Translations under genes and position numbers: made by a program
Shown: piece after piece, positions 1-64,000 of the stretch
How positions within the stretch are numbered: the first letter of the stretch is position 1
How the letters are laid out: each line of letters starts with the position of its first letter
Assembly (NCBI GenBank): GCA_040954595.2
Contig: CM082576.2
Span: 17,717,028 to 17,781,027 of the forward strand
Length of the DNA: 64,000 nt
DNA from: Balanoglossus misakiensis
Taxonomy: Eukaryota; Animalia; Hemichordata
Reading direction: 5' to 3'
The notes under the pieces: model-generated
What the model was told of the DNA's origin: nothing
Seen by the model: only the letters and a program-made list of their open reading frames with translations
The model's database searches: none

Positions 1-1733
1 ATTGATTCTCCAAGTCTGAATGACTGTCTGCAGAAAGGGCCGCCATTATTGAATGATCTCACGTCAATATTGCTTCGATTTCGTATGAATCCTATCGCTC
101 TGACAAGTGACATTGAGAAGGCGTTTTTACAAGTGCGACTGGAGCCAGATGAACGTAAATATACAACATTTCTCTGGCTTTCAGATGTCAACAATCCAGA
201 GAGCTATTTCAAGACTTTTCAATTCAAGTCTGTGCTATTCGGGGCAGTATGTTTTCCGTTTATACTCAACGCAGTGGTTAAAACGCACATGGAGAATAAT
301 GCGGACAATCCGACAGCATCCGACCTAAAGAGTAACATTTACGTCGATAACGTTATTTCTGGATGTGACACCGAGGACGAAGCCATACAGTACTACAAAG
401 AATCCAACCAGCTGATGAAATCGTGTGGTTTCAATTTACGCTCATGGTCATCCAACAACGACAAAGTCCGTTCACTTGCATGCAGTGACAATAAACTTGA
501 TCCGACACCTGTTGTAAACTTATTGGGTTTACGTTGGCATACCGACCGTGATACATTGACATTCAAATCAATGAACCCACCGCTTACAAGTCAAATAACT
601 ACGAAACGCGACGTTGTCAGCGTCACAGCTTCGCTATACGATCCACTCGGTTTGCTTTCCCCAGTACATGTCAAAGGCAAGCTATTTATTCAAGAACTGT
701 GGAAACGCAAGTTAAATTGGGATGAACCGCTCGATGATGCGCTTACTGCGAAATGGGTGAAGATAGCCGCTGATCTACGTTCGAGTACAAGTACTACCGT
801 TTCGCGACATTAGTTTCCTTTAAAGACTGTCGAAGATTATGAACCGATGTCTTTGCAGACGCTAGTACACAAGCCTACGGTGCTGTCGTCTATCTGCGTA
901 ACCATGACAACAAAGCTACAGTTGTCATGGCGAAATCGAGAGTTGCTACCCTTTCGGACATTACGTTACCACGTTTGGAGCTGATGGCCGCATTGATTGC
1001 TACACGTCTGAGCAAATTTGTGTACAACGCCTTGTCAGAAAAGATAAGCATTTCGCGTCGTATTTTGTGGAGTGATTCGCAGATTGTATTGCATTGGATC
1101 AACAGTACCAAGAAGCTTCCGGTTTTTGTAGCCAATCGTGTTCGGGAAATAAATGAATTTCCCCACGTCTTCAAGTATTGTCCAACCGGGGACAATCCTG
1201 CTGATCTACTCACTCGAGGAATTAATGCTCTCGAACTTGAACAATCCACTCTCTGGTGGAATGGCCCATTCTGGCTTTCACAGAAAGGAAAATGGCCACT
1301 TTGCAGTTTATTTGAGAATCCAGTTCTACACGTTGCAACTGACCGTAATGACTCTGATCTACTTTCAACAGAAGACGAACTATCTCCTGTCAACCCCGTT
1401 GTCAAGGCAAACAAACCCCTGAAACGTCACGAGTCTACTCCATCTTCAACTACTACTGTGAAATCACCAACAACCGACATCGGAATTGAACATGTCATCG
1501 ATGTTGAGCGCTTTAATTCGCTGGAGAAGTTATTGCGAGTTACCACATACGTTTTACGATTCGTTTCACTACTGAAAGGCGAATCTTCACAAGTTCGCGG
1601 AACTTTAAACGTAGACGAAATGCAACGAGCTGAGCATGTGTGGATAAAAGATGTACAACAAATGCACTTTTCAAACGAGACTTGCGCCATACGAGAGAAC
1701 AATGCGAAATATGGTCCACTGGTGAAACAATAA
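1..1733 (+). pseudogene. pol: BEL/Pao LTR retrotransposon pol fragment (RT + RNase H/peptidase A17 region), broken and truncated
   Basis: ORF 49-813 has DIEKAFLQ, YVDN, GFNLRSW and YDPLG..SP motifs; ORF 927-1733 has AKSRVA, TLPRLEL, WSDSQIVLHWI, FVANRV and NPADLLTRG, all typical of BEL/Pao. Stop at 811-813 plus a frameshift; ends before integrase. Confidence 0.93.
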
Positions 1734-2158
1734 AAGTAATCATACCTGTAAAGCAACTAATGAGGTATCCCAATTAAAGAAATGCAATGGTATTCTAAAC
1801 ATTTCTATTGTAAGATATTTTTGGTTTGCTCGAATGAATAGCACACACTTCGTATTCAGCCAGGTGTTACACGAAGTGATGCGCTGAAAGGCATTACGTA
1901 ACAAAACACTAGCCCATTTCAACAAACCGCCACTGGAAATAAATGCGAAATTTCTCCTTGCAATTTTTATTTCGAGTATCTAGTTCACAGTATCACATAA
2001 AATGCCATGAATAGTGAAGGAAAATGTGAAATCCAATCATTATATGAGTGCCTTTCTTTATACACTGGGATCGAGCTTCGACCACGCGCAGGCAGCATGC
2101 CAGACAGAATACGACAACTGTATTCAGAAAGTACAAAAGACTAGGCAGTGAAAATTGG

Positions 2159-2380
2159 AGACCTACACATTAACCAATCAGGGAGCTGAAAATTGAATAC
2201 ATACATGTTAATAAGACCTAACCTACAAGGTCCTGCATAATGAGGCAGTGAACACTGCAGGACCAGACCTACACATTAACAAATCAGGGAGCTGTAACGT
2301 GAATAATACATAGTAATAAGACCTAACCTACAAGGTCTAGTGAATAATACATAATAATAAGACCTAACACATAAGGTCCC
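2159..2380. repeat. Short degenerate tandem repeats
   Basis: agacctacacattaac.aatcagggagctg x2 and taataagacctaac..acaaggtc x3. Confidence 0.6.
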
Positions 2381-2390
2381 TCCAATCAGC

Positions 2391-3452
2391 GTGCCTCAAG
2401 TGGACCTAAGATTACCAGATGGACCAATCACAGATGTCGGTACATATGTCATGGACCTGACTTATGAAACAGGACTACTAGAACCGGGAGATGTAGTACT
2501 GGTGAAGAACGTGAACCTAAGAGGCAAACAAAAGATAGCTGATAGATGGGAAGCACAACGTTACCGGGTGGTAAAAAGAGTGAATCCAGTTATCCATGTG
2601 TATATTGTACAATCAGAGGGACCAAATGGAAAGGAAAGAACACTCCACAGAAATCTTTTGTTACCATGCAGTTCGTTACCTATACCCTATCCGGACAGAC
2701 CGTTGAAACAAAGCCAACATGAAAACACAAGTCCAAGGGAACTAAGAATTCGACGACAAAAGAAGGAGAAAGACGACAGAGACTTGTATGAGACAGATAA
2801 AACCGAAGACAGAGACCTGTATGAGACAGAAGAAGAAGAATTGTGGGAACTCCTCATTCCTGCCAAACCAACTGATAGTAAAAGTTTAGTGCTAAAGTCA
2901 GTACCAGAGAGATGTCTGAATTCAGCCAACACTACATCGGCAACAGTGCAGAAAACCGCAGAGGGGACTTCCAGTGGTGCAGAGTCAGCCACAGAAGAAA
3001 ATTCATCCAATCAACCGATGCAGAAAACAGCCGATGTGACTTTCACCAGTTCCAATATTACCACAGCCACAGAGAAAGATCTACCAGATCAACTGAGGCA
3101 GAATTACACTGCAGCGGATGAAACAGCCGATACTATATCTACCGAAGTTGGTGGGGAAGACGAAGAAACACTTGATCCGAATGCAGTGAGTGAACAAGAG
3201 ACTGAAGTGAGTGACAGAACTTTGCCTAGACGATCGAGTAGAATCCGCAAACCTCCAGACAGATTTAGTTATGCACATATCTTCAATGAAGATTCCAACC
3301 GCAGAGATCCAACCAGTACACTGTTACCCATGTTCTTGCAAGTGATGGAAGGTCTACTACGCCATGACAACGGGAAATTGGCCAATGGGCACCCTCATCG
3401 ACAACAAATGGATGTTCTACCCGCAGACAGTACTGATGTGATGCCAGTTTGA
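2391..3452 (+). pseudogene. pol: Gypsy integrase C-terminal region (5'-truncated, internally deleted)
   Basis: LEPGDVVLVKN...IADRWE..RY.V...RTLHRNLLLPC and a terminal PRRSSRIRKPPDRFSY motif; followed by a polypurine tract (aaacgaggggag) and TGTAACA. Confidence 0.85.
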
Positions 3453-3493
3453 CCGCAAAGGTCGGGACAACCTTTTGATAAACGAGGGGAGTA

Positions 3494-4030
3494 TGTAACA
3501 TAAGGATATTTTGGCCCATCCGGACGTGGAGGGCGCTAATTAATGACACACCTGGTACACCTGGGTAAACTCTTTGCGCCAATAGAACTGACGTATTCAT
3601 CCGCACCACAGTATTTAAGTCTGGTGTGAAGGGGTCGAGGGGGAAGTCTTCATCCATTGGGGCAGCCAGCGGAGCTGAACTGAATTTGGGCGAGCGAATT
3701 CGGTCGTTGCCAGCAGAACTGAACGGAATTTTGTGAGCGCTTCCCGAATTCGGACATTGCCAGCGGAGCTGAACTGAATTGTGTGAGTGCTTCTTGGATT
3801 CGAATTGCCAGCAGAACTGAACGGAATTTCTGTGAGTGCTTCGCGAATTCGGACATTGCCAGCAGAACTGAACGGAGTTTCTGTGAGCGCTTCCCAATTT
3901 CTGACATTGCCAGCGGAGCTGTACTGAATTTTGGTGAGTGATTCTTGACTACGGACATTGCCAGCAGAACTGAACGGACATTGCCAGCGGAGCTGAACTG
4001 AATTTTGGTGACTGCTTCGCGAATTCGAAT
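3494..4030 (+). mobile_element. 3' LTR (first part) of the upstream Gypsy, interrupted by the Gmr1-like element
   Basis: Starts TGTAACA just after the PPT; CCAAT (~3579) and TATTTAA (~3612) precede the satellite. The LTR right end was not identified. Confidence 0.7.
3663..4030. repeat. ~45-50-bp satellite, left part
   Basis: Units like gccagcggagctgaac(tgaa)ggaattttgtgagcgcttcgcgaattcggacatt. Confidence 0.95.
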
Positions 4031-4773
4031 TGTTATGTAGGTTAGGTTTGCTGTTGTTTTGTGACCAGGTGTGTTTTCGCTTACTTTTGTAATTTGAATA
4101 TTTGCGTGACCAGGTGGGGTGCATTCATTATTTTCCCCATATAAAAAGCCCGCACGTTGTGTTGCGGCGTAGCTACTAATTTGGACTTGTCCGTATGAGC
4201 TGTTCTGTTCCTCGCCGGCTTGGAAGATGTGCCTTATTTCCTTATACACTGGTCTGGAAACCGCGCCCAGATTCTGTGCTGTATTTCATGCTGTCCTGGT
4301 CTGGGAACCGCGCCCAGAAGCTGTGTTATTTCATGCTGTCCTGGTCTGGAAACCGTGCCCCGAAGTCGTGCTACCTCATGGGGAATTCGTCCGAAAGCCG
4401 TGCTGTCTTCCGGGGAATTGTGCCAGAACGCTACTCGGACTGAACGTCGTTGTTGGGACTGCCGTGGTGCTGGTCGCGTTCGTCGTGCGCTACGGAAGCT
4501 TGGACTTTAGTTTTTCATTTGCCACACCTGGTCAAATCTAAGGTAGTCAATTATTTTACTGTGTTTTTTCCTCAGTGTACATTCATTTTACATGTACCAA
4601 TGTTTAGTTGTAGTAATTAAAAGTTTCCATAAGCAAGGAAATAACGTGTGGTGTGCCTATTGTTGACCGTCTTTGTTGCGTGCTGCGCTGGTTGGTTCAC
4701 CAAAGCGAGCCATTCGGTAAGTCTATTTGCTCACTGCCCTGTTTCGGAACTGAACGGCCAGCGTGTCGTAACA
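4031..4773 (+). repeat. 5' LTR of Gmr1-like element
   Basis: Direct repeat of 13681-14421, about 18 differences counted by eye; internal ~48-bp repeat ctggtctgg.aaccgcgccc x3. Confidence 0.97.
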
Positions 4774-4776
4774 AAT

Positions 4777-4794
4777 TGGGGGCTCGTCCGGGAT
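4777..4794 (+). promoter_or_regulatory. Primer binding site, tRNA-Pro
   Basis: TGGGGGCTCGTCCGGGAT, the 18-nt complement of the tRNA-Pro 3' end (same as the MLV PBS). Confidence 0.93.
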
Positions 4795-4850
4795 CTGATT
4801 TTTGATATTGATATTTTTCAGTTGGTACGCACGGTCAACAACAGTCTACA

Positions 4851-6088
4851 ATGGCTTCCACAGGGGAGTTCAAAGCCGCTGAGTTTGTTAAAAAAGAAAA
4901 TATATCTGTTGAGGATTTGAATCAATTGCGGAAGGCTGAATTAAAGCTTGTAGCTACTCATGTTGGCGTCAGCCTAGGTACTAATGTAACGAAACAAGAA
5001 ATTGTTGATGCTGTTTCTACTTATCTTGGTTTAACTAAACGTAGTATTGATAATACTGAGAGTGCTGCTGTGGAATTGGCGAAAATTGATCTCGAAAGAG
5101 AGAAATTAAGATTTATGCATGAAAGAGAAGAAGCGCAATTATTGAGAGAGAAAGAAAGAGAGGAAGCACAATTATTGAGAGAGAAAGAAAGAGAGGAAGC
5201 ACAATTATTGAGAGAGAAAGAAAGAGAAGAATTCGAGTTAAAGAAATTGGAATTAGAGATTCAATTATCACTGACTCCGGCCGCACACGAAGCATTCGTG
5301 GCCCAGAGTTTGATGTTACTAAATTTATTAAACTTGTTCCGAAATTTAGTGAAGGCGAGGTTGACACTTATTTCTTGGCGTTCGAAAAAATAGCCACACG
5401 ACTTGATTGGCCTCGTGAATATTGGACCCTATTGTTACAAAGTACGTTAGTAGGTAAAGCCCAGGAAGTGCTTTCTTCATTATCAGCGTCCCAGTCTGAA
5501 AATTATGACGTTGTTAAGGGGGCTATTTTGTCTGCATATGAATTAGTGCCAGAAGCATATAGACAAAAATTCAGAAATCTACGTAGGCAATTTGGTCACT
5601 CGTATGTCGAATTTGCCAGGGGAAACGAAGTTTTCTTTGACCGATGGTATCGTTCACTAAAAGTAGATAACGAATATGAGAGATTGAGGGAAGTAATATT
5701 AATGGAAGAGTTTAAGAATAGTATTCCTTTAGAAATAAGAACCCACCTTGATGAACATAAAGTTCAAGATTTAAATAGAGCAGCTGTCATTGCTGATGAT
5801 TACGAGTTAACTCATAAGAGGAGTAATCCTAGACTGTATAATTATAATAGAGATAATAAACGCCTTAATTATCATCAGCCAAGCGTTGAAACAAGAACAG
5901 TTTCACGAGATAAATCGGGTCAAACGCCAAATTCTCCTTCTAAATCATGGGAACGCAAGCGCCCACCTGCCTGTTTTCATTGCGGCAAAACAGGGCATGT
6001 CAAAGCCCAATGTTATCTATGGAAACGGGAGAATCAAAGCATAAGTAAACCTAATCAATCCAAAAGTGAGTGTTTCTGTTGGCAATAG
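4851..6088 (+). pseudogene. gag: gag of Gmr1-like element (frameshifted)
   Basis: ORFs 4851-5393 and 5375-6088; EREEAQLLREK 33-bp repeat x3, FEKIA...WP capsid/SCAN-like region, CFHCGKTGHVKAQC zinc knuckle. Confidence 0.9.
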
Positions 6089-6229
6089 CCTGGACTTAAT
6101 GGGGGAGGTTATCCTGTTCTAAAAACTGTCCACAATAATAATTGTATTCCAGCAGAGCCTATTCCAAAAGGCTACGAAAGTTTTTTGTCCATGGGTGAAA
6201 TCGCGTCATTTAATATCTGATGATAGGGA

Positions 6230-6760
6230 AATTAAACATGTTACAATACTGAGAGATACTGGGGCAGCTCAGTCATTAATGCTCCATGAGGTACTGCCAG
6301 CAAGCTCTTCTGGTTCAACACACTCTAAAAAAAACTCATCTTTTCAATCATATTTGTGATCGAATTTTTTAGGATCATCTTCTGTATGGTTTTTTTAAGA
6401 TGGAATTTTAATTGGGAATTTTAACTGAGACTTTTTAATTTTACTGCTGCTTTTATGATTCTTTTATCACCGTCTTTTGTAACTCGCACTGAGACGTATG
6501 TGTAGTGCGTGTAAGAAATAAATAAATATTATTATTATTATTAATGTATTAATTCAGGGCATTGACGGCAGTTTTGTATCTGTCCCACTTTATCATGTGA
6601 ATTTGAAGTCTGACTTGGTGACAGGCCCTGTTACAGTTGGTGTTGTACCTTCGCTACCAATACAGGGGGTAAATTTCCTTTTGGGTAACGATTTAGCTGG
6701 AGGCAAAGTTCAGGTTTCTCCCATACTCACTAATGTTCCGTCAGTCGAACAAAAGACAGA
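6230..6760 (+). pseudogene. Aspartic protease of Gmr1-like element, split by a short LINE-tail insertion
   Basis: ILRDTGAAQS...GSTHS | NVLIQGID...FLLGNDLAGG reads in frame once 6327-6542 is removed. Confidence 0.85.
6327..6542 (+). mobile_element. Short 5'-truncated L2-type 3' tail (or L2-dependent SINE)
   Basis: Ends gcactgagacg...agtgcgt...aagaa..aaatattattattatt, matching the 3' end of the L2 at 10236-10293. Confidence 0.75.
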
Positions 6761-6879
6761 ATATTTAAAAAAATGAGTTTCCAGGTATATTCCCATCATG
6801 TGTAGTTACCCGGTCACAGACACGCAATACGCAAGTAGATGAGGCAATTTCTGATGAGGGATCAAATTCGGGGGTTTGG

Positions 6880-8160
6880 TTGGCTGAAACATTTTTCACC
6901 GAGTTGAATAATGGAGAAAGTCAACCGGAAACAGACAGCTCAAAGGTTACATTCACTCAGTCTTCTCTCATACAGGAACAACAGCGTGACCCCACCTTGA
7001 ATGATTTAATGCAAAGAGCCTTATCAGAGACAGAAGCAAATAAAATACCAGAGTGCTATTATATTAAATCAGGCATCCTTATGAGAAAGTGGAGACCTCC
7101 AACTACTCCGGCTGACGAGGATTGGTCAGTAAAACACCAAATTGTAGTACCGCCATGTTATCGTTCTGAAATTCTACGTCTAGCTCACGAAATACCTATG
7201 GCTGGACATTTGGGAATTAGGAAAACCCAGTCCCGGGTTATGGCTCATTTCTATTGGCCCAAATTACACAAAGACGTGGTAGAGTATTGCAAGACATGTC
7301 ATACATGTCAAATTTTGGGCAAGCCCCAGCCATCGATTAAACCGGCTCCACTGATTCCCATTCCTGCTTTTGGGGAACCATTTAGTAAAGTTCTCATAGA
7401 CTGTGTTGGTCCTTTGCCTAGAACGAAAGCTGGTCATAAGTATCTGTTAACAATTTTAGACATGGCGACTAGATTTCCTGAAGCCATTCCGTTGAAAAAC
7501 ATTTCAACCAAAGTAGTAGTTGATGCCTTAACCCAGTTCTTTACTAGATATGGCCTGCCAAGGGAGGTTCAGACAGACCAGGGATCTAACTTTATGTCAG
7601 GATTATTTCAAGAAGTCATGTGTCACTTGGGAATTGACCAAATACACTCCACAACATGTTGAAAGCTTACTGTCTTGAATACCCAGGTGATTGGGATAAT
7701 GGCATTTCGTTTGTCTTGTTTGCTGCCAGGGATGCCCCGAATGAATCCACGGGTTTCAAACCTTTTGAACTTGTTTATGGGCACGAAGTTAGGGGACCTC
7801 TTAAACTAATCAAAGCGAAGTTCTTAAATAGTGACCAGAATGAGGTTAACCTCCTTGATTACGTCTCTTAATTTAGAGAGAGACTAACTACAGCCTGTGA
7901 TTTAGCCAAGAAGCATATTAAATTATCACAGCAAACCATGAAAAAACATTATGACAAAGGTAGTCAGGTTCGAATAGTTAAACCTGGGGATAAGGTACTT
8001 GTTTTGCTGCCACTTCAGGGGGAAGCCCTATATCTGCTAAGTTTAGTGGACCCTATAGAGTTGAAAAGAAAATAAATTCTGTCAATTACGTCATAAGTAC
8101 CCCTGATAGACGCAAGTCACGCAGAATTTGCCACATCAATATGCTAAAACAGTATTTTGA
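6880..8160 (+). pseudogene. Integrase of Gmr1-like element
   Basis: HHCC finger (AHEIPMAGHLG...CKTCHTC), IDCVGP, TDQGSNF; deletion near 7650 removing the catalytic E region; GPY module near 8050. Confidence 0.9.
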
Positions 8161-10906
8161 ACGAGAGGATGACCCTTCTCAACCATTAGGGTTAGCCACA
8201 ATTGCTCTCCAAAGTGACCATCACAATGTTGATTGTGATGAAGCAAACTCTGTTGACTTGAAAGTATGTGAGAATGCCCCACTTTCTGCCAAAATGTCAA
8301 ACTCCGAAGCGATTGCAAATTTACATACGACATTGAACCATTTGTCCGAGGACAAAATGGCCGACATTGTTGAACTTGTCAACGACCACATACATTTGTT
8401 TTCTGATGAGCCTGGTTGTACGTCCTTGGCCGAACACGATGTTGATGTTGATAATGCAACGCCAATAAAACAGCACCCGTATAGACTTAATCCATTTAAA
8501 TTAGCAAAGGTTCATGAAGAGATACAATACATATTAGACCATGACCTTGTTGAACCCAGCGAAAGTAGCTGGAGTTCCCCTATAGTATTGGCGCCTAAGT
8601 CTGATGGATCGGTTCGATTTTGTATTGATTACCGTAGAGTAAATTCTATAACTCGTTCTGACTCCTATCCGCTGCCACGAATTGAAGATTGTATTGATAA
8701 AGTTGGTAAAGCGAATTGTGTCACGAAAATTGATTTGCTAAAGGGTTACTGGCAAGTGCCTTTGTCTGAAAGAGCAAAGAAAATATCTGCTTTCACTACG
8801 CCAAAGGGCTTGTATCAGTTTAAAGTCATGTCATTCGGTATGAAGAACGCACCTGGCAGCCACCTTTCAAAGGTTTAATGAATAAGGTCACGACAGGCCT
8901 AGTATTTTGTGTTGTATACCTTGACGACATCCTAGTGTTCAGTGATACATGGGATGATCATTTAACCCATTTGAGAAAGTTATTTCAACGACTTTGTTAA
9001 GCTAATCTTGTAGTAAATCTTACCAAAAGTGAGTTTGCCAAAGCTAAAGTTGTGTATCTTGGACATGTCATTTGACACGATCGACCATGTCATTTGACAC
9101 GATCGACCATGATATTCTATTACACCGCCTCCGATCTAGATATGGCATCACTGGTACAGCACTTTCGTGGTTTCGATCATATCTTGCCGGTCGCACTCAT
9201 CGTGTCAAGATTGGAACTGTGTTTTCTCATCATTTGCAAGTGAAGTATGGCGTTCCACAGGGATCTGTCCTCGGGCCAATTTTATTCACGCTCTACACAG
9301 CACCACTATAGGATATTATAGTAGGCCATAATCTTGACTATATGATGTACGCTGATGACACACAGATGTACATTATCTGATATAAACCTGAAGATGTTAG
9401 CGGCGGCGTTGAAATGTGCGTTGATGATATTCGCGGATGGATGAGAAGTAACATGCTGGTGCTGAACGATAACAAGACCGAAGTTATTCATTTTTCATCA
9501 CGCTTGAAACACGATATGGCAGAACTGCATAACCCCAGGATTGGTAAACTTAACATCACTCCCTCTCCTTTCGTTCGGAATCTTGGTGTTATTCTCAACA
9601 GGGATGGCTTCATGTGTGAACATATCAGTCAACTTTGTAGGAACGCATATTTCTCTTTATCAAGAATCAGTAAAAATCGTAAATTACTCGACAAGCCCAC
9701 TACCGAGAAACTCATTCATGCATTCGTTACCTCTAGACTCGACTATTGTAACAGTCTGTTCTATGGCATCTCAAATGACCAGCTGATCCGTATGCAGTCT
9801 GTTCAAAAATGCAGCAGCCCGTCTCGTCACAGGTACACGCAAATATGACCACATCACTCCTGTTTTCATTGATTTACACTGGTTACCTGTGAAAGCTCGT
9901 ATACAATTCAAAATTTTATAGACTACTTTTAAGATTGTTAGAGGTGGTGCACCGCTTTATCTGACCGATTTAATTGATCTGTACGTACCGTCAAGAAATC
10001 TGCGATCTTCTGAGAAATTACGTTTAACTCCTCCTCGCGGATATTTTAATAAGTCCTATGGTCAGAGAGCTTTTTCGGTATGTGTCCCTTTGCTGTGGAA
10101 TGCACTGCCTTCAGAAATTCGTTGTGCCAGAAATACTACTTCTTTTAAACGTTGTTTGAAGACCCATCTTTTTAACAAGTTTTACTCGTAACTGTAGTAG
10201 TTGTTTTTTGTATCTTTTTAATACTTGTGTTCAGCGCACTGAGACGTTTGTGGAGTGCGTTTTTAAGAATTAAATATTATTATTATTATTATTTCATAGG
10301 TCAAGGTCAAGTGACCCCAAGAATGGCGAAGATCAAAGCCATTGTAGAATTTCCAGTCCCAACAAATAAACGGGAACTGCTCCGTTTTCTTGGCATGTTT
10401 GGCTTCTACCGGAAGTTTTGTGCTAATTACAGCACTATCGTTGCACCTCTTACCGACTTACTCAAAAAGAGTGTCAAGTATGAATGGGCTGACAATTGTC
10501 AGAATGCATTTGAGATGGTTAAAGCCATTCTGGTAAGTGAGCCGGTACTAGTAGCTCCAGATTTTAGTAAGCCTTTCAAATTGGCCATTGACGCTAGCGA
10601 TGTCGGAATCGGAGCAGTTCTACTTCAGGATGGTGATTCGGGGATTGAAAAACATGTCAGTTATTTCTCCAGGAAATTAAACAAACCTCAGAAAGCCTAT
10701 AGTACCATTGATAAAGCGGCTTTTGGTCTGGTATCAGCTCTTCAGCATTTTTAAATATATGTAACAAATAGAGCTGGTCCTACCACAGTATACACGGACC
10801 ACAATCCACTTGTATTTCTTGACAAGTTCAAAACAAAAAGTACCAGATTGTTCCGCTGGAGTTTACTACTACAGCCGTATTCAATTAAAATTGTGCATAT
10901 TTCTGG
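8141..10906 (+). pseudogene. pol: RT and RNase H of Gmr1-like element, interrupted by L2 and YR-retroelement insertions
   Basis: PIKQHPYR, RFCIDYR, DLLKGYWQ, YLDD, YLGHVI | GQGQV...DASDVGIGAVL...TDHNPL...HISG; the protein resumes as KENVIPDALSR at ~13549. Confidence 0.92.
9072..10293 (+). mobile_element. 5'-truncated L2-clade LINE (RT C-half, 3' UTR, (TTA)n tail)
   Basis: [45 protein letters not shown] and LHWLPV motifs; (tta)n tail; tcat at both junctions. Confidence 0.93.
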
Positions 10907-13547
10907 TATTCAAAACCGCGGCACAGAGCGATATCCATCCGCCATATGCAAATAAGCCGAAGTATAAAAGCAACGAGCAACGTACAGTCTGTCCCTCCCT
11001 AGCAATAGGCCACGACAGCACGAACCACGGCTCAAACTGGTTCCGCAGTTCGAGCTTTTGTGGACTCACACCAGGACTCCGCAGAACCATCTGGTCGCCA
11101 TCCAAGACCCGGTCCCGGTGGTGCCACACCCCAGCAAAAAGCTGCACCAACACCAGCAAGTGGAGAGGCAACATGCGTCAACAGCAGTGTAACCAGGGTT
11201 AGTTTTCCCCCTTGTATGCCTCCGGTCATTTCGGTTTTGATTTGCAGTTCAGTCCCCTGTTGTTGTTTTTTATGCACTACGGTTCACCACATTTCTCCCC
11301 TCGCGTTGTTTTTCGGCTTTCGAATTTTCTTAGTGCAGGTGGAAGGCCAAATCACCAATTTGAAATTCCGCCACCTGTTAGGCCTGACACCACCTGTTTC
11401 GCTAATTGAAAAAAAAAAAAAACTCGATGCCTTTCCCCTACGTAACAGGCATGGTAGAACTGAATGGAGATTGTATTTTATTTTCTATGCAATATGCGTC
11501 GAATACTTGGAGTTACAGGAGTGAGCGGCAGGCCAGGCAGTGTGATATACTGCGAGAGCGCCAACATTTGTTTGTTAAATAGAGCTGGGTGGGTTATACC
11601 CATGAGTGCCAAGGAGACCGGCCAGGCAGTTCATCCAGTGATGACTGCGAGAGCGCCGTATTATTGTGGCTGAGGCAAAAGGAAATACATAGGCTCGAGG
11701 GAGGAGCAATGTGAGCGGTCATTTACGTAGCAGACGCATGTTCGCCATGAATTTGCTGATGCCTATGTAATGAGGCGCTCGCCCTGTAAACAAAAGGGGA
11801 GTCTTCAGTACGGGAGAGCAAGTATACTTTCCACCCGTGGTAATGGGCAGAGAAGTTATTGTATGTGTGAGTTTACTTGTATTGCAGAAAGGGGAGTTGG
11901 AGAACCTAAAGAAGCAAGGTAAAAAAAAAAACCCTGCAAGAATTGACAAAAACCGCATCTGTGGATGATGCCTTGGAGAAAGTCATGCACCTGGCCCATA
12001 CTCCATCCTTAACCTCACGATCCCAGCTCATCGCCGCACTGAGAAAAGAAATAAGGATGAACTAGTCACATGCTTTGTCTGCGGTGAGAAAGGGCATGTT
12101 GCCAGAGCCTGCCCAAAAAGAAAGTAGTATACCCACATTGCTGTGTTTTTTCTCTCTCTTTGCTCGTTTATATTTATTCGTCACAGCAAGGGTTACTCAT
12201 CCACGTACACGCATGCACACTGTACTAACACGCATACTTCTCTCGGTCACCTGCACACTAATGGACGCCTTCATGCACACCCACACAATCGCATACTTTC
12301 GACCAACCGCTCGCACCATAGACGGAACGCATTCACGCATATAAATACAGACGCACAAGACATGCCTGAGCAACTTAGATGGAGCAAACGCTACACGGAC
12401 ACCCACACTTAAGAACTTGCTGTGATGCTTCGATAACTTGAAATGCACGAAAAGTCGGGTTTGCTTACAACCCTCCGTGACAATTAAAAGGTTGTCTTGA
12501 GAATAAAATAAAAGAAAGAAAGAAAAAAAAATGCTTTTATATCTCGCCTTCCTAGATTGACCCCACTCAACCAGTAGCGGATATCCCGTGTTTATCATAC
12601 ACCAAACATCGCCCCGAACGCAGGGAGGACTAAAACAGTCCTTTGCATTCCATGCAACCTCGCCTTACTGAGGTCCTGTCTAGGGGCTCCCTCAAGAAAA
12701 CATTTTAAATTTAGTAGCCCATAGTCTTTATCTATTCTTTTCTGTTCACTCCCTACGCATGTGAAATCGGCCCTGAGGAACTTCCAGTCGCCAGAAAGTC
12801 ATACACATGGGTATCTCTTGAGGACGCCCCTCGACAGGAGACCCGTTATCAATGTCGATGAGGTTCGTAAATCCAACAAGAAAGTGTCGCCCGCACTACT
12901 ATCATTTAGAAACCCACATGAATTTGTCGCCGGGGAAATTCATAAGCACAGGGAGGTGTGGAACGACGAAAAGCAGAACACAAAAAGATATGAGAACCTC
13001 AATGATTTAATTGGATTTTCCAAGGCTTTTGTTGTGGGTGTGTTTGTAGTGGTAACTTGTTTGTTGTATTTTAAGGATTGGGGGATACCCAACTCGGTAA
13101 TAATGGGCTCAAGCACGAGGAGAATAGGCTTTGCGTCCGGATGCGCCTCCAAAGGCCCGGACCCATTCCTTTAACAATAGGCATATCCATGAGCGAGGTG
13201 ATGCGGCTTTGAATACTTAGTTATTCAAAACCGCGGCACAGAGCGATATCCATCCGCCATATGCAAATAAGCCGAAGTATAAAAGCAACGAGCAACGTAC
13301 AGACTGTCCCTCCCTTGCAATAGGCCAAGAGAGCAGGGCTATGTGCGTAAACGGGACAGGGTGGGGATTTTATATGACCAGTCCCCTCGGTAAAATCCTT
13401 TGCTAATGTATTCCCACCCGCCCTCCCACTTTTTCGAATATAAGAGTTTTATACACTTCGCTATGGATGCGCCTCCAAAAGCCCGGACCCATTCCTTTAA
13501 CAATAGGCATATCCATGAGCGAGGTGATGCGGCTTTGAATACTTAGT
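10907..13547 (+). mobile_element. Non-autonomous tyrosine-recombinase retrotransposon with split direct repeats (Ngaro/PAT-like DIRS order)
   Basis: A1 10907-~11018, B1 13139-13221, A2 from 13222, B2 13465-13547. Remnant gag zinc knuckle CFVCGEKGHVARAC (~12070-12112) and RT N-terminus FRNPHEFVAGEIHKH..W (~12905-12960). No classical TSD; a TA is shared at both junctions. Confidence 0.85.
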
Positions 13548-13680
13548 TAAAGAAAATGTCATTCCGGATGCACTATCAAGAGTATAGTATGTGATAGGAT
13601 TATGTTTTTAAGTGATTAACAAATGTAATTATTCTAGAAAAACGCCACTATTGTAACGTATTTCTTTTCTGAAGGGGAGG

Positions 13681-14421
13681 TGTTATGTAGGTTACGTTTG
13701 CTGTTGTTTTGTGACCAGGCGTGTTTTCGCTTACTTTTGTAATTTGAATATTTGCGTGACCAGGTGGGGTGCATTCATTATTTTCCCCATATAAAAAGCC
13801 CGCACGTCGTGTTGCGGCGTAGCTACTAATTTGGACTTGTCCTTATGAGCTGTTCTGTTCCTCGCCGGCTTGGAAGATGTGCCTTATTTCCTGATACACT
13901 GGTCTGGAAACCGCGCCCAGATTCTGTGCTGTATTTCATGCTGTCCTGGTCTGGGAACCGCGCCCAGAAGCTGTGTTATTTCATGCTGTCCTGGTCTGGA
14001 AACCGCGCCCCGAAGTCGTGATACCTCATGGGGAATTCGTCCGAAAGCCGTGCCGTCTACCGGGGAATTGTGCCAGAACGCTACTCGGACTGAACGTCGT
14101 TGTTGGGACTGCCGTGGTGCTGGTCGCGTTCGTCGTGCGCAACGGAAGCGTGGACTTTAGTTTTTCATTTGCCACACCTGGTCACATTTAAGGTAGTCAA
14201 TTATTTTACTGTGTTTTTTCCTCAGTGTACATTCATTTTATATGTACCAATGTTTAGTTGTAAATTAAAAGTTTCCATAAGCAAGGAAATAACGTGTGGT
14301 GTGCCTATTGCTGACGGTCTTTGTTGCGTGCTGCGCTGGTTGGTTCACCAAAGCGAGCCATTCGGTAAGTCTATTTGGTCACTGCCCTGTTTCGGAACTG
14401 AACGGCCAGCGTGTCGTAACA
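13681..14421 (+). repeat. 3' LTR of Gmr1-like element
   Basis: Direct repeat of 4031-4773. Confidence 0.97.
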
Positions 14422-15425
14422 GAATTGCCAGCAGAACTGAACGGAATTTTGCCAGCGGAGCTGAACTGAATTGTGGTGAGTGCTTCGTGAATTCGGACAT
14501 TGCCAGCGAAGCTGAAGTGAATTTTGTGAGTGCTTCTTGACTTCGGACATTGCCAGCAGAACTGAACGGACATTGCCAGCGGAGCTGAACTGAATTGTGG
14601 TGAGTGCTTCGTGATTTCGGACATTGCCAGCGGAGCTGAACGGAATTTTGTGAGCGCTTCGCGAATTCGGACATTGCCAGCGGAGCTGAACTGAATTTTG
14701 TGAGTGATTCTTGACTTCGGACATTGCCAGCAGAACTGAACCGAATTTTGTGAGCGCTTCGCGAATTCGGACATTGCCAGCGGAGCTGAACGGAATTTTA
14801 TGAGCGCTTCGCGAATTCGGACATTGCCAGCGGAGCTGAACTGAATTGTGTGAGTGCTTCTTGACTTCGGACATTGCCAGCAGAACTGAACGGAATTTTG
14901 TGAGCGCTCCGCGAATTCGGACATTGCCAGCGGAGCTGAACTGAATTTTGTGAGTGATTCTTGACTTCGGACATTGCCAGCAGAACTGAACGGAATTTTG
15001 TGAGCGCTTCGCGAATTCGGACATTGCCAGCGGAGCTGAACGGAATTTTGTGAGCGCTTCGCGAATTCGGACATTGCCAGCGGAGCTGAACTGTGTGAGT
15101 GCTTCTTGACTTCGGACATTGCCAGCAGAACTGGACGGAATTTTGTGAGCGCTTCGCGAATTCGGACATTGCCAGCGGAGCTGAACGGAATTTTGTGAGC
15201 GCTTCGCGAATTCGGACATTGCCAGCGGAGCTGAACGGAATTTTGTGAGCGCTTCGCGAATTCGGACATTGCCAGCGGGAGCTGAATGGAATTTTGTGAG
15301 TGCTTCGTGAATTCGGACATTGCCAGCGGAGCTGAACGGAATTTTGTGAGCGCTGTGTGAATTCGGACATTCGGAATACGGAATTTTTGTGAGTGCTTCG
15401 TGAATTCGAACTGCCAGCAGAACGG
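14422..15425. repeat. ~45-50-bp satellite, right part (~21 units)
   Basis: Same units as 3663-4030; resumes in register after the GAAT TSD. Confidence 0.97.
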
Positions 15426-16906
15426 AACGTTGACCATTACTTGTTTGTCTTTCATATTTTCTTTGACAAATTTATTTGGATAGATTTAATGACGTAATAT
15501 ATCTTCATAAAAAGAAAAACCTATTGTGTCTTGTCTTCTCTGCTTTCTACTCCCCACCCACCTCTTATTCATATGTACCGGAAAATTGTCAATCACCGAA
15601 CCCCAGACTGACTGCCCGTAGAAATATTTTATCTTTTCATGTTCATTCCAACGTTAGCCGGAACGAAAGTGGCTACAATACCATGAAATATCGTATAAAT
15701 CAACGGACTTCAATGAAACTGCGTTGGCATTTTTTGCAAAGTGCTTGTTATTTTAGTAAGAATAACTGCAGTCTACGGGATGTGGTTTGGACCAATGGTT
15801 CTGTGCCCGCGAATTGATGTGGGGAATCCAACATTTGCCAGTTTTCACTACTGTATTGCAGATTTTACATTCCCGAGCCAGGGTGTTCAAGTATCTTAAT
15901 TTTCTGACTTTAAATCCCTTTAGCATAAATATGAAAATCTGAATAAGGCAGGAGCGTAATTAACAAAACAATATTTGCAAAGTTGTCATTTAATGAATGG
16001 CTCCATAGAGTGCCGTGTTCCACAAAATACAAGAAACACATGTACTGTATATACTGATGACATATGCGAATTTTGGTCCAATGTCATCCAGAAGTTGGGT
16101 TAAATTTTGGGCCCGAGCTGATCCATCGTCGACAAAACGAACCCCACTGGTCATTTTTAGTATTGAATTAAATATGCACAAGAAAAAAGAAATAAAGAGA
16201 AGCCTATTATGCAGATATGGTTAATCTAAGAGAACTACTATGCAAAAGTCGCCGCACATATCCAAGTAGTCATCCAACCATTCCAAACTGTCTAATTGTT
16301 CTTGAGAAAAGGTTCTTGAAAGAAGTTTTTTCAATGATATTTGTCATATTTCGTAAACTTATATGGCCACCAAAGGAATTTTAAGAGTTGCGTGCGCGTG
16401 CCGGAGGCTTTTTTGATGACTTCACGTTTAAATTTGTAATGCAATTTCTATCTGCTATACCTGACACTCTGCGTTTCTTTTCTCCCGAATATATATTCTT
16501 CAGGAGGTCTGAAATGACATTTTAGATCGTTAAATTGCTTATATCAATATTTAACTAAATTGAATTGCCTGTAACAATTGTTCAATTCCTATCTGTCACG
16601 AACGTTTTTGCTTTTGTGTCAGAGAATTAAATGTCATTTTCTGGCATTGTTATTGTGTGGCAGGTAAATTGAAAAGGCCGTAGCTTTTGTCCGAGTTACA
16701 GGCTGTTCAGATAATCGGGCAACCAGACTTCTGTGCCTCGAAGCATACATTTTGAAGCGACTCCACATTTTCTCGGGCAGACAGGCGTATGCTCTTGAAT
16801 GGCTGGTCAATACATGGATATTGTATAAACTCATCCATCTAATCTGTTTCCTACGTACTATTAATGTCAAATAATTGTCATGCGGTATGCGTCATGTCTG
16901 TTCTGA

Positions 16907-19900
16907 TGATAACTTGGGCCTAGCTAGGGAGTTCTTTATTATGAGCATCCTAGGTGGACCTGTTCATGGGGGCGACTCCATCTTGTTTTGAGTGAAACTT
17001 GCATGTGAACATTGTGGACCCAGTCGGAAATAAATTATTTGTTGTTGAACTATTAATGGTAGCAGAGCATTTCCGAAACAAATAGCGAAATGCCACAAAA
17101 CTCAAGTTACAAAAATCCCCCGGTGTTGAGGGAAGACACAGTCTATGAAGCATGGAAAAACGAAGTTGAAATTTGGCGCCTAATGACTGACCTGTGATGT
17201 GAAGAAACAGGCATTGGCAGTTGCTTTAACACTCACTGGTCATGCACGTGAGAAGGCCATGGGCATTGAGGCAAGTAGTTTGAATTCTACCGATGGAATG
17301 AAAACCCTGATAGAAGCACTGGATGAGCTGTATAAAAAGGACACCATTGACCTTTCATACGAGGCATATTCAAAGTTTGAAAGTTTTAGAAAACTGGAAG
17401 ATATGCAGATGATGGAATACATTGTGGAGTTTGAGAGACTATATACACAAGTGAAAAAGTATGATATGGTTCTTCCGGATGCTGTTTTGGCGTTCAAGTT
17501 ACTTGATAGTGCTAATCTGGAGGACCGTGATAAACAACTTGTACTGACAGCATCTATGGATCTAAAATTCAGCACGATGAAATCATCCCTTAAGAGAATT
17601 TTTGGTAAGGGTCATGAGGCCAGTGGTGGTTGTAATGACATGAGCAGCACACCAGCCATTACAATCAAGCAAGAATCAGCATACTTTACACAGAAATACA
17701 AACCCAAGACGTGGAAGTTCGGAGACAAGAAACGGTTTCCATCTAAAGATTCTAAAACCAGCAACAGTGTTCAGAGAGGAACCAACCCTATTGACAGGTT
17801 TGGTAGACGGTCAAGATGTGCTATATGCCAATCTACATTCCATTGGGCGAAAGATTGTGAGCACAGACAAGAAAATAACCAAGTTCATGTGACAGAAGAA
17901 AAGTCTGAACAGCAAGTGCCTATTGAGGATGAGTTCTGTAATATCACACTGTTGACTAAAGAACAGAAAAACAATGAGGTGTTCATGACTGAAGCGTATG
18001 GATGCGCTGTGATTGACACAGCATGCACACGTACAGTATGTGGGAAAGGGTGGCTGAATGATTATACGAGAAGTCTGGATGAAAGACACAGAAAGAAGGT
18101 CATTGAGACACACAGTGATAGAAGTTTCAAGTTCGGTGATGGTGTGAAAGGTCAGTCTGTTATGAATGTCAAAATACCTGCCAAAATTGGAGAGACTGTA
18201 TGCACTATAGACACTGAAGTGGTGGATACCAACATCCCTTTACTTCTCAGTAAGACCTCACTCAAAAGAGCTGAAACCAGACTTGATATTAAAGATGACA
18301 AAGCTGAGATGTTCCAAAGTCCAGTTGAGCTGAATTTCAATTCCAGTGGACACTATTGTATTGATATACGAAATGGTTTGAAGTCTGCTAGTAAAGATGC
18401 ATCAGAGACATTGTTTGTCGACAACATTGGTGAATCCGAGATTCCTATACTATGCATGATGAGATGAGTACTCAGGAGAAAATGAAGATGCTGAAGAAAT
18501 TGCATCTACAGTTTGGCCATGCTTCAGCTGAGCGATTGAGAAAGTTGTTGGAAAGTGCAGGAAATACTGATCCAAATATGCTGAAGAACTTAACTGAGGT
18601 CACTGATAAATGTGAGACGTGTGTAAAGTTCAAGAAACAACCGGTGAAACCCGCAGTTGGGTTTCCTTTGGCAACTGAGTTTAACGAGACTGTGGCTGTG
18701 GACCTCCATGAAATAGGAAAGAACTTGTGGTATCTACATATAATAGATGAATTCACCCGGTTCAGCACAGGGGCTATTATGACGAGTAAACATTCAACAG
18801 TATTTGTTCAGAAGTTCATACAGAACTGGATTAGTATATATGGAGCACCAAAGAAGTTGTATAGCGACAACGGTGGGGAGTTCAACAGTGAAGAAGTAAG
18901 AGATATGGGTGAGAATTTCAACATAGAAGTGAAGACAACAGCAGCGTATTCACCGTGGTTCAATGGTTTGCTTGAGAGACACAATTATACATTGACTGAG
19001 ATAATGAGAAAGCTGAAACAAGATGAACATCAGGACTGGGAAACTACTTTGAAGTGGGCACTCATCGCGAAAAATAGTCTATGCAACATACATGGGTTCA
19101 GTGCATATCAGCTTGTATATGGACGCAACCCCAACCTGCCATCAACATTAGTTGATAAACCACCAGCGCTAGAAGGCACCACTACCAGCAAAGAAGTGGT
19201 CAAGCACATCACTGCTCTGTATGAAGCCAGGAAAGCTTTTACTGAAGTTGAATGCTCTGAGAGGATCAGACGTGCACTGAGAAAACAAACAAGACCTACA
19301 TCAGGACCATTAAGCATTGGTGACAGAGTCTATTATAAAAGGCCTGATAGTGCAGAATGGAAAGGACCAGGCACAGTTATTGGTCAGGATGGCGTGGTAG
19401 TATTTGTGAGACATGGTGGGACACTTGTCAGAGTTCACCAATGCAGACTACAGATGGTCAAGCAAACAGCCCAGGTGGATGAACATACAAACTGCGATGA
19501 GAAATCAGAGAAGATAGTATACATGTAAAGACTGAAGCAAGAAAAGGCAGAAACACTACCGATGATGACGATTAAGATGATGAAGGAAATGAAAGAACAA
19601 GTCCTAACGACAAGAAAGCGAATGATGAACAGTCAGAAGATGATGCCCAGGATTCACAGATCAGAAATACCGCAGAACATCTGAAATTGGTACCTGGGAA
19701 TGTGATAACGTATAGACATAGCCAGTCCGGACAGTTGATGACTGCAGAAGTTACCAACCGAGCTGGTAAAGCAAGTGGAGGAAACAAACATTGGTACAAT
19801 GTTAAATACCTTGGGCCGAAAGAAGTTGCAGGGATTGCACAATCTATTGATCTCAGCCAAGTAGATACACTGAAGATCACAGAGAATTATCAAAGTGTTG

Positions 19901-21761
19901 ATGAACAGAGTGAAGATGTTGTCATGATGGTTAGAGATGATAGATTCCTCAAAGCGCAGCTGACTGAGTTAGACAACTGGAAAATTAATGGTGTATATGA
20001 CGAAGTGGCAGATCACGGCCAGAGATGTGTATCCACTAGGTGGGTGTGTACTATGAAGACTACAGATGAGTGCACAAAAACTAAGGCCAGACTAGTAGCC
20101 AGGGGATTTGAGGAAGTCAACGCTGATGATGTACAGAAAGATTCACCAACCTGTGGCAAGGACTCCATGCGGATCATTCTTGCAATATTTGCCCAGAACA
20201 ATTGGAAACCTAAAACGATGGACATAAAAACTGCATTCCTGCAGGGTACTAAACTTGAGAGAGATGTATACATCCGGCCACCAAAAGAGGCTGACGTCCG
20301 AGGTAAAATATGGCGACTGAAGAAATGTGTGTATGGTCTCAACGATGCCTCTCTACACTGGTATAATAAAGTGAAAGCCGTAATGCTCGAATCAGGAGCG
20401 AAGATCGCTAAAGTTGATCCAGCAGTGTTTTACTGGATGGATGATCAGGAGCAGCTGATGGGAGTGCTGGCCAGTCATGTAGATGATTTCATTTGGAGCG
20501 GTTCCGAGGAATTTGAATCTTCAGTCATAGATTCTATAAGATCAACGCTCAATGTAGGAAAAGAAGACAGCGATGCCTTTCAGTATGTTGGTATAGGACT
20601 GGTAAGTGGTGAGGAACACATCTACCTGCAACAAGACAGCTGCATATCCAATATGTCACCTATTCACATTGATGGGAGCAGACGGGGACAAAAGGAAAGC
20701 CCATTGACAGATGTAGAAAAGGAGCGACTGAGATCCAAAGTAAGACAAATTCTTTGGGTGGCACACCAAAGCAGACCAGACATTCTCTTTGATGCCTGTA
20801 ACTTGGCAACTCGTATTAAAAATGCCACAGTACGAGATATACTTGATGCCAACAAAGTTATCCACAAAGTCAAGTCTGAAGATGTACTTCTGAAATTTCA
20901 ACACTTGAAATGCTGACAAATTGTGGCTGCTGATATTCAGTGATGCCTCACTGGGTAATTTGCCTGATGGTGGAAGCCAAGGAGGCTACCTCGTTCTCCT
21001 TACAGACAAGGATGGGAAGTTTTCACCGATATTCTGGAATTCCAAGAAGATCAGGGGAGTAGTTCGCAGCACACTAGCTGGGGAGACACTAGCTATGGCA
21101 GACGGCATAGATTCTGCAATGTTCATTGCTACATTGTATAGTGAACTGACCTCGGGACAAACATACAAGAACATGTTACCCCTTACATGTGTTACAGACT
21201 GCAAATCATTATTTGAGGCTCTGAAGTCTGTGAAGATGGTCAATGAGAAACGACTTCGCATGGAGATCAGTGGGATCAAGGAACTCCTGGAGAGCAAACA
21301 CATCGAGAGGATCATCTGGTGTGAGACACAGAAGCAGTTGGCTGACTGTCTGACAAAGAAAGGAGCTTCATCGCTGTCGCTGATGAAGGCCCTGGAAGAA
21401 GGCGTTATTGACATATGATATGACACTGCATGACTTTTACCTTGGATCACCGCGTTGTGTTATAGTTGATCCCATTAAACGTTTGTTGTCAGTTTTGGCT
21501 GTTTGGACTTTACTGAACTATTCTCTTCATCCAGAACTTTCATTCACAATTTTTTGGGACTTTGGACATTTCATAAACTTTAAAGGATAGAGTGGAATTT
21601 GATAACTTGGGCCTAGCTAGGGAGTTCTTTATTATGAGCATCCTAGGTGGACCTGTTCATGGGGGGGGGGGGGGGGGGCGACTCCATCTTGTTTTGAGTG
21701 AAACTTGTATGTGAACATTGTGGACCCAGTCGGAAATAAATCATTTGTTGTTGAACTATTA
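16907..21761 (+). mobile_element. Full-length Copia LTR retrotransposon, GalEa-like, decayed
   Basis: LTRs 16907-17055 and 21600-21761 (TGAT...ATTA); TSD CTGA; PBS TGGTAGCAGAG (initiator tRNA-Met) at 17057; PPT aaaggatagagtgga. Short LTRs, iMet PBS, DNGGEF and HVDD fit the GalEa clade (clade call from memory). Confidence 0.92.
17090..21418 (+). pseudogene. pol: Copia gag-pol (gag, PR, INT, RT, RH) with several frameshifts/stops
   Basis: CAICQSTFHWAKDC knuckle, IDTAC protease, HLQFGH..CETC, SDNGGEF, KARLVARGF, DIKTAFLQ, HVDD, SDAS, QLADCLTK, across ORFs 17199-18467, 18452-19528, 19687-20916 and 20921-21418. Confidence 0.93.
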
Positions 21762-22705
21762 CTGATACAAAAGCTTAAACTGTAGGCCTGATGTGAAAGC
21801 GTGGAATTACATACTGTATGCACATATAAAGATTAAAATGTAATAAAGGTCAAAGGTTTGGAAAAATTGTCCAAAACTTGGCATTTTATGTTAAGCAATT
21901 CACGTCCAATATTCAACACAGATCAGTGGCCTGCAGTAAACACCCCCCCCCCCCCCAAGTAGATGTGTGCATATCCATGCAGTAGTCATTGAGCAGAAGC
22001 AAAGCATTTCTCAACTGTCTGGAATGACCACAAACTTATACACGTCACCCATATGATACAGTACGGAAAGTTTTAACCGCAAAGGCCATCGGCTACTATA
22101 TGAATTTTACGAATTACTTGCGAATGGCGGCGCGGCGTGTGATACATGTACGGTGTCTAAATTAATAAATTGCAATTTGCAGTATAACGACAGATTGCAA
22201 GAGGCATTGTGTATGATTTGTTGTCTAAATTTGTAATGCAATTTAACAGATAGCTGTTTTTTCTCCCGATACACATTCACATTTTTCCTTGGCATTAACT
22301 CGTATTATTAATATTTAACTAAAGTGAATTGAATTGAATGCGGCAAATTAATTGTTTAATCTCAAGATCTATCACAATTATTTTCTTCTTTCTTGTCATT
22401 TTTTTGTGTGACACGTAAATTCTATTACGTCATCACACTCAAGGAACCACATGAGATATGCACTGCGCATGAGTAACTTCAGTTGCACTGTTGACCTACG
22501 CCAGCGAAACACGTTGTGTTCTCGTCTGGCTCAATTTTGCGATTATTTTTGTAACTTCGTTCAGCCGAGTTGGTCAAGGTACAATTCGGTGATAATATTT
22601 GTTTTTGTCGCTCGAACGTGGTTCGAGTTTAGCAGTTTTTAGTACGTCTGAAGACATTTGGAAGACTAACTTTGTGTTAGCGTCGCAACGTGAGTTGTAC
22701 ACGTC

Positions 22706-23723
22706 ATGCCACCCAAACGAAGTGTCAGCACGGACATTGCATCTAAGGATGCTGGGGGTGCAGTTGTTTCAGACGTTGACAAACAGTCCAAGCGTAAACG
22801 TGATAGTGCCGCTGTTTTAGTCACGGGCGACACAACGTCGGAGGCGACTACTAGCAAGGTGAGCAGGTCATCTGTAGACACACCGGCTGGTTCCGGTGAG
22901 ATGTCGGCCATTTTGAATCTGCTTACGGAGATCAAGGACAATCAGGGTAAGCTCACTACGCGTATGGAGAAAATTGAACAGGATTGTTATTATGAAGATG
23001 ACAATGATATTTGTGTTGAAGATGTCGAGGATGAGACAACTGTCTCACACATGAAACCTTCTGCTTCGGACGCGTCCGAAGTTGGTGCTTCGGCTAGCGG
23101 CAGTGCTACTGCTACTGATGCCACTGTGAGTGACGTCACCAGTCAACCAAGCATGTTCAAGGATATGGCTACCAAGTTTCTTGTAAAGGAACAATGTGAT
23201 GATACTGTTGATGAAGATTTTGCTACTATGATTAATGCTTTCTTCAGGGATGGAATTCCTGATGAGAAATACAATGATCTTGTTAAGAAGTTTCTTCGCC
23301 CAGAAAACTGTCATGGGTTGACAAATGTAAGAGTAAACCAACTGATTTGGGATATCATACGCCCAGAGACAAGAACTTTGGACACAAAGTTCCAGGTAGT
23401 GCAAAATTCCCTTGTGAAGGGATCAGTTTGTGTAACTCAACTGGTTAGTGAACTAGCCAAGTTAAAGGACAAACCTCAGGATAATGTTGACATCCAGAAA
23501 TTACTTGATCTGGGCACCCATTCACTGGCCTTTTTGGGGCACACCAATCGGCTGTTAAATCTCAGGAGACGAGATTGCATTAAACCGGATTTGAGTCTGG
23601 ATTATCTCCGTTTGTGCTCTTCTACTGTGCCATTCACAGACTATTTGTTTGGCGATGACATTTCCAGACGAGTAAAAGATATACAAGAAGTCAATAAGGC
23701 TGGAAATAAAATTGGTGTGCGAC
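22706..23723 (+). pseudogene. gag: DIRS gag-like ORF, first part (continues at 31066-31226)
   Basis: RPENC..L....VN..IW and YLFGDD motifs typical of DIRS ORF1; cut by the Gypsy insertion. Confidence 0.85.
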
Positions 23724-26700
23724 TATTACGGCTGGTTTCTCATGATTGTTCATGCATCGGGGAATCTGTAGCGATGAGGTATCGGGCTCTGACGAGAACA
23801 GTGATCCACGGAGACACGTATCTGATTCACGTTCATTTATTGTCCGGAATTATATAGTACATCAAATACGCCCAGTAAAGTACATGAGGAAGGGAACGAG
23901 CTCAGTAGCCTGAGGTACTCCCATCTCCCGTTAGATTATTTCTTCTCAACTTTGGAAACAAAGTTCTCTTATAATTACTTTTCTCAAGGCGTGGTTAATA
24001 ATGTAAAATATCACAAATACAATGTGTTACAACTTCATTGGGCATCAGTCAACTCTATACGTACCAATTTACATAAGGTGTTATATAACAAAGTCAGTTC
24101 GGTGATGATTGAGAATCAGAGCAGTCAGGTAAACACCCGCTCTCCCTATCTACTTCAAATACATAAAATCAAATACTATCAAACATTGACATTTCCGAGC
24201 TCTGGATTAATTAACCCTTGAAATCGTATTTGACCTTTATACAGATCGTAACACTCCCCTCCTTTTAAACCAATGCGTCCCGCATTGGACACAAATCTCT
24301 TAAAGAGCAGTACACCAAGGGTAATCGTTCAATTCCACCCAAAGAATATATTAAGATGTACCGTATGATTTTGAAATGTAAGAGTACAATATATATAACA
24401 AAATTGAAGTAAAATATTTGAAAAAATCGAGTCATGCATATGAAGTGATCGTCTTGAAAAATTACAAAATTACAATAAAAAAATTACTACAGAATAAAAG
24501 TACATATAAACTTAAAATAGTATGTGCTCATAAAACCTTCGCACACATATCCACCTACTAATATAACCTCTAATAAAATCGCAACTCCTTCTGTAAACCC
24601 ATAAAACGTTGTATCCATCATTCAACACAATCTGAATATCTGTTGTCTTATTGACTCAAACGAAACTCTCTTGCATTATTTTACATCGAACGATCATCCG
24701 ACATTGCTTATTCTCGAGTTACGTCATGTCGGGCAAATTCAATAACATTTAAAAATTTAAAACTGAAACATCTTAGCGTTTTGTCAAAAATCCACTCTTT
24801 ACAACTTCGAAAATGGCATTTTCTTCATTCGAAAATCGGATTTTCTTTGGTTTCTATTTACAAACACATAGCCATTAAAAGGGGCTATTTACACAAATTG
24901 GACCATCTATTTAGGTCATCAAGGTAAATTCAACTCACAACATTTTTCTCCAGTGTTAAAATCTCTGCAACTTCAAACTTCACTGGTAATTTCTTTACAA
25001 CTCAAATACATAAACACATTTAAACAGAGTGACACGGGAACCAGGTTGCACAGCTCTTACAACTAAACTCAGCAAACAACGGATAATAAAATGTCATTCG
25101 ACAACTTACGTAACATTAAACGAATCAAGGGACACGCCAATCGTACACTCACTCATACAGGCCGGCCAACACTCATACCTCTCAGTCATATTCACATTTT
25201 CAATTCACTCAACCACGTGTCGCCCTTTTCCGTTTTTTTTTTCTGTTACGCATATATTTTTCTGTCCATAGATTTAAATGTGCAAATGTGCTATAACCTG
25301 TTTCCCTTGTATCTTTACAGGATTTCTTATCAAATACTCTTTCGCCGTTTCGTTCAAATTGTCTTCATCCTCCCACGTATTATGTTTGTTTGAATAATTC
25401 TTCCACTTAACCAAATACTGTAATTTCCCATTTCTATATCGACCCTTTAACACATTGTCTATATCGTAAAATGGCTCAGAAGCATTAGTCTGACAATTTC
25501 CATTGTTGTCAGTTTCATCGAAAGCACTGGGATTTGTCCTTGACGACAAATCTCTCAATCCCAATCCCTCAATTTGATCAGAACCATTTTCTGATTCTGC
25601 ATATATTTCTGCTTCTGGACTTTGACATATTTCGGTCCCACTTTCATAATTTGTGGTTTCTGGGACATTGTTTTCTTCACACGACTCATCAGATGAGGAT
25701 GAGTCAAACTCAGAGGGGCGCAAATAAGCTCTTTTTAGTCTATTCACATGTATGACTTTACGATAATTCCTGGTGCTATTTATGAAACGCAACTTGTAAT
25801 TAACAGGACCCACCTTCTCAGAAATAATGTAAGGACCTGTCCACTTATGTACGAATTTCTTATTAACTCCTGGTTTAACAGATGGTGTGTATAAATATAC
25901 AGGATCCCCCACTTTAAGATTTTGTGACCGTTGGATATTTTGATCATAACGGTCCTTCATATTCTGTTGATATCGATCTATATTCTCTTTGGCGATTTTA
26001 TGAGCTATCTCCCTTTTAGCAGCTAAATGTTTAAGGTGTGTATCTATATTTCTCGTCCTCCCCTCAACTGGCTGAAACTCAACATCCATGGGCAATGTGG
26101 GATGCCGACCATATAACAGATAATAAGGACTGAACCCACTGGACTCTTGAGGGCTAACTCTATAAGCGAAAAGCACTGAACTTAGGTACCGATCCCAATC
26201 TTTCTGTTTACTATCGACAAACATGGACAGCATGTCGACTAGGCAACCATTGAAACGCTCTGTAAGGCCATTAGTCTGTGGACGATAAGGGGTCGAAACT
26301 TTCCTCTGGATGTTGAAAAATTTGCAAGTTTCACGAACTACTTGGGATAAAAAATTCGATCCCTGATCACTCAGCAAAACTCTGGGGCTGCCATAAGTAG
26401 CAATTACTTCATCAAACAAGATCTTAGCGACTGTCTCAGCTCGTGCATTACGTAATGGATATGCTAGTGGAAATTTAGTAAAGTAATCAGTAAGTACTAA
26501 GATGTATTTATGACCATCATACGTTCTAGGGAGGGGTCCCACAATATCCATACCCAGTCGGTCCCAGGGTCCTGATACTGGAATAGGTAACAACTTAGCA
26601 TGAGTAGGGGGTGTGGCTCTCTTTCGTGTGTGACAATGTGCGCATGTCTTTACGTACATATTAACATCCCGGGGCATCCTTTCCCAAAAATACCTCTGTC

Positions 26701-29700
26701 TTAAAACTCCCAACGTTTTAGTGTATCCCAAATGTCCCGCTAAAACACAATCATGAGCCCACCGCAGAACATAATTTCTTAAGGACTTAGGTATCACAAC
26801 CTGTCTAACACAATCTAATTTACCAGCTGATTTCCCCGTAGGTTTCCAAAAATGATACAAAACCCCGTCAACAATGTCATAATTTGGAGCCATACTAACA
26901 AATTTACGAGCTAACTTTTGATCAGTTGGTAACTCATCATTCTCTAAATAATTAAGAAATTTACTCAAATAATTATCCTTTCTCTGTTCTCCCTTCATTC
27001 GTGATTGCACCTCACTGTCGAATGTTTTATCCACTTCAGTGTTGGAAGCATTTTCCTCCACGTCAGTGTTAGAAGTGTCGTTAGAACTGTTAAGTAAAAT
27101 CCCATACCCAGTCCCAGATGTGTCCTCACTATTAGCAGAATTATGAACCTCAGGTTCGGTTTGTTGCCCTGTATGTATATTATTTATACAAGGTGAGTTT
27201 ATGGGCTCAGTGTTTACACACTTATCTACCATTGGCTGACTGTTAGGCTTGTAATTCATTTCAGGCGCATGCTCTAAATCAGTGACGTCAGACTTGTACC
27301 CCTCACATTGTTGATATGGTCTCCTTGACAACCCGTCAGCATTCATGTGTTTCTTACCAGGTCTATAGATAATTTCGTAATCGTACTGCTGCATGGTCAT
27401 TATCCAACGGCCAATACGCCCCCTTGGTATTTTCTGTTTAAACATGTAAGTCAGATTGGAGTGATCAGTCACTATAGTGACATGGTTGCTCCGTACATAG
27501 TGATCACATTGTCGGATAGCATGAATGACGGCCAAAGCTTCCAATTCTGTAATTGAGTAATTTCTTTCGTGACAGTTTAAACTTCGACCCCCATATAAAA
27601 TCACTCGTTCAACACCATTCTGTCGTTGAGCTAAAACAAACCCCAGGGCATGAGTGGAACTATCGGTATAAATTGTGAAATTTTCATTCATATCAGGATA
27701 CCCTAGAATTGGTGCTTGACACAGGACATGTTTTAATTTCTCGAATGCATGTTCGCATCGATCATTCCATTCAAATTTCGTGTCCTTTCCCAACAATTTA
27801 TGCAGAGGCCTTGCAATGATCGAGAAATTCTTTATAAACTTTCTATAATAATTGGCCAACCCCAAAAATGATTTCAGCTGTGTGACAGTATGAGGACGGG
27901 GATATTCTTTAACAGCTGTTACTTTACTCTCGTCAACCGCAATTCCATCCTTACTGATAATATGACCCAAAAATTTAACACTCTTTCTCATAAATTGACA
28001 TTTGCTGGGCTTTAATTTCAATCCCGCTTGACGTAACCTGGTTAGGACAGTATCAATGTGTTGTAGATGCTCCTCAAAAGAGCTGCTAAATATAATAATA
28101 TCATCGATATAACATAACACATATTGCCACATAATATTGCGTAACACGTGTTGCATAGTACGCTGAAAACAACTGGGACTATTTCGCAACCCCTGGGCAA
28201 GTCTCCTGTATTGATATAACCCTTGATGTGTGACAAAAGCTGTTTTTGGTCTGCTCTCTTCATCTAATTCCAATTGAAAAAATCCTGACTGTAAATCAAG
28301 CGTCGAAAAATACTGAGGCTTATTCTTGCCTAACATTTCAAGAGATTCGTCAGTTCTGGGTAAAGGAAACGAATCAGGCACTGTAATATTATTCAAATGA
28401 CGGAAATCTGTGCAAAAACGCCACGAACCATCAGGCTTTTTGACTAAAACTACTGGACTAGCAAACGGTGAAGTGGACGGCTCGATAATATTTTGTTCTA
28501 ACAGCTGATCAACTTGTCGCTCAAGTTCACGCCTTTTCTCAGGCGTTACTCGGTAAGGTGGGCGACGGAACGGGGCAGCACCCTCTTGTAATCGTATTGT
28601 ATGTTTGATTACATCACAGTTGCCTAAACGACCACTAGAATCAACAAAAGCTTCCATATTGTGCAGTAAAACATCTCTAAGCTGTTTACGCTGTGCCTTA
28701 GTTATCTCTAATTCATTAAATTTCAATTGACCCATCAAATAATCCGTCTCTTTCTGTGTACGGGGCCCTTGAGGTGAGACACAATTAACGGCAGTATTAT
28801 CGAGTGGGACTATTTCACTATTACGGGGCAAAGGCGAAAACATTCCAACAACACTGTTTTTCTTAATTTTGACCACAGTATCCAAAGTGTTTACAACTCG
28901 CATGGGAAGAAAATTCTTATTCGAATAGGCCAACCCCTTAGCTACCAAAATACCCGGGGTTAAGCGTGTTCGTTTATCACAAATACAACCTAAAACTCCA
29001 GTAAGATATTTATACGGTACTTTCACTGGAATAACCATTTCACTTCCAGGTGAAATGTTAACATCAACATTTGTTCTTAACGGTACGTCTGATTGTAATC
29101 TTAAAATATTACCCTTGAAATCAATAACAGCTCTATAACGCTTCATAAAATCAAGTCCCAAAATCAGATTATGCTGAAGAGACTCAACTAAATTAACATA
29201 CAGTAATACACGCTTATTCCCAATAAAAGCAGGTATTTTCATAAATCCAATTACCTTCAATTTGTCTTCGTGTGCTGTATGTACACAATTATATCTGGAC
29301 TTGAACATCGGATAATTCTTTAGAGCGGGAATAAGCTCTAACAACCGAATAGGAGCTACAGTAATATGTGCTCCAGTATCAATTAATGACGTCACTTTTT
29401 CATGACATATTGAAATTGGAATAACATTCTCATGAAAAGCACACCCATCTTTGTTAACAAAGTTTACACCATCTTTAACATTATAGGCACCCTCTTTCCC
29501 GAGTGCATTTATACCTGTACATGACCTCCTGTCGGACGATCCATCAAAATAAAATTTCCGACTAGGCTTCGAAACTTTTCCAGAGAACACATATTTTGAA
29601 CAATTTCTAGCTATATGATCGTAACGCCCACAATTAAAACATGCACGGGAATTAAATTGACTATGTCGAGGAAAACGTTGGGTAGAGTGCCCAGTAAAAT

Positions 29701-31061
29701 TATATCTGTTCCTCTTTACCTTATTGTCTATTGTTCGTTCTCTTGCTCTGTAATTCGTCGATTTCTTCTCTCTGTTTGTCGATCGTCCTCGATGATCTGC
29801 CGCGCTTGATTTGGTCTTCACTTCTTGATCTTCTTGTTTCATCTCGTCAATCCGTGTCGAGATTTGTTGTAAAAGACCCGCTTCTGGCTCGTCTGTCTCT
29901 GGTAATCCTGCCACGACCTCTGCTGTTCGAGCATGTTTGTACGCTGTTTCGAAGTCCTCAGGTGACATTCCCGCTACGAACTTTAGTATGTCCGGTCTCA
30001 GTCCGTTCATGAAGAAAGATAGTATTTCCTCATCAGTCTTTTTCGCTTTTTCTGCTTTTTCGCATATTAATTCCGCATATTGTTCAACAGTCTGGTCCGG
30101 CAGTTGCTTCAGGCGAAACAGTTTCTCGTCATACAGCCACATCGGACCGCACTTATCAAAACGAGCGAGGAAGACATTTTGCAGTGTCGTCAAGTCATTT
30201 TTCTTTTCAGCAGACAGTCTGTAGAACCATCGCTCCGCTTCACCAGTCAAATATAGTCCGATTCCTTTAAGCCGTTTCTCGTCTGACCATTGCTTAAAGT
30301 CAGCAAAGTCTATATATTTTTTCCACCATCGGTGTGCATTCTCAGTCTCTGTACCCGAAAAGAAACCTGGGCCTACCTGACCTCCAGCTCTGAGTGTAAC
30401 CTGTCGTATTTCCGATAATTGACTGTTCATGTCGTTTAGCATCTCGCGATCCATGCTGTAATCTTTCCGCTGGACGTCGCCGTTTCTGTCTCCGATGGAT
30501 TTGTTTCGTCTACCCACGTATCTCCACCATGTATTACGGCTGGTTTCTCATGATTGTTCATGCATCGGGGAATCTGTAGCGATGAGGTATCGGGCTCTGA
30601 CGAGAACAGTGATCCACGGAGACACGTATCTGATTCACGTTCATTTATTGTCCGGAATTATATAGTACATCAAATACGCCCAGTAAAGTACATGAGGAAG
30701 GGAACGAGCTCAGTAGCCTGAGGTACTCCCATCTCCCGTTAGATTATTTCTTCTCAACTTTGGAAACAAAGTTCTCTTATAATTACTTTTCTCAAGGCGT
30801 GGTTAATAATGTAAAATATCACAAATACAATGTGTTACAATTTCATTGGGCATCAGTCAACTCTATACGTACCAATTTACATAAGGTGTTATATAACAAA
30901 GTCAGTTCGGTGATGATTGAGAATCAGAGCAGTCAGGTAAACACCCGCTCTCCCTATCTACTTCAAATACATAAAATCAAATACTATCAAACATTGACAT
31001 TTCCGAGCTCTGGATTAATTAACCCTTGAAATCGTATTTGACCTTTATACAGATCGTAACA
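23724..31061 (-). mobile_element. Young intact Gypsy LTR retrotransposon with chromodomain integrase
   Basis: 530-bp LTRs 23724-24253 and 30532-31061, nearly identical (one substitution seen); TSD CGAC; minus-strand PBS TGGTGGAGAT (tRNA-Ala-like) at ~30520-30529; PPT aaaaggaggggag. Confidence 0.97.
25274..30517 (-). CDS. pol: Gag-Pol polyprotein (gag, CCHC, PR, RT, RH, INT, chromodomain), uninterrupted 1747 aa
   Basis: CFNCGRYDHIARNC, LIDTGA, YIDD, TDSS, HHCC, SDQGSNF, GLTERFN, GPY, and C-terminal YDIDNVL..R..NGKLQYLVKWKNY...NTWEDE.NL. The real start may be a downstream ATG (~30455). Confidence 0.95.
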   Translation of the reverse strand: MGRRNKSIGDRNGDVQRKDYSMDREMLNDMNSQLSEIRQVTLRAGGQVGPGFFSGTETENAHRWWKKYIDFADFKQWSDEKRLKGIGLYLTGEAERWFYRLSAEKKNDLTTLQNVFLARFDKCGPMWLYDEKLFRLKQLPDQTVEQYAELICEKAEKAKKTDEEILSFFMNGLRPDILKFVAGMSPEDFETAYKHARTAEVVAGLPETDEPEAGLLQQISTRIDEMKQEDQEVKTKSSAADHRGRSTNREKKSTNYRARERTIDNKVKRNRYNFTGHSTQRFPRHSQFNSRACFNCGRYDHIARNCSKYVFSGKVSKPSRKFYFDGSSDRRSCTGINALGKEGAYNVKDGVNFVNKDGCAFHENVIPISICHEKVTSLIDTGAHITVAPIRLLELIPALKNYPMFKSRYNCVHTAHEDKLKVIGFMKIPAFIGNKRVLLYVNLVESLQHNLILGLDFMKRYRAVIDFKGNILRLQSDVPLRTNVDVNISPGSEMVIPVKVPYKYLTGVLGCICDKRTRLTPGILVAKGLAYSNKNFLPMRVVNTLDTVVKIKKNSVVGMFSPLPRNSEIVPLDNTAVNCVSPQGPRTQKETDYLMGQLKFNELEITKAQRKQLRDVLLHNMEAFVDSSGRLGNCDVIKHTIRLQEGAAPFRRPPYRVTPEKRRELERQVDQLLEQNIIEPSTSPFASPVVLVKKPDGSWRFCTDFRHLNNITVPDSFPLPRTDESLEMLGKNKPQYFSTLDLQSGFFQLELDEESRPKTAFVTHQGLYQYRRLAQGLRNSPSCFQRTMQHVLRNIMWQYVLCYIDDIIIFSSSFEEHLQHIDTVLTRLRQAGLKLKPSKCQFMRKSVKFLGHIISKDGIAVDESKVTAVKEYPRPHTVTQLKSFLGLANYYRKFIKNFSIIARPLHKLLGKDTKFEWNDRCEHAFEKLKHVLCQAPILGYPDMNENFTIYTDSSTHALGFVLAQRQNGVERVILYGGRSLNCHERNYSITELEALAVIHAIRQCDHYVRSNHVTIVTDHSNLTYMFKQKIPRGRIGRWIMTMQQYDYEIIYRPGKKHMNADGLSRRPYQQCEGYKSDVTDLEHAPEMNYKPNSQPMVDKCVNTEPINSPCINNIHTGQQTEPEVHNSANSEDTSGTGYGILLNSSNDTSNTDVEENASNTEVDKTFDSEVQSRMKGEQRKDNYLSKFLNYLENDELPTDQKLARKFVSMAPNYDIVDGVLYHFWKPTGKSAGKLDCVRQVVIPKSLRNYVLRWAHDCVLAGHLGYTKTLGVLRQRYFWERMPRDVNMYVKTCAHCHTRKRATPPTHAKLLPIPVSGPWDRLGMDIVGPLPRTYDGHKYILVLTDYFTKFPLAYPLRNARAETVAKILFDEVIATYGSPRVLLSDQGSNFLSQVVRETCKFFNIQRKVSTPYRPQTNGLTERFNGCLVDMLSMFVDSKQKDWDRYLSSVLFAYRVSPQESSGFSPYYLLYGRHPTLPMDVEFQPVEGRTRNIDTHLKHLAAKREIAHKIAKENIDRYQQNMKDRYDQNIQRSQNLKVGDPVYLYTPSVKPGVNKKFVHKWTGPYIISEKVGPVNYKLRFINSTRNYRKVIHVNRLKRAYLRPSEFDSSSSDESCEENNVPETTNYESGTEICQSPEAEIYAESENGSDQIEGLGLRDLSSRTNPSAFDETDNNGNCQTNASEPFYDIDNVLKGRYRNGKLQYLVKWKNYSNKHNTWEDEDNLNETAKEYLIRNPVKIQGKQVIAHLHI

Positions 31062-31231
31062 CGACAAATGAGAGGAGGTTATCGTGCCAGAATGAGAGGT
31101 CGTGGTTTCCGCTACAGAGGACCAGTTAGAGGTCGTGGCAACTACAGACAATTTGCTGAACACCGTGATGGTCCAAAAAACTACTACAAAGGGCCAAGGC
31201 CTCAAGCCAAGTCTCAAGCGAAGTAGAGGCT

Positions 31232-32456
31232 ATGGATACCACTGCTGTTTCACCTGTGAGTATTTCACTAGGTAATGTACAAAGTTTTACAGCAGGTAGA
31301 CTGAAACATTTTGCAGATAAATGGCGTAATATTACATCTGATGAACGTATAATTGATATTGCTCTAATATTACATCTGAAAATGCTTCCATTATACAGAA
31401 TCTATCAAAGTTTATATTGTTTTCCACAAGGAAACGTCATAATGCAATACCAGGTTCAACACCTGCAAATGTTGTGTAAATAACTACATGTAAACAGCGT
31501 CTTCAGTGATGTAACTTTATTATATGATGTATACCTATGGGCCGGTGGCCTACAGTATGTGAATAAATAATAATAAAAAAAAAGTATTTGCATGATATTA
31601 CATCTGATGAACGTATAATTGATATTGCTCTGCATGCTCACATTGAATTTACCAATGGTCTTCCACCAGTGCAAGTGTATGCACCTAAATCAGCATCTTT
31701 CAATGCAAATGAGGAGGCCAATATTGCTAATAAAATTAGCAATTTACTTTCGAAACAAGTTATTGTGTATTCTCATCACTGTGCTGGTGAATTTCTGTCA
31801 CCAATTTTTGTTGTACCAAAAAAGGATGGTAATTTCAGAATGATTCTTAATCTTAAGTGTCTTAATGAATCAGTGCAGTATCATCATTTCAAAATGGATA
31901 CTTTTGAAACAGCCATACGCCTCGTTGCACGTGGTTGCTACATGGCATCAGTAGATCTTAAAGATGCGTATTATTCTGTCCCTATTGCAGAAGACCACCA
32001 AAAATATCTCAAATTTGTGTGGAAAAGCAATTTGTTTCAGTATACCTGCCTACCCAATGGATTGGCATCTGCTCCACGTTTGTTTACTAAATTGCTTAAG
32101 CCAGTGTATACTACACTTCGCCAAATGGGTCACGCCATTATGGGTAATATTGATGATTCGTTCCTAGTGGGAAATACCTTCGATGAATGTCATCATAATG
32201 TATTGGATACTGTGGCCCTTGTGGAAGAACTTGGGTTTATGCATCATCCAGTTAAATCTGTTCTCATCCCCACTCAGAAACTCACCTTTTTAGGGTTTGA
32301 GATTGACTCTGTTCTAATGATTGTGACATTAACGCAATATAAAGCTGACAAGCTAGTTTCAGCATGTGCGGATTTGTTGCGGAAAGACTTTGAGTCCATC
32401 CGCATTGTTGCCAGAGTTATTGGTATGATGATTTCCAGTTTCCCTGGAGTAGAATT
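31232..32456 (+). pseudogene. DIRS reverse transcriptase (interrupted)
   Basis: ORFs 31232 and 31588-32463; catalytic YIDD degenerated to NIDD. Confidence 0.9.
31366..31594 (+). mobile_element. Short non-LTR retrotransposon 3' fragment flanked by a 37-bp duplication
   Basis: ENASIIQNLSKFILFSTRKR-like ORF end, ggccggtggcc hairpin, aataaataataataaaaaa tail; direct repeats at 31329-31365 and 31595-31631. Confidence 0.6.
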
Positions 32457-34650
32457 TAGATAGATAGATAGATAGATAGATAGTTTATTTCACCAGAAAG
32501 ATGCATTTTACATAACTGGTGCGGACCAGGGAAGTAGTTCTAGTGGAACTAGTCGTGTCCCTGGCCCTAAATACATACAAATCATTGAAACAATTAATAT
32601 AATTGCCAATTCATATCACAAAACAATAGTTGGTAGTCAAACAACGCGGTGACAAAGTAAACAGGTTTATAAAAGAGGTTAAATTAATCTATGCTCAACA
32701 GATACATTTTCAGAGAGCTTTTAAATAAATTCCTTGATTGAATTGATTTTATTTGTGTAGGAATTTCATTCCAATGCTTGGCAATAGAATAGTATAAATT
32801 ATTTTGAGATGAAGTAAGTTTTACTTTGGGAAGCGTAAACTTATCAGTAGAGGCAAATCTTGTAAAATATTTGTGTGATACAAATGAAGCATAGCGATCT
32901 AGTGAGTGGGCGTAATGCCCTGCCTTTAGATCATACGCAAAAACACAAGTTTGAAATTTACAGAGTTTGTAAACATTAAGAATTCCAAGTTGCTGAAAAA
33001 GTGGTGCGCTATGTGTATTGGGGCTAGAAAATGTTATAAGTCTTACAAGTCTCTTTTGCAATTTGAAAATACAATCTAAATAGGTTTTATACGCATTTCC
33101 CCATATTTCGATACAATACATTATATGGGGAAGGATAAGACAATTGTATAATAATAAAATTATAGACTTAGGGAGATAATGGCGTACATATGAAATAATA
33201 CCGATTTTTTGGCTAACCTTCTTAAAAATAATGTTGATGTGAGACTTCCAGGATAATGATGAGTCAAGAGTAACTCCAAGATAAACAGCAGAAGAAACAT
33301 TATGTAATGGTAAATCAGAGACATATAAATCTCCCTCAGGCTTAAACTTCGCCTGGGCTGTTTTGAAAATAACATAGTTTGTTTTGTCAATATTAATAGT
33401 AAGTTTATTTGACTTACACCAGGTCTGTACTTTAGTTAGCTCAACATTCAGAGTGGCAAGATCGATTTTGTCCTGCTTATCTGAACAAAATAAATTGGTA
33501 TCGTCAGCAAATAACCTGAATTGAAAATAGTCTGAGGAACTGCAGATATCATTTATATATACTAAAAAAAGAAGTGGACCTAGAATTGATCCCTGTGGAA
33601 TCCCACAGGAGATCCTTTTCGCTTTTGAAGTGCAATTATTGACCTTGACATACTGCTGTCGGTCTTCTATATCAGTCTTAAACCAATTAAGTGTGGATCC
33701 CCTAATCCCATAGTGGCATAGCTTAGCTAACAAAATTGTGTGGTTAATCGTATCAAATGCCTTTTTAAAATCAATAAAGATACCAAAGGTTACAAGACCG
33801 TTATCAATGTGCTTTGATATTTCAGTTGTGAGATCTGCTAAAGCTAACTTAGTACTATATTTCTTACGAAATCCATATTGGCTGTTAGTGAGAATATCAA
33901 TTTTTTCGAAAAAAGAACACAGTTGCTTATTTACAATAGACTCATACAGCTTACTAAATATTGGCAAGACAGAGATAGGTCTGTAGTTTCCTATTTCATG
34001 AACACAGCCCTTTTTAAAAATTGGTGTTACTCTTGCCATTTTCAGTTTCTCTGGAAAAATACCCTGTGACAAGGAAATATTAACAATATGAGCAAATGGT
34101 ACTGTAATATAATCAGCTGCTTCCTTTACAAGTTTTGGATATATTTCATCAAAACCAGCAGCTTTACAATGGTCTAATAAATTAATTTCTCTGAGTATAT
34201 CACCAGAATGCACAGGATGGAAAAAGAAAGAATTAAAATGACGAATACCAAGGTAATCATTGACATTAGTGCTACAATGTATTTGTGATGCTAGATTTTG
34301 TCCAATGTTGACAAAAAAAGAATTAAAAGCGTCAGCTATATCAATATTTTTAGTAACAAAATTCCCAGGGTTTTTGTCATCTTTTATTTTTTGTGGAGCA
34401 TTAACCTTTGAATTTTTGTTCAGGATTTCATTGATGACTTGCCATTTTTTGTGGTCCTTCCCAGAGGCTACAGACAGTTGCAATTTATCACAAAAATACT
34501 TCTTTTTTGCTCGTCGCATCAGCTTTGTTAACAGGTTGCGATAAAGTTTGTACTCTTGATGAATAGATGAGCTTGCAGAATGGCGTTTTGTTTTGGAGAA
34601 CATCTTGTGCTTGTTTTTGATTGAGACCAGAAGTCCTTTTGTGATCCATT
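32457..34650 (-). mobile_element. 5'-truncated CR1/L2-group LINE (Crack/Daphne-like) with (TCTA)n tail
   Basis: ORF 32684-34603 has NYRPISVL, QYGFR, DFKKAFDT, GIPQGSILGP and FADDT; minus-strand tail aataaa(ctat)n. The DIRS frame resumes at ~34651 (PLFYRSL). Confidence 0.93.
32684..34603 (-). CDS. LINE ORF2 RT portion, open over 639 aa
   Basis: Complete RT motifs; the endonuclease is missing due to 5' truncation. Confidence 0.85.
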   Translation of the reverse strand: MFSKTKRHSASSSIHQEYKLYRNLLTKLMRRAKKKYFCDKLQLSVASGKDHKKWQVINEILNKNSKVNAPQKIKDDKNPGNFVTKNIDIADAFNSFFVNIGQNLASQIHCSTNVNDYLGIRHFNSFFFHPVHSGDILREINLLDHCKAAGFDEIYPKLVKEAADYITVPFAHIVNISLSQGIFPEKLKMARVTPIFKKGCVHEIGNYRPISVLPIFSKLYESIVNKQLCSFFEKIDILTNSQYGFRKKYSTKLALADLTTEISKHIDNGLVTFGIFIDFKKAFDTINHTILLAKLCHYGIRGSTLNWFKTDIEDRQQYVKVNNCTSKAKRISCGIPQGSILGPLLFLVYINDICSSSDYFQFRLFADDTNLFCSDKQDKIDLATLNVELTKVQTWCKSNKLTINIDKTNYVIFKTAQAKFKPEGDLYVSDLPLHNVSSAVYLGVTLDSSLSWKSHINIIFKKVSQKIGIISYVRHYLPKSIILLLYNCLILPHIMYCIEIWGNAYKTYLDCIFKLQKRLVRLITFSSPNTHSAPLFQQLGILNVYKLCKFQTCVFAYDLKAGHYAHSLDRYASFVSHKYFTRFASTDKFTLPKVKLTSSQNNLYYSIAKHWNEIPTQIKSIQSRNLFKSSLKMYLLSID

Positions 34651-35066
34651 GACCTTTATTTTATAGGTCTCTTGACATAGCAAAGATTTCATCATTAAAA
34701 CTTCACAAAGGCAACTTTGATGCCAACATGGCTATCACAAAAGATATGAAGGTTGATTTAACCTGGTGGTTTCACAATCTACTCAATGAGAAACGTTGCA
34801 TTTGTAGGTGTAACCCTGAAATTTGTGTGTCTTGTGATGCCTCCAACCTCGGTTGGGGCTTTAGTTGTGATGGAAAAAGGGGAGGGGGCAGATGGACAGC
34901 CCAGGAGGCTAGTCACCACATCAACTATTTAGAGTTACTGGCAATATATTTGTCATTGAACTCAGTTGAATATTTAATTAAGAATAAACACGTGAAAGTG
35001 TTTTCTGATAACACTACAGCAGTAGCGTATGTAAATAAAATGGGCGGAGTAAAGCTTGTGTCTTAG
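34651..35066 (+). pseudogene. DIRS RT-thumb/RNase H fragment
   Basis: DLTWW, CDASNLGWG, GGRW, HINYLELLA, SDNTTAV. Confidence 0.9.
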
Positions 35067-35501
35067 TCTTAGACAAGTATGGCTTCTGTATTTCTATAGT
35101 TCCAGACTGTTAAGTGTCCATTGCTATTTTCCTAGTCTGACCCTGCCCAATCCCGGCCGCTGGCTGCAGAGTAGCTCCAGCGGCGTGAGAAAGCGACAGG
35201 GAACCAGACTAGTCTGGTCGTCCACTGCCCCATTCCCATCGCTAGCTGCGGTACCCCCCCAAAAAGGTGTGTGGCATGGGTGGTTGGGTGGATTTGTCGG
35301 TCAGTTAGTCGGCCGGTAAGAGAGACCAGTGATTTCGTTCCCCACTGATAGTATTATACATTAGACATTTGGCTTTAAGTTACCGCTATATCATTCAACA
35401 GGCACATATAGTATTTGGCATTTTGTATCGGACCAGTCAAACCGTTTGTGTATGTGAGTGTTTTTCTCTGACATGCGCAAATTTACTTTGCCATTGTTAT
35501 C

Positions 35502-35542
35502 GAGCCTGAGGAAGGTGTGCCAGTCGCATCGAAATGTAGCTC
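35502..35542 (+). ncRNA. Minimal type I hammerhead ribozyme relic (Penelope pseudo-LTR-like)
   Basis: gagc-CTGAGGA-a-ggtgtg ccagt cgcatc-GAAA-tg-TA-gctc: stem I, conserved core and stem II present; stem III acgt decayed to atgt. Confidence 0.6.
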
Positions 35543-36461
35543 TCACCCAACTGTATTCATGGTATTGGAAGTAAGGAAGAAACGTCTTGGAACTTGGAAC
35601 TCTTCCCTGTGGTTCTACGGATTATATACACATACAAGAAGTTTTGTATACGTGTGGCAATTCCTTGCGAATACAAGACAAACTGTATTTATAAGCTGCA
35701 TTGAGACGGACTGTATTTTTTGCATCCTGAGAAACGTACTATTCCCTTAAATGAGAAAGTTGGAAAAAGCACCCCTCTTAAAAAAAACTCGTGCAGAGAA
35801 ATTGGTACTACATTAGCTCAGATGTGTGTAAAACGTTAACTAAATGGGTCGTGAACTGAAATAAATGCATCAACGTCACGAATTTCTGTTAAGACGTCAT
35901 CAAGTTTTGTGTAAAGTTTGATGTTCACGTAAAAGACTCCGCGTTTTTTACGTGGAGATAGGTGTTTTCACGTTAGTTGAAAACGTGAAAAGTTATTCTC
36001 ATTTTGGGCAACAAAAAATCATTTTATCTAAGAAATGTGTGTATGCCTAGTTAGCTTGACATCTCATAGTGGCAATCGAAAACGCATCTATTTCTTCTTA
36101 GTCATTTTACGTGAAATTTGGTCATCAATTTGTATGGTCCCCGACGGTTGAAACCATATATAACACAGCCGAGGGTGAATTAAATGAGAGTCTTTAATAC
36201 TCAGACACAGCCAACACAAATATACATTGACTAGTTTAAATGGCCGCGGCCATAACTGAACACACCAAACAGAACAGTTTCTAGGTCAGGGGTCACCTCA
36301 GGGGTTGCCCCTCCTTCAAAATCAGAGTCTCATGTCAAGCGCCCTCACACAGGCACTATGATACAATACGTCCGTTACATCACTCCCCCCTAATATAATA
36401 GTGTCCTCCTGGACACGTCGGGAGCATCCCCAACAGTTCATACAGTACATTTAAACAAACT

Positions 36462-36505
<44 letters not shown>

Positions 36506-37040
36506 TATGTATATATGTAATCATAAGTGTCAGCAAATCAGTTCGACCATAGAGTTCACAGTTCAACAATAAGTCCACTTGACGCGAAAGCAAAATGTAA
36601 ATATATATCATAAGTGTCAATAAATCAGTTCGTACACAGAGTTCACAGTTCAATGATAAATCCACTAAACACTAAACACGAAAGCAAAATCAACACTGCC
36701 GTATATCCTGTAATGTCACCGTCATCATATTCTGCAAGCACAACACATTCCTCTTCTCTCCTATAATGTTCCTCCTATGTTCGGCATATTCCTCTTCTAT
36801 TCTGCAAACACAACACATTCCTCTTCTCCTTTCACTCGGTGTATCTGGCAGGGACCCTCGTTATCCTCACTGATCTGGTCACTTGGGGGCGCAGTAATTG
36901 TTGTTCACCTTGGCCTTCGTCCTCAGCTACACTGTTGTCTTCCGGCACGTTGTCAGTATCACTATTATCTTCCTCTGGCTCAATCTCTTCCAACTCATGT
37001 CCCGCTATTTCCTGGTCCTCCTCTGGTTCCGGTTGCCGAC

Positions 37041-40000
37041 CTAGGATGAGAACTCCCCCTTATCTGGCCGTTTGGGGGCTCTATTTTCGGCTTTCTCCGC
37101 AGACAAGTTATTTGGGCTATTTTGCAATTCACCCATTTGCTCCTCCCGGCGGTCAATCAGCGTTGAGTCACTGTGATGTCCGATTCGACACGGCTTTAAC
37201 CGATTATGATGAACAACTAGCCTACGGCGCCTTTCACTATCTTCCTGGATACGATATATCACACCTGGTTTTCCATCTGGGTCTGGGATGCGCTTCTTCA
37301 CGATAAATGGGCCCGCCCATGGTAGTCCTAATTTCTGGGCCCTGCCACGCCTTGCTGTAGGATCATGTAACCAGACTTTATCGCCGACCTCATAAGGGTG
37401 ATGATTCGCCCACCTATCATATCCTGTCTTTTGTCTCCGCTGGGACTGACCGAGTGTTTCAGCAGCGTATTTGAAAGCATCCCTCAGTTTTCCGACCATA
37501 CGTCTGGCATAGGTAGTGGTTGTTTGGGATGGTTCTGGTGTACCGTACACTATATCTATGGGTAGCCGAGCTTCCCTCCCATGAGTGAGGAAATATGGGG
37601 TTTGGCCAGTACTTTCATGGACGCTGGTGTTATATGCCAGTGCAATTTTCGACACATGATCATCCCATTCGTCGCCGTACTGAGCTACACACTTTGCCAG
37701 CATTTCATCTGCCGTCCTGTTGAAACGCTCAACCATGCCGTCAGACTGTGGGTGGTAGGCTGTAGTACGTGATTTGTTAACTTCGAGCAGCTGGCAGAGT
37801 TCCTTGATTACTTGCGCCTCAAAATTACGTCCCTGATCGGAATGAAATTTCTCAAATACCCCATGTTCCATTATATATTCCTCAAATATCTTCTTTGCCA
37901 CTGTTACGGCCATCTGATTTGGAAGTGCATAAATATTAACATATTTCGTGAAATAATCCATCACTACCAATGCATATTTATTCCCTCTCCTGGACTGTGG
38001 CAACTCTGTGAGGTCAGCTGCTACCATCTCAAAAGGTCGTTTCACAGATATGCTCTGCATAGGAGCCCTCGCTTTCGGTGCCGGAGATTTCCTTCGTTGA
38101 CAAATCTGGCAACATTGGACCCACTGTTGAACATCCCGATGCATTCCTGGCCAATAGAATCTCTGTCTACATCGGGCCAATGTTCTCTTCGCTCCCATGT
38201 GCCCAGACACCACACCACCGTGCAGTTCTTTCAGTATGTTGGGCACCATATTACTTGGCAAGAGTATTAAATTTACTGACTCGCCACGAGGTAGTGTCCA
38301 CTTCCGGTATATTATACCGTGTTGTAGTTTCAGTTTATCAAATTTATGCCACAGCGATTTCAATCGCCAGTCTTTTCTGCGCAAGGTTTGTTTGTCTGGT
38401 TTCCGTTCACTCCTTAGCCATGAGAGCACTTCCCGTAACACCTCATCATCCTGTTGTTCCTTCCTCAGGGCACATAAATTGACATCATTCACCACTGTAG
38501 CACCGTGTGACCTTGCAGCCTCTGAACTTTGAACCTGATTGACCTTGGGGGCATGTTGTTGAATTGGTTTTGTTGATACCTGTCCTGGAATACACCAGCC
38601 TATTTCCTGTTCATCGTCGTCATCCTGGACTGCCATGTCGCTTTCCGCCTCGATCTGCACTCCCAACCTGGACATGGCATCAGCATTAGAATGTAATTTT
38701 CCAGCTCTATGTGTGACTGCAAAATCGTACATACTTAATTCAATCGCCCATCTCTCTCTACGTCCTGTAGGATCATGGCCCGCCTTGATATCCCTCAGCC
38801 CGATTAGTGGTTTGTGGTCCGTCACTACTTCAAATTTAGCACCACACAAATACGGTCGAAAATGCCGAATACCCCATACAACAGCAAATAACTCCTTGTC
38901 ATATGTGGCCCATTTCTTCTCCGTCTTATTCAGGCGGTGACTTCCATATGCAACAACTTGTTCCCCTTTTTCCCCTTTTTGGGACAGGATCACCCCAACT
39001 GCTGAATGAGATGCGTCGGTGTGTAGACAAAATGGTTTGGTAAAGTCAGGGTAACCGAATATCGGCGGATTGGCTAGCGCAGACTTCAGAACCTGGAATG
39101 CATTACTACATTCATCTGACCATTGAAATGTAATGTCTTTTTCACATAGCCGATGTAATGGTGTCGCAATCAATGCAAAATCCTTCACAAATTTTCTATA
39201 GTACGACGCTAACCCCATAAATCGTCGTACATCAGCTGCACATAATGGGGTAGGGTAAGACCATATACGCTCAGTAATTGCTGGATCTGGGGACACACCG
39301 TCCTTGGATACTTTATGTCCGAGAAAGACAACTGTATCCTTGAAGAATGTACATTTCGATGGCTGCAACTTGAGGCCTGCGTCTTCAATACGTTTAAATA
39401 CTTGTTCTAGGCTTTGCATGTGCTCGTTGAACGTTCGGCTGAAAATAATTACATCATCCAAATACACTAAACATGTCTGCCAGTCCAGCCCTGCTAATAC
39501 CAATTCCATTAGCCGCTGGAAGGTAGGGGGTGCGTTGGTGAGACCAAACGGCATGACTTTAAAGTTGTACAACCCAACTCCCGTCGTGAAGGCAGTTTTA
39601 TCTCTGTCATCTGGGTGAACCTCAACTTGCCAATATCCCGATGCCAAGTCAATTGTTGAGAATAGTGCTGACCCTGACAACGCATCAATAGTGTCATCAA
39701 CTCTAGGGAGCGGGTGCGCATCTCGAACTGTCACTGAGTTCAATTTTCGATAGTCTACACAAAATCGAATTGCGCCATTCTTCTTCCTCGCCAATACGAC
39801 CGGTGATGCCCAGGCCGAGCAGCTCTCTTCTATGACTTCATTCTTTAACATATCTCTCACCTGGTTCTGTATTTCGGCTTGTAGATGTACTGGTACACGT
39901 CTGGGCCGCTGCTTTATTGGCGTAGCCTCTCCTGTATTCACGCGGTGTTGCACCAGATGTGTACGTCCCCGGTCACCTGGATATTGACTAAAAATATGAT

Positions 40001-40976
40001 GATATTTATTCAGCAATTTCCTTACTTCTGTCTTTTGGGGCCCTGAAATTGCTGCCCCCTCAAGTTGAATTTCAGGCATAGGGTCAGTCTGATTTCTGAC
40101 TTTATTCGTTGTGTCTATATTGGATACCACAGTACTAGTAGTTTCTCTTTTTAGCTCACAAAGTTCATAGGTATGTATACGGGAGACCATACAAGTCTCC
40201 TCTCCAGATGTAGCGGCAATAAAAGTTCCTACAGGTGTATCTTGATAGAGATTTACGGGTTGTTCTGTTACATTCAAGATCTGCACCAATGCCATGCCGT
40301 TGCTGACAGTGGAGGAGGTTCGAGCTACAGCTAGGCCCCTGCCATCTTTAAAAATATCCTCCGGATCCAAAACTCCGGTATACCCATGAGGCAATGGCTC
40401 CCCAGCCGTTGTTGGCTGTAATCGTATTGGCACTGGCATTTTGGTTCGGGGTGGTATTATGACAGTTTTATTCACTACCGCTCCACATATGTCCGGTATT
40501 AATTGGTCTTTCCGCAGAAATGGAGTTGGTTCGCCGTATATCCAAAACATGCCATTGTTACTATCCACATTACCTGCATGCTGCACAAAGAAGTCCCAAC
40601 CAAGTATCACAGGGCTGGTCATCCCACGTACCACAAACACAGTATGGTATAGCTCATTACTGCCCACCCGTACTCTGGTTTGTAGTGTTCCCATGATGTC
40701 TAACTTTTGTCCCAGAACCGACGTCGCAACCGTATTTACGGTAGTGTTCAAATATTTCTTTCTCAGGTATGGACTCTTCATCCTAAATTCTTCACTTATC
40801 AGTGTTATACCTGACCCTGTATCAACCAGGGCTCTTACATCAGTGTCACCAACTACTATCATCACCATATTTGTAAAGTCTGGTTTGGTAGATTTAGGAG
40901 CTGTCATTAATTCAGATTCCAATTGGGCCTCACCTTGCGCTGCCAATGCCTGACCCCTTACATCAGCAGCTACCAT
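37041..40976 (-). CDS. pol: Pol (PR-RT-RH-INT), probably expressed by -1 frameshift from gag
   Basis: LVDTGS, YLDD, TDAS, HHCC, SDQGRNF, GMVERFN, GPF; CAGGGAAAAT at the gag/pol overlap. A frameshift may affect the extreme C-terminal tail. Confidence 0.93.
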   Translation of the reverse strand: MVAADVRGQALAAQGEAQLESELMTAPKSTKPDFTNMVMIVVGDTDVRALVDTGSGITLISEEFRMKSPYLRKKYLNTTVNTVATSVLGQKLDIMGTLQTRVRVGSNELYHTVFVVRGMTSPVILGWDFFVQHAGNVDSNNGMFWIYGEPTPFLRKDQLIPDICGAVVNKTVIIPPRTKMPVPIRLQPTTAGEPLPHGYTGVLDPEDIFKDGRGLAVARTSSTVSNGMALVQILNVTEQPVNLYQDTPVGTFIAATSGEETCMVSRIHTYELCELKRETTSTVVSNIDTTNKVRNQTDPMPEIQLEGAAISGPQKTEVRKLLNKYHHIFSQYPGDRGRTHLVQHRVNTGEATPIKQRPRRVPVHLQAEIQNQVRDMLKNEVIEESCSAWASPVVLARKKNGAIRFCVDYRKLNSVTVRDAHPLPRVDDTIDALSGSALFSTIDLASGYWQVEVHPDDRDKTAFTTGVGLYNFKVMPFGLTNAPPTFQRLMELVLAGLDWQTCLVYLDDVIIFSRTFNEHMQSLEQVFKRIEDAGLKLQPSKCTFFKDTVVFLGHKVSKDGVSPDPAITERIWSYPTPLCAADVRRFMGLASYYRKFVKDFALIATPLHRLCEKDITFQWSDECSNAFQVLKSALANPPIFGYPDFTKPFCLHTDASHSAVGVILSQKGEKGEQVVAYGSHRLNKTEKKWATYDKELFAVVWGIRHFRPYLCGAKFEVVTDHKPLIGLRDIKAGHDPTGRRERWAIELSMYDFAVTHRAGKLHSNADAMSRLGVQIEAESDMAVQDDDDEQEIGWCIPGQVSTKPIQQHAPKVNQVQSSEAARSHGATVVNDVNLCALRKEQQDDEVLREVLSWLRSERKPDKQTLRRKDWRLKSLWHKFDKLKLQHGIIYRKWTLPRGESVNLILLPSNMVPNILKELHGGVVSGHMGAKRTLARCRQRFYWPGMHRDVQQWVQCCQICQRRKSPAPKARAPMQSISVKRPFEMVAADLTELPQSRRGNKYALVVMDYFTKYVNIYALPNQMAVTVAKKIFEEYIMEHGVFEKFHSDQGRNFEAQVIKELCQLLEVNKSRTTAYHPQSDGMVERFNRTADEMLAKCVAQYGDEWDDHVSKIALAYNTSVHESTGQTPYFLTHGREARLPIDIVYGTPEPSQTTTTYARRMVGKLRDAFKYAAETLGQSQRRQKTGYDRWANHHPYEVGDKVWLHDPTARRGRAQKLGLPWAGPFIVKKRIPDPDGKPGVIYRIQEDSERRRRLVVHHNRLKPCRIGHHSDSTLIDRREEQMGELQNSPNNLSAEKAENRAPKRPDKGEFSS

Positions 40977-41923
40977 TTTCCCTGTTGTTGTGGTTGATAT
41001 TGGCTGGGTTGAGGTGGCCCGTATTGAGCATAACCAGTTTGAACATCATGTTCCCCTTGCAGAGGGCAATGGATTCTTCGGTGACCGTATTCCCCACAAA
41101 TGTAGCAGTTCCCTCTGAATACATTTCTCGCTGGTGTTTGCCGAGCACCATTACCACGATTACCCCGATAACTTCTGGCCCCTCTACTAACATTTCGGGT
41201 ATACCCACTTGCTTGGTTATAGGCATTACTCGTATTAGTTGTTTCCTTTCCAACTGTCAATTGTTCTATTTTCTGAAGGAGGGTGCTTTCCAATTCTCGG
41301 AATCTTTTATCTATCAATTCGTTGATGTGCACATTGTCAACTGCATTAACACTCGGTGTACACCCAGTTCCATGTGGTACTTTACTAGCTGACATCTTTG
41401 TGGCCGCATGATGTGCGGCTTCAGTTTTTCGCACCAACAGCACTACTTCATCAAGCGTTTTCTTGTCCGAATTCAAAATCCTCTCCTGGAGTGCAGTATT
41501 TCCAAGTCCGCAGATAAATTGGTCCATTACAACGTCCGCTTTAACACCTGGGTCCAACGTTGGATAGGCAATATCAGCTAGTCGAACTAGCTCAGTCTGA
41601 TATTCCTCGGCAGATTCCCCGTTTTGACGAGTTCGTTCCCTAAACAACAGGCGATGCAAACTCACATGTTCTTTACTGCTAAATTTTCCTTCAAGGGCAG
41701 CCTTCAACCTGTCATAATTGTCTTTGTCCGTATCGGCCAATTGTTCGTACACTTGAAAGGCATGGCCGTCCAATAAGGCAGGCAACAGTCCAAGTTTGGC
41801 TTCTTTGGTAGTTAAGTCTTTTGTTGCCCTTGCTGCAACTTCAAATTTTCTCACCCAGTCACTAAAGTTCTCACCTTCCAACCCCCGGAACTTATCAGGT
41901 AGCCGAACGTACGCAGAAGCCAT
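40970..41923 (-). CDS. gag: Gag
   Basis: MASAYVRLPDKF...Q..GES.EEY...L...AYP...DQFICGL and CYICGEYGHRRIHC. Confidence 0.92.
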   Translation of the reverse strand: MASAYVRLPDKFRGLEGENFSDWVRKFEVAARATKDLTTKEAKLGLLPALLDGHAFQVYEQLADTDKDNYDRLKAALEGKFSSKEHVSLHRLLFRERTRQNGESAEEYQTELVRLADIAYPTLDPGVKADVVMDQFICGLGNTALQERILNSDKKTLDEVVLLVRKTEAAHHAATKMSASKVPHGTGCTPSVNAVDNVHINELIDKRFRELESTLLQKIEQLTVGKETTNTSNAYNQASGYTRNVSRGARSYRGNRGNGARQTPARNVFRGNCYICGEYGHRRIHCPLQGEHDVQTGYAQYGPPQPSQYQPQQQGKW

Positions 41924-42440
41924 GCCTGTTGTCCGGTTGTGCTGAATGACGAGAAACACACTCCAATCCTTTCCAGGTCGCCCACTTACTGTCTTTATGA
42001 TGACCGTCGAATCCCACCGCTGCCACCAAATATAACACAGCCGAGGGTGAATTAAATGAGAGTCTTTAATACTCAGACACAGCCAACACAAATATACATT
42101 GACTAGTTTAAATGGCCGCGGCCATAACTGAACACACCAAACAGAACAGTTTCTAGGTCAGGGGTCACCTCAGGGGTTGCCCCTCCTTCAAAATCAGAGT
42201 CTCATGTCAAGCGCCCTCACACAGGCACTATGATACAATACGTCCGTTACACATAGTTGCAGTGCAGCGACACGGTGTAACGATGTACACGCTCAAAATT
42301 CGAATACAGAGTGCGCGTGCCACACACACAGACGTTGACGTGAAGCCAAACTCTTTTCCACCTGAACGTCTAACGCGAACGTGGGTTCTCCGCGTCCACG
42401 TTCACGTAAAACGTGTAGCCGAACCTCTCTATTGTTTTTA

Positions 42441-42860
42441 TATATAATCCCATTATATTTTTCTTTCTTTGACGTCATCGTATACGAGTGGTTTTCGCGG
42501 AGCCGTGCAACTTCGAACCGTAGGCGAGAAGTTGTACGACTCCGCGAAAACCACGAGTATACGATGACGTTAAACAAAGAACAATATCATGGGATTATAT
42601 ATTTATCACATGAACAGTCTTCTTATTTTCGTAAGAAGAGGTAGGGTAAAAATATTCCAATATCTTGCTAATATATTCGAGCGGCCTTGCAGTTTATTTA
42701 GCGGGATTACGTTCTTTCCCCTGCGCAACGATCTGTGGCCCCCACGAGATATGCTAATTATGGAATTCCTTTCATTCATAAAGTGAAATCGACTTTCAAG
42801 TTTATACACTTTTGCGTCTTGTCTACCAATCAGATTCGCGGAGTCAGTCACATGGGCCAG
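42441..42860 (-). mobile_element. Non-autonomous palindromic element (Crypton-like)
   Basis: ~160-bp imperfect palindrome at 42441-42601 plus a ccaatcaga motif ~230 bp away; mirror-image layout of 44230-44795. Confidence 0.45.
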
Positions 42861-44229
42861 AATTTTGATACATTCTGCCTGTCAATCATCGTCTCGCGCT
42901 GTGTACATGTCAACACAACGTCCTAGCAAGTCATCGCGTCGAGTTCGCCCGCAAAGTTATGCTGCGAGTCGCAGTTTGACAGAAAAAATGACGCGCTTCA
43001 TGTAAAACTTTATGAAAAAATAACACAGTTCCATCGCCATATATCCTAAAACCGTTATTGTGACAGGATATTAAAAATATTAGTCCAGGAACGATGTTCA
43101 AGGTTGCGTTTTCGTCGGCCTGGCTAGTCAGCGCAGTTGTGTTTCCGCAGAAACTACAACCCTCGTACAGAATCTCATCCTCGAACCCCAAACAAATGTT
43201 TCGATTCTCAAACAAATTAACTGCGACGTTTTTCCACGTCTTATACATTTCGTTGACCGGTGGACAGAATACAGAGTGTTAGTCGTCCCGCTCAGGTGGC
43301 TCGAAACCATTCTCGTAACTTCCGTAAGCCTAAAATCAAGTGTGCTGGCTCGCTCGGGATCGACCAGGCTCGCTAGCTGCAAGCACACATTCACGATCGT
43401 AGCGTCGACTTTTCAAATTCTACCTTTCTCGTATTGATTTTACCCAGCGATATTCTTATGCAACCGTCGTTTTTATTTCAATCGTGCACAACTACGGGTA
43501 CATCCACTTGTTATTCCGTTTTACAAGAAAGTTACAGCGACGGGCGAATCAGCGAAAATAGTTCCGGTTGATGACGTAGAACAGGGGAAAATTCGGATTT
43601 TTTGTTCGACCTGTTCTACGTCACACAGGTCGCTATACGGGCCAGTTCATGTGATAAGAAAAATAACGTCGGTGCGTCATCGCGCCCAGCGGATTTTTTT
43701 TCAGATCTGGCTTTTTCAACGTGTTTGTTTGGCGTTCATGATCAGTATATATCCATGTTCTTGTTCCGCTATTTCCATTCCGAAAACCCCAAAGTTTTAA
43801 ACGTGTACACTTTGACTATAGAAAAGGCCTCAGACACCTTCATATGCTGTCCGGCAGCCGGGGTGGGATATCCGACTGCGGTGCAGCTCAAAGTGGTGTG
43901 GAGGTGGTCATGTTGGGAGCGGTGCAGCCGGCCGGTGGATCGCCGTCATATCCGCCGGCGTGCGGCAATCGTCAAGAACCCATTGGGAGGAACCCAGTCC
44001 GTTCAAGTGCAAACGTCCTGGTCAGAAGGTAACTACAAGCATCATAGAGCAGCATTCGACACAAGTATAACTTTTATAGCAAGTTCATTTTTGTTTGTAT
44101 TTAATCCTTTAGGCAAATACATCTGATGGGACACCCTTCTCTTTAATCAAACCATCAGTTTTAATCAAACTCCTCTTAGGGAATCCTAAAATTGCAGCAT
44201 GCATGGATAGGTAAGGTATAATATTGATT

Positions 44230-44795
44230 ATATTATATCATGCTACCGTCCGCGATTCTGATTGGACGAGAGCTGAATCCAGCCATGGTAAAATACTGTT
44301 TTACCATGGCTAGCAGTGGTAAAACGGGCCCCTGAACTAGCATACGGCAGCAAAATGTGCGGTTAAACCACAGTCGCGCGTGTTTAAACCAAATAAATAA
44401 AACAAAAATAATGTTGAATTAACGGACGTTTTATTTTGGAACTGCTCTGTGGATATATTTGTCGCTTTGCCACGTGCGATGCCCGTCTTGTCACTTTTTG
44501 TCGTCTGCTTCATGTTTAATGCTCGATCCCGGCCGCTCGTGTTTACATTCGTCGTCGCCATGTTGGTTCACGTAATTTCTCTTTCTGACACCGTTTCGGT
44601 AAGAAAATGACACTGATATGCCACAAAAACAGTTGTTGATATAATATAATAGCAATAACCCCCGCCTCAGTCGGGTATACACGAGATTTGGGTACAATTC
44701 GCTCCATATAGCACTCGCCTGACGGCTCGTGCTATATGTCTCGAATTGTACCAAAATCTCGTGTATACCCGCCTGCGGCAGGGGTTATTGCTTAA
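44230..44795 (+). mobile_element. Non-autonomous palindromic element (CryptonV-like)
   Basis: ttattatat...gattctgattgg head and a terminal ~140-bp palindrome agcaataacccc...ggggttattgct (44651-44792). Confidence 0.5.
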
Positions 44796-44940
44796 TCGTT
44801 TCATATCATAAAACAAGAAGCACGGTATCAAAATCATTTTAAACCATCACATGTACATATTTTTATTGGTGATAAATATAACGTCTACAATGTCACATAT
44901 TCAAAAGCTTCATGTAGTCACTCATAGGAAGCACTCTTAA

Positions 44941-45187
44941 AGGGACAAAGCCTCTCTCTCTCGCTGTCCTTTTTCCATAATTATGTTTGATACAAGACAC
45001 CATTTACTAGTATGTTATTCTACAGGTGATATATTGTGAATCAATGCTCGACCACACTCAACTTCCATCCCACTCGTAGATACAAAAGTGAAGTACTCGC
45101 CAAAATGAATAATCGTTTTTTACCATTTATTCATTTTGGCGAGATTTTCCTCTCATATCCTACAAAAACGACAGAGGCTTTGTCCCT
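44941..45187. mobile_element. Kolobok-like MITE
   Basis: TTAA-flanked; TIR agggacaaagcctct; homologous to 46192-46532. Confidence 0.7.
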
Positions 45188-46191
45188 TAATAAGGTGCAT
45201 TCAGTTTCAAACAAACTCATCTAAAGTAAAAAGGATACAGCTAATGGGGATGTAAGGTCTAGGAATTCTCTTACAAATATGAAAGAAACCCCAATCAGCT
45301 GCATACCAGGCATTGAAAAGCCTATACATTTGTCCACTAAGTTAACTAGTCGATCCTGGTTTTGATGTTGTTTAGATTTCCAGTGGTGACTGACAAAAGT
45401 GGGTGGAAGATATTCCAGCACCATATTGGAAGGGGATGTTCGCTGGAGACAGTGTGTTATTAATGAATGGAGAAACTGTAATAATCAAGCCATTCTTAAG
45501 GAAGGTATGAATATGTCCCTTTCTAGGATCGGTGATATGAAAATTTCAACTGCTCTAATCTAGGAAAGATGAACATCACACATTACATCAAAAAATACAT
45601 TTTATTTTAAAACATTATTCATGAATTAAACATTACATATTTAAATAACAGTAAGTGTAATAAATAGATGATTTACTACAACATCTTACCACAGAAAATT
45701 TTAAAATCAGCCAGACAATTCGTTTAGCATCTGTGGGAAACACAAAATGATAAGCTGTATCCCAGACCTGGTCGAACCCGGGTTTAACACATAACATCGA
45801 AATCTCAAGTGACCCCCGAATGACCTCAATGTGAGGTAGACTCCTCAGTTCGATGAGAATCACATGCAAGTTAAAATTTGCCTGGAATTCCATTGACCAA
45901 TGACATTCAGGAAGAGGTTACATACAAGACCAACTTCCTTACTACCATTGGTCATTTGGAATCCAGTACATTCTTATCTGACAGGCTTGTTTCTTTCATT
46001 GTGGCATAGTAAATATCTACTTGTAACAGGTCAGTCATAATGAAGCTGGTACCTTTAGAAAGATGACAGCTGAGGTACAGAGTGTATTGCTACCTGGTGA
46101 TGAGCACCTCAACCCGTTCAGGGATCTGCTTCATGAAAGGTACTCTTCTTGGGACACTATTTTAATATCGTTCATCTTTCAATTTACTTAA

Positions 46192-46532
46192 AGGGACAAA
46201 GTCTCTCTCTCGCTGCCTTTTTTTCCAATACTTATGTTTGATACAAGACATTGTTTATGTTATTCTACATGTGGATATATAGAGAATCAACGTTCAACCA
46301 CACACACCTTCAAATCCGCTTGTAGACACAAGAGTGAAAAACTCGCCAAAATGAATAATCTGTGTTTACCGTTTATTCGTTTTGGCAAGATTTTTCCTCT
46401 TATATCCTACAGACGGGATGGAAGTTGTGTGTGGTCGAATGTTGAGTCAATATATATCTACATATATAACATAAACGGTGTCATTCATCAAATATAATGT
46501 ACAAAGGGCAACGGGAGAGAGACTTTGTCCCT
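46192..46532. mobile_element. Kolobok-like MITE, second copy
   Basis: TTAA TSD; TIR agggacaaagtctctctc. Confidence 0.75.
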
Positions 46533-46734
46533 TTAAAATCCAATGCGTATAAGTCTGGATTTTTCTTTCAAAAACTTCAAATGATATATGTGGTAACAGT
46601 AACTTTTGTTAATTTTTAAATGTAGCCGTTTTCTGTATTAATTTAAGTTTCTTATTGAACTCATTAGAACACATGACTTCGTCAAGTGTACAGTTTATTG
46701 TAATAGACTGTATGTATTTTTAAACTATAGCAAG

Positions 46735-46736
<2 letters not shown>

Positions 46737-46806
<70 letters not shown>
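46737..46806. repeat. (CA)n microsatellite
   Basis: ~35 perfect CA units. Confidence 0.99.
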
Positions 46807-46808
<2 letters not shown>

Positions 46809-46974
46809 AGCGCAATAAAAAATATTACCCATCGTGTAGTCCAACAGCACTTGTAAGGTGTAGTATCCCTAAGCCAGCGGTAATTAATCGCGAAGTTAGT
46901 TATACATGCCGCGGTGCAGCGCATTTTAATCTATTTCGTCGAAAGGTTTATAAAATCTATAAAACAAAGCTTAA

Positions 46975-47160
46975 AGGTATACAGTCACCTCCAACTTACA
47001 TACGCCCATATATGGCTGAAATTGACGTATTTGGGCATTCTAAAGAACATATGGTGGCGCTCTTTTTTTCGCGTGTGCCACCCACTGAAAATCAGTGATT
47101 GGCTAGATCTCATTTTGCCATGGTAACTATAGCTTATTTTCAATGGGTGACCGTATACCT
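46975..47160. mobile_element. Kolobok-like MITE
   Basis: TTAA TSD; TIR aggtatac.gtcacc. Confidence 0.7.
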
Positions 47161-47399
47161 TTAAATGAAGCATAATGAGAGGTAAGTTTTTTTAAAGGTT
47201 TGGCCATAACCTACCCCCAAGATTTGCTACACAACCTCGGCACAAGATTTGGAGATAAGCTTGGAGTAACATTTTCAACAAACAAGCTTGGCCAAACCTA
47301 CAGACGAATACCTTCGGCCAAGATTAGAGTACGGCCAAGCTTGGCCAAAGGTATTGCACAATCGCGTGTGAAGACGATGTTTGGAAGTGTGACCGGGGG

Positions 47400-48681
47400 T
47401 TGATTCCCAATGTTGGTTCCTTTCCATCACCTACAGTGTTACAGGGGACAGATTGGTGCTCACCTCTGGAATCTTTGACTTCCTTTCTGATGACCGAGCT
47501 CACCACATTCAGTGCAGATGCAACGGCTTCTCTCGGCATCCTGGACAACCCATCGACATTTGCATTACTTTTTCCTGGGCGGTATTTAATGTCAAAGTCA
47601 AACACGGCCAGCTGGGAGATCCATCGCTGACTAGTAGCATCCAGTTTGGCTGTGGTGGTTATATAAACAAGAGGATTATTGTCCGTCAGCACAGTAAATT
47701 TATTTCCATAGAGATAATCTTTAAACTTATCCGTGACCGCCCATTTTAAGGAGAGAAATTCTAACTTGTGGGCTGGGTAGCGACTTTCTGCAGGGGTAAG
47801 TCCACGGCCAGTATAAGCAATTACTCTATCTGTTCCATCTTGCCTTTGTACCAAGACTGCGCCAAGACCACTAATAGAGGCATCCACCTGTAGTGTAAAA
47901 GGGAGGGTAAAGTCAGGATATCCCAGGATCGGTGCAGTGGTGAGCTTCTGTTTTAAAAGTGAAAAAGCAGATTCACAGTCAGTCGTCCACTCAAAGGGGG
48001 GTAGTTTCACCTGTTGATTTCTACCTTTCTTCTTTCTTGCATCACCAGACAATAACCGATTCAATGGAGCAGCAATTCTTGAAAAACTTTTCACGAACCG
48101 GCGATAATAACCCGCAAAACCAAGAAACTGCAGGACTTCCCTTCTAGTTGTGGGCCGTTTCCACGCCTTGACTTTGTCTATCTTCTCCGGGTCTGTACGG
48201 ACACCATTGGTTTTCACGATATGTCCCAGGTATTTAACCTCTTGACGCAGAAACGAGCATTTCGATGGCTTTAACTTCAATCCATGGTGCCTTAGTCTAT
48301 CAAACACCATCTGCAGTCTACCAAGATGTTCATCAAAGGTTTGTGAAAACACGATTATGTCATCTAGGTATATAAGAACTGTTGCAAAGTGTTGATCCCC
48401 CAGACAGCACATCATCAAGCGAGAAAAGGTTGCGGGCGCATTCATTAAGCCGAATGGCATCCGGTTCGTTTCATAGAGACCCATGGGAGTAGTAAACGCT
48501 GTCTTGTGTCGGTCTTTCTCCGCCACTTTCACTTGCCAATATCCAGAAGTAAGGTCCAGCGATGAAAAGAACTTTGCTTTCCCCAGTGCTTCCAGAGCCT
48601 CGTCCATCCTTGGTAATGGATATGCATCCCGGACTGATCGTAGATTCAACTGTCGATAGTCAATACATATCCGAAGGCTAC
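47400..48681 (-). pseudogene. pol: Gypsy pol fragment (RT + RNase H), cut at its 5' side by the IS3EU-like element
   Basis: SLRICIDYRQLN, DLTSGYWQ, YLDD, VDAS, YPAHKLEFL, TDNNPL. The N-terminus of ORF 47324-48967 is just the neighbouring repeat. Confidence 0.92.
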
Positions 48682-48744
48682 TATGGAAAGCCATGGCTGT
48701 CTTAAGTGACATACAATTATGTTGACATGGGGATTCTTTATATA

Positions 48745-49910
48745 ATGATGTGCATACGTTATAAGGTGATGGGCATACGTTATAAGGTAATGCACATACG
48801 TTATAAGGTGATGGGCATACGTTATAAGGTGATGCACATACGTTATAAGGTGATGCGCATACGTTATAAGGTGATGCGCATGCGGTATAAGGTGATGGGC
48901 ATACGTTATAAGGTGATGGGCATACGTTATAAGGTGATGCGCATGCGGTATAAGGTGATGGGCACACTTTTTAATGTGATGTTCTTGCGTTATAAGGTGA
49001 TGCGCATAAGTTGAACGGTGATAGGCATACATAAGGTGAAGGGCATAAGTTATAAGGTGATGTGAACACTTTATAAGGTGATGCGCATACGTTATAAGGT
49101 GATGTGATCACTTTATAAGGTGATGCGCTTTCGTTATAAGGTGATGCGCATACGTTATAAGGTGATGCACATACGTTATAAGGTGATGCGCATACGTTAT
49201 AAGTTGATGGGCATATGTTATAAGGTGATGCGCAAATGTTATAAGGTGATGGGCATACATTATAAGGTGATGCGCAAATGTTATAAGGTGATGGGCATAC
49301 ATTATAAGGTGATGCACATACATTATAAGGTGATGGGCATACGTCCTTATATGGTGTGGTTACGTTATAAGGTGATGGGCATACGTCGTTATATGGTGTG
49401 GTTACGTTATAAGGTGATGGGCATACGTCGTTATATGGTGTGGTTACGTTATAAGGTGATAGGCATACGTCGTTATATGGTGTGGTTACGTTATAAGGTG
49501 ATGGGCATACGTCGTTATATGGTGTGGTTACGTTATAAGGTGATGGGCATACGTCGTTTCTGGTGTGGTTACGTTATAAGGTGATGGGCATACGTCGTTT
49601 CTGGTGTGGTTACGTTATAAGGTGATGGGCATACGTCGTTATATGGTGTGGTTACGTTATAAGGTGATGGGCATACGTCGTTATATGGTGTGGTTACGTT
49701 ATAAGGTGATGGGCATACGTCGTTATATGGTGTGGTTACGTTATAAGGTGATGGGCATACGTTATAAGGTGATGCGCATACGTTATAAGGTGATGGGCCT
49801 ACGTTATAAGTTGATGCGCATACGTTATAAGGTGATGCGCATACGTTATAAGGTGATGGGCCTACGTTATAAGGTGATGCGCATACGTTATAAGGTGATG
49901 GGCATACGTT
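48745..49910. repeat. Left subterminal 21-bp array with 42-bp higher-order block
   Basis: cgttataaggtgatg(c/g)gcata tandem units; alternate with cgtcgttatatggtgtggtta at ~49340-49740. Confidence 0.97.
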
Positions 49911-50195
49911 TTTTTGTGATGGACATATGTTACACTGTGGTATACATTTGTTATTCTATAATATGCATTTATTATAATTTGATGTGCATTTCTGATAATG
50001 TGATGTGAATATGTTGTGTTGTAAGATGGATTTGGCTCATGTTGTACTTTTGTTAAATGATGTGAAATGTGCATCATATTGTGGTGTTTAATTCTGATGT
50101 AGAAGTCAGGGACTACCCAGAATGCATTTCTACAGACATGCTCAGTCCAGTTTATTTGTAGCTTGTGAGAGTACATACATGCTACTGATGTCATA

Positions 50196-51467
50196 ATGGC
50201 AACCTCTACATGTATTGGAAATATATTGGACCCACTAGGTTTGGGACACCTCTCTGATAAATTCACTTATGAGAAAATAACCCCTGCCATGGTATGTAAA
50301 TTATCAGTTGTAGACATGGAGACACTTGGCCTGAACAATAGAGCTGATATGATGGCACTGCGTGTTGCTTGCGTTAAATTTGGAGGAAAAGCACCTGCTA
50401 AAGCATTGGGACTCAATGGTGGTGCTCCTCTGTTTAACATTCCAAAATGTGTGTTGGAGCATCTTCTTGATGAAGAATTTAATATTGCTGATGTCGCATC
50501 AATGTTATCTGTTTCTGAGAGTACCATTTACCGAAGAATGAGACAGTATGGTCTTAGTAAAATGGACTTCTCAGATATAAGTGATGAGGACCTTGATGTC
50601 AATATCAGGCAGCTAACTTCTGATTTTCCATATTGTGGTGAAAACCTGATTAGGCAGATGTTACATGCTAAGGGGATCAAGGTCCAAAGGATGAGGTTGA
50701 GAGACAGCATCCACCGTGTTGATAGCATTGGTGTTGAATCAAGGAAGAAAGGCCGCTTACAGAGGCGTATATATAATGTCCAAGGACCAAACCACTTATG
50801 GCACATCGACACAAACCACAAGCTTGTGAGGTGGCATTTTATAGTATTTGGAGGAATCGATGGTTTCAGTCGCCTACCTGTTACTTTATCGTGTATAGAT
50901 AACAACCAGGCATCTACCCTGTTGCAGCTCTTTATGGCTGGTGTTGAGAAGTACGGCCTACCCAGTCGTGTGAGATCAGACATGGGTTTGGAAAACATAG
51001 ATATAGCGGAGTATATGGTCACAAATAGAGGCCCAAACAGGGGGAGCATGATAACAGGTAAAAGTGTCCATAATCAACGAATTGAAAAGCTTTGGAAGGA
51101 CGTCTATGAAGGAGTGCTAAGTCTGTACTATCAACTATTCCACTTCATGGAGGATAATGGCATCCTTGATCCACTAAATGAATTACACATAGCTGCACTT
51201 CACTATGTATTCATGCCAAGGATCAATGAAAAGCTGGAAACATGGAGGAATGCCTGGTCTCGCCACAGAATGCGCACAACGAAATCATCTCCACATCGAC
51301 TGTGGATTTCTGGGCAGTTTCAGGATCCTGTGGGGATAGAGGAGATTTCTTTGGATGGATATGGTGTTGAAGGCATTGTCTATGGTGATGAGACAGAACA
51401 AGAGGCTGATACAAGACCATCAGCCATCATTTTCAAAGTGCTGCCAAATTCCAGAGGAATTGAATGA
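50196..51467 (+). CDS. IS3/IS481-type DDE transposase with N-terminal SAM-like domain and HTH
   Basis: SAM-like [17 protein letters not shown]....CKLS..DMETLGL...AD...LR; [23 protein letters not shown]; core [41 protein letters not shown]. The C-terminus may be shortened. Confidence 0.9.
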
Positions 51468-51937
51468 CTATGTCAACATGAAAAGTTCGCAAGTTCAAAC
51501 CCATAGTTCATACAATGGGTAAATACACCATCCTGAAAAGAATTTTCTCATGTTTTGACCACATACATTATGTCAGGAAATACAATCTTGAACCAAGTCT
51601 ATCTCTCTGTAAATAAGTAAAACACATTTATGCAGTCCTTTGGTTAAATTTGTTGCACATGTTTAAAGGCCCAGTAACACAAATTTTGGCCATTTAAGTA
51701 CTTTGTATTTGTAAACACAAGGTTGCTATAAAATATAAAAGCAAAACGTACATATATGAGAGATATTCCCAATAAACTATGAAAGTGAGCACTTGCCCAA
51801 GTTTCTGCATACAACGATTGTTTATCTTTCTCTGTGTCAACACAAGTAGCTTCAACAGTACCTCTACGAGTATGGTGAGAACATACATCTATCACTAAGC
51901 CTCCAAGGTTTAGGAGAATTGTGCTTCAATAGCTTAA

Positions 51938-52556
51938 AGGGGAAATCCGTCGTAGCTGATTTCTACATAATTTGGTAGCTTTGATGTCACTCTTTCAGAA
52001 AAAAAACATATTCGCCATGTATAGGTCGCGCGATTTTTTACAAAATCTAGGGAAAGTTGGCAGAATTTCCAATATGGCGTTTACTGTAATTTGAATCATG
52101 GGAAAAAAAGCGCCAGGACCAACTTCCGCCCACCATGGTGTGGGTGATACCATTCTCCGATAGGTGTCACTGGGCGACAGACTAGGCGTATTTTCATAGC
52201 TATTGTTTGTTCTTTGCATCAGTTGATAAACAATCATCAGCAAAGTCGAAAATTTGTCATCTATTGACAGTTTTCATGAGCTATAACCCATGGAAAATAT
52301 GCAAATACGCTTAGCTTGTGACGCAGTGACACCCATCGGAAAATGGTATCACCCACACTAAGGCGGGCGGAAGTTGGTCCTGGCGCTTTTTTCCCATGAT
52401 TCAAATTACAGTAAACGCAATATTGGAAATTCTGCCAACTTTCCCTAGATTTTGTAAAAAATCGCGCGACCTATACATGGCGAATATGTTTTTTTCTGAA
52501 AGAGTGACATCAAAGCTACCAAATTATGTAGAAATCAGCTACGACGGATTTCCCCT
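51938..52556. mobile_element. Kolobok-like foldback MITE with ~220-bp TIRs
   Basis: TTAA TSD; aggggaaatccgtcgtagctgatttctac... near-perfectly inverted at the right end. Confidence 0.85.
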
Positions 52557-53562
52557 TTAACACTCTCACCATACTCATATAGTCTTTGTTATACCCTGAC
52601 TGTGCCGTGAACCTCATTTCCAGCCGTCCCTACAGTCTGGGGAATTCCCATTGAACAGTTTCTTCACAAAGATGGCCGACTGCAGACAAAAGCTATGCTT
52701 CTTGGAAGCCAGTAAGGAGCTCACATAAAAATGTAAAAGTGACTTTCAAAGTCCATTGCACTTATCTGTCACTGGTAACTGATAAATGATTGCACAAATG
52801 CTAGAGAGAATCCTGTAAAATGATACCACTCGTATGGGCTTTACTAGCTCCCAAGGTGCATCGCTTTTGTCTATAGTCTTGGTGAAGATTTCCTCCTTGA
52901 CTCTAAAAATACCTAGACCCTCCTTTTTTTGCTTCAACCCCACATTACAGTCGAACAGTCCCTATATGACATACTCAAGGTAGTCCAAGAATGTTGTTTG
53001 GTCATCACACATTGCCAAAATATGCAGTGGTAAATGCAAGGTCATAAAAAGAAAACAATCTGGCACTGGTTGGTAGTGGGCAGCTGATAGTTGGCCTTGG
53101 TAACTTCAGACAGTTGATGCAGGTGTTAGCTGTAGGTATGAATGATGTGCTGAATTCCACAAATACAATTGTGGGATGGATAACAAATCCAAGGGCAGGT
53201 TCTTCATCAGCCCCTGTTGTGAACTGTAGAACACTTGCAAGTGACACTTTACTTCTTCTGCCACCTTGAACAAATCAAAAGTAGTATGAAATGTTAGTCT
53301 GACACAATAGCCCGAGAGATAATACAATTTTTTACAGCTAGCTTTCTAAAGTCAACAATTGTGAATAAGCCTGTTCACATCAAAACCATGATGTGCATAT
53401 GTAGGCCATAGTGCATCACCTATTTGCCAAATTTGAACAAAATCAGTTTAGGGGTGACAAATGTTAATGGACGATGGTCAGACGACAATGGACAGTGTCT
53501 ATCTATCTGATAAGCTCCGGGTCACTGACAGTGGAGCTATGAAATTCATTAAAATATAGAAA

Positions 53563-53927
53563 ACTAGAGGTATCTTCACAAAATGAACAAAACTATACGG
53601 GGCCACTCCAGAAACTCTCACAGCAGTTTTCAATGCAATCAGCCCAATGGTTGCTGAGTTTCTAATTTTTGACCATTTTCACATTTTGGGGGTAATCTGC
53701 ATACTTTGATAGTGACAATATTGTTTTAACAAAATCCCATCAAAAACCCAGCATGCACTTAAACACCAAATGAAAAGATGAAACATGCAGTCGTTCTTAA
53801 GTTTTTGCAGTGGATAGACAGACATACCAGTACATACATACCGGTACATACAGACAGAGAGACATACAGACAATGGATGCTGTCTTACACTATAAGCTCA
53901 TTGGTATCGCAAATGTGAGCTATAAAT
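53563..53927 (+). mobile_element. HINE/Helentron-like non-autonomous repeat in intron
   Basis: aactagag start, (acag/acat)n microsatellite, terminal hairpin agctcat...gtgagct followed by A-rich end. Confidence 0.45.
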
Positions 53928-56317
53928 ACCGAGTGAACAACTTACTTGCAACTTCTCTGAGGTATTTTAAGAACAGAGAACACTGTATTTTCAAGTGTTC
54001 TTGTGTTTGAACCTTCTACACTGAAGACATGGGTCAGAAGAGATGTCACCTTCTTAATCATTAAAGCACTTGAAGGATTTGGAATAAAAAGATGAAGGAA
54101 GGTTGGTATTCCAATGCAAATCTGAAAATAGGAGATTGATTTGAAAAGATTAATGATGAAGTCACTGAAGAGATTTATTAAAGCCACACTGAAACACTGG
54201 GCAAAGACTCTTCTGCTGAACATTCTACATTGAAATGCCTATATATTTCAGAAATTGTTTCAAAAACTGTATCAAGTTTTGACCACTATCCACTGCATTT
54301 CTGTTACATTTTCCCTCCATACACTAACACCCTGAAACATTTCAAAATTATGAAATTTCTTAGTTACCAAAATACGAAAAGCTTCATGTGATCATTCTGT
54401 TACTTTGCATGGTGAGAAATGGAGAGTGAAAGTACCTGGTAGATTCCTAGTTTAGCAAGACCATTCCGCAAATGAAGAATGCATGGAGATGGGTCACTAC
54501 TGTGGAATAACTCGTCAACAATGTCTGTGCCCATAAACTGGGGGAGCTTCCCATTTTGTAGAATGCTTAAACCTGTTGCCATGAATAAACAGAAATTATT
54601 ACAAATAAAAAAAGTGTAAAACATTTTCAGACTTAAAGTAACTTATTGGAATTTTTTTCATTCTATTTTAAACCAGTGATGACTTCTGAAAATTTGGTTC
54701 GAAGAATTTTCTAAATTATATCAAGCATTGCAAGCCTTGTTGGCAAGTCATTAAAGGGACAATGTTACTCATTTCAGAGCAATTATTGCATACTGTTTAT
54801 AAACGTTGAAAAGTTTTCATGCTCATAAGTAAGCCAAAAATTGAATGTTTGTTTAAAAACCATACACGTACAACTCAAAAATCAGTTGGTTATAAGTTTC
54901 AGCATTTTCTTACGCAGGTTTGCATTTTCCAGATGACCACTGTTTGAGGCATGTTTCCATGGTAACAAGCAAAATAACCACACTTCTTAACATCAATTTG
55001 AAGTCTCAAAATGAGTTAAATAATGAAATACTGTGCTAATGTTAACATTAAATACAAATAATAATTTTCATGCAAATGACAAGGGATTTGAAATTTGTCG
55101 ATTTCAGCTTCCTTCACTATACCACAATATGTGTATCAAGTAAATATGGCATTATATCTTAAAATATGCATGCTTGTGTTTTCCTTGTACTTTTCAAGCC
55201 ACTGTGTATTTGCAAATAAAGTCACACACAAGCTAGCAGAACTTTCTAATGATGCAAATTTGAGCTTGGGGACAATGAAAAATATAACAATAAAACCAGA
55301 TAAAGCAAATTATATTACTCACCCATATATATTCCAACTTTGTAGTATTCTTCAGCAAGGTGTTCTCTGAGACCTTCATCAAAAAAATGTTCTTTGATTG
55401 CTCTTAGTATCAAAACAAAGAACTCTTTTCTGGGGCCACCAAAGTCACGTGCTCTCTGTTGAGTACAAAAAGGCACATTAGCTGTTAAAGAATATACTAG
55501 AGTAGAAATTTATGAACAATCAAGTGTTGCTCAAATGTTTACAAAATGAAATCAATACTGTAAATGAGAATAAACGCAAACTGATAAACTTTCTCTCATA
55601 ATAATAGTTTTGCAGTGTACAAATGGCAGAAAACATCCTAAAAATGTCATACCGATTTTACCCAGGGTTAGGAATAACTGATAGAGACGTAGATTTCACT
55701 GAAATTGACCGAATCCAGATAACCTGATAAAAACAATTTATCTAGACTTATCTGACTTATTACTAGACTTGTTACACTTACAGTGAGTTTTTGTTGACAA
55801 AATATATAAGTTGATGTAAACACAAAAATATTCAGTGCGAAAACATAAATTATACTGGAAGTGACTGACATTCAAATTAACCATTTGGTGTAATCTTACC
55901 TCATCATAAAACTGGACTTCCAGAGTTTTTCTCAAGTCTTCCATGGAACTTATTTCGTCAAATGCTGTTGTCAAAATATCTGCTCTGTTGACAATAATGA
56001 AGTTTGTGTCACCATAATCAGTCTCACTCTCTGACTCAACATCCAGACATCTACCAGTTACCATGGCTCTCTGAAAATATCTCAGGACTTCTATTGGGTT
56101 GGAAATACTGTGATGCTGACAGTATTCAATGGTTTGTTTGGCAATGTTATCGACAGTTTCTTCTGTGTCAGATGTAGACTGTAAATAAAAGATTAATTAA
56201 TATTACCATTAAATCATAAACAACTTTACTTTAACATCCAGAATAAAATATAATATAAGTACACAGACAGTGATGATAGTTTTAGATGAGATAAACTTCA
56301 CAATTTAATTATCTTAA

Positions 56318-56652
56318 AGGGGCAGTGAAAAACAGGGAAAACAAAAGGTGATGTGAGTTGAATTTTAGGAAAGAGTGCAAAGCTTAGTGCTCCTGTCACT
56401 TGAAGGCAGAGGACATTTTATGTTGTTCAACTCGCACCACTTTTTGTTTTCCAATTTTCAAACAAAACAGTATGGATAAATGGCAGGGATTACTTCTGCT
56501 GGATAACTGGACCTAAACTATGAAAAACAGCCTCGCCAATCATCCCCTTTAAACCTTTCACCACCATGGTTTGTCCTAAATCCATTTTTCTCTATGGTAA
56601 AGTTGGGCCTGTACATGGGGAAATGGGGGTGAAAGGGTTAAGGCACTGTCCT
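56318..56652. mobile_element. Kolobok-like MITE containing a piggyBac-like mini element (56553-56637)
   Basis: ttaa-aggggcagtg...cactgtcct-ttaa; inner ttaa-acctttcacc...ggtgaaaggg-ttaa. Confidence 0.55.
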
Positions 56653-58230
56653 TTAATTTACTTGCTGTGATCCTGATTTTCATTGGGACAATAATTCTCA
56701 TTGAATATACAAATCCATGTAGGCCTAATATACATGTTTAATGTGTATACTTACATTGCTATCTCCATTTCGAGAGAGATCGACTGTTTCCCCAGTGCTA
56801 GGCTGTAATATTTCCAGGTCATCATCTGGCGTCTCAGCAGAGTTTGCTTGCGCTAGTGTTTCTCCACCATGTCTTTCTTGAGTATCTGCTACCAGCTGTG
56901 GTGGGGGTGGGAGGTCATCTTCGGAATCAGAAGTTATCAGCAGTGTACCGGTACAAGTCTCAATGTGTTCACGCAAATCATGCATGGGGAATTCAGTGTT
57001 ACAGCTTTTGCATGTCTCCTTCAAGGCAGACGAGGAACTTCCAGTGCCAGCATTTAAATCTTTGGTGCTAAGATTTTTCTGGATAGGCCTTATGTATAGT
57101 TTAGCCTGGGCACCAACATGACCTTTCAACTCAGGCACATTCCACGCACATTTCAGTTCATTCAGCTCACGGCAGCCACTGCTACAATGCAAAAGTTCGA
57201 ATCCGCCACAGTCTAGCAGCTGGGGATAAGCACTGGTGATTTTGCTTAATACTTGACTTTCGTCGTCCTCTGCAAAAAGGGTGACCTTCTTGTCACCAAG
57301 CCCTGCCCTAAATAGTATCTGTCTCTCGACGGTCGTCGGAAGTTTTTTTGCATACCTGTCTGCTAGACACATAAATCTAACAGTCCACGTTCTCGTGCCT
57401 CGATCCCTCGTGCTGCTTCTCTTTCTCTTTCCTCCCCTCCTTCCGCCACTTCCTCTACTAGGCTGAAAGAGAAGGGTTGTCTCTCTACGAACAGTTGTAG
57501 CACTTGTAGAACTTGTTTGTGCCTGGTTTACAGCAATGTCGCACATTTCACGCAGGTCAAACCGATCACCAACCCTTGTGACCCCTACTCGTTTGAGTTC
57601 ATCATCAGTCATTGCCGCCACTGTTCTTGGCTCAATACGTTCATTTTGAAACACAGGCCACAACGTAGACAACCCGAGTCTGGTTAGAATGTTTTCCATC
57701 ATGGTATAACGCTTTATACACAGTGGCCTGATAAGACTTTCACTCGGCTAGTTATACTTTGCGAAACAACAAAACGGCGAAACAGCGAAACGACGAAACC
57801 ATTATTAAAATAGGGGCCAGTCATCAAGACGGTGGCGTATGATTTTTTTAAAAGTTTTCAAATTAAAACGTAAGCGAGCCAAGAAAACTACAGGTCAGAT
57901 AAATTATTTTCTCGGAAATTCAACATTGGAATCAAATTTGGCGTGGGAAACAAACGGCGGGGCGCCAGTTCCTGGTCTGCGGCCTGGTACTATGTAGTGG
58001 TAGAGTCGACGTCGTGTGCTGACAGGCGAATTGCCCGCCAAAAAAGAATCCCGCCCCAAAAGGTCAATGTACGAGTATATTCACAGGGCGAAAGATTAGT
58101 TGAAACAAAGCAGTAGTGTCCGTACTGATGGGGGGTAAGAGTAGTAGTTATATATAGAAACACATGTAATAACTCACACAACACAGTATCATTTCACTCA
58201 GCACCACGTGTGTCACACGTTCGTGAAGTT

Positions 58231-58667
58231 GGCCTCATCCTCAGCTTCGTGACCTCAGGAAGATTAATACTGTCCAAATGTCCAAACAGTCGAGTCGAGA
58301 ACGATTGGAAAATAGAACAAATAGAGTCAAAATAAGAAATCCAATCAATTAGTTAGACTATCCCATGAAAATACTTTACCTATATTGCTTTCGCTTCTTT
58401 TAGATCACATCAATTATCCGAAATTTACGATAATTTTGATTCTTTATTGACATGTTTTTTTGCAATAACCTTTGACCTTGAAGCAATTTTCTCTCGGGAG
58501 TTTCTTATGCGCTGCTATAAAGCATTTAAAAACCAGAAGTCGTATCCGTATTTACATTTATCCAAGTCAGTGAAAGAAATGATATTATTTAAATATTATC
58601 TTCAAGTTTAACGAATCGCCGATGTTGTTATTAATCTTCCTGAGGTCACGAAGCTGAGGATGAGGCC
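58231..58667. mobile_element. MITE with ~39-bp perfect inverted repeats
   Basis: ggcctcatcctcagcttcgtgacctcaggaagattaata and its reverse complement. Confidence 0.7.
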
Positions 58668-58711
58668 GGCGAATATGAGGATGCGGGTAAGGCCAACATC
58701 ACGACCAGCTA

Positions 58712-58822
58712 ATAACGACGTAACCACACCATATAACTACGTATGCCCATCACCTTATAACGTAAGCGCATCACCTTATAACGTAGGCGCATCAACTTAT
58801 AACGTATGCGCATCACCTTATT
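58712..58822. repeat. Right subterminal 21-bp array (inverted) of IS3EU-like element 1
   Basis: cgtatgc(g/c)catcaccttataa x4 and taaccacaccatataac, reverse complements of the left-array units. Confidence 0.92.
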
Positions 58823-58861
58823 ACGGTAGCCCGTATGTGACAGACCAATTCACTAATTAAA

Positions 58862-59280
58862 TGTACACAACTTTAATTTTGTCCCGACAAAACTCTCTAA
58901 TTGGTGGACACAACTCTAACTTTGTCGGACAAAACTCTCTAATTGGTGGACACAACTCTAACTTTGTTGGACAAAACTCTCTAATTGGTGGACACAACTC
59001 TAACTTTGTCGGACAAAACTCTCTAATTGGTGGACACAACTCTAACTTTGTCGGACAAAACTCTCTAATTGGTGGACACAAAACTCTCTAATTGGTGGAC
59101 ACAACTCTCACTTTGTCGGACAAAACTCTCTAAATTTGTCGGACACAACTCTCAAATTGATGGACACAACTCTAATTTCGCCTGACACAGCCCTTTATTT
59201 GTTGGACACAACTCTAATTTTGATGGGCGCAACTTTCTAATTTTGTCGGACACAACTCTTATTCGCGTGGACAAAACTTT
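58862..59280. repeat. Subterminal 42-bp (2 x 21) array of element 2
   Basis: ttgtcggacaaaactctctaa-ttggtggacacaactctaact tandem units, degenerating rightwards. Confidence 0.95.
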
Positions 59281-59402
59281 CTTTTGCTCAAGGCGGAAAT
59301 TCACTATATATCCCACAATACAGTTCGCGTCAACGTCACTGGATATTACTGCCATTTGAGTCTGATGCAGGAGATGGAGTTACACTACATCCTTCAAACA
59401 AA

Positions 59403-62058
59403 ATGTCGAAATTTATTCGTGTAACTGACAAAGTCAGGACCGGCGAAGCAGTCGAACTTCCAACAGAGGAAAATGGGACAGTTTTACTCAGTACATTGGA
59501 AGGTCAGTTTCCCGGTGCATGTGGCCTGAGATATTCAGTGCGTCACGATCGTGGTGGCTCAGTTGTGAGAGGAATTCGGATGGAAGAACGTGTTTTCTAC
59601 GCACCGTCCTGTGGATGGGACGGCGTTGATCTATATGTTGTATATTCCGATGACAGAAGAAAAGGTGAGTGGTGAAATTATGGCAATAATTGGTGATCGT
59701 TTCGGATGTGATTTACATGAAGGGACGCGGACGTTGGACGGATGGACGCACGCGGTCTGCTGTAAAGAAAGGTTGCCAAGCTGACAAAAATCAGAATAAT
59801 TTGCCCTGAGTGTCGGTAGTTTTTAGAAGTCTATAGTTGGAGCCTAGTTTTCTGAAAATTCTGATTTTCACCGAAGGTGTATAGATGAGAAAACAACTGA
59901 AGAAGAAAAGGCTAATTACTAGTAGTTTCATGTTTGTACATGTGTGCAGCTAGGTGTAATCAGCAATATTAGCGCCAAAATGTAGCATTTCTGTGAGGTG
60001 AGGCATTGTAACAAAATTGTTCTACCACATTCGCTACAGTGGGGTCATAGTAAACATTGTCTGTTGCTGTATATGTTGTGACGTGATTAAATTTCGATGT
60101 CATGTTCTAACAAATATTCATTTGGTGTTTTAGTTTCAGTTACTGAGGAATGCAGGAAAGGTGTTGGTCTATTTGGCAAAGTCAAATCTTTCCAGACTTA
60201 CAAAAATGAGAAGACCTCCTCTGACTTCAGAAAACTGCCTTTTTCCAGTAGCAAGAAGAAATCAAAGCAAGAAGATGACATTGTTACTATAAATATTGGT
60301 GCCATGTCTTTCGATGAGAAAACAGGGAAACTGAAATCCCACTGGGGTAAACGTTTGCCTATTAAAGTTGAAAAAAATGCAAATTACTCAACAATTTTGG
60401 AAATTGGTTTGAGTAAATGGAAAGCTTTTGGGAGAAATTTTATCAAGGATGGCATGAAGTATTTTCTTCTCTTTGATGATGGCTCTAGAGCTCTTTTCAT
60501 ACCAGGAGAAGAGAAAAAAGAGTTTTTTACTCTTTGTAAATATAAAGAAGCTTTAGGTAAGGAGTACAAAAGAATATGCTTGTATCTCTGTGCAGAGAGT
60601 GATTTTGATAAATCGCAGGGATTTAATGATTGTGATGTAGGAGTTGATGATGAGTTGCTTTGTAATTATGATGTTGACGAAAGTAATTGTAATTATGATG
60701 TTGACGAAAGTAATTCTAATTATGATGTTGACAAAAGTAATTGTAATTATGATGTTGACAAAAGTAAGAGGAGGAGAGTGAAATTGGGTGAGACGTCCAA
60801 CACAAGTCAAACTCATGTAGTGTCTGATGATGGATATGCCATGCTTTTCAGTGATGACATTGGTGATCAATTCTCTGATTCCGAAAATGATGTCAATCTA
60901 GAGTCTCCTAAATTCCCTGAAGAAATACCACTTGAAGATATTCTGAGTAATTTGGCAAAACAGATTAACCAAGAAAAAATATCAAAGTTTAACATTGCAA
61001 GGAATAATCTTTTTGAAGGTGTGAAAAGAGGGTTAAAGCGAAAGACATTTAGTCCTTGCAATAAACTCTCTGTCAAACTTACAGATGATGTGGGTTCCTC
61101 AGAGGGGGCTGTTGATGCTGGAGGCCCTATGAGAGAAATGCTGTCTCTCAGTGTGAGCTATATCACACATTCTCAGTTGTTTGATGGTGATGAACATCAG
61201 AAATACATTTCCTGTGTGAGCAAATGTATTGATGAGAATGAATACTTCTATGCTGGGCAAGTGATTGCCATGTCTTTACTTCATGGGGGTCCTCTACCAC
61301 ATTGTTTTGCTGAGCACTTTTTTGATGCTGTTGTATTTGGGCCAGACAGTGCAAAACCTACATTGGATGACCTCCCACAGGATAGTTATGCTAAAAATGA
61401 GTTGACAAAGTTGAAGAATGCCCCTTTAACTGAGGTTGATAGTGTGGTAACTGGAAGCTTGGATAATTTCCTTGAATTAGCTGGGACATGGAAAATAATG
61501 AGATGTGAAGATGACAAAGATAGGGTTATCCTGTCCACAGTAAAGTGGTATTTATATGGAAGGAACAGACCAGCACTTGACTAATTTAGAGACGGTCTGT
61601 CTACCCTTGGAGTTCTTGCAGCCATGCAGCAGTATCCAAATAGTTTCAAGTCAGCATTCTGCCAAAAAAGCATCACTCTCACAGCAGATATGTTTGCTGA
61701 TGTTGACAGGGTAAAATACACAAGAAGTGAAATTGGATCTAATAGACACATTGTTGAAAGTAATGTATTATCCTACTGGGCAGACTTTCTTCAGGATGTT
61801 GAAGAGGGTGAAGTTTCCAACATAACACTTTCACAAATTCTCATGTTCATTACTGGTTGCAGTGAATTTGTGTATGGATTAACATTAGAAATTCAATTTC
61901 TACATCAAAATGAGGAAACTGGTACACCATCAAGGTTTCCTAAGGCCAATACTTGTGCTTGTATACTTCATTTACCTGTTATACATAAAACATACCATGA
62001 CTTCAAAAACGATGTTGCATTTGACATTGCAAATGCTAAGGGTTTTGGATATGCCTGA
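59403..62058 (+). pseudogene. Two-exon TDP-43-N-terminal-domain - HECT E3 ligase fusion, one premature stop
   Basis: Exon 1 59403-59664 (donor AAAG|GTGAGT, phase 1); exon 2 from 60134 or 60140 (both in phase). HECT motifs SEGAVDAGGPMRE, YFYAGQVIAMSLLHGGP, ILMFITG, FPKANTC, FGYA*. Single in-frame TAA at 61582. Confidence 0.87.
60661..60767 (+). repeat. 27-bp coding tandem repeat (CNYDVDESN x4)
   Basis: tgtaattatgatgttgac(g/a)aaagtaat x4. Confidence 0.9.
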
Positions 62059-63485
62059 ACATTAAAGTGTAAAATGAGACATAACTACAGTTTTTCATCT
62101 ATTTTCACACGGTGTCCAGACTCGGCCATTCACTGATGACCAAGCTTAAGTTCACACACTATTTTTAAACCTCAGAAGCAAGTTAAGCAAATTCTATGTA
62201 ATAAGATGTGCTGCTGTTTATGCATTCAACTGCCAAACAGTACACCTGGTATGCAAGAGATTTGATTTTGCCTTTTGGCAAGTGGTTTCACTGTTCAGGT
62301 GTGATAAATTTAGACAAAATTGTTCCAGATTTGTGCCAGAGAAAAAACATTGTTCCCAATGTCATCACTACAAATGTGCATGTGTTAATGTTGCCCATTT
62401 ATGAATGTCTATCAATGGACAAAACATTTTATTGGGAAATCAGTAAGAAAAGAGTAGTTTTTACCTTTTTTACTTCGTTCTCCTTTAAAAAGTGTTCAAA
62501 ATTCTGGTGAGCATCAGTTGTTTAAACCGATTCGTGTAGTAGTCACAAGTTTTAGAATAGAACTGTACTCTGTAGTATATTATATTGTGCTTGATCGACC
62601 AGTTTAGGGTTTAACCTTCTGTTAGATGTTTACTATAACACTTGGAAATAAAAAATGATACTCTGTTCATAAATTAGTTGTGTATGTTCATTAAAGTGTG
62701 TGTGAACACCATTATGTCATGAAACGAGGTAATGCTGTACTAATGTCAGTGTGTGTGTGTGTGTGTGAATATGACATAGTGTGTGACATTTGGGAATTAT
62801 GACTTGCTAATTGACAGCTAATTTGCATATTTAATGATTCTATGCAATTAGCAATACAACTCTTGAAATACTGTTCTGATATTCATGAAATTTGCCAGCT
62901 TATACTGTTTTTTACACAGATCAAACAAAACCTCACTGCTGCCATTTTGGCAATAATTTCAGATTTTCAACATTAATTTGGTGTATTTGCAATATATCAT
63001 AAAACTACAGTAAGAATCCCAAACTGATCTTAGGGGAGAACCATTTGATTTTTTTGGGTGGGGGGGGGGGGTTATTGCAGAAGGAAACAAATTCATTTGC
63101 AATGCCATGTTTGAAATGGAGTAAAGAATGTCACACAAGTTAGAAAATCTCATTCTTTCATTTTTAGGCACTTGTCAGTTTATGAGCAGTTTATTCTTGT
63201 CCACCGTTCATTTGAATAATTTGGCAATCAAAATGATAGGTAAAATGAACAAATCTACGCTATTTTGATTTTTATGAATATATTTTATTAGATTCAAAGA
63301 CAATCTTACTACCATGTTTGCTTGGATTACTACCAATTTAAAAATGCGGTAGTCACAACTGATTGCTGCGAAAAATGTTTATTTCGAGCCATGTTTTGCA
63401 GCAAGTATATCACAGACTGGACTGGAAAATGTCGCTCTCCCGTTGGTGAAGGAAGCGCCCTCAATCGACGGGTTTACATGTCTAA

Positions 63486-64000
63486 TTATACACCATCATT
63501 TGCGCACATAAGTAAATGCTCATACAGCTCTTTTGCCTCGCGCCAATTTGCTGGTTCGGACAGGTTTAAATATCGAAACACATATTGGAAATACTCCTGG
63601 TTTTCATTATTATAATCTACTTCAATGATTAGGGTTTCTGCATAATTTATTTCATGTTCTGGTACAGGCAACATCAAATTGTCAGTGCCACCATGGTGCT
63701 CTGGGAGGAAATACAATGAATCAGGTCTCCCACTGACGGTTTCATGTCAAGATTTTCTTATGTAGTGTGTGTTCCAATTTTCCTTCACATGATTTAAATC
63801 TTCTTGGAGGAGACGGGCAAAACAAAACCACAAACACTCCTTATGTAGTGTGTTACTACTGTCAAAGGTACCCTGTGCTTCAAAATCTTCTTACGATTGA
63901 TCCACCATGTCGAATGATTTCTGCGCAGAAACGACCACCATGCCTCAATTCTTTGATTACGTTGTGATGCAACATATCTATGTGCATCTGAGTTATCGCG
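63486..64000 (-). pseudogene. C-terminal part of IS3EU-like transposase of element 2
   Basis: Minus strand reads HRYVASQRNQRIEAWWSFLRR...WWIN/DFE...ECLWFCF..LLQEDL..VKENWNTHYIRKS*HETVSGRPDSLYFLPE; one frameshift and one stop. Confidence 0.85.

What the first reader, a model, noticed from the sequence alone, without database searches (positions are those of the whole stretch)
59403..62058. TDP-43 N-terminal domain fused to a HECT ligase inside a DNA transposon
Seen: exon 1 encodes [44 protein letters not shown]...RGIRMEERVFYAPSCGW....YVVYSDDRRK. This closely matches the TDP-43 NTD as I recall it ([43 protein letters not shown]...[33 protein letters not shown]). It splices in phase to a HECT ORF and has no RRMs. 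Established: the TDP-43 NTD oligomerises head-to-tail, and TDP-43 is implicated in repressing transposable elements. Inference: either the ligase co-polymerises with host TDP-43 and ubiquitinates it (anti-silencing), or the NTD replaces SAM as the tag pairing ligase and transposase.
Basis: partly seen in the sequence, partly recalled or inferred. Interest (0 to 1): 0.92.

Follow-up and report, generated by a model that had tools for sequence, protein, structure and literature searches.

The report
Transposon ligase with captured TDP-43 domain
A jumping gene in an animal genome carries a copy of the chain-forming domain of TDP-43, the ALS protein, predicted to be spliced onto the transposon's own ubiquitin ligase, which would likely let the ligase join and tag the host's TDP-43; this particular copy is broken by a stop codon.

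Summary
Observation confirmed, with two corrections. 59403-59664 encodes a true TDP-43 N-terminal domain (NTD; Pfam E 6e-19; model matches 6B1G/5MDI) with no RRMs. A phase-1 intron is predicted to join it to a ubiquitin-like domain plus HECT. A Ptychodera flava gene model has the same NTD-UBL-HECT chain. No RNA was available. The gene lies in an IS3EU/GingerRoot transposon that starts at 58822 and leaves the window.

Correction 1: this copy has a stop at 61582, before the catalytic Cys, and a broken transposase; a contig of the same sample is open at 61582.

Correction 2: the SAM genes belong to a neighbouring element. In this clade the NTD replaced a zinc ribbon (7 of 9 readable relatives), and 0 of 34 related transposases carry SAM or an NTD, so the 'pairing tag' idea fails.

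All six head-to-tail interface residues are kept while other charged residues drift. Best reading: the NTD threads the ligase into TDP-43-type chains, likely including the host's (0.5); ubiquitination of TDP-43 is untested. This scan has found the IS3EU-HECT pair before on other DNA, but not the NTD fusion.

The parts
58822..58832 (+). Left terminus of element B (IS3EU/GingerRoot, TAYGG type); the element runs past 64000
   Evidence: 10 of 11 bases identical to the termini of complete relatives L018 and L034, 8 of 11 to L071; the reverse reading from 58835 gives 7 of 11. One chance match elsewhere in the window (32208), so the position, not the motif alone, carries it. An X2 contig leaves the window at 58821 and an X3 contig end matches 23 of 30 bases from 58823 on (counted by eye)
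58816..58821 (+). Predicted left copy of the 6-bp target-site duplication, inside the right-hand 21-bp array of element A
   Evidence: Inference from 6-bp TSDs in 3 complete relatives; the second copy is outside the window and untested
58865..59282 (+). Subterminal 21/42-bp tandem array of element B
59403..59664 (+). Exon 1: TDP-43 N-terminal domain (87 codons + 1 base), E14/E17/E21/Q34/R52/R55 equivalents kept, insertion in the beta3-beta4 loop
59665..60139 (+). Predicted phase-1 GT-AG intron, 475 nt (469 nt with the alternative acceptor)
   Evidence: spacing against P0001; one X1 DNA contig spans 59395-60214; no RNA evidence
60271..60615 (+). Ubiquitin-like (beta-grasp) domain, no Pfam family, shared with relatives' cargo genes
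   Evidence: Model pLDDT 90; best VIA Z 8.8 USP11 UBL, rmsd 3.1 over 87 residues, many UBL folds tied; no Foldseek hit at E<=0.001; found in 10 of 80 related loci
60660..60767 (+). Four 27-bp in-frame repeats in an acidic linker
61168..62058 (+). G2E3-like HECT domain; catalytic Cys motif at 61954-61956 (motif role recalled); stop 62056-62058
   Evidence: 14 of 22 relatives keep the same P-x-A-N-x-C motif (several of the others are truncated)
61582..61584 (+). Premature in-frame stop in this copy
   Evidence: the one contig laid here (X2) reads a sense codon
63486..64000 (-). C-terminal part of element B's DDE transposase (Pfam rva_4), tail to tail with the ligase gene; broken by a frameshift and a stop; N-terminus outside the window

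Best explanation
This is the cargo gene of an IS3EU/GingerRoot DNA transposon whose first exon encodes a TDP-43 N-terminal domain, likely captured from the host in place of a zinc ribbon, and predicted to thread the attached HECT ubiquitin ligase into head-to-tail TDP-43 chains, likely including the host's own. Shown: the NTD identity and fold, the UBL and HECT domains, the element context, the zinc ribbon in relatives, the kept interface residues, and the stop in this copy. Inferred: the splice (about 0.9); one capture in an acorn-worm lineage (about 0.75); head-to-tail polymerisation (about 0.75); mixed chains with host TDP-43 in cells (about 0.5); ubiquitination of TDP-43 or its partners to the element's benefit (about 0.25-0.3). 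Intact sister copies would do this work, not this copy.
For: NTD: Pfam E 5.9e-19, fold match to 6B1G/5MDI. Fusion: P. flava model P0001 holds NTD (63% identical), UBL and HECT N-lobe (62%) in one chain. Context: 26 of 80 loci with related transposases carry a HECT, all 26 tail to tail on the opposite strand (17 of 31 with at least 2 kb of room); 0 of 80 carry an NTD. Ancestral module: a zinc-ribbon-like CxxC...CxxC start in 7 of 9 readable UBL loci (above Pfam cut-off in 2 of 6 scanned), inside and outside the window's transposase clade. Interface: Afroz 2017 (PMC5491494, passages) names E14, E17, E21, Q34, R52, R55; the window, P0024 and P0001 keep all six. Charged interface residues are kept 5 of 5, other charged residues 3, 2 and 1 of 13 (Fisher p 0.007, 0.003, 0.0007). 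The same paper needed both faces mutated to stop mixing with endogenous TDP-43 and likens the polymer to DIX domains, which heteropolymerise.
Against: No RNA shows the junction. Keeping both faces fits self-polymerisation equally well. The interface positions are also the most conserved in host NTDs (131-137 of 141 rows for five of them, 102 for E14), so the Fisher test is not independent of fold constraints. The N45/S48 loop, part of one face and sensitive to change (PMC5830921, passages), is remodelled in all four element-type NTDs. The Saccoglossus protein P0087 has K at both E21 and R55 (3 of 5 kept, p 0.18), and its genomic context is unknown. No hemichordate host TDP-43 was identified, and the donor is unresolved (AU p 0.27 and 0.36). 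Relatives manage with a zinc ribbon, so TDP-43 is not the family's general substrate. This copy and, by its truncated model, P0001 look decayed.
Confidence: 0.5

Rival explanations
1. The NTD is a self-polymerising scaffold only. It clusters the ligase into its own chains, as SAM may do in the neighbouring element, and the substrate is the transposase or chromatin, not TDP-43.
For: Both faces are kept. The neighbouring element uses another polymerising domain, SAM, at the same place. The remodelled loop and a more basic surface (K+R 10-11 against 6-7 in five host NTDs) could favour self over host. RRM-less proteins with tandem NTDs exist in nematodes and insects. Earlier scan notes report models docking IS3EU ligases on their transposase (unchecked leads).
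Against: The module it replaced, a small zinc ribbon, is not a known polymeriser (recalled). A purely private polymer could let both faces drift together, yet host-type charges are kept in three of four sequences that are 63-76% identical.
Confidence: 0.3
2. The exon is a passenger. It supplies a start codon, a donor site and a basic tail, and the fold is kept without a binding role.
For: IS3EU/GingerRoot elements are known to pick up host gene fragments (PMC6839031, passages). The known copies are decaying, and the element NTDs have long branches.
Against: Open frame, fold and interface residues persist across sequences 63-76% identical, with selective retention of interface charges.
Confidence: 0.1
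3. The NTD is a tag shared by ligase and transposase, replacing SAM.
For: In neighbouring element A both proteins start with related SAM domains (33% over 51 residues, E 1e-4).
Against: 0 of 34 close transposase relatives have SAM or an NTD; no NTD in 80 related loci; none of the 150 listed NTD hits shows a transposase fusion in the part I read; the module replaced was a zinc ribbon.
Confidence: 0.04
4. The NTD aims the ligase at a competing retroelement protein, not at TDP-43.
For: The N-terminal domain of mouse TDP-43 mediates binding to L1 ORF1p (PMC9683724, passages). The window is packed with retroelements.
Against: Shown in mammals only; the binding surface is not mapped in what I read; nothing here tests it.
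Confidence: 0.04
5. Exon 1 belongs to a host TARDBP gene or pseudogene and only lies next to a transposon ORF, or the join is an assembly error.
For: No RNA junction was seen.
Against: The exon lies 581 bp inside the terminus, behind the subterminal array. One DNA contig spans exon 1 to exon 2. P0001 has the fusion in another genome. The element NTDs share a loop insertion and group apart from host NTDs.
Confidence: 0.02

Closest known systems
IS3EU/GingerRoot superfamily of DNA transposons (Repbase; PMC10045372 passages and supplement part 12 of 18; PMC6839031 passages)
   Same: TA-starting terminus of TAYGG type, 6-bp TSD in complete relatives, rva_4 DDE transposase with the NQRIE motif, second gene on the opposite strand, capture of host gene fragments.
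   Different: The passages read do not mention a HECT cargo (0 occurrences in either main text). None mentions a TDP-43 domain.
TET+ IS3EU of rust fungi (Kojima 2025, PMC12730594, passages)
   Same: IS3EU with captured host-type enzymes proposed to help escape silencing; a partner gene (alpha-kinase) opposite the transposase.
   Different: Cargo is TET/JBP and a kinase acting on DNA methylation, not a ubiquitin ligase with a polymerising host domain.
TDP-43 (TARDBP) N-terminal domain, Pfam PF18694, PDB 5MDI/6B1G
   Same: Fold, 37 of 79 identities to the human-type sequence, all six main interface residues, followed by a phase-1 intron.
   Different: No RRMs or low-complexity tail; insertion in the S48 loop; less acidic; intron about four codons further downstream than in most host genes; fused to UBL-HECT inside a transposon.
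G2E3-like HECT ligases (database label of P0002, P0017)
   Same: HECT domain with the C-lobe cysteine motif; 49% identical to P0002 over 413 columns.
   Different: Transposon-borne; first module is a TDP-43 NTD; this copy is truncated by a stop.
VANC anti-silencing proteins of Arabidopsis VANDAL transposons (PMC5735166, PMC10398659; search listing and start of abstract only)
   Same: Precedent for a DNA transposon's second protein countering host silencing.
   Different: VANC binds transposon DNA; here the proposed target is a host protein, by ubiquitination, and it is untested.

Membership tests
IS3EU/GingerRoot | Termini TA..TA (TAYGG..CCRTA in fungal families) | tested here: met
   Left end only: 10 of 11 bases as in complete relatives L018 and L034; right end outside the window
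IS3EU/GingerRoot | 6-bp target-site duplication | tested here: inconclusive
   Present in the 3 of 80 related loci with both ends; only one end of this element is in the window
IS3EU/GingerRoot | IS3/IS481-like DDE transposase | tested here: met
   Remnant hits rva_4 at E 1.2e-5 (25.6 bits, just under the cut-off of 26); 34 of 34 relatives are rva_4; their core motifs read like IS3EU-1_HM and AD_GR-003 in the PMC10045372 supplement (by eye; no tree with Repbase rows was built)
TDP-43 N-terminal domain (PF18694) | Profile match above cut-off and the NTD fold | tested here: met
TDP-43 N-terminal domain (PF18694) | Head-to-tail interface residues | tested here: met
   E14, E17, P19, E21, Q34, L41, R52, G53, R55 kept; N45/S48 loop altered
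TDP-43 N-terminal domain (PF18694) | Polymerises in solution or cells | not testable with these tools
   Needs bench work; no complex model was obtained
TDP-43 orthologue (TARDBP) | Two RRMs after the NTD | tested here: not met
   No RRM in exon 2 or in P0001
HECT E3 ligase (PF00632) | Full HECT domain with catalytic cysteine | tested here: met
   Profile 11-304 of 306, 45.8 bits against 23.9, with X at the stop; Cys motif present
HECT E3 ligase (PF00632) | Intact reading frame in this copy | tested here: not met
   Stop at 61582-61584; open in an X2 contig
SAM-paired IS3EU (as element A) | The same N-terminal domain on transposase and cargo | tested here: inconclusive
   0 of 34 relatives have it, but this element's own transposase start is outside the window

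The most novel reading that the evidence does not exclude
Acorn-worm IS3EU transposons evolved a natural TDP-43 degrader: a captured NTD that co-polymerises with host TDP-43 and brings a HECT ligase to ubiquitinate it, lifting TDP-43-dependent repression of the element. That would show TDP-43 acting as a transposon restriction factor across deuterostomes, with a dedicated counter-defence.
Probability: 0.25. Interest if true: 0.92.

Novelty: new variant of a known kind. Interest (0 to 1): 0.72.

Why it matters
Transposons that capture a host domain often point at the host pathway they must get past. Here the captured piece is the polymerising domain of TDP-43, placed in front of a ubiquitin ligase and kept with its interface residues in several related elements. 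If it binds host TDP-43, it is evolutionary evidence that TDP-43 guards genomes against DNA transposons far outside mammals, and a natural example of an NTD-guided degrader of a protein central to ALS and FTD. If it only self-polymerises, it still shows that the IS3EU cargo ligase, whose function is unknown, swaps its first module (zinc ribbon, SAM, TDP-43 NTD). That makes the ligase's role testable with a well-mapped interface.

Tried and rejected
No whole genome is held for this window, so copy number, the right end, the second TSD and the host TARDBP gene could not be read. No RNA holder was listed; this is no evidence on expression. The three DNA runs are one sample of one study and may be the window's source; contig depth was not used as copy number. 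Flanks of other copies at the left end were not seen beyond. The complex-prediction service was not available, so there is no model of the pair; a pass would have leaned on 5MDI/6B1G anyway. A metagenome scan with exon 2 found nothing (116 stretches, 0 confirmed). The ESM Atlas gave only unnamed eukaryotic clusters for the UBL domain and no NTD-HECT cluster. Reading 58835 as the right end of element A was considered and rejected (7 of 11 against 10 of 11). Element A's transposase does not find the remnant of B by tblastn, nor B's HECT that of A: different clades. Eight of the 150 listed NTD hits were Ig/cadherin-repeat false positives and were dropped; 264 of the 414 hits were not listed. The tree of all 134 distinct NTDs (quick) put two long-branch Meloidogyne rows among the element rows (2 changes). 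With 39 rows that I chose, leaving such rows out, the four formed one side at 90/82, below the starred level. Ten HECT, IS3EU and TDP-43 literature searches were run; no listed title or abstract start described an NTD-HECT fusion or a HECT cargo in IS3EU. Repbase Reports and the Kojima 2019 review were not available and may describe the cargo.

Full report
Observation. The sequence shows an ATG at 59403, a 262-nt exon ending at 59664 with a GT donor, and two AG acceptors that both keep the frame (exon 2 from 60134 or 60140). The 87 residues match Pfam TDP-43_N at E 5.9e-19 over the whole profile. An AlphaFold model built on 37 sequences (pLDDT 88) finds 9 PDB chains at E<=0.001, all TDP-43 NTD (best 6B1G and 5MDI, TM about 0.8). 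Pfam reports no RRM in either exon. Exon 2 holds a 115-residue beta-grasp domain (model pLDDT 90; best Z 8.8 to the USP11 UBL, rmsd 3.1 over 87 residues, with many ubiquitin-like folds tied), an acidic linker and a HECT domain (profile 11-304 of 306, E 8.3e-12).

This copy is dead. A TAA at 61582-61584, codon 569 of 727, lies before the C-lobe cysteine at 61954. The only contig laid over that base (run X2) reads a sense codon. Of the 40 differences that one search showed (68 more were not shown), 7 fall in exon 2. All 7 change the residue, and the contig letter gives the relatives' residue or a closer one, for example F in 20 of 20 relatives where the window has L. The eighth, in exon 1, goes the other way. 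So less decayed copies or alleles probably exist in the same sample. The three runs are one sample and may be the window's source.

The fusion is not peculiar to this copy. A search of longer proteins with exon 1 gave 1 hit among 82 candidates: P0001, a Ptychodera flava model of 512 residues with NTD (63% identical), UBL and HECT N-lobe (62%) in one chain. Its spacing favours the 60140 acceptor. A full HMMER search gave 414 hits, 150 listed; 142 of these hold an NTD. Two share the window's loop insertion: P0024 (unnamed, 76%) and P0087, a 106-residue RRM-less Saccoglossus kowalevskii model. In a careful tree of 39 rows that I chose, the four form one side (90/82; window, P0024 and P0001 at 99/91). 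In the quick tree of all 134 rows two long-branch nematode rows broke the group. The donor is unresolved. The host is likely an acorn worm (inference from these hits, and from element A's transposase reading like Repbase IS3EU-1_SK in the PMC10045372 supplement). Whether P0087 sits in a transposon is unknown.

Two elements, not one. Element A has a SAM-transposase (50169-51467, +) facing a SAM/zinc-finger/HECT gene (from 57696, -), between inverted 21-bp arrays. The NTD gene lies outside A, in element B. B starts at 58822, has its own 21/42-bp array (58865-59282), and its transposase remnant (rva_4, frameshift and stop) faces the ligase from 63486 to the window's end. With an alignment of B's transposase relatives I fetched 80 of 463 confirmed metagenome loci. 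26 of 80 carry a HECT, always tail to tail (17 of 31 with at least 2 kb of room), 10 carry the same UBL domain, none an NTD. Three have both ends and a 6-bp TSD; B's first 11 bases match two of them at 10 of 11. These are the features given for IS3EU/GingerRoot in PMC10045372 and PMC12730594 (passages). B appears to have inserted into A's right-hand array.

What the NTD replaced. Of the 10 UBL loci, 9 could be read upstream. Seven begin with a small zinc ribbon (Pfam above cut-off in 2 of 6 scanned, weaker in 4); two show none. They occur both inside and outside the transposase clade that holds B (54 of 80 loci in the tree), so the zinc ribbon is the parsimonious ancestor. In L005 and L018 the ribbon is its own exon ending in Lys plus one G before GT, the same phase and the same ending as the window's exon 1. 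Host TARDBP genes also have a phase-1 intron after the NTD: 60 of 94 short read-through ORFs show the tell-tale Gly, 54 of them 12 residues after the conserved Trp. In the element type it is 16-17 residues after. So the phase is the same but the place is not, and the donor may be the transposon's own.

How it likely works. The TDP-43 NTD forms head-to-tail chains through E14, E17, E21, Q34 on one face and R52, R55, N45, S48 on the other (PMC5491494, PMC5830921, passages). The window, P0024 and P0001 keep E14, E17, E21, Q34, R52 and R55, while only 1-3 of 13 other charged residues survive. That points to selection on chain formation. It does not tell self chains from mixed chains. The N45/S48 loop is remodelled, and P0087 has lost the E21-R55 pair. 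Because the charges stay host-like and TDP-43 is an abundant nuclear protein (established knowledge), mixed chains are likely; I put them at 0.5. The step from there to ubiquitinating TDP-43 as anti-silencing rests on L1 repression in mouse (PMC9683724, passages) and is inference, about 0.25-0.3. A self-polymerising scaffold, parallel to SAM in element A, is the main rival (0.3).

Novelty. Ten literature searches listed nothing on an NTD-HECT fusion. The main texts of PMC10045372, PMC12730594, PMC11934779 and PMC6839031 hold no 'HECT'; I saw passages only, and for PMC10045372 a supplement search and one part of 18. This scan has noted the IS3EU-HECT pair 12 times in at least 6 genomes, but nothing like this exon. 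RRM-less NTD proteins exist in nematodes and insects, none seen with a HECT. Verdict: a real, new variant of a known kind of element; interest 0.72.

Noticed in passing
window 48746-58821: Element A: a second IS3EU with related SAM domains on both its transposase (50169-51467, +) and its multi-exon HECT cargo (from 57696, -; also a C2HC/UBZ finger). Its left end is missing.
   Followed up: partly
window 47324-49955: A's left 21-bp array runs without a stop into a Gypsy-type reverse transcriptase/RNase H frame on the minus strand (548 aa), probably a rearrangement junction.
   Followed up: no
window 57776-58190 and about 58300-58590: Short stretches with contig depth tens to hundreds of times above their surroundings, probably MITE-like inserts upstream of A's cargo gene.
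   Followed up: no
window 59464-61391: At 7 of the 8 listed coding differences from the run contigs the window letter is C; unexplained (private mutations, another copy, or polishing bias; the table was cut).
   Followed up: partly
window 59646-59664; P0087 C-terminus: The basic residues ending exon 1 resemble the first residues of the host's next exon, which may hint at capture from spliced RNA. Weak; the hemichordate host gene was not seen.
   Followed up: no
P0028, P0029, P0031, P0032, P0080, P0101: RRM-less proteins with two or three tandem TDP-43 NTDs in Meloidogyne, Bradysia and Gryllus; P0031 ends in what looks like a trypsin-like domain (by eye).
   Followed up: partly
L018:1981-7960, L034:55-5166, L071:296-3180: Complete IS3EU elements with terminal repeats and 6-bp TSDs in metagenome contigs; L018 and L034 carry the zinc-ribbon/UBL cargo.
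   Followed up: partly
window 1-44000: Dense nest of LTR retrotransposons (Gypsy-, Copia- and Pao-like), DIRS-like and LINE-like frames, with 50-bp arrays at 3683-4027 and 14399-15429; labels by eye, not scanned.
   Followed up: no
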